From contig NZ_CP147990.1 of the NCBI RefSeq assembly GCF_037902255.1, forward strand, positions 4,590,001 through 4,622,000: a stretch of 32,000 nt of DNA, written 5' to 3'. This document shows positions 1 to 32,000 of this stretch, in pieces; the first letter of the stretch is position 1, and every line of letters begins with the position of its first letter. Under the pieces are notes generated by a model. That model was not told the origin of the DNA, searched no databases, and worked only from the letters and a program-made list of their open reading frames with translations. The DNA is from Candidatus Electrothrix sp. GW3-4 (GTDB taxonomy: Bacteria; Desulfobacterota; Desulfobulbia; Desulfobulbales; Desulfobulbaceae). The position numbers were made by a program, and so were the translations under genes.

Positions 1-413
1 AAGCGGTCGTTATGCCGGTTCAGGGTCAGTTTTGATTTTGCTGTCAGGGTGACCGGGTCCAGGTAGCCGATATAGGAGTTGCGCAGCTGTTCTGCCCGTT
101 TCTCGTTGATGTCCTCGGTTTTGGCAAGGTCATGGAGCAGGGAGATGGCTGCCAGTAGGATGATACTGATGGTGGTGATGCGTTGCTGACCGTCAATGAT
201 GTCAAAGCGTTTGCTGTCGGCAGATTGCAGGACCAGGTAGCCCATGTAATGGCTGGGTTCCTCATCGGTCGTGTGCAGGGCGAGGAAATCCTGCCAGAGG
301 TCGTCCCATTCGTCCGCTGACCAGGAGTAATCGCGCTGAAAGGCCGGTACCCGGTAGAGCAGACCGTTGCCCATGAGTTGGCGGAAGGTGTTGTTGGCGG
401 TGTTGAAGTTCAT
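1..413 (-). CDS. DUF262 (GmrSD N-terminal / ParB-like NTPase fold) domain protein; only the N-terminal ~137 aa are present and the gene continues past the left window edge
   Basis: Absent from the ORF track because it is open at the window edge. My own minus-strand translation from the ATG at 413..411 is stop-free down to position 1: MNFNTANNTFRQLMGNGLLYRVPAFQRDYSWSADEWDDLWQDF...SKRFDIIDGQQRITTISIILLA. The FQRxYxW and DGQQR(I)TT motifs are the DUF262 hallmark. Confidence 0.75.
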   Translation of the reverse strand, partial: MNFNTANNTFRQLMGNGLLYRVPAFQRDYSWSADEWDDLWQDFLALHTTDEEPSHYMGYLVLQSADSKRFDIIDGQQRITTISIILLAAISLLHDLAKTEDINEKRAEQLRNSYIGYLDPVTLTAKSKLTLNRHNDR

Positions 414-443
414 GGGTACGAGGTCGTCTACCAATTCGACGAA

Positions 444-2240
444 TTACCAGCTCGCCATTTTAAAGAGCCGACCTTGTTCGTTTTCATCGTGTAGGGTCAG
501 GATAATTTCCTGTTCGCCAAATACTTCTTTGTTTCTGTCGGATTTAGGCGGGAGATCTGAGTCAATCAGGGTAATAATGACCTGTATACCAAGATCGGAA
601 TATCGACGAATAACGTTGAGCAGGTTTTCCTTTTTACGGTTATCAAGGGACTCAAACACACCATCATGAAACACAAAATGCGGGAATTTTTTGTCAAGGT
701 AGGCGCGTAATACTGCAAGATCAAAGGCGGTACATAACAATTTTTTGTATGTTGTTCCTGAATCTGCACTGGTTGTGTTGCCGGATTCATCAAGGATTTC
801 ATCTTTAAACTCTAAATGTCCTTCGCGATTAAGAGCTACATTCAAAAGTGCCTTTCGATCAATAACCTCTTCAACAATTTCATTAAAAAAAAGTCGAATT
901 GAAGAAAATAAGCATGCTGGGTCTGAGTTTTGCCGCTCTACATCAAGCTCAATATCACTTTGTAAATGCTCAAGTTTTTCTTTTAGTCTCCGTAAACTAG
1001 TTCGCAATTCCTGTAGGCGACGCAAAGAGTCTCGTTGACGCTCCAGAGAGGACAGATCTGCTTTGAGCGTTATGAGTTCATTGGAGAATTTTTTGTATTT
1101 GTTAAATACATTTGTTTCATTTAAAAAAGAAAGTGTTTCTGACCGCTGCTTGCCCAACGTATCTAACTCGGCATTGACCTCTTTCAATCTGTCTTCAATT
1201 TCTCTCAGTTCCTCTTGTAGGTAGGCACAGCGTTCATCTGTTATGGCGCGATTGAATGCAATCAGCTGCTGAAAATCTTTTTTTATCTGTCCGGCAAAGA
1301 GAATACCTGACTCTTTAAACAGACGCTCTGCATCATCCGGGTGAAACAGTATCTGCTCTTCCTCTAACGAATCATTTATTTTTTTTTGATTTTTTTGCAA
1401 TGAATAGCACTCTGCATTAAGCGTAGCAATGCGCTCATCAATCATGTCCACTAACTGTTCGGTATGCTCTTTATCTTGAGAGCGAAAGTCGAATGCATCA
1501 AGAAATGCCTGTTTTTTTTCTAGTTCCTTCTGCTTGAGTAGAATCATTCCTTCAACTTTACTAATATCTTCAAGTGACCCACCGAATTCACTTTGGATAA
1601 TTTGTTCTTGTTTCTTTTTATCTTCTATCTGTTTTTCTTTTTCGTAATAAGAGGTGATCTGGTCAGCGTTAAATCCAGTAATATGGGCAAGAAAAGGTTT
1701 CCAGTCAGCGTGTTTCCCCATAAATTTACGCAATTGAAACACATCTCGATAGTCGTCCTGTGAGCGTAACTGATACCCTATACCTTTACGAAAAGTCCAC
1801 GGTTTCAGTGAACGCAAGTCAAGAAGGGCATCCAGAATGCTCAGTGACCTTTCAAAGGGTACATCATGATGGTCCCAGGCATCTTCTGCTAAGTTTACGA
1901 AGTTTTGTTGAGCTATTTCATGCTTTTTAAAACTAATCTTAGTTGCATTTTGTACGCCTCGACGAATCGTAATATACGAACCATCAAGTAGTTCCAGTTC
2001 AAGAAAAAAAATGAATTTTTGAAACTGTTCAAGGTGCTTGAAAAGGAAAAACTTTGGATTTCTCCTGGCAAGGAGGAGAAAATTAAGCAAATGTCCAAGG
2101 GTGGTTTTACCAAGATTATGGGTGTCTTTCTTCTTGTTCTCTGGAAGACGTATTTCTGCCAGAACAACATTGAGTCCAGATTCAAATAGAATTTCCTGGA
2201 AAAGGTTAGGATGGTTGGAATAGAGTTTAGACAGCTTCAT
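444..2240 (-). CDS. Coiled-coil ABC/SMC-like ATPase of an ABC-3C / Lamassu-type system (LmuB/DdmC position; resembles what I recall as the DUF2326 family)
   Basis: 598-aa ORF. The N-terminus MKLSKLYSNHPNLFQEILFESGLNVVLAEI...THNLGKTTL carries a Walker A (GKT). Residues ~200-460 are K/E/Q/L-rich and heptad-like, suggesting a coiled-coil insert. The C-terminus has a signature-like SADSGTTYKK and a Walker B/D-loop HFVFHDGVFESLD. The start overlaps the upstream gene by 14 nt. Confidence 0.8.
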   Translation of the reverse strand: MKLSKLYSNHPNLFQEILFESGLNVVLAEIRLPENKKKDTHNLGKTTLGHLLNFLLLARRNPKFFLFKHLEQFQKFIFFLELELLDGSYITIRRGVQNATKISFKKHEIAQQNFVNLAEDAWDHHDVPFERSLSILDALLDLRSLKPWTFRKGIGYQLRSQDDYRDVFQLRKFMGKHADWKPFLAHITGFNADQITSYYEKEKQIEDKKKQEQIIQSEFGGSLEDISKVEGMILLKQKELEKKQAFLDAFDFRSQDKEHTEQLVDMIDERIATLNAECYSLQKNQKKINDSLEEEQILFHPDDAERLFKESGILFAGQIKKDFQQLIAFNRAITDERCAYLQEELREIEDRLKEVNAELDTLGKQRSETLSFLNETNVFNKYKKFSNELITLKADLSSLERQRDSLRRLQELRTSLRRLKEKLEHLQSDIELDVERQNSDPACLFSSIRLFFNEIVEEVIDRKALLNVALNREGHLEFKDEILDESGNTTSADSGTTYKKLLCTAFDLAVLRAYLDKKFPHFVFHDGVFESLDNRKKENLLNVIRRYSDLGIQVIITLIDSDLPPKSDRNKEVFGEQEIILTLHDENEQGRLFKMASW

Positions 2241-2475
2241 CTGGGCCTACATATTCTATAACATCACTTTTAGAACGATACTCAACTAATCCTAATAGAT
2301 AGAGAAAGCTTAATGCGGGTAAGAACAAAACATCGCCACCAGTAATTTTCTCTTTGGTTTTTCTGCGGAGTTTACCATATTCTTCTATTCGATATTTTTT
2401 GAGATAATCCAGCAGCAATAATGAAACGTTAATCACAGTCCTGTCTGGATGAGAATGTTTAGTAGGTCTCAGCAT
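2227..2475 (-). CDS. Small middle component of the ABC-3C / Lamassu-type cassette (LmuC/DdmB position); function assigned by position only
   Basis: 82 aa from the ATG at 2475, which has GGAG 9 nt upstream. The ORF-track start is a GTG at 2496 with no SD. It overlaps the 3' end of the effector gene by 17 nt and the ATPase start by 14 nt. I recognise no catalytic motif; it is small and predicted helical. Confidence 0.55.
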   Translation of the reverse strand: MLRPTKHSHPDRTVINVSLLLLDYLKKYRIEEYGKLRRKTKEKITGGDVLFLPALSFLYLLGLVEYRSKSDVIEYVGPDEAV

Positions 2476-3418
2476 CTTCCAATTCTCCGATATCACAGTT
2501 CCAATACATATAAAACAGCATAGTACGGGTTAATCGCTTATGGCTTCTCAGAATTGGATCTCGATTAAACAACTGATCAACGAGATATTCCATTACCTGG
2601 TCGAATTCTTGGTAGTCTTTTCTTTTTGCGATTATTTTTAATTGAAATTCATCCGCAATAGATTCATACAATTCGAGAAGATCAATATTTTCAGGAGCTG
2701 CCAAGAAAATACGAATTTCTGCTGTTTCCTTCAGGTACTTTTTACGTTGAGCTTTAGCATATTCAACGCTCATTTGGTTTATTCTATTCTTCTCTTCATA
2801 GCTTATTCGTTGAATCGGTGGATCGTCAATGATATTTGGCAGTGTATTCTTTTGTCGGGCAAGTGCCTGGATAATATCAGATAGATCATCCGGGCTTACG
2901 ATTAACGGTGAATCAACAGGATCAAGATCCGCAAGTCTTGGCACATCCGGAAAGGTCTTGAGCCAGTTTTCAAGCTGCTCCAGTCCGCATAAGTAAATAG
3001 ATTCTTGCTTGATATTACATTGTGTCGAGATGTATTCTCTTATTTCGCTTTCTGCATTTCCCGCTAAGCGCCTATTAGAAAACAGCATATAATGATCAAG
3101 TTGCTTGTTTAAGCGGAGTTTCTTTATGCGGGGGATTTCTTTTGCAAGAACAGAGGTCATGCTCTTGACGCTGTAGAAGTTAGGCTCAGAAAAGTTACGG
3201 TTGTAACCGTTTGTATGCTTGGCCTGAATAATAGTGGTTCCAATCCAAGGAGCTGTTCGGCTTGGATGCAGTTCTGCCGTTCCGACAAATTTAGCATCTC
3301 GACCGCCATCAGGCCCTTTGGCAAATCCCTGCACAGAGATACCAAGTAAACGTTGACATAAGAATACGATTAACTGCTCAAATTGTTCGTCGTTGAGATC
3401 TTCGTATGCGTATTTCAT
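2459..3418 (-). CDS. Effector of the ABC-3C / Lamassu-type cassette: N-terminal Mrr-cat-like PD-(D/E)xK restriction-endonuclease domain plus an all-helical C-terminal adaptor domain (LmuA/DdmA position)
   Basis: 319-aa ORF. The N-terminal 70 aa contain GPDGGRDAKF ... TTIIQAKH, which matches the D...(Q/E)xK arrangement typical of Mrr catalytic domains (GxDGGxD ... vQxK). The C-terminal half is helical and ends ...RTMLFYMYWNCDIGELEDAETY. It is the first gene of three overlapping genes. Confidence 0.75.
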   Translation of the reverse strand: MKYAYEDLNDEQFEQLIVFLCQRLLGISVQGFAKGPDGGRDAKFVGTAELHPSRTAPWIGTTIIQAKHTNGYNRNFSEPNFYSVKSMTSVLAKEIPRIKKLRLNKQLDHYMLFSNRRLAGNAESEIREYISTQCNIKQESIYLCGLEQLENWLKTFPDVPRLADLDPVDSPLIVSPDDLSDIIQALARQKNTLPNIIDDPPIQRISYEEKNRINQMSVEYAKAQRKKYLKETAEIRIFLAAPENIDLLELYESIADEFQLKIIAKRKDYQEFDQVMEYLVDQLFNRDPILRSHKRLTRTMLFYMYWNCDIGELEDAETY

Positions 3419-3424
3419 GGTAGC

Positions 3425-3453
3425 AATCTATCCTATGAGTTCACTACTGTAAA
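3425..3453 (-). promoter_or_regulatory. Candidate sigma70 promoter for the three-gene cassette, positioned to give a leaderless transcript
   Basis: The minus strand reads TTTACA-N17-TAGATT. The -10 hexamer ends 6 nt before the effector ATG at 3418, and there is no SD upstream of that ATG. Hexamer matches are 5/6 and 4/6. Confidence 0.3.
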
Positions 3454-3520
3454 GTCTGCAAAAACAAAGGGGTCATAAATATCGACGTGGTTATTTATAC
3501 GAAGTTGGCAGGCTGATTTG

Positions 3521-4141
3521 TTAGCAGAATTCCGGCAACTGCAAAATCTCCATAAAGGTATCCACATGATGCGCCGCCTCAAGCTGGGGATTTTGAAAGG
3601 CGATCAGCTTCATCCCCACAGAGGCGCAATGATCGCGATCCACTGTGGAGTCCCCGATAAAGATGGCCTCCTCCACTGGCAGGCTGAAATGATCCAGGAT
3701 GATGTGCAGGGCGTCCGGGGCAGGCTTAGGTCGGGGTGAGTTGGAGGCCGTCATGACGATCTCAAAGCTGTCCCGCAGACCAAAGATGTCCAGGAGCATA
3801 TCCATGGTATTGGTCCGGTTGGTGGAGATGGCCCGGTTATACTTTGGGGTGATGGCCTGAAGGAATTGCTTGAGATCAGGGGTGATGGTCATGTGCTTAA
3901 GGAAAGAACTGTAATCAAGCTGCTGGCGGTACTTTTCCACCTCAGCCATATCAATATGCCTATGGTTACGGAAGATATGGCTTATAGAATCAAAGACGTT
4001 ATGGATATGAACATAGCCGAGCTCCTCCTCATTCATGGGCGGGCAGGCAAAGGCCTCCAGCATATGATTATAGTAGGCCCGATTTGCCTCGCGGGACTCG
4101 AACATAACACCGTCGCAATCAAAGATGACCAGTTTCAACAT
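3521..4141 (-). CDS. HAD-superfamily hydrolase (phosphatase-like)
   Basis: 206 aa. Carries the N-terminal HAD motif I, VIFDCDGVMFES (DxD), a later S/T motif (AISTNR), and a C-terminal GDSTVD (motif IV). Confidence 0.85.
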   Translation of the reverse strand: MLKLVIFDCDGVMFESREANRAYYNHMLEAFACPPMNEEELGYVHIHNVFDSISHIFRNHRHIDMAEVEKYRQQLDYSSFLKHMTITPDLKQFLQAITPKYNRAISTNRTNTMDMLLDIFGLRDSFEIVMTASNSPRPKPAPDALHIILDHFSLPVEEAIFIGDSTVDRDHCASVGMKLIAFQNPQLEAAHHVDTFMEILQLPEFC

Positions 4142-4243
4142 GGGGTATGTACCTTAAGGGGTGGAAAAAGAGGGAGGAAATCGTAGGGGCTAGCTAATCC
4201 CTGTGTTCGCCCTTTTATTCCGGGCAGGCACAGGGAGCTTCTC

Positions 4244-4936
4244 CTACTCTGAGCCGTAAATCTCACGATGCAGTTCACTGAAAAAAGTCTCCATAAAGGC
4301 ATGCCTCCGCTCGGCGATCTGGCGTCCCAGGGGGGTGAGCATCTGCTCCCGCACTCGGGACATCTTGACCTGAAACTCGCGGTAGGCCGTATCCTCAGTG
4401 GAGTAGGTTTTGGTATCTGCCGGATCAAGCTCTGCATTATGGAGTCGGGCCCCGATCTGACCGGCAAAGAGAAAGGCCCTGCCAATGCCGATGGCCCCGA
4501 TGGAGTCCAGCTTGTCCGCATCAAAGAGGATCTTGGCCTCGATGGTTTCCGGTGAGATGCTGCTGCGAAAACGATGGGCATGAATGCAATGGCAGATTGC
4601 TGCCCGGTCTGCTGCGGAATATCCGAGTTCCTGAAGAATCGGCTCTGCCATTGCTGCTCCCAGCTCCGCATGACAGACCTTGCCTTTGGTGCTGCTCTCC
4701 TGCTTGCGCCCAATATCGTGGAGCAGGGCAGCCGGGACAAGGATGTCCAGGCGGGCACCCATCTTGTTGCTTATGTTCATGGCCGTGTGCAGGACCCGCT
4801 CGCTGTGGTCCGGTCCGTGGGAACCGCCTTCTTCCAGGCAGTAGCGGGCGCTTATCTTATGCAGGGTCTCCAGTAATTCCGCTGCAACAGCTGGTTCTCC
4901 GGCGGCTTCCCGGCTTTCTTCTTCCTTACTCGCCAA
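4244..4936 (-). CDS. HD-domain metal-dependent phosphohydrolase
   Basis: 230 aa. Contains GPDHSERV ... LLHDIGR ... HCIHAHR ... FDADKLD, the classic H...HD...D pattern. Overlaps the upstream gene by 11 nt. Confidence 0.8.
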   Translation of the reverse strand: MASKEEESREAAGEPAVAAELLETLHKISARYCLEEGGSHGPDHSERVLHTAMNISNKMGARLDILVPAALLHDIGRKQESSTKGKVCHAELGAAMAEPILQELGYSAADRAAICHCIHAHRFRSSISPETIEAKILFDADKLDSIGAIGIGRAFLFAGQIGARLHNAELDPADTKTYSTEDTAYREFQVKMSRVREQMLTPLGRQIAERRHAFMETFFSELHREIYGSE

Positions 4937-5663
4937 AGTATTCCTGGATCAACCAACGAATGGCGATGAGGAGGAGGACATTATCGCTGGTCTCCATGGT
5001 CTGTTGTTCCATGGGCGAGAGGGGTTTGTTCAGCTTGATATCGCCGCTCTTGAGCTCCTGGCGGAAGGTGTCCAAATTATAGAGGGCCATGATGTACTGC
5101 TCAGCCTGCTCCTTGGTTGGGCGAAACCCTGCCCGAATCCTGGGATGTTGAAGGAGCTCCGTCATCTTGTCGTTATAGCGGTTATACTCTTCCAGGCCCT
5201 GGTCCTTGAAATACTCGGCAGCGGTGAATTCCCTGTCTGCCTCGAAACCGCGACAATGGGGCTCTTTCAACAAGACAAATTGTTCCTGGATGGTCCCGTC
5301 CTGCTGGCAGGAGACGCCCCGTCCCACGGGATAGGCCCGACAGGCCGCTGGCCGATCCTCATAGACCCGACAGCCATAGTCTTTGACAAAGACACAGCTG
5401 GCCTTGCCGTCATCAACCATGGTCAGATAGCAGCTCGGGAAGAGCATCCCCTCTTCCCATTCAATGATAACGAACTGCTCCAGAAATATGCCGGAATGGC
5501 GCTTGAGCTTGTTTTTCAGGCGCAGGACATCATAGGGGGTCAGGATCAGATCCAGCTGGTGGCAGCATTCGTTGAAACAGGGGACAGCGGGATGACAGGA
5601 AAAACAAAACGTTTCGTTTTCGCCCAGGGAGCTGCAATGTTGGGGAAGGTTATGGTCGTTCAT
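4926..5663 (-). CDS. YkgJ/UPF0153-type cysteine-cluster protein (putative Zn/Fe-S binding)
   Basis: 245 aa. The N-terminal cluster is FCFSCHPAVPCFNECC (CxxC...CxxxCC), with further Cys in the middle (SCVF, YGCRVY, AACRAY), as in the YkgJ/FliB-like family. Confidence 0.65.
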   Translation of the reverse strand: MNDHNLPQHCSSLGENETFCFSCHPAVPCFNECCHQLDLILTPYDVLRLKNKLKRHSGIFLEQFVIIEWEEGMLFPSCYLTMVDDGKASCVFVKDYGCRVYEDRPAACRAYPVGRGVSCQQDGTIQEQFVLLKEPHCRGFEADREFTAAEYFKDQGLEEYNRYNDKMTELLQHPRIRAGFRPTKEQAEQYIMALYNLDTFRQELKSGDIKLNKPLSPMEQQTMETSDNVLLLIAIRWLIQEYFGE

Positions 5664-5861
5664 ATTTTTTAAAAGGTGTTTGCTTTATATGAAAGTACCG
5701 GGTGACTCCCTGGGGGGGGCAACCATCTTTCATATTATGTTATCCCTCCCCGAGGGGGAGGGATGGATGTTATAGTGGGTAATCAGAAAATATCGCCGAA
5801 CTGATTATGGTAAACCGGCACGGCGTAGACGGTGTTCTCTCGAATTGGGGATAGCTTACAC

Positions 5862-8549
5862 TTAGAAGCTGCCACCCATGGCGAAGTCCCACTGGGCATC
5901 TTCGTCGCCGTCCTGGGAGTCGAGGTTATATCCCCAGATCAGACGAAGCGGTCCCATGGGAGAAAGCCAGTTGATCCCGAGTCCAGTTGATTTCTTGATA
6001 TTGCCGAAATTCCAGTCATCATCCATGTCATAGACGTTGCCGAAATCCACAAAGGCAACCCCGCGAACGCCCGCATCAGCAAGGAGGGGGAAAAAGATTT
6101 CAACGTTACTAAACCACATCTTATCACCACCGTATTTTTCATCATTGCTTGGGTCGATGGGGCTGATAGAAGAGGACTTGAAACCACGAATGGAGTTCAT
6201 ACCACCGAGGTAGAAGTTATCATAGACTGGCAGCTTGCCGTCCTCGTTCTCAAAGGCCTGACCAGCAGCCAGCTTGGTGTGGAAGACCAGATCAAGGGGC
6301 AGGGGGAAAAACCAGCTGGTATAGCCCTCCAGTTTCGTGTAAGCGGCCTCACCGCCCAGCGGGCCACCGGCATATTTAATGCTCAGGCTGTGTTTGGAGC
6401 CGGAACTGGCGTTAAAGCGGCGGTCTCGGGTGTCACGGACAAAGGAGAGGCGAACCGCACTGGTGATGTTGAGCTTGGCTGATTCCAGGATGTAATCTGA
6501 GGCATCCTCTGAGATATCACTCAGCTCGGTGTCTGTCCAGGTGTAGCCGTAGTAGATGCGCCATTTTTCAAAAAACTGATGGCCAAAGCGCAGGCCCCCA
6601 CCGGTTGAACCCTTGGTGTAGTCGGTGTATTCCCGTTCCCAGTTAAAGGCGTCAATACCAGCAGAAACCCTGGAGTCAAAGAGGCGGGGATCGGTGTAAG
6701 AGAGGTTAAACTTATTACTCACTGCGCTGAGATTGGCAGCAAAGGCCAAGCGGGTTCCCAGGCCGAGAAAGTTATCCTCTGAGATCTCCCCCATGAACAT
6801 GAGCTTGTCTGATGAGGAGTAACCTGCCCCGATACTGAATTGGCCCGTCGGTTTTTCCTTGACCGCAACCATGACATCCATCTGGTCATTATTCATGGTC
6901 TCCTGAGGGATGACCGTGACGTCTTCAAAATATCCCAGACGCTGCAGGCGATTGGTGGACGTCCTGATCGCCTTGGAGTCATAGACACCACCTTCTTCCA
7001 CGGCCAGGTCGCGGCGAATAACATTATCTCTGGTCCGGGTGTTGCCCTGGATTTTAATCCTATTAAAGCTGACCAGGTCACCTTTCTCGATCGTAAAGGA
7101 GATATTGACCCGTTTGCCTGTTGCTGATTTGTTGACCTGAGGCCGGATATCGGCAAAGGCATAGCCATGTTCCGCATAGAGATCGGTAAGTTTCATCACA
7201 TCGTCGCGTAGGATCTTACGGTTGAGGAACTTCTCCTGCCGGATCTGCAACAAGCCGATCATTTTATCCCGGTCCTCAATCAGATCGCCTTCAATTTCCA
7301 CAGTCCCTACCTGATAGCGCGGGCCTTCCTGGATAGTAAAGGTGACATAGAGATCCTCTCCAGCCTCTTCTACTTCCGGCTCGCCGACCTTGGCCTCGAT
7401 AAATCCCTGATTATTATAAAAGGCCCCCAGCCGGGCCGCATCCTGCTCCAAAACATCCAGCTTCAAGGTCCCTGCCTCGGTGATCCAAGAGGAATACCAG
7501 TTCCAGGTTGCGGTCTGGATCTCGTCTTCCAGTTCCTCTGCAGTAAAGGATTCATTACCGACAAAGCGAATGCCGGAGATGGACATCTTGTCGCCCTCAT
7601 TGATAATGAAATTCACATCAACAGAGTTTTCATCGGGATGGTCCAAGGCAAATTTGCTCTGGGCTGCATAATAGCCCTTGCTTCTGTAGAGCCCGTTGAT
7701 CCGTTTGACCGCATCTTTGAGCCTGGCTGGATTGAGGATAGTGTTGACCTGGATATTGGCCGCATCCCGCACGTCCTCCTCCTGGACTTTATCCAGTCCG
7801 GTAAAGGTGACGGTTTTGATGAGGGGCTTTTCCTGGACCCGAAAGATGACCGCTTTTCCTTCTGCCGAGTCATTGACCTCAATCTCTACGTTGTCGAAAT
7901 AGCCCATGGAAAAGACCTGTTTCAGATCCTTACGCAGAGTGTCCGGGCTGTAGGTGTCTCCGGGTTTTGTGGATATCTTCCGGCGAATTGCCCCGGAATC
8001 AATGCGTTTATTGCCTTCAGGGGTGATCGCGGCGATAATGAGGTCACGATTGGTGTAGCTGAGGACATCCACTAAGGTCCCCTTGAGCACCGAATGGATC
8101 TCGGACAGCGAGGTCCCTTCCCGGTAGGAGGAATGCGGTGTTTCCGGCTTGAGGAGGTCAACAACCTGCATATCTACCGAGATATGCTCACCGAGCATGG
8201 TCAGGCTGCCAACCGCCACGTAATCCAGACCAGCTTTTTCTGCCACCTTGGTCAGGGCAGCAGTGGAGGGAGGCCATGGGCCGTTATAGTCCACCAATCC
8301 TTTTGCCTCAAGACGGGTGAGCATGACCAAGTCCTTATCGCGCAATGCCGCCTCAAGGGCGACATCGACCCGTTGGGCCACAGTTTCGCTGTCTTCCGCG
8401 TTGATTTTCAGAGGGAGGAAAACCGTGTTTTGTTCAATGGCCGAAGCTGTACTGGCGGCAAGGAAGATAAGCAACGGGAGCAACAAGGCAGCAAAAAGAC
8501 GTGGCATAACCGCTTGCACCGTGTGTTGAGCTTGAGATGAATAACGCAT
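5862..8549 (-). CDS. bamA: Outer membrane protein assembly factor BamA
   Basis: 895 aa. Has a signal peptide (MPRLFAALLLPLLIFLAASTASA), repeated POTRA-like modules (e.g. I..I.F.GN..F....L) and a C-terminal beta-barrel ending ...QWDFAMGGSF with a terminal aromatic residue. AGGA lies 7 nt upstream of the ATG at 8549. The alternative ATG at 8507 would start directly at the signal peptide. Confidence 0.9.
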   Translation of the reverse strand: MRYSSQAQHTVQAVMPRLFAALLLPLLIFLAASTASAIEQNTVFLPLKINAEDSETVAQRVDVALEAALRDKDLVMLTRLEAKGLVDYNGPWPPSTAALTKVAEKAGLDYVAVGSLTMLGEHISVDMQVVDLLKPETPHSSYREGTSLSEIHSVLKGTLVDVLSYTNRDLIIAAITPEGNKRIDSGAIRRKISTKPGDTYSPDTLRKDLKQVFSMGYFDNVEIEVNDSAEGKAVIFRVQEKPLIKTVTFTGLDKVQEEDVRDAANIQVNTILNPARLKDAVKRINGLYRSKGYYAAQSKFALDHPDENSVDVNFIINEGDKMSISGIRFVGNESFTAEELEDEIQTATWNWYSSWITEAGTLKLDVLEQDAARLGAFYNNQGFIEAKVGEPEVEEAGEDLYVTFTIQEGPRYQVGTVEIEGDLIEDRDKMIGLLQIRQEKFLNRKILRDDVMKLTDLYAEHGYAFADIRPQVNKSATGKRVNISFTIEKGDLVSFNRIKIQGNTRTRDNVIRRDLAVEEGGVYDSKAIRTSTNRLQRLGYFEDVTVIPQETMNNDQMDVMVAVKEKPTGQFSIGAGYSSSDKLMFMGEISEDNFLGLGTRLAFAANLSAVSNKFNLSYTDPRLFDSRVSAGIDAFNWEREYTDYTKGSTGGGLRFGHQFFEKWRIYYGYTWTDTELSDISEDASDYILESAKLNITSAVRLSFVRDTRDRRFNASSGSKHSLSIKYAGGPLGGEAAYTKLEGYTSWFFPLPLDLVFHTKLAAGQAFENEDGKLPVYDNFYLGGMNSIRGFKSSSISPIDPSNDEKYGGDKMWFSNVEIFFPLLADAGVRGVAFVDFGNVYDMDDDWNFGNIKKSTGLGINWLSPMGPLRLIWGYNLDSQDGDEDAQWDFAMGGSF

Positions 8550-8771
8550 AGGACGTTCCTGTGTATCTGAAAAGAGTATGCTGAATAAATTTTCCGGCCC
8601 TCAAGGATCAGAGACCAGAGGACGGAATATAAAAAGTAAAGCGATCTATACAATCTATCCTTATGGAACCGCAAGAAAAGGAAGCGGAACGCAACGGATA
8701 AAAAGAATCCAGGAGAGATGACATTATGCCATGTTCCTCTTTTTTTGCAAAGAAATAGTCGATTCTGCCTG

Positions 8772-9551
8772 CTATCCTTCGGCTTCAGCAGAAACGATAG
8801 GGCTGTTCTGCGATTCCGGCAGGGGACGATGGCATTCATCCAGGAGCTCAGCTACCTTCTGATGCAGGAGCTCGGCCAGCATCTGTTTATCCTTGGCCTT
8901 GAACTCCTTGGTCGGTATGGGCGTGCCGATGCGCAGCACGACATCTCCTCCCCGCGACAATAATTTTCCCTTAGGTATTGCCTGATGGGTGCCGTTGAAG
9001 CCCACCGGGACAACATCGACCCCGGCCTTGAGTGCCAGCATAATGGCCCCGGTTTTAAAGGGTTGGAGGCGACCGTCTGCACTACGGGTCCCTTCGGGAA
9101 AAAGGATAACCGAGGCCCCACTGGCAATGCGTTTTGCCGCATCGTTCAGGCTTTTAACCGCTTCTCTGCCGCGAGAGCGATCAATGGAGATGAAATCCAC
9201 CGCCCGCATACCAGGACCGAAGATCGGGATGGCAAAGAGCTCTTTTTTGGCGATCCAACGGTAATCATGTTCGATGTAGCCGGAAAAGCTCATGATATCT
9301 GCCATGCTCGCGTGGTTGCCGATAAAGATATAGGGCTTGGCAGGATCAAGATGTTCCTTTCCCTGAACCCGAACGGTGATGTTGGCGATGTGACAGAGGA
9401 CTTTTCCCCAGGTTCTGGGGAAGATCTGTGCTTTTTCCTTTGATTTGCGAAACCAATGAACATCTGCAATGGCACCAAGACAGACCGCAGCTGTCAGAGG
9501 TGGAATGGTGAGGTAGGCGAGGATACCTCGAATTAATTGGATAAGAGACAT
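8772..9551 (-). CDS. plsC: 1-acyl-sn-glycerol-3-phosphate (lysophospholipid) acyltransferase, PlsC family
   Basis: 259 aa. Has an N-terminal TM segment, the HX4D motif (GNHASMADI) and the FPEGTRS motif. Confidence 0.8.
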   Translation of the reverse strand: MSLIQLIRGILAYLTIPPLTAAVCLGAIADVHWFRKSKEKAQIFPRTWGKVLCHIANITVRVQGKEHLDPAKPYIFIGNHASMADIMSFSGYIEHDYRWIAKKELFAIPIFGPGMRAVDFISIDRSRGREAVKSLNDAAKRIASGASVILFPEGTRSADGRLQPFKTGAIMLALKAGVDVVPVGFNGTHQAIPKGKLLSRGGDVVLRIGTPIPTKEFKAKDKQMLAELLHQKVAELLDECHRPLPESQNSPIVSAEAEG

Positions 9552-9569
9552 AATATCTTTAATACCTTC

Positions 9570-10712
9570 TTAGGCGATAACAGATTCGTTGGCTGTTTTT
9601 AAAGCTTCTTTGAGTTTTTCTTCTGCCTGGGCAAGCTTCTGGATACCTTCAGCCCGCTTTTGCTTATTTTGAGCATCCATCTTTATGCCCTGATCAATGG
9701 TTTGCACCAGTTTGTCGGTCATTTTTTGCAGGGTCTCGACCTTAACATAGCCTTCCCCCTGGGCCTTTTTTACCGTGGCCTGGGTCTCACCGAGCATCTC
9801 GGCCGTGGAAAGCATGAGGTTATTGGTCATATCTCTGGTCTCATTGACCATGGTCATAGCTCTTTTTTGATCGAACAGGGAGATGGCAATAACCAGCTGT
9901 TTTTTCCACTCTGGGATCATCATCAGGATGGATTCCTGAATCATTTCCACAATGGCCTTGGAGCCTTCCTGGGCCACGCGAATGGTAGGGCCGGAGGTTA
10001 TTGCCGAGGCCCGGGCCAGCTTGAGGTTATACAGTCGGCGGTCTAACGACTGGATGGCATCGCCGAAGTCTTTGAGGTCCTGTAACTCCTTGGCATCCAC
10101 CGTTGCCTGAGAGGCAAGGAGTTGGCGCTGTTGTTCAAACTGCTCTTCCATTGCGACCATTTTCAGTTCACCGGCAGCAATGGTCACCTCTAAGGCATCG
10201 AAATACTCTTCGTTTCTTTCATATAAGGTGTCCAGGCGATTCAGATGTTCTATCTGATTGGTCTTCTCTGCCTCAAGCTTTCGGGTGATATCGTCGATCT
10301 GGACCTTGAGGACCTCATAACGACGGATAAAGGCGCGGGCAGCATCCACCTTTGCAGAGAGCCAACCGCCTATGACCGGAATACTGGCGGCGATGACACT
10401 CAGTTTTCCGCCTGTACTCTTGGGCAGGCCCCGTACATCAAGATCCAGGATCTTTCCCTTTAGCTTGGCCATGAGCTGACCAGCTGGCCCGGCATCACCG
10501 GATCTGATATTGGTCAGGACCGAATCTGTGAAGTCCACCAACCCCTTCTGACTGCGCACCCCAAAGGCCAGCACAGATTGGCTTCGGCTGAAATCAAGGG
10601 TTGGCGCCAGATCTCTGGCTGCCTGCATTTTTTCCGGGGATTTTTCCGCAAGTTTGGTATACAGCAAATCGTTTTTCTGATCCGATAGGACCAGAACCGG
10701 TAACTTGTCCAT
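9570..10712 (-). CDS. TelA/YaaN-family toxic anion resistance protein
   Basis: 380 aa, all helical. The N-terminal ...LDFSRSQSVLAFGVRSQKGLVDFTDSVL... and the overall length and composition match the TelA/KlaA/YaaN family as I know it. It is paired with an XpaC-like gene, as in Bacillus xpaC-yaaN. Confidence 0.75.
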   Translation of the reverse strand: MDKLPVLVLSDQKNDLLYTKLAEKSPEKMQAARDLAPTLDFSRSQSVLAFGVRSQKGLVDFTDSVLTNIRSGDAGPAGQLMAKLKGKILDLDVRGLPKSTGGKLSVIAASIPVIGGWLSAKVDAARAFIRRYEVLKVQIDDITRKLEAEKTNQIEHLNRLDTLYERNEEYFDALEVTIAAGELKMVAMEEQFEQQRQLLASQATVDAKELQDLKDFGDAIQSLDRRLYNLKLARASAITSGPTIRVAQEGSKAIVEMIQESILMMIPEWKKQLVIAISLFDQKRAMTMVNETRDMTNNLMLSTAEMLGETQATVKKAQGEGYVKVETLQKMTDKLVQTIDQGIKMDAQNKQKRAEGIQKLAQAEEKLKEALKTANESVIA

Positions 10713-10735
10713 TTTCTCCTCTTTCTTTTGCTCCT

Positions 10736-11389
10736 TCAGTCAAAGTCGAGCAGATTGTCCAGGGTCCTGGCACTCGTGCTTAGGTCAATGGCGTCGTTTT
10801 CCAGCAGGCGGTGATGGAGTTGCTCAAATGTGGCCACAGCCTTCGTCACGGCTTTTTCCGTGTCCTGGATAGCGCGCAGGGTTTGAGGGGATTGATTTCT
10901 CTGATTGGCTAGGTCAAGATAGCCCGCTAGTATTTCATGAAGGCGTTGTAAGCGATCAGGTAGTTCCCGTGCTGCTTGCACGTCCTGGGGATCTTTTTCA
11001 AAATTGACCAATAATTCATCACCGAGCACACAGAGATGGAGCACGGTGTGCCGGAAAGACAGTTTGTTAATCAATTCCGCATCCTTTTTCAGGAGGGTAA
11101 GGCTCTCCGAGCAGGCAATAAGAAAGACAGTGAAGTCCTCTCTGGAAAGCCCTGCTGGTAATTGGATCGAGATCTTCCGAAAAAAAAGCGAACGGAAGAC
11201 AAGGCGTATGCCGAAATAGCTGACCAAGGAAAAAATCAAAGCAAACCAGAAGTCGTTTTCGCCCGGTAGAATGATCCAGAGCAGAGTGAAAATAAAGGCT
11301 GCACCCAAACCAGATACCATCTCTCTGATAATGGAGTACATACAACCCAGAGCCTTTGATCTTTTCGTTGGTATTCGTACGGTGCTCAA
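10736..11389 (-). CDS. XpaC-like (5-bromo-4-chloroindolyl phosphate hydrolysis family) membrane protein
   Basis: 217 aa from the TTG at 11389; the ATG at 11341 (MYSIIREMV...) is an alternative start. It has two N-terminal TM helices followed by a helical cytoplasmic domain. It sits immediately upstream of the TelA-family gene with a 23-nt gap, which is the conserved pairing. Confidence 0.55.
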   Translation of the reverse strand: MSTVRIPTKRSKALGCMYSIIREMVSGLGAAFIFTLLWIILPGENDFWFALIFSLVSYFGIRLVFRSLFFRKISIQLPAGLSREDFTVFLIACSESLTLLKKDAELINKLSFRHTVLHLCVLGDELLVNFEKDPQDVQAARELPDRLQRLHEILAGYLDLANQRNQSPQTLRAIQDTEKAVTKAVATFEQLHHRLLENDAIDLSTSARTLDNLLDFD

Positions 11390-11410
11390 TGCTTAATTCT
11401 ACCTTTAACT

Positions 11411-11430
11411 TTGATGGTCCAGCAAAAAGT
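11411..11430. repeat. IS terminal inverted repeat (left)
   Basis: TTGATGGTCCAGCAAAAAGT matches the reverse complement of 13286..13305 at 16/20 positions. Confidence 0.7.
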
Positions 11431-11455
11431 CAGTCAGCAAATTGGGTCTAAAATT

Positions 11456-13171
11456 TCAAAAAGTTGGTGATGTGACTTTGGCGATTTTGATTTTGTCCAA
11501 AAAATTGTGAAAATGCTCTTTGACAATCAAAATCAGGCCAATCAAGCCTCCGAAGGAGGGTGAAGAGGGATTTTTTCCCTTATTTCTCCGTTTTTTGTAC
11601 GCAGCTGCCCGTATAATATTGAGTGCTGTTGCTTTCATGGTCGCTGCGAAACGAACCGCTTTCATTCCCCGCACCCGAAGATGCTTGATCCCCGTGCGGC
11701 GATCAAGCTGCGACATGGTCGCCTCGACCCCGGCCCGGAACCGATACTTTTCTTTGAATTCATCGGTTCGTTCGTATGCCCTTCTTTGCGCGAGGCGGAC
11801 ATTTTTTTCATTGTATCGGAGATAGCTGAGGTCTTTTTTGCCGGGTTTGACAGGGCAATGGTTGACTCTTGGGCAGGCATCACACCTTTCCGATGAAAAG
11901 GCTATGGTGAACCTGTCTTTTTTCCTGGATTTTTTGACAGGTCGGCATTGTTCAGGACACGAGATGACAAAACCGTTTTCAGAAAACTCAAAATCGGTCA
12001 GAGTGCAGAAGAGACCTTTTTGGCGATCCAGCGTGGGGGCGATCAGATCAACGCCTTTTTGTTTTGCCGCCTCGTGATTGTCATCGCTTCCGTAGAGCGT
12101 ATCAGCTGATATTTCTTCCGGTTTTACGCCACGTTGTTCTGCGGCCTCAAGATACGGTATCAGGGCATCGGCATCACTTTCATGGGCAGCCTGCACATCA
12201 ACATAGGTAATCAGGGAAAGAATTTCAGCATCTTCCTCTGTGCTGTATGTTTCTGCGATTTGCACCTGATATCCCTTGCCTTTATGACCGCTGTATCCGG
12301 CATCGGGATCAGAGGGATTCTGAAGGGAGTCGGAGGGGATATCCTTATTCGGCTTCAGAGTAACACGCAGTTCATCAGTATTTCCGCCCTGCTCTGTGAT
12401 GCATTGTTCTTTCAGAATACGCGTCATGAGCTGATACGAGTCCATAGACGGGATGCTGTGATGAGAGGCGAACTTGTTGATAAAAAAGAAAAGATCGTCA
12501 GCAACCATTTGCAGGGTTTTGGTCGATTCGGATGGTTTGACCATAGAGAAGGCATTTGCCTCTTCTTTTTTCAGGTAGCGATCTCGCAAATCCGGGTCAA
12601 GGGCTTTGAACTCGTTTTTGTGCTGCCGTTTGAGATTGGTCAGGAATTTTTTGATGGTGCCAGTGAAGATCCCGACACGACCGAGGTGCTTCATGTTGGA
12701 AAATATATGAACAGAATCTATACGTTGCAGAGAAGGATCAGCATCGAACGTTTTCATAAGCTCGTCGCCTACAGCCTTGAAGATATCGTCATACAGTCCA
12801 TATTCCGTCATGATAGAGCGCATGGTCCAGATACTTCTTGGACAGACATAGGCTGCTTTATCTGAGTTGCTTGTGATATCAAGGGCATAATGCCATTGTA
12901 TGTTAAAGGCAAACTGCTCGGCTGTTTCTTCGTCTGTCAGATCATGCATATGCTGCAACAACATTGCCCCCATCATGGCAACGAGTTCATTGGTTGGTCG
13001 CCCCATGCCCGTACTGAAATACCGGGTAAGGAGATCAACCGGAAGAATATGACGGACATGATCCCGAAAAATCCCGGCCCATGACTCGTCCAGCATTTTT
13101 CGACGTTTTGGCCCGAGATAATCAAACGGGTCGAACATGTTGATGGTTTTGTGATCTTTGACGTTTAGCAT
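11456..13171 (-). CDS. DDE transposase, IS1182/IS5-superfamily-like
   Basis: 571 aa. It has an N-terminal DUF772-like region (GRPTNELVAMMGAMLLQHMHDLTDEETAEQFAFNIQWHYAL) and candidate DDE residues (IDSVHIFSN; ADTLYGSDDN; RAGVEATMSQL). A Cys-rich insert (CPEQC...CDACPRVNHCP) and the C-terminal ...LRVRGMKAVRFAATMKATALNIIR are typical of IS1182/IS5 transposases. Confidence 0.85.
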   Translation of the reverse strand: MLNVKDHKTINMFDPFDYLGPKRRKMLDESWAGIFRDHVRHILPVDLLTRYFSTGMGRPTNELVAMMGAMLLQHMHDLTDEETAEQFAFNIQWHYALDITSNSDKAAYVCPRSIWTMRSIMTEYGLYDDIFKAVGDELMKTFDADPSLQRIDSVHIFSNMKHLGRVGIFTGTIKKFLTNLKRQHKNEFKALDPDLRDRYLKKEEANAFSMVKPSESTKTLQMVADDLFFFINKFASHHSIPSMDSYQLMTRILKEQCITEQGGNTDELRVTLKPNKDIPSDSLQNPSDPDAGYSGHKGKGYQVQIAETYSTEEDAEILSLITYVDVQAAHESDADALIPYLEAAEQRGVKPEEISADTLYGSDDNHEAAKQKGVDLIAPTLDRQKGLFCTLTDFEFSENGFVISCPEQCRPVKKSRKKDRFTIAFSSERCDACPRVNHCPVKPGKKDLSYLRYNEKNVRLAQRRAYERTDEFKEKYRFRAGVEATMSQLDRRTGIKHLRVRGMKAVRFAATMKATALNIIRAAAYKKRRNKGKNPSSPSFGGLIGLILIVKEHFHNFLDKIKIAKVTSPTF

Positions 13172-13285
13172 AGCTCTCTTGCGTATATATCTGTAATGTT
13201 GACATAGTGTATATCATAACAGCTAGTCTGTAGCAAGAAGAAAATCAATTATATTTAAATAATTTCAGTTGATTATGCAAAAACA

Positions 13286-13305
13286 ACTTTTTGCGAATCC
13301 ATCAA
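13286..13305. repeat. IS terminal inverted repeat (right)
   Basis: ACTTTTTGCGAATCCATCAA; its reverse complement pairs with 11411..11430. Confidence 0.7.
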
Positions 13306-13728
13306 CTTTCCTGATCCGTTCTTTTTTGGGGTGGCCTTATGCGATTGCGGTTTGTTTCGATTACATCCCTGGGTAAAAGGGGAATCGTTTTGCTGAGCTG
13401 CTTCATTCTCGTTCTCCAGGGAGGGAGGCTGATGGGGTGAAGAAACAACGAAAAAATAGATTGGTTCTGGTCCCTGATAACAGGAAGTGCTATATTACAA
13501 GAAGTATATATTGATACGTTCGGATGTCAAGCAATTCGTCGAGTTACCCCGGAGTGAGAACGTCGTCATTCTCTTTTTTTCGGAGAAAAAAGAGGTTCGC
13601 TTGGTATGCATCCGTGATATGGGAAAGAGGAACGTTCCGCAGGGGCACCTTTTACTTTGCAGGGTGATAGCGCATTTTCATCTTGATTTTTTCGATCTTA
13701 ATGTGTTTCATTCTGTTAATAGAATGAA

Positions 13729-13757
13729 TTGACTCTTGTATATCTTAGAATCAGAAT
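13729..13757 (+). promoter_or_regulatory. Candidate sigma70 promoter of the acidic zinc-ribbon protein gene
   Basis: TTGACT (13729..13734) - N17 - CAGAAT (13752..13757), 18 nt upstream of the ATG at 13775. Confidence 0.35.
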
Positions 13758-13774
13758 AACTGTAGGCAAAGATT

Positions 13775-14686
13775 ATGCGCTGTAAATGTGATTACATCAC
13801 TTTTGATCAACTGGAGATATGTCCCAAGTGTAAAAAGGATATATCAAAAATTTCCAAGGCGTTGTCAGGTGTTACATTCAAGGCGCAGATTCCTGATTTT
13901 CTACTGTTAGATGGTGATGAGTCGGAGCCAGACGTAAACGAAGTAGAAACGGACCTGGATGCTTATGACGAAGAGGTTGAAGCGGAAGCTCCATTTGCTG
14001 ACGATATAGATCTGGAAGAGGATGACGAAGAAATTGATTTTTCCTCTGATCATGAAGAAGATGATGCAGAGGAGGGGATTGAGTTTGATCTTTCTCATGA
14101 TGATTCGGAGGAAGCTGCTGATGCTGGTATAGAACTGGCCGTAGATGACGACAGTGGCGATGATGATGGCGGTCTTGACCTTTCGCTTGATGGTGACGAG
14201 GATGATGATGGCGGTCTTGACCTTTCGCTTGATGGTGACGAGGATGATGATGGCGGTCTTGACCTTTCGCTTGATGGTGACGAGGATGATGATGGCGGTC
14301 TTGACCTTTCGCTTGATGGTGACGGTGATGACGGTGCTCTCGACCTTGCTCTTGATAACGGCAGCGATGATCTTGACCTCTCGCTTGATATGGAGAGTGG
14401 CAACAGGAAAGGGGTAGGAGATTTATCAGGCCTGGATGGGTTGGATATTCCAGATCTTTCTTCTTCTGGAGGTGGAGAGGGTGATCTGACCCTTGAAAGT
14501 GATCCTGGCTCCAGTGCTTTGGATGATGACTTGCCGGATTTGGAGATGAGCGGGCTTGACACTCAAGAGTTTGTCCCGCCACCGGATGGAATGGAAGCAA
14601 AGAAGAAGCTCTCTCCAGGCGCGAAGACAGGGACTGCTCTTGATGATTTTGATATCGATTTAGGAGATCTTGGCGACCTTGGTTAA
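13775..14686 (+). CDS. Hyper-acidic repeat protein with an N-terminal zinc-ribbon (architecture reminiscent of the uncharacterised FYDLN_acid-type proteins)
   Basis: 303 aa. The N-terminus MRCKCDYITFDQLEICPKCKKD has CxC-x12-CxxC. The remainder is dominated by D/E/G/L, with four tandem GGLDLSLDGDEDDD units plus degenerate L(D/A)L(S/A)LD copies. The codon-level repeat is in frame. Confidence 0.7.
   Translation: MRCKCDYITFDQLEICPKCKKDISKISKALSGVTFKAQIPDFLLLDGDESEPDVNEVETDLDAYDEEVEAEAPFADDIDLEEDDEEIDFSSDHEEDDAEEGIEFDLSHDDSEEAADAGIELAVDDDSGDDDGGLDLSLDGDEDDDGGLDLSLDGDEDDDGGLDLSLDGDEDDDGGLDLSLDGDGDDGALDLALDNGSDDLDLSLDMESGNRKGVGDLSGLDGLDIPDLSSSGGGEGDLTLESDPGSSALDDDLPDLEMSGLDTQEFVPPPDGMEAKKKLSPGAKTGTALDDFDIDLGDLGDLG
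14168..14335 (+). repeat. 42-bp tandem repeat, 4 copies (3 perfect and 1 diverged in its last 12 nt), inside the CDS
   Basis: The unit is GGCGGTCTTGACCTTTCGCTTGATGGTGACGAGGATGATGAT. Copies at 14168, 14210 and 14252 are identical. The copy at 14294 is identical for 30 nt and then diverges. Degenerate relatives continue to about 14390. Confidence 0.95.
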
Positions 14687-14703
14687 AAAGAATAAAAAGT
14701 TGT

Positions 14704-14733
14704 TGACAGGCATCATGGTATTGTGATATAAAA
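14704..14733 (+). promoter_or_regulatory. Sigma70 promoter of tRNA-Phe
   Basis: TTGACA (14704..14709) - N18 - TATAAA (14728..14733), with TG at 14725..14726 as an extended -10. It lies ~27 nt upstream of the mature tRNA 5' end. Confidence 0.6.
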
Positions 14734-14759
14734 TTGCCCACTCAACAAACAATGAGTTG

Positions 14760-14835
<76 letters not shown>

Positions 14836-14847
14836 GCATATTCAAGC

Positions 14848-14881
14848 GGTTATAGGCTTTGCCTATAACCGTTTTTTTTGT
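14848..14881 (+). terminator. Rho-independent terminator after tRNA-Phe
   Basis: A 10-bp perfect stem CGGTTATAGG / CCTATAACCG with loop CTTTG is followed by a T8 run. Confidence 0.8.
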
Positions 14882-15144
14882 TTCATCGTATTGGTTCCCC
14901 CCCCTGTTTTTTCTTATCAGGCTGACAAATTTTGTAATAACTGACATTTCTCGTCCATTTCTCTTTCTCCTTCCTTTGTAAAAAAATGTTGTGTAACAGC
15001 ATGTTGTTTGTTTTACCCTGCGTTTGAGGGGGCAATTGTTTTTTTGCGCCTCTCTTTTTTTGCTCTTAATACGTCAGCATTTTGCTGGTAAAGAGAAAAA
15101 ATGCGATTTTTGTTTAAGAATTTATAGGGATTCTCGAGGGGTGC

Positions 15145-15160
15145 TGGTATACTCCTTGCA
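15145..15160 (+). promoter_or_regulatory. Candidate sigma54 (-24/-12) promoter upstream of the PilZ gene
   Basis: TGGTATACTCCTTGCA compared with the consensus TGGCACG-N4-TTGCW. The GG and GC dinucleotides have the exact 12-nt register. It lies ~70-80 nt upstream of the PilZ start codons. Confidence 0.5.
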
Positions 15161-15227
15161 TTCATTTGCTCTGAGATGGTGGTGCTCTCAGAAACCTGAG
15201 TGGAAGCTCTTTTCTTCATGACAGCGG

Positions 15228-15674
15228 GTGATAAGGATGAAAAATACGGTGGATAGACGTCGACTTACCCGGGTGGACATACTGCTGGATGTATGTCTTG
15301 ATTTCGGAGTGCGGAGATACAGGCATTTTGCCAATAACCTCAGCCTCAGTGGGCTTTATGTGAAAGGGTTCTATGAGCAGAAAGCAGGAGATGCCTGTAT
15401 CATTGAGCTGAAGCAGGTGTATTATGGTCAGGACGCTATCGTAAGGGCTGTAGCTTCCGCTGTCAGGGTCGATGAGGCCGGTATGGCGCTGAGGTTTATA
15501 TCTATGAAGTTGGATAGTTTTTTGGTTCTCCAGACCGCTTTTGCCTCTTTTGCAGAGGATCCTGAATTGCTGGGCGGGGAATCTCTTGAAGATATTTCTT
15601 TTACGCAGGAAGACGGACTCATTATGTACGATGATGCGCTTCCGCTGACAAACTATTCTTTCCCGACATCCTAA
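15228..15674 (+). CDS. Stand-alone PilZ-domain (c-di-GMP-binding) protein
   Basis: 148 aa from the GTG at 15228; the ATG at 15237 is an alternative start. Both PilZ motifs are present: RRLTR (RxxxR) and NLSLSG (D/NxSxxG). Confidence 0.8.
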   Translation: MIRMKNTVDRRRLTRVDILLDVCLDFGVRRYRHFANNLSLSGLYVKGFYEQKAGDACIIELKQVYYGQDAIVRAVASAVRVDEAGMALRFISMKLDSFLVLQTAFASFAEDPELLGGESLEDISFTQEDGLIMYDDALPLTNYSFPTS

Positions 15675-16201
15675 CATATTGAGCCGCAATTAATAATCGC
15701 AGGCGCAGCAATTGATCATGGCTTACCGAATCTTTTGTGCAGGGTGGAGATGAAACCTTTATCCGCCTTAATAGATATCATTTCCAGCGGCGAGGGGCCT
15801 CTTTTTCAGGCCAGATAACAACTTGCTCCCACAACTGAAATGGTTATGAGCAGGTTCTGCCAGGACTTGATGGTCAGGGAAAAAGTCTGTCAGCAAGGTG
15901 TTTATAGGGCGTCCATTGATTATGGATGGTGCCAACAAGATACCCTGGCAATTTTTTCTTGAAGCACTAAGCGTAAGCTCTTCCTGTCCATTCCCACATC
16001 TAAGCTGCAAACGCGTATTCGAACCATCAAGCATGACGTTTGAAGTTCATCTGAGGCATTTAATGTCGGTCATAAGACGTCTCCTCAACCAAGGAAAAGA
16101 CCAGCTAAAACAAAAGAAATAGGTCCCGGTCCTCCGCTCAGCATAACCCCGCCCGTCAAGCTACAACCGAGATGAGACCTTTCATCACTCAGGGAAAAAC
16201 T

Positions 16202-17059
16202 ATGGTAGAAGAAAAGCAATACAGCTGGAATGCAGAAGACTATACCCGCCATTCCTTTGCGCAGCAGGGGTGGGCCAGAGAGCTGATCAGTAAATTGGAT
16301 CTCCAGGGCTATGAAGCTGTGTTAGATATCGGTTGTGGTGATGGCAAGATAACCGCAGAGATCGCTGATCTCCTGCCCGATGGTGAGGTCCTCGGCATAG
16401 ATAGTTCAGCAGACATGTTGGATCTGGCCCGGGAAAAATTTTCCTGGTCAACCCATCCCAACCTTTCTTTCCAGCAACGGGATGCCAGAGAGCTGACCTG
16501 TGAGGCGGAATTTGACATTGTCTTCTCCAATGCTGCCCTGCATTGGCTGCAGGATCATCGTCCGGTACTGACAGGTATAAGCAGGGCCCTGAAGCTGGGC
16601 GGACGTACACTCCTGCAGATGGCCGGAAAAGGGAATGCCGCCTCGCTCCTTGTTATTTTTGATAAAATCATCCAGACAAAAGAATGGCAGCCGTATTTTA
16701 CCGACTTTACCTTCCCCTATGGTTTCTACGGCCCTGAGCTGTATAAAATCTGGCTCAAGGAAGCTGGGCTGCATCCTGTCCGGGTTGAGCTTATTCCCAA
16801 GGATATGTCCTATCCTGATCGGGCCGGATTAGAGGGCTGGATACGTACCACCTGGCAGCCCTATACGGAACGAATTTCTGTTGAGCGCAGAGAAGCCTTT
16901 ATTACAGAGCTTATTGACAGATATCTTGTGGAACACCCCGCAGACAGCGAAGGAGGACAGGTGCATGTGGGTATGGTACGCCTTGAGGTGGAAGCCTGTC
17001 CGGGAAAATATAGAGAGATGAATCTTATTGATCCGCCCAGTCCAGCAGACGTTCCATAG
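16202..17059 (+). CDS. Class I SAM-dependent methyltransferase (trans-aconitate methyltransferase/Tam-like)
   Basis: Motif I is VLDIGCGDGKIT, with a post-I acidic residue (GIDSS) and motif II/III (DIVFSNAALHW; LKLGGR). The ATG at 16202 has AGGGA about 7 nt upstream and is preferred over the ORF-track ATG at 16172. Confidence 0.85.
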   Translation: MVEEKQYSWNAEDYTRHSFAQQGWARELISKLDLQGYEAVLDIGCGDGKITAEIADLLPDGEVLGIDSSADMLDLAREKFSWSTHPNLSFQQRDARELTCEAEFDIVFSNAALHWLQDHRPVLTGISRALKLGGRTLLQMAGKGNAASLLVIFDKIIQTKEWQPYFTDFTFPYGFYGPELYKIWLKEAGLHPVRVELIPKDMSYPDRAGLEGWIRTTWQPYTERISVERREAFITELIDRYLVEHPADSEGGQVHVGMVRLEVEACPGKYREMNLIDPPSPADVP

Positions 17060-17390
17060 AAACCCTGGTGAACCAGCGGAGAAAGATCAGGGAATAGGTC
17101 GCCCCGGAGAGGTACATCCCGAGCATAAAGACCAGATGGGATAGGCCGTAGACCAGCGGGCCACCCACTGCTGCAATCCACGGGTTCTGCAGTTTGAGGG
17201 AGAGCAGGCCGCACAGGGCCACAGCGGGCCAACCCAGGGCAAAGCTGAAGGTAATAGCAAAGATCCCCGCAAGGATAGCGGGCGAGGGTTTTTCTCGAAA
17301 GGCAGACAGGTCGGCCTCCTCCACAATGGCGGAGCGAACATACTCGGTTGCACCGATTTTTTTGATCCCCTGCCTGATCATTTGCCTCAT
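17025..17390 (-). CDS. Small two-TM membrane protein, unknown function
   Basis: 121 aa with two clear hydrophobic helices (ILAGIFAITFSFALGWPAVALCGLL; IAAVGGPLVYGLSHLVFMLGMYL). No SD is seen. It overlaps the 3' end of the convergent methyltransferase gene by 35 nt. Confidence 0.5.
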   Translation of the reverse strand: MRQMIRQGIKKIGATEYVRSAIVEEADLSAFREKPSPAILAGIFAITFSFALGWPAVALCGLLSLKLQNPWIAAVGGPLVYGLSHLVFMLGMYLSGATYSLIFLRWFTRVSMERLLDWADQ

Positions 17391-17467
17391 ATCGGTTTCA
17401 AAAAAGAACGAACTGTGTTCAATTACGCTTAGGATCAGGTCATCCTAGCTGCGCTGTTTTCTTCCCC

Positions 17468-18268
17468 TTGCTCGTCAAGCATAACCCGGAAACCGCCCGC
17501 TATTCAATAGAAAAATCTTGGAAAAACGTGAAACAGGCTGTCTCATACGATTGCTGGGCCTTTTTTGGCCGGATTTATTGCATCTCCCTGCATGAGCGGG
17601 AAGATCGGAGGGTCATAGCCCGCAAGGCCTTTGCTGCGGTTGGCCTGCAGGATCAGGTAGAATTTGTTCTGGTGGAAAAACATCCTGTCTCCCCGGAGCA
17701 GGGGATCTTTGAATCCCATCTGATCTGCCTGCGTAAGGGCCTCCAGGAAAAGGCCAAGACGATACTCCTCTTTGAGGACGATGTGTTTTTTCAGCGCTTT
17801 GATCCCTACGCCTTAGGTGAGGCGTGTTCTTTTCTGGAACAGGATGCTGACTGGAAGGCCCTGTTTCTCGGCTGTATCACCAGCGGGAGCCAGCGAGCCG
17901 GGAATCGGCATCTCGCCCGGATTCGTTACCGTTGCCTTTCCCACGCCTATGCCGTGCATCAGTCCTTTGCGGAACAGCTCATTGAGGAGCAATGGCGGGG
18001 GATCCCCTATGATATGCTTCTGCAACAGTATAATCGGGAACAGCATAAGTGGCATTTTTATGCCCTTTATCCGCTTTGCGCTTTTCAGGGCCTGGAAGGA
18101 ACGGATAACCAAACTATCCGTATTGATCAGGCCCGGCGGCTCTTCGGGGGCCTGCCCTTTATCCAGAAGATGAACGAGCTCTACCAAAATCATAAGGTAC
18201 CACTCCTGCTCTCCCATGCAGTAAGCCTGCTCTTGCTTGCTCTGCTTGTCTTTTTTCTCTTCAAATGA
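17468..18268 (+). CDS. Glycosyltransferase family 25-like protein with a C-terminal TM anchor
   Basis: 266 aa from a TTG start, which is uncertain (a GTG at 17528 is possible). The pattern RIYCISLHEREDRR ... GIFESHL ... ILLFEDDVFF ... LFLG ... SHAYAV parallels the GT25 (LgtB/Lic2B-like) layout. The C-terminus PLLLSHAVSLLLLALLVFFLFK is a TM helix. The stop overlaps the next gene's start (ATGA). Confidence 0.6.
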   Translation: MLVKHNPETARYSIEKSWKNVKQAVSYDCWAFFGRIYCISLHEREDRRVIARKAFAAVGLQDQVEFVLVEKHPVSPEQGIFESHLICLRKGLQEKAKTILLFEDDVFFQRFDPYALGEACSFLEQDADWKALFLGCITSGSQRAGNRHLARIRYRCLSHAYAVHQSFAEQLIEEQWRGIPYDMLLQQYNREQHKWHFYALYPLCAFQGLEGTDNQTIRIDQARRLFGGLPFIQKMNELYQNHKVPLLLSHAVSLLLLALLVFFLFK

Positions 18269-21200
18269 TCAAATATAGAAATCTCCTTGTTGTTTCCTGT
18301 GCGATTATCGCCTTAACGGTTCTGGGCTTATTGCGTTTACGGATAGATACCGATGTGGTGCGCTCCTTGCCCACGCAGGAGAAGATCATTGCCGATGGAC
18401 TTGAAATCTTTGAACAGCATCCTTTTCATGATCAGATCGCAATCGATATCAGTTTGACGAAGACCGATCCTGATCGTCTGGTGGAAATTGGCAAGGCCCT
18501 GGAAGAACAGCTGAAACAGAGTGACCTTTTTGCGCAAGTGGGTACTGATAGCCTCGGTGCCTTAATTCCTGAGCTGGCCCTGCATGCAGCCAAGCATCTT
18601 CCCTTGCTTTTTACCCAGGAAGAGCTGGAGAAGAAGGTTGCACCTCTCCTGAAATCAGAGCAGATTAGCCAACGTCTCCAGAAACTGTATCAGGAGCTTG
18701 GTGGGATGGAGGGGATCGGACAGGCAGAGTTCATGGGGCTGGACCCCCTCGGGCTTAAAGATCTTGTCCTGGCCCGGATGGCTCCCCTTGCACCCTCGCT
18801 CAACTCCCGATTGTATCAAGGTAGCCTGCTTTCTCAGGACGGACACCATCTCCTGGTCACAGCTCGCCCTAAGGCTTCAGGCACCGACACTGCTTCGGCC
18901 CGGCAAATTTCCCAAGTCCTGACCCAGGCCGAACAAGAGTTTGCCCGGCAATATCCAGATGAGGCGATACAGCTTACCCCAGTGGGTGCCTATCGGGCGG
19001 CCCTGGATAATGAGGACATCATTCGTCATGATGTGCATCTGGCCCTGGTGTTCGCTACCTTGGGAATTGCCCTGCTGCTCTATTTTGCCTTTCCCCGCCC
19101 TCTGACTGGCCTGCTGGCCTTTGTCCCGGCCCTTGCTGGCACCGGCACGGCCCTTTTTGTCTATTCCCTGCTTCATCCCTCTATTTCTATTATGGTGCTG
19201 GGCTTTGGTGGTGCTTTGATTTCTATTACCGTGGATCATGGCATTGCCTACCTTCTCTTTCTGGACCGCCCCCAGGAGACCAAGGGGAAAGAGGCTTCCA
19301 GGGAGGTACGGGCCATTGCCCTGATGGCGGTCGTTACCTCGATCTGTGCCTTTCTCATTCTCAGCAGCAGTGGCTTTCCGGTCTTTGTCCAGCTTGGGCA
19401 ATTCACGGCCTTGGGGATTTTGTTTTCCTATCTCTTTGTCCATACGGTTTTCCCGCAGCTCTTCCCAAGTATGCCTCCTGCGGAGCATAGCCGTTCTCTG
19501 CCACTCCGTCGTTTTGTTGATCTTCTCTATTGCACCGGCAAGCCAGGCGCTATTGTGGCATTACTGCTCTTTATTGGGTTAGCCTTTTTTGCCAAACCGC
19601 AGTTTCATGTAGATCTGAAGAGCATGAATACCATGTCTTCGGAGACTCAGGCTGCAGATGCCCTCTTTGCTCAGGTCTGGGGTAATATCAATGACCGGGT
19701 CATCCTGATGCGCTCTGCTGATTCTCTTGCAGAGCTCCAAAACGGCAATGATCAACTCCTTGTCAAGGCGGAAGAGGATATTGCTCAGGATATCTTGGCT
19801 GCTTCCTTTATCCCATCCATGCTCTTCCCAGGGCAAGAACGGGCAAGGGAAAATTTCAGGGTCTGGCGTACCTTCTGGAATGACGAACGCGTGCAACACG
19901 TCCAGGGAGAGTTTGATAGAATCAGTAAAGAACTCGGTTTTGCACCCACAGCCTTTTCTCCTTTCCTTGTCCAGCTTCAGCTGGCTGAGATCGAGGTCAC
20001 AACCATCCCTGAAAAATTTTATGAGTCCCTGGGGATCAGGAAGAACAGCGAGCACACAGGGTTACTTCAGTTTCTCACGCTCATCCCCGGAAAAAACTAT
20101 ACTGCTCAAGAGGCTGTGCAGCGCTATGGACAGGATGCCAGTTTCTTTGATGCAAACTATTTTACAGAGCGCCTGGCAGAAGTTCTTTTTTCCACCTTTA
20201 CCCGGATGTTGGTGATTATTGCCCTCAGCATCGCCTTTCTCTTGGCCTTGTTCTATCTTGATCTGCGCCAAACCTTGCTTACCCTCTTGTCACCCTTTTT
20301 TGCCTATGTCTGCACCCTGGGTACCCTGCGCCTGATCGGGCATCCTTTGGATATTCCGGCACTCATGCTCTCCATCGTTATCCTGGGCATGGGAGTGGAT
20401 TACTCGGTCTTCTGCGTCCGGGCCCATCAGCGCTATCAGGATATTAGCCATCCCTCCTATGCCTTGGTGCGGACAGCAGTGTTCATGGCAGGCGCATCCA
20501 CCCTGATCGGCTTTGGGGTGCTTTGCTTTGCCAAGCACGCTGTCCTGCGCAGCATTGGTATCACCTCTTTTCTGGGGATCGGCTATTCGCTGCTTGGTAC
20601 CTTCCTGCTTCTGCCGCCCTTGATGGATCGCTTTCTTTTCCCTAGGCAGCAGAGCGGGGCCATGGAGAAGGAAAATATGAACGTGGATGCCTGTGTTCGT
20701 CACCGCTATAGAACCCTGGAGGCCTACACGAGGATGTTTGCCCGCTTTAAATTGCGCTATGATCCCATGTTTGCCGACTTACCGGATATGCTCGTCCGGG
20801 GACAGCAGGGACAGGGGGGGATCAGGACGGTTATTGATATCGGCTGTGGTTACGGGGTACCAGCCTGCTGGTGCCTTGAGCAATACCCAGGTGCTGAGGT
20901 CTTTGGCATTGATCCTGATCCTGAGCGGGTACGCTCTGCCACCATCGCCTTTGCCGGACAAGGTAGGGCTGTCTGCGGCTATGCCCCGGAACTCCCGTCC
21001 ACTCCTGGCCCGGCCGATCTGGTCCTCCTGCTGGATATGTTTCATTACCTGGATGATGAAACCGCAGCAACGGTACTGCGCAAGAGCTTCCAAGCCCTTG
21101 GTGAAAACGGTATCCTGGTAACTCGCTTTGTTATCCGCCCTCCTGGTCGGCTCTCTTGGAGCTGGTATCTGGAAGATTGGCGGATTAGGTCTGGAGGAGG

Positions 21201-21330
21201 TCAAGCCTATTATCGGCCTGCGGACAGGATGGCGGCATTCATGCGCCAAGCTGGCTTTACGGTGGTGTATAATGAGGTGTCAGCGGTGAACCGGGAGCTG
21301 GTCTGGATGGTGGGGCGAAAAGGGAGCTGA
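18265..21330 (+). CDS. RND/MMPL-type predicted exporter (COG4258-like) fused in frame to a C-terminal class I SAM-dependent methyltransferase
   Basis: 1021 aa. It has RND topology: TM1, a ~230-aa loop, a 5-TM bundle, another TM, a ~200-aa loop and a second 5-TM bundle (residues ~1-790). This is followed by a soluble ~220-aa domain with motif I VIDIGCGYGVPA, a post-I GIDPD, and LLLDMFHYL. There is no stop codon between the two parts. Confidence 0.85.
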   Translation: MIKYRNLLVVSCAIIALTVLGLLRLRIDTDVVRSLPTQEKIIADGLEIFEQHPFHDQIAIDISLTKTDPDRLVEIGKALEEQLKQSDLFAQVGTDSLGALIPELALHAAKHLPLLFTQEELEKKVAPLLKSEQISQRLQKLYQELGGMEGIGQAEFMGLDPLGLKDLVLARMAPLAPSLNSRLYQGSLLSQDGHHLLVTARPKASGTDTASARQISQVLTQAEQEFARQYPDEAIQLTPVGAYRAALDNEDIIRHDVHLALVFATLGIALLLYFAFPRPLTGLLAFVPALAGTGTALFVYSLLHPSISIMVLGFGGALISITVDHGIAYLLFLDRPQETKGKEASREVRAIALMAVVTSICAFLILSSSGFPVFVQLGQFTALGILFSYLFVHTVFPQLFPSMPPAEHSRSLPLRRFVDLLYCTGKPGAIVALLLFIGLAFFAKPQFHVDLKSMNTMSSETQAADALFAQVWGNINDRVILMRSADSLAELQNGNDQLLVKAEEDIAQDILAASFIPSMLFPGQERARENFRVWRTFWNDERVQHVQGEFDRISKELGFAPTAFSPFLVQLQLAEIEVTTIPEKFYESLGIRKNSEHTGLLQFLTLIPGKNYTAQEAVQRYGQDASFFDANYFTERLAEVLFSTFTRMLVIIALSIAFLLALFYLDLRQTLLTLLSPFFAYVCTLGTLRLIGHPLDIPALMLSIVILGMGVDYSVFCVRAHQRYQDISHPSYALVRTAVFMAGASTLIGFGVLCFAKHAVLRSIGITSFLGIGYSLLGTFLLLPPLMDRFLFPRQQSGAMEKENMNVDACVRHRYRTLEAYTRMFARFKLRYDPMFADLPDMLVRGQQGQGGIRTVIDIGCGYGVPACWCLEQYPGAEVFGIDPDPERVRSATIAFAGQGRAVCGYAPELPSTPGPADLVLLLDMFHYLDDETAATVLRKSFQALGENGILVTRFVIRPPGRLSWSWYLEDWRIRSGGGQAYYRPADRMAAFMRQAGFTVVYNEVSAVNRELVWMVGRKGS

Positions 21331-21346
21331 GTTGCTTAGAGGTACA

Positions 21347-22078
21347 TCATGTCTTTCGTTTGTTCGATTTCTTTCTGATGGTCTCAATCACCGTTTTTGC
21401 CAGCAACGGAAAAAGACCGAGCAGGGCAAAGGAGAAGAGCAGGCCCGGCGATAAGATGCCGCCAGCTGACTCAATCTTGCCGAGCTGAGTCCCTGCATTG
21501 ACATAGACCAAGGTCCCCGGCACCATACCAATCTGGCTGACCAGATAAAAGACCCGAGTGCGGATGGAGGTTAAGCCCATGATCAGATTGATAATGAAGA
21601 AGGGGAAAACGGGCACCAGACGTAAGGAGAAAAGATAGAAGGCCCCGTCCTGTTCGATACCCTTATTGATGGCAGCGAGTTTTTCTCCGAAGCGCTGCTG
21701 GATGGTATCCCGGAAGAGGAAACGGGCCCCCAGAAAGGCAAGAGTGGCCCCGATGGTGCTGGCAAAAGAGACCAGCAGAAAGCCGAGCCAAAGGCCGAAC
21801 AGGGCCCCACCGCCCAGGCTCATAATCAGGGCACCAGGCAGGGAAAGGGCCGTGATCAGGATATAGAGGAGCATGTAACCTGCAATGGTGAGCAGCTGAT
21901 GTTCTCTGTAGAAATCCTGCAGGATCTGACGGCTGGATTTGAGTGAAGCTAAGCTTAGGTATTGTTGTCCATCAAAGACAATGAAAAGAACAGCAAGAGT
22001 TGCTATAATTAACAGGAGGGTGACTCTGCCGTGTATTTTTTTGTCCTGTGGTGGTTTCGTAGCAGGGGAGATAATCAT
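21347..22078 (-). CDS. TVP38/TMEM64-family (DedA-superfamily, SNARE-associated-like) membrane protein
   Basis: 243 aa and polytopic. The characteristic stretches are ...GGALFG...F.GARFLFRD... and LRLVPVFPFFIINLIMGLT. Confidence 0.85.
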   Translation of the reverse strand: MIISPATKPPQDKKIHGRVTLLLIIATLAVLFIVFDGQQYLSLASLKSSRQILQDFYREHQLLTIAGYMLLYILITALSLPGALIMSLGGGALFGLWLGFLLVSFASTIGATLAFLGARFLFRDTIQQRFGEKLAAINKGIEQDGAFYLFSLRLVPVFPFFIINLIMGLTSIRTRVFYLVSQIGMVPGTLVYVNAGTQLGKIESAGGILSPGLLFSFALLGLFPLLAKTVIETIRKKSNKRKT

Positions 22079-22349
22079 ATTTTTTTATTGGTTCTCCGTA
22101 ACCTCATCTCTTTTTTCTTGTCTGTTCAGTATATGAAGTTTTTTAGCATGGAACACGAGGCGATGGCAATCAGATTGGAAGCGAAAAAGATCAGATATGG
22201 CAAGGTGCAGGAGGGAAAATTTCCTTGTGTTTTCCTTTGCCCTCTTGATTTTCTTCGCAAAAATAAGAAGTAATAAAAATTACCCTTCCCTCCAGCGACG
22301 TCTCTGGACCTTCATTACTGTAAAAAATATTATAAAAACGTATAAAAAC

Positions 22350-22547
22350 ATGAGCTCATCAAATGAAGCCTGGGAGCACTTGGGAGAACTGGATGAAGAG
22401 GATGCAATGCACGTCCTGATCCGCCTCTTCTCCATGTATGAAGAGGAGGAACAGCGTCATCCCGGTGACAAAGCTACATCTCTTTTTTTTAGAAATCTGA
22501 TAACCGCCCTCGGGCAAACCTCTGCATGTAACCTGAATAGACGATAA
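22350..22547 (+). CDS. Small acidic hypothetical protein (65 aa) translationally coupled to plsY
   Basis: MSSSNEAWEHLGELDEEDAMHVLIRLFSMYEEEEQRHPGDKATSLFFRNLITALGQTSACNLNRR. Its stop codon TAA shares one nucleotide with the plsY ATG (TAATG at 22545..22549). The part of the ORF-track ORF upstream of 22350 looks like translated AT-rich intergenic sequence. Confidence 0.45.
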   Translation: MSSSNEAWEHLGELDEEDAMHVLIRLFSMYEEEEQRHPGDKATSLFFRNLITALGQTSACNLNRR

Positions 22548-23152
22548 TGCATTTCTCCCATTTCTTTTTTATTATAGTTTCCTATCTCATTGGTGCGATC
22601 CCCTTTGGTCTTCTGTTGTCCCGTGGCCAGGGGGTGAATATCCGTGAGCAGGGCAGCAAAAATATCGGTGCGACCAATGTTTCCCGCCTGCTGGGCAAGA
22701 AACTCGGTTTCCTGACCTTTCTCCTTGATTGCGCAAAAGGGTATCTCCCCATGTTTTTTGCCGGGCTGTTGCTTGGTGATACTCCGAATCGCCATGTGGT
22801 GGTCGCCCTCTGCGGTGCTGCTGCTGTGCTCGGGCATATGTTTCCGGTCTATCTTGGCTTGAAAGGAGGGAAAGGTGTGGCAACTGGCCTGGGGGTTTTC
22901 CTCTATCTGGCTCCCAAAGTAGTGCTCATCAGCTTAGCGGTTTTTATCGCCACGGTTGCTGCCACTGGCTTTGTTTCGCTTGGATCTTTGTTGTCCTCAG
23001 CGACGGTCTTGCCTTGTTTGTATCTTTTCGCAGAGCCGACGTGGAAGTTTTTCCTTGCCAGCTTTATTGTTGTCATGATCTGGATCAAACATTATGAGAA
23101 TATCGGGCGCTTGTTGAAAGGGAATGAGAAGAGTTTTAAGAAAAAGAAGTGA
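22547..23152 (+). CDS. plsY: Glycerol-3-phosphate acyltransferase PlsY (acyl-phosphate dependent)
   Basis: 201 aa, polytopic, with the hallmark GSKNIGATNVSRLLG and HMFPVYLGLKGGKGVATGLG motifs. Confidence 0.92.
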   Translation: MHFSHFFFIIVSYLIGAIPFGLLLSRGQGVNIREQGSKNIGATNVSRLLGKKLGFLTFLLDCAKGYLPMFFAGLLLGDTPNRHVVVALCGAAAVLGHMFPVYLGLKGGKGVATGLGVFLYLAPKVVLISLAVFIATVAATGFVSLGSLLSSATVLPCLYLFAEPTWKFFLASFIVVMIWIKHYENIGRLLKGNEKSFKKKK

Positions 23153-23208
23153 GCCCTACTGAGGTGGTGCCCTGATCTGGCTGTAGGGTCGTTGTAATTC
23201 CTGGTTTA

Positions 23209-24006
23209 TTAGAGATTCGTTTTGTCCCTGCTCTGCTTTTTTCTGATGTGCGCAAGAAAGCTCCAGGAATGAATGTCGCATTGCAGAAGGTACTTGGAGT
23301 AGCTGTATAAGACATAAAGGCATTCGGAGGCAACGTTTTCAGGCATTTGTAAGCGGTGCACTTGCCGGGTTGCCATGCCTTGAGCTGTTTGGAGGAACTT
23401 GAGACTTTGCAGCGAAAGGGTGAAACGAGAATAGCCTGCATTGTCGCTGCAGCGGCTGCAAATAAGGGTGCCGTTACCAGGTTGAAGGGCGAAGCTTAGT
23501 TTCCTATTTTTAGCTGGCAAGCAGGAGCAGATGGCGCAATGCTCCAGTTTGGGGCGATAACCACTGGCGTTGAGCAGGTGAAGATGGAAAAAGACAGCCG
23601 TGGGCAGGGGAGACGCTCCGTGGTGAAGGGATTCCAGGAGCCAATGGAGTAAGGAAAAAATCCGACGGTCTGGGTCATGCTCCCCGGTAAAACGGAGGAC
23701 GAGTTCATTGGCCAGCATTGCCACACAATACCGTTGCCAATGGGTCCTGAGGGTGAGGAAGGCTTCTTTTAACTCTGCCTCACTGAGAAAATGGAGGTTG
23801 TTATGTCTGGCTGGACGAAAGCTGATATCAAGCAGGGAAAACTCTTCCAGTTTATTGACAAAGCGTTTTTGCGAACGTTTGGCCCCCTTGGCAATGGCGG
23901 CGAATCGGCCTCTGTCGGGGCTGTACAGGGTGACAATCCTGTCTGATTCGCCAAAGTCAACATTTTTTAGGACGATACATTCGGTACGGCAGTTTTGATA
24001 CGGCAA
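23209..24006 (-). CDS. recO: DNA repair protein RecO
   Basis: 265 aa from a TTG start. The N-terminal OB-fold signature is ...ECIVLKNVDFGESDRIVTLYSPDRGRFAAIAKGAKRSQKRF, and a C-terminal Cys pair (CAICS ... CSRC) forms the zinc-finger region. Confidence 0.88.
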   Translation of the reverse strand: MPYQNCRTECIVLKNVDFGESDRIVTLYSPDRGRFAAIAKGAKRSQKRFVNKLEEFSLLDISFRPARHNNLHFLSEAELKEAFLTLRTHWQRYCVAMLANELVLRFTGEHDPDRRIFSLLHWLLESLHHGASPLPTAVFFHLHLLNASGYRPKLEHCAICSCLPAKNRKLSFALQPGNGTLICSRCSDNAGYSRFTLSLQSLKFLQTAQGMATRQVHRLQMPENVASECLYVLYSYSKYLLQCDIHSWSFLAHIRKKQSRDKTNL

Positions 24007-24015
24007 ACTGGTTAC

Positions 24016-24723
24016 TCAGAGGGTGGTGTCCTGTTCCGCAGTCTTGTTATCAGCCTCGTCTTCAGGGGCTTGCTCTGGTGCAGGGAGAGCCTCTGCAACA
24101 GGCGCTTCGACAACTTCTTCTGGTGTATCTCCTGCGGGGATGCGCGCCTCTGCATAAGGGCCTAGTTCAAGCTGGGCCGGAGGAACGACCGCTGTCGCGG
24201 TGCTGATTGGAGCTGGCTCCTGTTCGAGAAAATAGGCAAAGGGGTTCCAGCCCGTATACCAGCTGAACAGGGCAAGAAAGGTTGCAATCAGTAAAAGAAG
24301 GGTGATGGCCCAAGTCGCGGATGAAATATGGGTCGGTTCAGCGAGTTTCTTGGTTGATAATCCTTTTCCCTGCTGATTGAATTGTTTTCTTTCTCTGCCT
24401 GTTAAATGTTGGGCACGTTCTTCAAAAAATAAACGCGCTGCCTCTGTCCCGTCAAGGCCAAGGAAATGAGCATAAATGATGATCTGGCCGCGAATAAAGG
24501 TGTCTGCTGGCAGCTCATTATAGTTGCCAAGTTCAATAGAGGTCAGGTTGGAAGAGGAGATATTTGTTGCTCGCGAGATATCATGGATTGTCATGGCCTT
24601 TTTTTCGCGCACCTGCCGCAAGAGCTTGCCGATCGGAAGATTCTCATTTTCCTGTTGGGGAGTGTGCTCTTCCAGGGGGTCTCTGGTCTCTTGTGAAACA
24701 CTGGTTTCTTGCTTGGTCATCAA
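24016..24723 (-). CDS. RodZ-like HTH (XRE-type) membrane protein
   Basis: 235 aa. The HTH region is IGKLLRQVREKKAMTIHDISRATNISSSNLTSIELGN, followed by FIRGQIIIYAHFLGLD as in the RodZ N-domain. There is one TM helix (WAITLLLLIATFLALFSWY) and a P/A/E-rich tail. I did not recognise a clear DUF4115-type C-terminal domain. Confidence 0.7.
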   Translation of the reverse strand: MMTKQETSVSQETRDPLEEHTPQQENENLPIGKLLRQVREKKAMTIHDISRATNISSSNLTSIELGNYNELPADTFIRGQIIIYAHFLGLDGTEAARLFFEERAQHLTGRERKQFNQQGKGLSTKKLAEPTHISSATWAITLLLLIATFLALFSWYTGWNPFAYFLEQEPAPISTATAVVPPAQLELGPYAEARIPAGDTPEEVVEAPVAEALPAPEQAPEDEADNKTAEQDTTL

Positions 24724-24740
24724 CTGTTTGTTGTTTAAAT

Positions 24741-25829
24741 TTATTGGATTTTTTCTGGCGATGAGAGGATCTTAATATATGCCTCACTTCGTATTTTCTT
24801 CAGCCATTTTTTGTAGCGTTCTTCTGCTTCCTGTTTATACAGTTTATTGCGAATTTCCTCTTTAAGATTTTCGTCAAGCACGCGTTCTTTGTTTTCCTCT
24901 TCCTGTCCCTTGGACAAGAGCAGGAAAAACATGTAGCTGTCAGGACGTTCGATGATCGGGCTGATTTCTCCAGGTTGCAGTGCAGTTACTGCGTCCCGCA
25001 TGTACGCAGCCATTTCGTCCTTCTTGAAAAGTCCCAGGTCTCCATCGTCGGCCGCAGAGGGTAAATTTGAGTACTGACGGACGAGTTTTTTGAAGTCTTG
25101 GCCTTTGTTGGCAAGCTCATACGCAGCCTCAACCTGTTTGCGGGCATCTTTTTTCGCTGCTGGCAATCCTGCGCTCTTGGCCGGATCAGCCCAAGAGACA
25201 CCAAGCTGTAAAAGGTAATACCCCTCTGTTCTGGCTTGGTTGCTATATTGCTGTTCAAAGTATCTCTGTATTTCTTCGTCAGGGATAACGACTTTGGAGC
25301 GTACCTCGTAATTAATCAGCTTGCTGCGCAGGATCTGTTCGCGAAGGGTCTCGCGGTATTGGGCTTTAGTCAAGCCCATTTTTTTTAGTTCCTCCCTGAA
25401 CTCTTCGTTAGAGAAGTCATTTCGTTGCAGCACCTGCTCCAGGGCGCGATCAACTTCTGCGTCAGCAACGGAGATATTGAGGGCAACTGCTTGTTGTGTG
25501 AGCAGCTTATTCTCAATGAGCTGCGTTATAATCTTTTGTCGTGCCTGATTGAGCACTTCTTCGCGCTGCTCCGGTGGGACTTCCTTGGTGATTTTCTGGA
25601 AAATCGCTTCGCCGAGTTTGTTGACATCAGAACGTGTGATGACATCTTCGTTGACAACAGCGACACTGGAATCAATGATCTCTGCTTTGCTAAGTGGAAC
25701 ATGGGTGACGAGTAAAAAGGTCAGTAATAGATACAACCAGTGCATTTTCATAAGATACTGAGAGGGTTTTTCTGGTAAAAGAAACGCTAAAGCGCTGTCA
25801 AACCATGTTGGCAGGCATTCGTAGGGCAA
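24741..25829 (-). CDS. SurA-like periplasmic chaperone / parvulin-type peptidyl-prolyl isomerase
   Basis: It has a SurA N-terminal-like region (IDSSVAVVNEDVITRSDV...) and a parvulin domain (GDLGLFKKDEMAAYMRDAVTALQPGEISPIIERPDSYMFFLL). The TTG at 25829 has GGAGG 6 nt upstream. The ATG at 25751 would start directly at the signal peptide MKMHWLYLLLTFLLVTHVPLSKA. Confidence 0.8.
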   Translation of the reverse strand: MPYECLPTWFDSALAFLLPEKPSQYLMKMHWLYLLLTFLLVTHVPLSKAEIIDSSVAVVNEDVITRSDVNKLGEAIFQKITKEVPPEQREEVLNQARQKIITQLIENKLLTQQAVALNISVADAEVDRALEQVLQRNDFSNEEFREELKKMGLTKAQYRETLREQILRSKLINYEVRSKVVIPDEEIQRYFEQQYSNQARTEGYYLLQLGVSWADPAKSAGLPAAKKDARKQVEAAYELANKGQDFKKLVRQYSNLPSAADDGDLGLFKKDEMAAYMRDAVTALQPGEISPIIERPDSYMFFLLLSKGQEEENKERVLDENLKEEIRNKLYKQEAEERYKKWLKKIRSEAYIKILSSPEKIQ

Positions 25830-26114
25830 ACAAGGCCTCCAGAGAATAACATGTAACCATTACACAAAACCTTGTAAAGACGCAATGCTTTTTAGAGGGA
25901 GGGTAGGCGAGGAACGGGAAGCCTCAGGGCTGTAGGCGAGGGAATTACTCGGATATGAGTCCAAATGCTGAACCTTTTTCTTTGTAACAGAGCGATAAAT
26001 GGGATATGCTTCTTTGTTGACAAATTTATGAGGATAGATATAAATATTGGTAGAGCAAAAAAAGTCGAGCTGATTATCCCTTACGCGTCAAAATATATCA
26101 TGCAGGAGATGTAC

Positions 26115-26684
26115 ATGAATTCAATCATCACGAAAAAGACGTTTATGATCTGTGCCATCATATTGCTGGCTCTGAGTGGTAGGGTGCTGGCCACACCTAT
26201 GCCCGACTTTACACTTCCTTCCGCTGTGGATGGAAAAGATATCAGCAGCGACGATTTTAAAGGCAAGGTGCTGTTGGTGACCTTTTTTGCAACTTGGTGT
26301 CCTCCGTGCCGTCAGGAAATCCCCTCGCTCATCCAGCTTCAGAGGGACTTGTCTGCTAAAGGATTTTCCGTGCTTGGCCTTTCTCTTGATGAAGGGGGGG
26401 CTGATATTGTTAATGAGCTTGTACAACATGATAATATTAATTATCCAGTGTTAATGGCTGACTCTGAGGTCGTGAGTGGTTTTGGTGGTGTCACGGGGAT
26501 TCCCACCTCTTTTTTGGTGAGTCATGAGGGCAAGATGGTGCGTACTTATGCTGGCTATGTTCCGCACGAGCTTCTGAAGCAGGATATCGAAGAAATTATT
26601 CCGCAAGAGGTGAAAAAAAGCCAAAGGGCTAGAGGGGGCAAAGCAGGAAAAAAGACCCCAGAACCAGCGAGATCTACTGAATGA
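26115..26684 (+). CDS. TlpA/ResA-like periplasmic thiol:disulfide oxidoreductase (redoxin family)
   Basis: The ATG at 26115 has AGGAGA 5 nt upstream. It has an N-terminal signal/anchor (FMICAIILLALSG), the thioredoxin active site FFATWCPPCRQEIP and a GIPTSFLV cis-Pro loop. The ORF-track start at 25965 looks like an over-extension. Confidence 0.85.
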   Translation: MNSIITKKTFMICAIILLALSGRVLATPMPDFTLPSAVDGKDISSDDFKGKVLLVTFFATWCPPCRQEIPSLIQLQRDLSAKGFSVLGLSLDEGGADIVNELVQHDNINYPVLMADSEVVSGFGGVTGIPTSFLVSHEGKMVRTYAGYVPHELLKQDIEEIIPQEVKKSQRARGGKAGKKTPEPARSTE

Positions 26685-26693
26685 TTTTTCGTA

Positions 26694-26722
26694 TTGACAA
26701 GACGTTGAGAACCGTTTACAGT
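26694..26722 (+). promoter_or_regulatory. Candidate sigma70 promoter of the small secreted protein gene
   Basis: TTGACA (26694..26699) - N17 - TACAGT (26717..26722), ~48 nt upstream of the ATG at 26771. Confidence 0.45.
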
Positions 26723-26770
26723 ACAGATTATTAATATTTTTAATTTAATAATGCATTTCAGGAGATTATC

Positions 26771-26983
26771 ATGAAAAAAGTACTTGCAGTCCTAATGGTA
26801 ACAGCCTTTGCTTTTTGTGTTGGTACAGCTTTCGCTAAAACGGAAAAATGTACTGTGAAAACAGTCGCGGTTGAAGGCGAAAAGGCTACTGTAACCATGG
26901 AATGTGAAAAGGATGCTGAGCTGAAAGAAGGCGATACCGTAAAGGTTAGAGCTCAAAAGAAAAAAGTCGTTGAAGGTTGCTAA
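26771..26983 (+). CDS. Small secreted Lys/Glu-rich protein with three Cys including the C-terminal residue; unknown function
   Basis: 70 aa. AGGAGA lies 6 nt upstream of the ATG. The signal peptide is MKKVLAVLMVTAFAFCVGTAFA|KTEK. The mature ~48 aa is beta-strand-like (TVKTVAVEGEKATVTMECEKD...GDTVKVRAQKKKVVEGC). The gene has its own promoter candidate and a strong terminator. Confidence 0.65.
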   Translation: MKKVLAVLMVTAFAFCVGTAFAKTEKCTVKTVAVEGEKATVTMECEKDAELKEGDTVKVRAQKKKVVEGC

Positions 26984-27036
26984 ATTTTAGAAAGGTCTTT
27001 CTATTGTAATACAACGAGATCTTTTGTTTTTTTTGT

Positions 27037-27078
27037 AAAAGCCGGCCGCGTTCATGCGCTGCCGGCTTTTCTGTTTTT
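27037..27078 (+). terminator. Rho-independent terminator (symmetrical, potentially bidirectional)
   Basis: A 10-bp stem AAAAGCCGGC / GCCGGCTTTT encloses a 14-nt loop that can itself pair further. It is followed by TTTTCTGTTTTT. Confidence 0.8.
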
Positions 27079-27147
27079 ATCAGGAACTCCAAGGCACCTC
27101 CTTTTCCAGTTGAGAATATGGGTGGTCTTTAACAGAAAGAGAATATT

Positions 27148-27840
27148 ATGGATCCGCAGACGCTCCCCGCTGAAGCTCAGGAGCTTTATCAGAGAATCAA
27201 GCAGCAGTATCGTGTCGCTTTTGAAGCGTTGAAGCTCGATGATGAGCTTCAGCTCCACCTCTTGAAAATTACCGATATTGAGCAGATGCTGGCAGGCAAG
27301 GACCCGCTGAAAAATCCCTCGGAATTTCCTTTTTGGGTGCGCCTTTGGGAGGCGGCTGTTGTCCTGTCTCGTCTCATGGTGAACGTACGTCCTGCCCCTG
27401 GGGCAACAGTACTTGAGCTTGGTGCGGGGCTTGGTGCTCCAGGTTTGACAGCAGCAGCCTTAGGCTGTTCTGTCACTCTGACTGATTACGAGGAGATAAT
27501 TCTTGATTTTGGCAGGGTTAGTGCTGCAGCTTCAAAGCTCGATCAAGTGCAGTTTTCCCTTTTAGATTGGCTTGATCCACCGGAAATGGAGCGCTATGAC
27601 ATCGTCCTTGGAGCAGAAGTGCTTTTTCGGGAGGAGTTTTTTCAGCCCCTGCTCTCTGTTCTCCGCCGGGCCGTAAAGCCGGATGGGGTTGTCTATCTTG
27701 CCCATGATTTGAAGAGGAAGTCGGTTTATCCTTTTCTCCAATTGGCGGAAAAAGAGTATGTCATCTCTGCCTCAAAACGCGTCTTAAAAAGTTTGGAGCA
27801 GGATAAAGAGATCCTGCTGACGCGTTTGACTCCCCGGTGA
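27148..27840 (+). CDS. Class I SAM-dependent methyltransferase (Methyltransf_16 / protein-lysine-MTase-like)
   Basis: 230 aa. Contains WEAAVVLSRLM ... VLELGAGLGAPGLTAAALG ... TLTDY ... DIVLGAEVLF, the layout of the FAM86/METTL21-like family. Confidence 0.75.
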   Translation: MDPQTLPAEAQELYQRIKQQYRVAFEALKLDDELQLHLLKITDIEQMLAGKDPLKNPSEFPFWVRLWEAAVVLSRLMVNVRPAPGATVLELGAGLGAPGLTAAALGCSVTLTDYEEIILDFGRVSAAASKLDQVQFSLLDWLDPPEMERYDIVLGAEVLFREEFFQPLLSVLRRAVKPDGVVYLAHDLKRKSVYPFLQLAEKEYVISASKRVLKSLEQDKEILLTRLTPR

Positions 27841-27868
27841 GCCTTTTTTCTTCTTTTTTTTCTCCGCT

Positions 27869-28543
27869 GTGTACCCTGTCAGCTTAAATATTGCCGGAAA
27901 ACTCTGTGTTGTTGTGGGGGGCGGCAATGTGGCCGCACGGAAAGTCCTTTCTCTGCTCAAGGCCCAGGCTTCTGTGCGAATTATCAGTCCGCAACTGACT
28001 GAGGCCTTGTCAGGACAGGTAGCGAATGCTGCTGTTGATTGGTGGGGCAGGGGCTATCAGAGTGGGGATCTTGACGGGGCTCTGCTGGTGTTCGCTGCTA
28101 CCGATAATCGGCAAGTTCAGGATGCTGTTGTCCGGGATGCGCAGAAGGCAGGTCTCCTGATCAATGTGGCTGATGCCCCAGAGCTCTGCGATTTTCAGGT
28201 GCCAGCGGTTGTTCGAAGAGACAATTTAAGCATAGCCGTCTCCACCAATGGGGCAAGTCCAGCCTTGGCTGGAAAAATTCGCCAGGAGTTGGAAGAAAGA
28301 TACGGAGAGGAGTACGCTGTTTTGTTGCGCCTGATGGCTCGCCTGAGAGCGCGAATTTGCAACGATGCTTCTTCAGAAGGAGGCGATCGGAGAAGGGTAT
28401 TCCAAAATATCCTCCATGAGGATATAATTCAGTGGATACGAGGTGGGCAGTGGGAGCGCATAGCACAGCACCTTGATACCGTCCTTGGCCCTGGTAGACA
28501 TTTTGATCTCAGTGAACTCAGAGAAAGAGAGATAACACCCTGA
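27869..28543 (+). CDS. sirC: Precorrin-2 dehydrogenase / sirohydrochlorin ferrochelatase (SirC / CysG N-terminal type)
   Basis: 224 aa from a GTG start. The N-terminal Rossmann motif is LNIAGKLCVVVGGGNVAARKV, followed by LINVADAPELCDFQVPAVVRRDNLSIAVSTNGASPALA. Confidence 0.85.
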   Translation: MYPVSLNIAGKLCVVVGGGNVAARKVLSLLKAQASVRIISPQLTEALSGQVANAAVDWWGRGYQSGDLDGALLVFAATDNRQVQDAVVRDAQKAGLLINVADAPELCDFQVPAVVRRDNLSIAVSTNGASPALAGKIRQELEERYGEEYAVLLRLMARLRARICNDASSEGGDRRRVFQNILHEDIIQWIRGGQWERIAQHLDTVLGPGRHFDLSELREREITP

Positions 28544-29343
28544 TGAGCTACCTGCTTTTTCAAACCAGCTTTGCAGCCTATCTTGCTGCTGCTGTCGTTT
28601 ATACAGTCTTCTTTTGGAGCCAGAAGAACCGGATAAGAAATGTTGCACGCATTGTCTTTGTCGGAGCGGCTTCTCTGCATACTCTTAATATCCTTTTTCG
28701 CTATATTGAGGCCGGGCATACTCCTATTACCAGTATTCATGAGACCGTTTCTTTCTTTGCCTGGTCAATAGCTTGGTGCCATCTTTCTTTTCGCTGGCGC
28801 TATACGGTCAAGAATTCCGGTACCTTTACCGCAATTATTGTCCTCCTCCTGATGCTGGCAGCCTCATTAGCCTCCCGGGAGATTCTTCCATTACCGCCTG
28901 AGTTGCGGTCCTGGTGGCTTCCTATTCATGCCTCTATTTCTATTATAGCCGCAGCCTTTCTGACCTTGGCCGCGATCGGAGGAATCATGTATCTGCTTCA
29001 GGAGCGGGAGCTGAAACAGAAGCGGTTTGGTTTCTTTTTCTCGCGTCTGCCCTCACTGGATACCCTGGATAAACTGAATCAGCACTGCATCAGTATAGGT
29101 TTTCCCTTGATGACGGTGGGGATGTTTGCCGGGTATGCCTGGGCCCGCCAGATATGGGGTGGTCGTCCTTGGCATTGGAATCCAAAGATTATCATGTCCG
29201 TGATAACATGGTTGCTGTATGCGGGGCTTATGCATCAGCGTTTCACGATGGGATGGCGGGGCCGTCGGGCCGCCTGGATAACCGTTATCGCTTTTTTTGC
29301 AGTGTTGCTGACACTCTGGTTTATGTTAAGAGAAGGAGTGTAA
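28543..29343 (+). CDS. CcsA-like cytochrome c assembly family membrane protein (HemX/YpjD-like)
   Basis: 266 aa with ~8 TM helices. The WWLPIHASISIIAAAFL and W-rich segments are typical of CcsA/HemX. It sits directly upstream of hemA. Its start shares one nucleotide with the sirC stop (TGATG). Confidence 0.75.
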   Translation: MSYLLFQTSFAAYLAAAVVYTVFFWSQKNRIRNVARIVFVGAASLHTLNILFRYIEAGHTPITSIHETVSFFAWSIAWCHLSFRWRYTVKNSGTFTAIIVLLLMLAASLASREILPLPPELRSWWLPIHASISIIAAAFLTLAAIGGIMYLLQERELKQKRFGFFFSRLPSLDTLDKLNQHCISIGFPLMTVGMFAGYAWARQIWGGRPWHWNPKIIMSVITWLLYAGLMHQRFTMGWRGRRAAWITVIAFFAVLLTLWFMLREGV

Positions 29344-29346
29344 GGC

Positions 29347-30636
29347 ATGGGCCAGGATTCCATAGTTCTCCTCGGAGTAAATCATAAGAAAACCCCTTTG
29401 GAAATACGTGAGAAATTGGCGCTCACTGGAGGGTACAAAGAACCACTGGAAACGTTGCGCAAGCTGGCCGGACTCAAGGAGTATTATCTCCTTTCCACCT
29501 GCAATCGGGTGGAGGTCCTGTTTATCTGTCAAGATCCAGAGCAGATGCGTCGCGAGGTGCTTGATCTGCTTTTTGCCGGTAAGGTGAGTCGAGACGAGGT
29601 AAGTGGCTGCATCTATGTTTACGAGAACGAGGAGGCAGTACGGCACCTCTTCATGGTCTCCTCCAGTTTAGACTCCATGATCGTGGGTGAGTCGCAGATT
29701 CTCGGACAGTTGAAAGAGGCCTTCCGCCACGCAGCAGAGCAGAAAACAGCAGGTTTGATTTTGAATAGGCTGCTGCACAAGTCTTTTTCTGTGGCGAAAC
29801 GAGTGCGAACGGAAACCCGAATTGGGGCCAATGCGGTCTCCATTTCTTATGCCGCAGTAGAGTTAGGGCGCAAGATCTTCGGTGATCTCCGGGGTAAACG
29901 CGTTATGCTGGTCGGGGCTGGCGAGATGGCTGAACTCGCTGCCGAGCACCTCGTTGGGCAGGGGATTCAGGAGGTCGTGGTTGCTAACCGTACCCTAGCG
30001 CGGGCCATGAAATTAGCTGCCCGTTTCAAGGGCAGGGCCGTGGGGCTGGATGAGGTGGTTGAGCAGCTTCTTGACGTGGATATTCTTATCAGTTCTACCG
30101 GAGCTGAGGGGTTGGTTCTGTATAAAAAAGATATTGCACCGCTTATGCCCCGACGACGCAACAGGCCGCTTTTCTTTATCGATATTGCCGTGCCTCGGGA
30201 TCTGGATCCGGAGATCAATACCTTGGAAAATATTTATCTCTATGATATTGATGATTTGAACAATGTAGTTGAGATGAACCGTGAGCAGCGGGACAAAGAG
30301 GCGATCAAGGCCCGGCGTATTGTTGAAGAAGAAACCCTGAAGTTTCAGCGCTGGCTTGAGGGGATGGAAGTGACGCCGACCATTGTCGATCTCAGGGCGA
30401 TTGCTGAATCTATTTGCCAGGCCGAACTGGCTAAAACCCTGCCCCGCCTCAACGGCATAAGTGCCAAGGAGAGAGAATCCATTGAGCGGATGGCCTCCTC
30501 TATTGTTGGGAAAATACTCCATCATCCTATGCAGTACCTGAAAGCCGATCACGATAGCCTTGATCAATCGGAGCGAATTATGCAAGTCCGTACCTTGTTT
30601 CAACTCAATGAACAAGGGAATCAAGCTGACGATTGA
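29347..30636 (+). CDS. hemA: Glutamyl-tRNA reductase
   Basis: 429 aa. Contains LLGVNHKKTPLEIREKLAL, the active-site STCNRVE, GESQILGQLK and the NADPH site VMLVGAGEMAEL. Confidence 0.93.
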   Translation: MGQDSIVLLGVNHKKTPLEIREKLALTGGYKEPLETLRKLAGLKEYYLLSTCNRVEVLFICQDPEQMRREVLDLLFAGKVSRDEVSGCIYVYENEEAVRHLFMVSSSLDSMIVGESQILGQLKEAFRHAAEQKTAGLILNRLLHKSFSVAKRVRTETRIGANAVSISYAAVELGRKIFGDLRGKRVMLVGAGEMAELAAEHLVGQGIQEVVVANRTLARAMKLAARFKGRAVGLDEVVEQLLDVDILISSTGAEGLVLYKKDIAPLMPRRRNRPLFFIDIAVPRDLDPEINTLENIYLYDIDDLNNVVEMNREQRDKEAIKARRIVEEETLKFQRWLEGMEVTPTIVDLRAIAESICQAELAKTLPRLNGISAKERESIERMASSIVGKILHHPMQYLKADHDSLDQSERIMQVRTLFQLNEQGNQADD

Positions 30637-30639
30637 GAC

Positions 30640-31137
30640 ATGACCGAGCAGGAACGCCGCAGTATTGTAGAAGATGAACTTTTTCTCCTTAGAGATTCGG
30701 GAGAATTGCCGGAAATAGCTTATCATTCCTCCCTCTATTATTTGACGGAAGATCAAGATGGCCCCGGACTGGTCTTGACTGAGAGCGAACAGCGCCTCTT
30801 GCAGGAGGCCGCTCTGGAGCGTTGCCAAGAGATTATCCTGCGTGATCTTATGCCGGATAATCGGGACTTGGGGATCTATCGAGGTCCACAGCGCAGTATC
30901 TCTAATTGGCAGAGGTATTGCAGGTTTTGTCAACGGATTGATCAGCGGCAGGATGAGGCGTTCAGAGAGAGCGTCGCTCAGGCCCTGGTACGTTTTATCC
31001 GGCAGGAGGCGGCTGATGTGGAGGAAGGATGGCGGGCGAGTTCAGTTAATTGCACGAGCGAGGAGCTGTTTATCTTTGCTGAGGAGGTCGGAGTCTCACG
31101 TTCGATTCCTGACTTCGGCAGGCTTTTTTGGCGTTGA
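30640..31137 (+). CDS. Hypothetical protein (165 aa), tightly linked to hemA
   Basis: It starts 3 nt after the hemA stop. Codon usage looks like that of its neighbours and it has no TM segment. I recognise no family. A possibly conserved core is RGPQRSISNWQRYCRFCQRIDQ. Confidence 0.6.
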   Translation: MTEQERRSIVEDELFLLRDSGELPEIAYHSSLYYLTEDQDGPGLVLTESEQRLLQEAALERCQEIILRDLMPDNRDLGIYRGPQRSISNWQRYCRFCQRIDQRQDEAFRESVAQALVRFIRQEAADVEEGWRASSVNCTSEELFIFAEEVGVSRSIPDFGRLFWR

Positions 31138-31265
31138 GTGTAAGCGTATTCAAGGGCAATGGAAAACAGAAAGCCGTCTGAAAAGAACTGCTGACTTTGT
31201 GCTGATAAAGAGAAACCGGGTTAGGTGCTGAGAAGGTTTCGGTAGACTGGTCGTGCAACAAAAGA

Positions 31266-31297
31266 GGGTCGCTGGCATAAGCTGGTGGCCCTTTTTT
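31266..31297 (+). terminator. Candidate rho-independent terminator of the hem cluster
   Basis: GGGTCGCTGG / CTGGTGGCCC forms a 10-bp stem that includes several G-U pairs, with loop CATAAG, followed by T6. Confidence 0.45.
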
Positions 31298-31868
31298 AGC
31301 TTAACAATTCAACGCTTATCATCAATAACTTTTATACTCATTCTTGTTGACATGAATACACCGATAGGGCAACATTAAAAAATATATTTATACTACCGGC
31401 TGTAGTGGGCTCCGACATGTAAAGAGTGGTAACTTTCTTCATGAGCAGCTGTTCGAATATGCCTTGTCGTGGTCGCATCTATTCTGGATACTGCGCATTT
31501 TTTTAGATCAAAGTCGTCTGCTGGCGAAGGTATTGCAATAGTTTTTTCTTTTCTAGAAAATGTCTGGTAAGTCGAGCATGTTCTGTCTGGATTACTTGCT
31601 GGTATTATTTCCTTAATCATGAACTCCCGGCATGAAAAAAGTAGAAAATGAACAGGCTGTTTTTTTAAATAATAAGCAATTACATTTGAAACAGCACTTA
31701 GAATACAGGAGTTGGGTTGCGGGCAAAGTCCGCATTAGCCTGTTATGGTTAAGTTGTTTTTTCTTGAGGAGCTTTTTGGAATATTCTGTGGGGTAAATAT
31801 TACCCTTGACACAGGAATAATTCTTAATTACTTTAAGAAAATAATAATAATTAACAGCAGGTGATCCG

Positions 31869-32000
31869 ATGAAAGATATCTTACGAATGACCCACCAGCG
31901 TGAATTGATTCTAGAAGAGCTTGGAAATTGCCATAACCATCCTACTGCTGATGCATTGTACGAGCGAATCAAGAAGAAGTTACCGCGTATCAGCTTGGCT
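31869..32000 (+). CDS. Fur-family transcriptional regulator (Fur/PerR/Zur-like); N-terminal 44 aa, continues past the right window edge
   Basis: Absent from the ORF track because it is open at the edge. My translation from the ATG at 31869 is MKDILRMTHQRELILEELGNCHNHPTADALYERIKKKLPRISLA. The T.QR..IL..L....HPTA..(L/I)Y......P.IS(L)AT(VYR) pattern is the Fur-family winged-helix N-domain. Confidence 0.8.
   Translation, partial: MKDILRMTHQRELILEELGNCHNHPTADALYERIKKKLPRISLA

Follow-up and report, generated by a model that had tools for sequence, protein, structure and literature searches.

Systems of the ABC-three-component type (ABC-3C) are equated in the literature with Lamassu, and published work groups those that combine effector C-terminal domains CTD6-12 with middle components MC2-8 and an LmuB of about 600 residues as one diverged, 'short' sub-family. 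Solved structures exist for the Cap4-CTD7-MC3 systems of this sub-family, DdmABC/LmuACB of Vibrio cholerae and LmuACB of Salmonella enterica (PDB 9hqu, 9hqx, 9uxh), and a mechanism of sequestration, release and tetramerisation has been described for Lamassu. A second close relative, Lamassu-Mrr of E. coli O150:H5 SE15, has been validated experimentally (Millman et al., 2022), and provides abortive-infection defence for which ATPase, effector and LmuC are all needed. Lamassu has been proposed to derive from Rad50-Mre11 (SbcCD), whose ABC ATPase head is interrupted by an antiparallel coiled coil and has a nuclease as its partner. A further point of reference is YydD-YydB of Bacillus subtilis, represented by an integrative model from cross-linking mass spectrometry (PDB 9a6c), whose ATPase YydD belongs to the DUF2326/YydD family. 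The title of the 9a6c entry indicates physical contact between ATPase and effector in the YydD branch; no published defence phenotype was found for YydD-YydB.

A three-gene cassette of this kind lies on the minus strand of the window, the 32,000-nucleotide stretch of Candidatus Electrothrix sp. GW3-4 DNA analysed here. As in the Cap4-CTD7-MC3 systems, the genes run in the order effector (LmuA-like, 319 aa, 2459-3418), small middle component (LmuC-like, 82 aa, 2227-2475) and SMC/Rad50-type ABC ATPase of about 600 residues (LmuB-like, 598 aa, 444-2240). They overlap by 17 nt (2459-2475) and 14 nt (2227-2240), exactly as the first-pass annotation had read them, when the 82-aa start of the middle gene is taken. 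Read from a GTG (2227-2496) that ORF gives 89 aa, and read from the ATG at 2475 it gives 82 aa; homologues and gene callers alike use the shorter form, beginning MLRPTKH, and the alignment agrees with the ATG. Each of the three ORFs runs its full length and is colinear with its homologues, which number in the thousands, and pN is 0.15-0.23 against a pS of 0.77-0.97 (synonymous sites being saturated). Homology and pN/pS together identify the three as real genes rather than chance ORFs. A promoter-like site (TTTACA-17-TAGATT, minus strand, 3425-3453) lies inside the 102-nt gap that follows a HAD gene, its end 7 nt upstream of the ATG of the effector gene. The site agrees with the consensus at 9 of 12 positions and is suggestive by position alone, since such sites are no more frequent across the region than chance would give (seven observed, 8.1 in the shuffled expectation).

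The effector is 100% identical to the NCBI entry 'ABC-three component system protein [Candidatus Electrothrix sp. GW3-4]'. Its N-terminal domain (residues 1 to ~160, 2939-3418, minus strand) carries the motif pair GPDGGRD...IIQAKH, with D37, D41 and K67 of the D...QxK site invariant and Q65 at least 90% conserved among 106 effector homologues of 30-71% identity. The AlphaFold2 model (pLDDT 93.7) shows an alpha-beta-beta-beta-alpha-beta nuclease core, its elements including a helix at 10-25, strands at 42-47 and 59-67, a helix at 90-103 and a strand at 109-114. Pfam Mrr_cat reaches E 0.004 (17.6 bits), below its 21-bit cut-off. A 754-aa Mrr_cat+nSTAND3 protein whose own N-domain passes that cut-off aligns to effector residues 3-161, and the PADLOC profile PDC-S73 matches residues 1-160 (5.5e-12); PADLOC PDC-M68A gave no match to the effector. 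In Foldseek the top PDB match is Avs4 (E 0.022, probability 0.98), with R.BspD6I, Can2 and MUS81/XPF as further neighbours and viral 'Restriction endonuclease' proteins also found (E 7.6e-5 and 2e-4). YydB, of 481 aa, is among the fold matches as well but aligns poorly (TM 0.29, E 0.12). Conservation and model together point to a PD-(D/E)xK, Mrr-like nuclease fold with invariant catalytic residues, as first proposed from the motif pair. The homologous nuclease domain of Avs4 and the nSTAND3-Mrr (PDC-S73-like) proteins is, in contrast, controlled by a STAND NTPase sensor fused in the same polypeptide, and neither a middle component nor a separate SMC-like ATPase accompanies it.

The remainder of the effector (residues 168-311, 2486-2917, minus strand) matches Pfam PF20279, CTD12, over the full length of the profile (1-144 of 144; E 2.3e-59, 200 bits). 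The model is all-helical from residue 176 to 306, so that the effector is predicted to share the nuclease-plus-helical-CTD plan of the Cap4-CTD7-MC3 effectors; K210, Y251 and C308 do not vary, and YMYxNCDIG is a conserved C-terminal motif. CTD12 is presumed to be a docking and oligomerisation module. At other loci it is fused to HNH, or stands without an effector domain, beside the same MC8 and ATPase, and the effector domain is thus swapped modularly on a constant CTD12. The 82-aa middle component matches Pfam PF20295, MC8 (E 2.2e-19, 70 bits; MC6 at 3e-7), and virtually every related locus has its gene between those for effector and ATPase.

These assignments separate the cassette from the validated SE15 system, which is likewise a three-gene ABC-3C system with an Mrr-like N-terminal effector and the shared pattern G-x-D-x-G-R-D...Q-x-K-H. 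The catalytic motifs correspond (GDKGRD...YQCKH in SE15, GPDGGRD...IQAKH here) and Mrr_cat is below threshold in both (E 9e-4 in SE15, 4e-3 here). However, SE15 combines CTD6 with a 168-aa MC2 and a 620-aa LmuB that has a canonical GESDTGKS P-loop, whereas the present cassette has CTD12, the 82-aa MC8 and DUF2326. BLASTP and hhalign found nothing in common between the CTD12 and CTD6 effectors beyond ~60 residues around the catalytic motif, and no similarity was detectable between MC8 and the validated MC2 LmuC (probability 0.2%). The initial remark that no Mrr-effector variant from this kind of host was known to have been characterised needs the correction that an Mrr-effector Lamassu has been tested in SE15, though in another sub-family (CTD6-MC2). 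No member of the CTD12-MC8-DUF2326 sub-family with a reported phenotype or experiment was found in the literature searched.

The ATPase is an SMC-like protein in which an N-terminal head (residues 1 to ~190, 1671-2240) and a C-terminal head (residues 444-598, 447-911) are separated by a modelled antiparallel coiled coil of about 250 residues (192-439, 924-1667), all on the minus strand. It matches Pfam DUF2326 (E 1.9e-30, 106 bits) and, in PADLOC, PDC-M68B (1.2e-55) and LmuB (4.1e-9); the other ABC-ATPase defence families in PADLOC gave no match, and its homologues are named 'YydD (DUF2326 family)' by JGI. The AlphaFold2 model (pLDDT 88) retrieves B. subtilis YydD first from the PDB (E 5.8e-23, TM 0.57), followed by the Lamassu LmuB chains 9uxh_F, 9hqu_A/B and 9hqx_B (1.6e-14 to 2.1e-12) and then by SMC heads (7.8e-12 and weaker) and Rad50/SbcC (2e-9 and weaker), the margin of LmuB over the SMC heads being one to two orders of magnitude only. 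The predicted fold is accordingly SMC/Rad50-like and, among solved defence proteins, closest to LmuB. Like the Cap4-CTD7-MC3 ATPases it has no zinc hook, the CxxC motif being absent. The first-pass annotation had placed the Walker A motif near residue 45 and the signature and Walker B motifs at the extreme C-terminus, and these are found as D39-T-H41-N-L-G44-K45-T46 and, near the C-terminus, a signature-like G495 and F522-x-x-H525-D526-G527 (Walker B D526), with E530, D533 and Q553 beyond. The site is non-canonical: Asp takes the place of the first P-loop glycine, the Walker B Asp is followed by Gly527 rather than Glu, Gln, Ser or Thr, and both motifs depart from the published short-LmuB consensus. 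Because these peculiarities are invariant across the whole family, they are read as features and not as decay.

Collectively, the scores for CTD12, MC8 and DUF2326 all lie well above the Pfam curated cut-offs, and these are the families that define ABC-3C systems. The most probable reading, at roughly 80%, is that the cassette was acquired horizontally and is an intact Lamassu (ABC-3C) operon for defence, within the diverged 'short' sub-family and with a mechanism assigned by analogy. Named as in the published scheme, it would be called Lamassu Mrr-CTD12-MC8, its LmuB being of the DUF2326/YydD type. It falls in the same literature sub-family as the solved Cap4-CTD7-MC3 systems of V. cholerae and Salmonella, on which the analogy draws, and differs from them in its nuclease (Mrr-like PD-QxK here, Cap4 there) and in its Pfam modules (CTD12 and MC8 against CTD7 and MC3). 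When ATPase, effector and MC8 were searched as profile HMMs, they matched no solved Lamassu chain by sequence, and the mechanism is transferred across undetectable sequence similarity, since none could be detected between MC8 and MC2 or between CTD12 and CTD6. By this analogy, an ATPase dimer and the 82-aa middle component would hold one effector monomer inactive through CTD12, and the complex would detect DNA ends or aberrant replication structures arising from phage or plasmid. ATP-dependent engagement of the heads would then release the effector, and free effectors would oligomerise through CTD12, bringing together Mrr-like nuclease domains that may cut DNA indiscriminately and so kill or arrest the infected cell (abortive infection).

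The distribution of the cassette is mobile and patchy, and it occurs beside other defence genes. About 76 of 80 genome loci, which come from at least eight phyla, keep the genes in the order effector, middle component, ATPase and with their overlaps, as do about 30 IMG/VR loci. In E. coli the cassette is present in only 8 of 5426 genomes, there within an ICE-like island adjoining PsyrTA, and of 42 plasmid records that hold it 26 are conjugative (20 of these from Agrobacterium). Phage genomes in GenBank yielded no homologue. This pattern would also suit a module that mainly stabilises mobile elements, through toxin-antitoxin-like killing or plasmid exclusion rather than phage defence, and DdmABC was itself initially found as an anti-plasmid module. 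Such a role is nevertheless improbable, given that related Lamassu systems protect against phages and plasmids alike, that an effect on plasmids counts as one form of this defence rather than as a separate mechanism, and that the Electrothrix copy is chromosomal with no mobility genes seen in its flanks.

The cassette had been called the only clearly conflict-system-like locus in the window, a statement that has to be corrected, because a GmrSD (DUF262-DUF1524) type IV restriction gene lies directly downstream. On the same strand as the cassette, it starts 30 nt past the stop codon of the ATPase gene, and its 5' part occupies 1-413 (minus strand); the gene runs past the window edge and is for that reason missing from the window's ORF list. 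The fragment matches Pfam GmrSD_N (1.2e-23) and PADLOC HEC-06 (2.4e-60), and the full 549-aa protein at locus L001 matches HEC-06 at 1.4e-223. With no terminator-like site in between, and with the pairing retained in Ca. E. scaldis, the two might form one unit in which restriction of modified phage DNA yields ends that trigger Lamassu, a sensor of DNA ends for which a role in escalating the responses of other systems has been proposed. This is improbable, however: in the 80 other genome loci a GmrSD homologue never accompanies the cassette, the GC gap of 16 points (55.7% in the GmrSD fragment, 39.2% in the cassette) suggests separate acquisition, and HEC-06 is a working single-gene system.

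It is very unlikely that the cassette is decaying in this genome and no longer works, as the non-canonical active site of the ATPase might suggest. The locus also exists in a second assembly (L002), where the ATPase is split into three or four ORFs, but over 4200 nt that assembly differs from the window by four single-base gaps and no substitutions, and the breaks are read as assembly error because gaps occur without substitutions. Against decay also stand the full-length, colinear ORFs of the window, the family-wide invariance of the unusual motifs and the intact orthologues of Ca. E. scaldis (92-94% identity). A divergent analogue of SbcCD/Rad50-Mre11 or RecN with an attached nuclease, serving DNA repair or chromosome maintenance as a housekeeping complex, could account for the fold matches to Rad50, SbcC and SMC heads (E about 1e-9 to 1e-11) and the weak NCBIfam matches to Rad50 and archaeal SMC-related proteins, but is extremely unlikely: YydD and LmuB are closer structurally, the coiled coil is much shorter than in Rad50 and hookless, the nuclease partner is of the PD-(D/E)xK kind where Rad50 has the Mre11 phosphoesterase, the GC content is 10 points lower than that of the host, all three proteins match conflict-system Pfam families, effector domains are replaced by HNH or lost in a way that a repair complex would not tolerate, and the cassette is patchy, changes genomic context among close relatives and travels on plasmids and integrative elements.

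The defence-operon reading leaves the family where the first-pass annotation had put it, as known rather than new: it is already catalogued, and the cassette is an ordinary member. Its GC content of 39.2% lies 10 points below the 49.5% of the rest of the window, and the adjacent GmrSD gene is a separate system. The cassette belongs to a small imported defence island of a cable bacterium.

The cassette consists of three co-directional open reading frames on the minus strand, coding for an effector of 319 amino acids (2459-3418), a small middle component (2227-2496) and an ATPase of 598 amino acids (444-2240). The middle gene could be read either from a GTG, from 2496, to give a protein of 89 amino acids or from an ATG at 2475 to give one of 82; independent gene calls on identical contigs, PGAP annotation in E. 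coli and 17 aligned homologues all place the start of the protein at MLRPTKH, which corresponds to the 82-residue form. With the ATG start, adjacent genes overlap by 17 nt (2459-2475) and 14 nt (2227-2240), as described in the first-pass annotation, and the motifs quoted there are likewise found in the sequence. A promoter-like element (TTTACA-17-TAGATT) lies at 3453-3425 on the same strand, just 5' of the first ATG of the cassette; promoter-like sites in the cassette region are no commoner than in shuffled sequence, and this upstream match is indistinguishable from chance. In a second assembly of the locus (Logan SRR28154590, 3427-5220 of locus L002) the ATPase gene is split into several open reading frames as in a pseudogene. 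Over 4200 nt, however, this copy has four single-base gaps relative to the window and not one substitution, which makes an assembly or homopolymer error the most likely cause.

The effector has two parts. Residues 168-311 match the ABC-three-component (ABC-3C) C-terminal domain CTD12 (PF20279) over the full length of the profile (Pfam; E 2.3e-59, 200.5 bits against a cut-off of 25), whereas residues 1-160 match the PADLOC model PDC-S73 (5.5e-12) along with REase-containing Aga models. With 17.6 bits (E 0.0043) the effector stays under the Mrr_cat (PF04471) gathering threshold of 21 bits, and the LmuA protein of the validated Lamassu-Mrr system likewise falls below it with 19.8 bits. A protein of 754 amino acids with an Mrr_cat+nSTAND3 architecture, encoded at locus L113, does exceed the cut-off (27.7 bits), and its N-terminal domain aligns with effector residues 3-161. 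This fusion of the Mrr-like domain to a STAND NTPase, seen in L113 and in a further locus (L116), is an Avs-like architecture and corresponds to PDC-S73.

Searching 1.84 billion cluster representatives recovered 961 relatives of the effector, 106 of which are full length and were aligned (29-71% identity). Residues G26, D37, D41, K67, K210, Y251 and C308 are invariant in all 106, and G35, G39, Q65 (at least 90%), E94, N115 and R116 are nearly so. In the AlphaFold2 model (pLDDT 93.7) the N-terminal domain comprises a helix (10-25), strands at 42-47 and 59-67, a second helix (90-103) and a strand at 109-114, and the C-terminal domain is all-helical (176-306). The N-terminal elements belong to an alpha-beta-beta-beta-alpha-beta core with D41 at the start of core strand 2 and Q65-x-K67 on strand 3, which we take to be a PD-(D/E)xK active site of the Q-x-K (Mrr-type) variety. 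Fold neighbours of this domain are restriction-endonuclease-fold proteins: in the PDB the best match is Avs4 (E 0.022, probability 0.98), followed by R.BspD6I, Can2, MUS81-EME1 and XPF, and several viral models annotated as 'Restriction endonuclease' also match (E 7.6e-5 to 2.5e-2, rmsd 4-4.7 Å over about 150 columns). The earlier proposal of an Mrr-type nuclease effector is therefore borne out by core topology, invariant catalytic residues and fold neighbours, with Mrr_cat itself remaining sub-threshold, and the domain is best described as an Mrr-like nuclease of a divergent branch.

The middle protein belongs to the ABC-3C middle component class MC8 (PF20295; Pfam E 2.2e-19, 69.8 bits against a cut-off of 25), and its position between effector and ATPase is kept across related loci. 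Its designation as the putative equivalent of LmuC rests on position, size and Pfam classification. An MC8 profile gave no match in the PDB, and its hhalign comparison with the MC2-type LmuC of E. coli SE15 returned a probability of 0.2%.

The third protein carries DUF2326 (PF10088) at its C-terminus (Pfam, E 1.9e-30). PADLOC assigns it to PDC-M68B (1.2e-55) and, more weakly, to LmuB (4.1e-9 over residues 30-557); the PDC-M68 pair is incomplete, as no PDC-M68 model matches the effector or MC8 at E <= 0.01, and in NCBIfam there are only marginal matches, to models of Rad50 and SMC-related proteins. From 81 aligned database homologues (30-94% identity) AlphaFold2 produced a model (mean pLDDT 88) in which the ABC head is split and helices 192-293 and 318-439 pair into an antiparallel coiled coil of 248 residues, the apex of which is of lower confidence and lacks a CxxC hook. 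The DUF2326 match and the modelled split head uphold the initial view of a coiled-coil ABC ATPase as the third, overlapping and co-directional gene. When the model was compared with the PDB using Foldseek, the first-ranked match was Bacillus subtilis YydD in the integrative YydD-YydB model 9a6c (5.8e-23), followed at ranks 2-5 by the Lamassu LmuB chains 9uxh_F, 9hqu_A/B and 9hqx_B (1.6e-14 to 2.1e-12), from rank 6 by SMC heads (best 5xei, 7.8e-12 and weaker) and from rank 10 by Rad50/SbcC (2e-9 and weaker). By this ranking the closest solved defence protein is LmuB, with a lead over the SMC heads of just 1-2 orders of magnitude. Profile HMM searches with the ATPase found none of the LmuB chains in the PDB. 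More generally, PDB searches with all three proteins as single sequences and with the cassette-protein profiles A2, A3, A4 and A5 produced coiled-coil noise and nothing relevant; since sequence alone fails to tie the cassette to the solved Lamassu complexes, comparison of folds is needed.

According to reviews and structural papers, ABC-3C, DdmABC and Lamassu constitute one superfamily. The ABC-3C criteria of Pfam and Krishnan et al. (2020), in the form in which later papers quote them, are an effector with one of the domains CTD1-12, a middle component of class MC1-8 between the other two genes and a coiled-coil ABC ATPase in third place. The cassette has CTD12, MC8 and a co-directional coiled-coil ABC ATPase, and at 598 amino acids the latter is an LmuB-type protein close to the roughly 600 residues of the short type. 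Within Lamassu, a first sub-family that is Rad50/Mre11-like, with CTD1-5, MC1 and a large LmuB, has been separated from a second, 'diverged' sub-family with CTD6-CTD12, MC2-MC8 and a smaller LmuB (Li et al., 2025). This definition, together with CTD12 and MC8, makes the cassette a Lamassu system of the second sub-family. The identification as Lamassu/ABC-3C that had been put forward from the sequence thus holds on profile comparison, all three proteins matching the defining Pfam families.

An experimentally validated Lamassu-Mrr system is that of E. coli SE15, in which abortive infection requires the ATPase, the effector and LmuC (Millman et al., 2022). That system is of the CTD6-MC2 type and has a canonical P-loop, whereas the cassette is of the CTD12-MC8 type, and the two effectors have only the catalytic signature GDxGRD...QxKH in common. 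BLASTP and hhalign comparisons with the SE15 LmuA and LmuC proteins revealed no similarity past the catalytic motif, and the MC2-type LmuC is unrelated by sequence to MC8. Lamassu systems that have been solved or studied mechanistically are the Cap4-CTD7-MC3 systems of Vibrio cholerae and Salmonella and a type I system. For the CTD12-MC8-DUF2326 sub-family, a literature search found no experimental report on any system, and the sole structure found was the integrative YydD-YydB model.

An unusual feature of this sub-family is its nucleotide site. The P-loop of the ATPase reads D39-T-H-N-L-G-K-T, and that of the family [N/D]-[S/T]-H-[D/N]-L-G-K-[T/S]. The first glycine of the GxxxxGK[ST] motif is absent throughout the family, and all 81 sequences have His41. 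Walker B has the form F-V-[Y/F]-H-D526; in the window ATPase FVFHD526 is followed by G and in the sister clade by D, but never by E, Q, S or T. The two essential residues, Lys45 and Asp526, do not vary. Positions 527 and 530 show strict co-variation in the 81 sequences, D at the former being paired with S or A (n = 47) and G or S there with either E or D (n = 34), a pattern which suggests that the second carboxylate has shifted by one helical turn; essentially two clades are sampled, so that few independent events underlie it. Positions 39 and 42 mostly exchange N and D in the same manner, with some exceptions. For short LmuB proteins, Haudiquet et al. give a Walker A of Gx4GK[S/T] and a Walker B of hhhhD[Q/S/T/E], as a descriptive consensus and not as a formal criterion, and neither the P-loop nor the Walker B motif found here matches it literally. 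Given this atypical site, the ATPase could operate either through ATP hydrolysis or through ATP binding alone.

Entries identical to the effector ('ABC-three component system protein') and to the ATPase ('DUF2326 domain-containing protein') are present at NCBI for Candidatus Electrothrix sp. GW3-4, a cable bacterium. The family is a catalogued one, and public databases already label the proteins in this way; the host is unusual. The search with the effector yielded 2837 protein clusters, and relatives were located at 242 stretches in a set of one genome per species, the best 80 of these 242 loci being compared. In about 76 of the 80, effector, MC8 and ATPase genes follow one another in the same order and with the same small overlaps, the exceptions being contig ends or disrupted copies. 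The hosts of these loci span at least eight phyla, with Alpha-, Beta-, Gamma- and Deltaproteobacteria alongside Bacteroidota, Planctomycetota, Acidobacteriota, Verrucomicrobiota, Cyanobacteria, Nitrospirota and Negativicutes. Across phyla the effector keeps 68-78% amino-acid identity to the cassette, MC8 62-76% and the ATPase 63-75%. In the ATPase gene pN lies between 0.15 and 0.23, and pS, between 0.77 and 0.97, is saturated; low pN combined with saturated pS indicates an old spread and strong purifying selection. Constraint of this degree on the cassette proteins is unusually strong for a defence system.

The distribution is the patchy one of a mobile module. The GC content of the cassette is 39.2%, compared with 49.5% in the rest of the window, and it is below that of the flanks in 61 of 71 loci. 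Relatives occur in 42 plasmid records (26 of them conjugative) and on 36 IMG/VR contigs; no effector homologues were found in GenBank phage genomes. Among 5426 complete genomes of E. coli, the cassette is present in only eight. In one, E. coli WS3294A (NZ_CP035819.1; 10001-16596 of locus L003), it is part of an ICE-like island that also contains an integrase pseudogene, RepA helicase, TraJ, TrbJ, TrbL and an IS3, and it directly adjoins a RecQ/DprA pair corresponding to the PsyrTA defence system (PsyrT 6.6e-278, PsyrA 1.6e-136). It was considered whether the ATPase might instead be a housekeeping repair protein of the RecN/RecF/SbcC type, in which case it should be almost universal, and syntenic, in related genomes. 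The sparse occurrence in E. coli, the differing context of a relative with 85% identity, the plasmids and ICE-like island and the GC difference all argue against this possibility.

The constant part of the module is also combined with other effectors. The same MC8 and DUF2326 genes accompany HNH+CTD12 proteins of 253 amino acids on two IMG/VR contigs (L112, L114) and, on three others (L107, L108, L110), open reading frames of 179-197 amino acids that consist of CTD12 with no effector domain. This exchange of effectors on a constant CTD12/MC8/DUF2326 background is the modularity expected of Lamassu/ABC-3C, and HNH and effector-less clades have also been reported within short Lamassu.

Contrary to the first-pass annotation, the cassette is not the only conflict locus in the window. 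The stop codon of the ATPase gene is followed after 30 nt, on the same strand, by a GmrSD-type (DUF262-DUF1524) type IV restriction gene with a DGQQR motif. Its 5' part occupies positions 1-413 (-) and is cut at residue 137 by the window edge; this fragment matches GmrSD_N (Pfam, 1.2e-23) and HEC-06 (PADLOC, 2.4e-60). The full protein of 549 amino acids, encoded on an identical contig that extends beyond the edge (L001:11064-12713), contains both GmrSD_N and GmrSD_C and has HEC-06, a single-gene defence system with experimental support, as its best PADLOC match (1.4e-223). Cassette and GmrSD gene side by side form a small defence island. The same arrangement is present in the same chromosomal context in Ca. 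E. scaldis, where a HAD hydrolase gene lies upstream of the cassette and genes for GmrSD and a metallophosphoesterase lie downstream of it. In contrast, a metagenomic cassette with 85% identity has a different context and lacks GmrSD, and a GmrSD homologue is paired with the cassette in none of the 80 other loci. The GC content of the GmrSD fragment (55.7%) is well above that of the cassette, which suggests separate acquisitions. In both Electrothrix genomes the GmrSD gene is followed by one for a protein of 697 amino acids (L001:12838-14931) with a C-terminal calcineurin-like phosphoesterase domain; its N-terminal 430 or so residues have no assigned domain, and it has no PADLOC match.

The rest of the window is made up of housekeeping genes (for BamA, an acyltransferase, TelA, RecO, SurA, PlsY and others), one IS element and a tRNA-Phe gene. 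The IS element (11456-13171, -) encodes a DDE transposase of 571 amino acids with the domains DUF772, DDE_Tnp_1 and DDE_Tnp_1_6. Beyond it, an open reading frame of 303 codons (13775-14686, +) with no Pfam or PADLOC match lies partly in a patch of low GC content (41%, 13001-14000), just upstream of tRNA-Phe (14759-14834, +), and this region may be another small insertion at the tRNA. PADLOC 'mad2' matches at 16172-17059 (+; 5e-25) and 18265-21330 (+; 1.5e-14) were discounted as defence genes because they reflect generic SAM-dependent methyltransferase domains, one of the proteins concerned, of 1021 amino acids, joining an MMPL transporter region to a methyltransferase at its C-terminus. Weak Cas3/Cas10 matches of an HD protein likewise derive from its generic HD domain.

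How the cassette works can be approached by analogy. In the systems studied, one LmuA is sequestered via its CTD by two LmuB and one LmuC (A1B2C1), and DNA ends trigger the release of LmuA, which tetramerises to give an active nuclease. Carried over to the cassette, across similarity that is undetectable at the level of sequence, this would mean that an ATPase dimer and MC8 sequester the effector through CTD12, that the complex senses DNA ends or replication intermediates and that the effector is released in an ATP-dependent manner, whereupon oligomerisation driven by CTD12 would lead to indiscriminate DNA cleavage and aborted infection. Alternatively, the DUF2326 branch may differ in its mode of action from those Lamassu systems that have been characterised, or may be coupled to the adjacent GmrSD. 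The remodelled nucleotide site, the unusual constraint (63-78% identity across at least eight phyla) and the minimal MC8 leave room for a differing mechanism, although we consider this alternative unlikely. If its elements are combined, the cassette could be a slow or non-hydrolysing ATP-binding switch with a different, universally conserved trigger which in Electrothrix has been wired to GmrSD as an escalation layer.

Sequestration and release of an Mrr-like nuclease remains the preferred reading, and the cassette does not overturn current understanding. It is a well-supported example of a widespread Lamassu sub-family, Mrr-CTD12-MC8 with a DUF2326 ATPase, and as a compact and extremely conserved system with a non-canonical ATPase site it is a reasonable candidate for asking whether the sequestration-and-release mechanism generalises. 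For cable bacteria, it documents a two-system defence island composed of Lamassu and a HEC-06-type GmrSD, and abortive infection in these organisms would act inside a multicellular filament.
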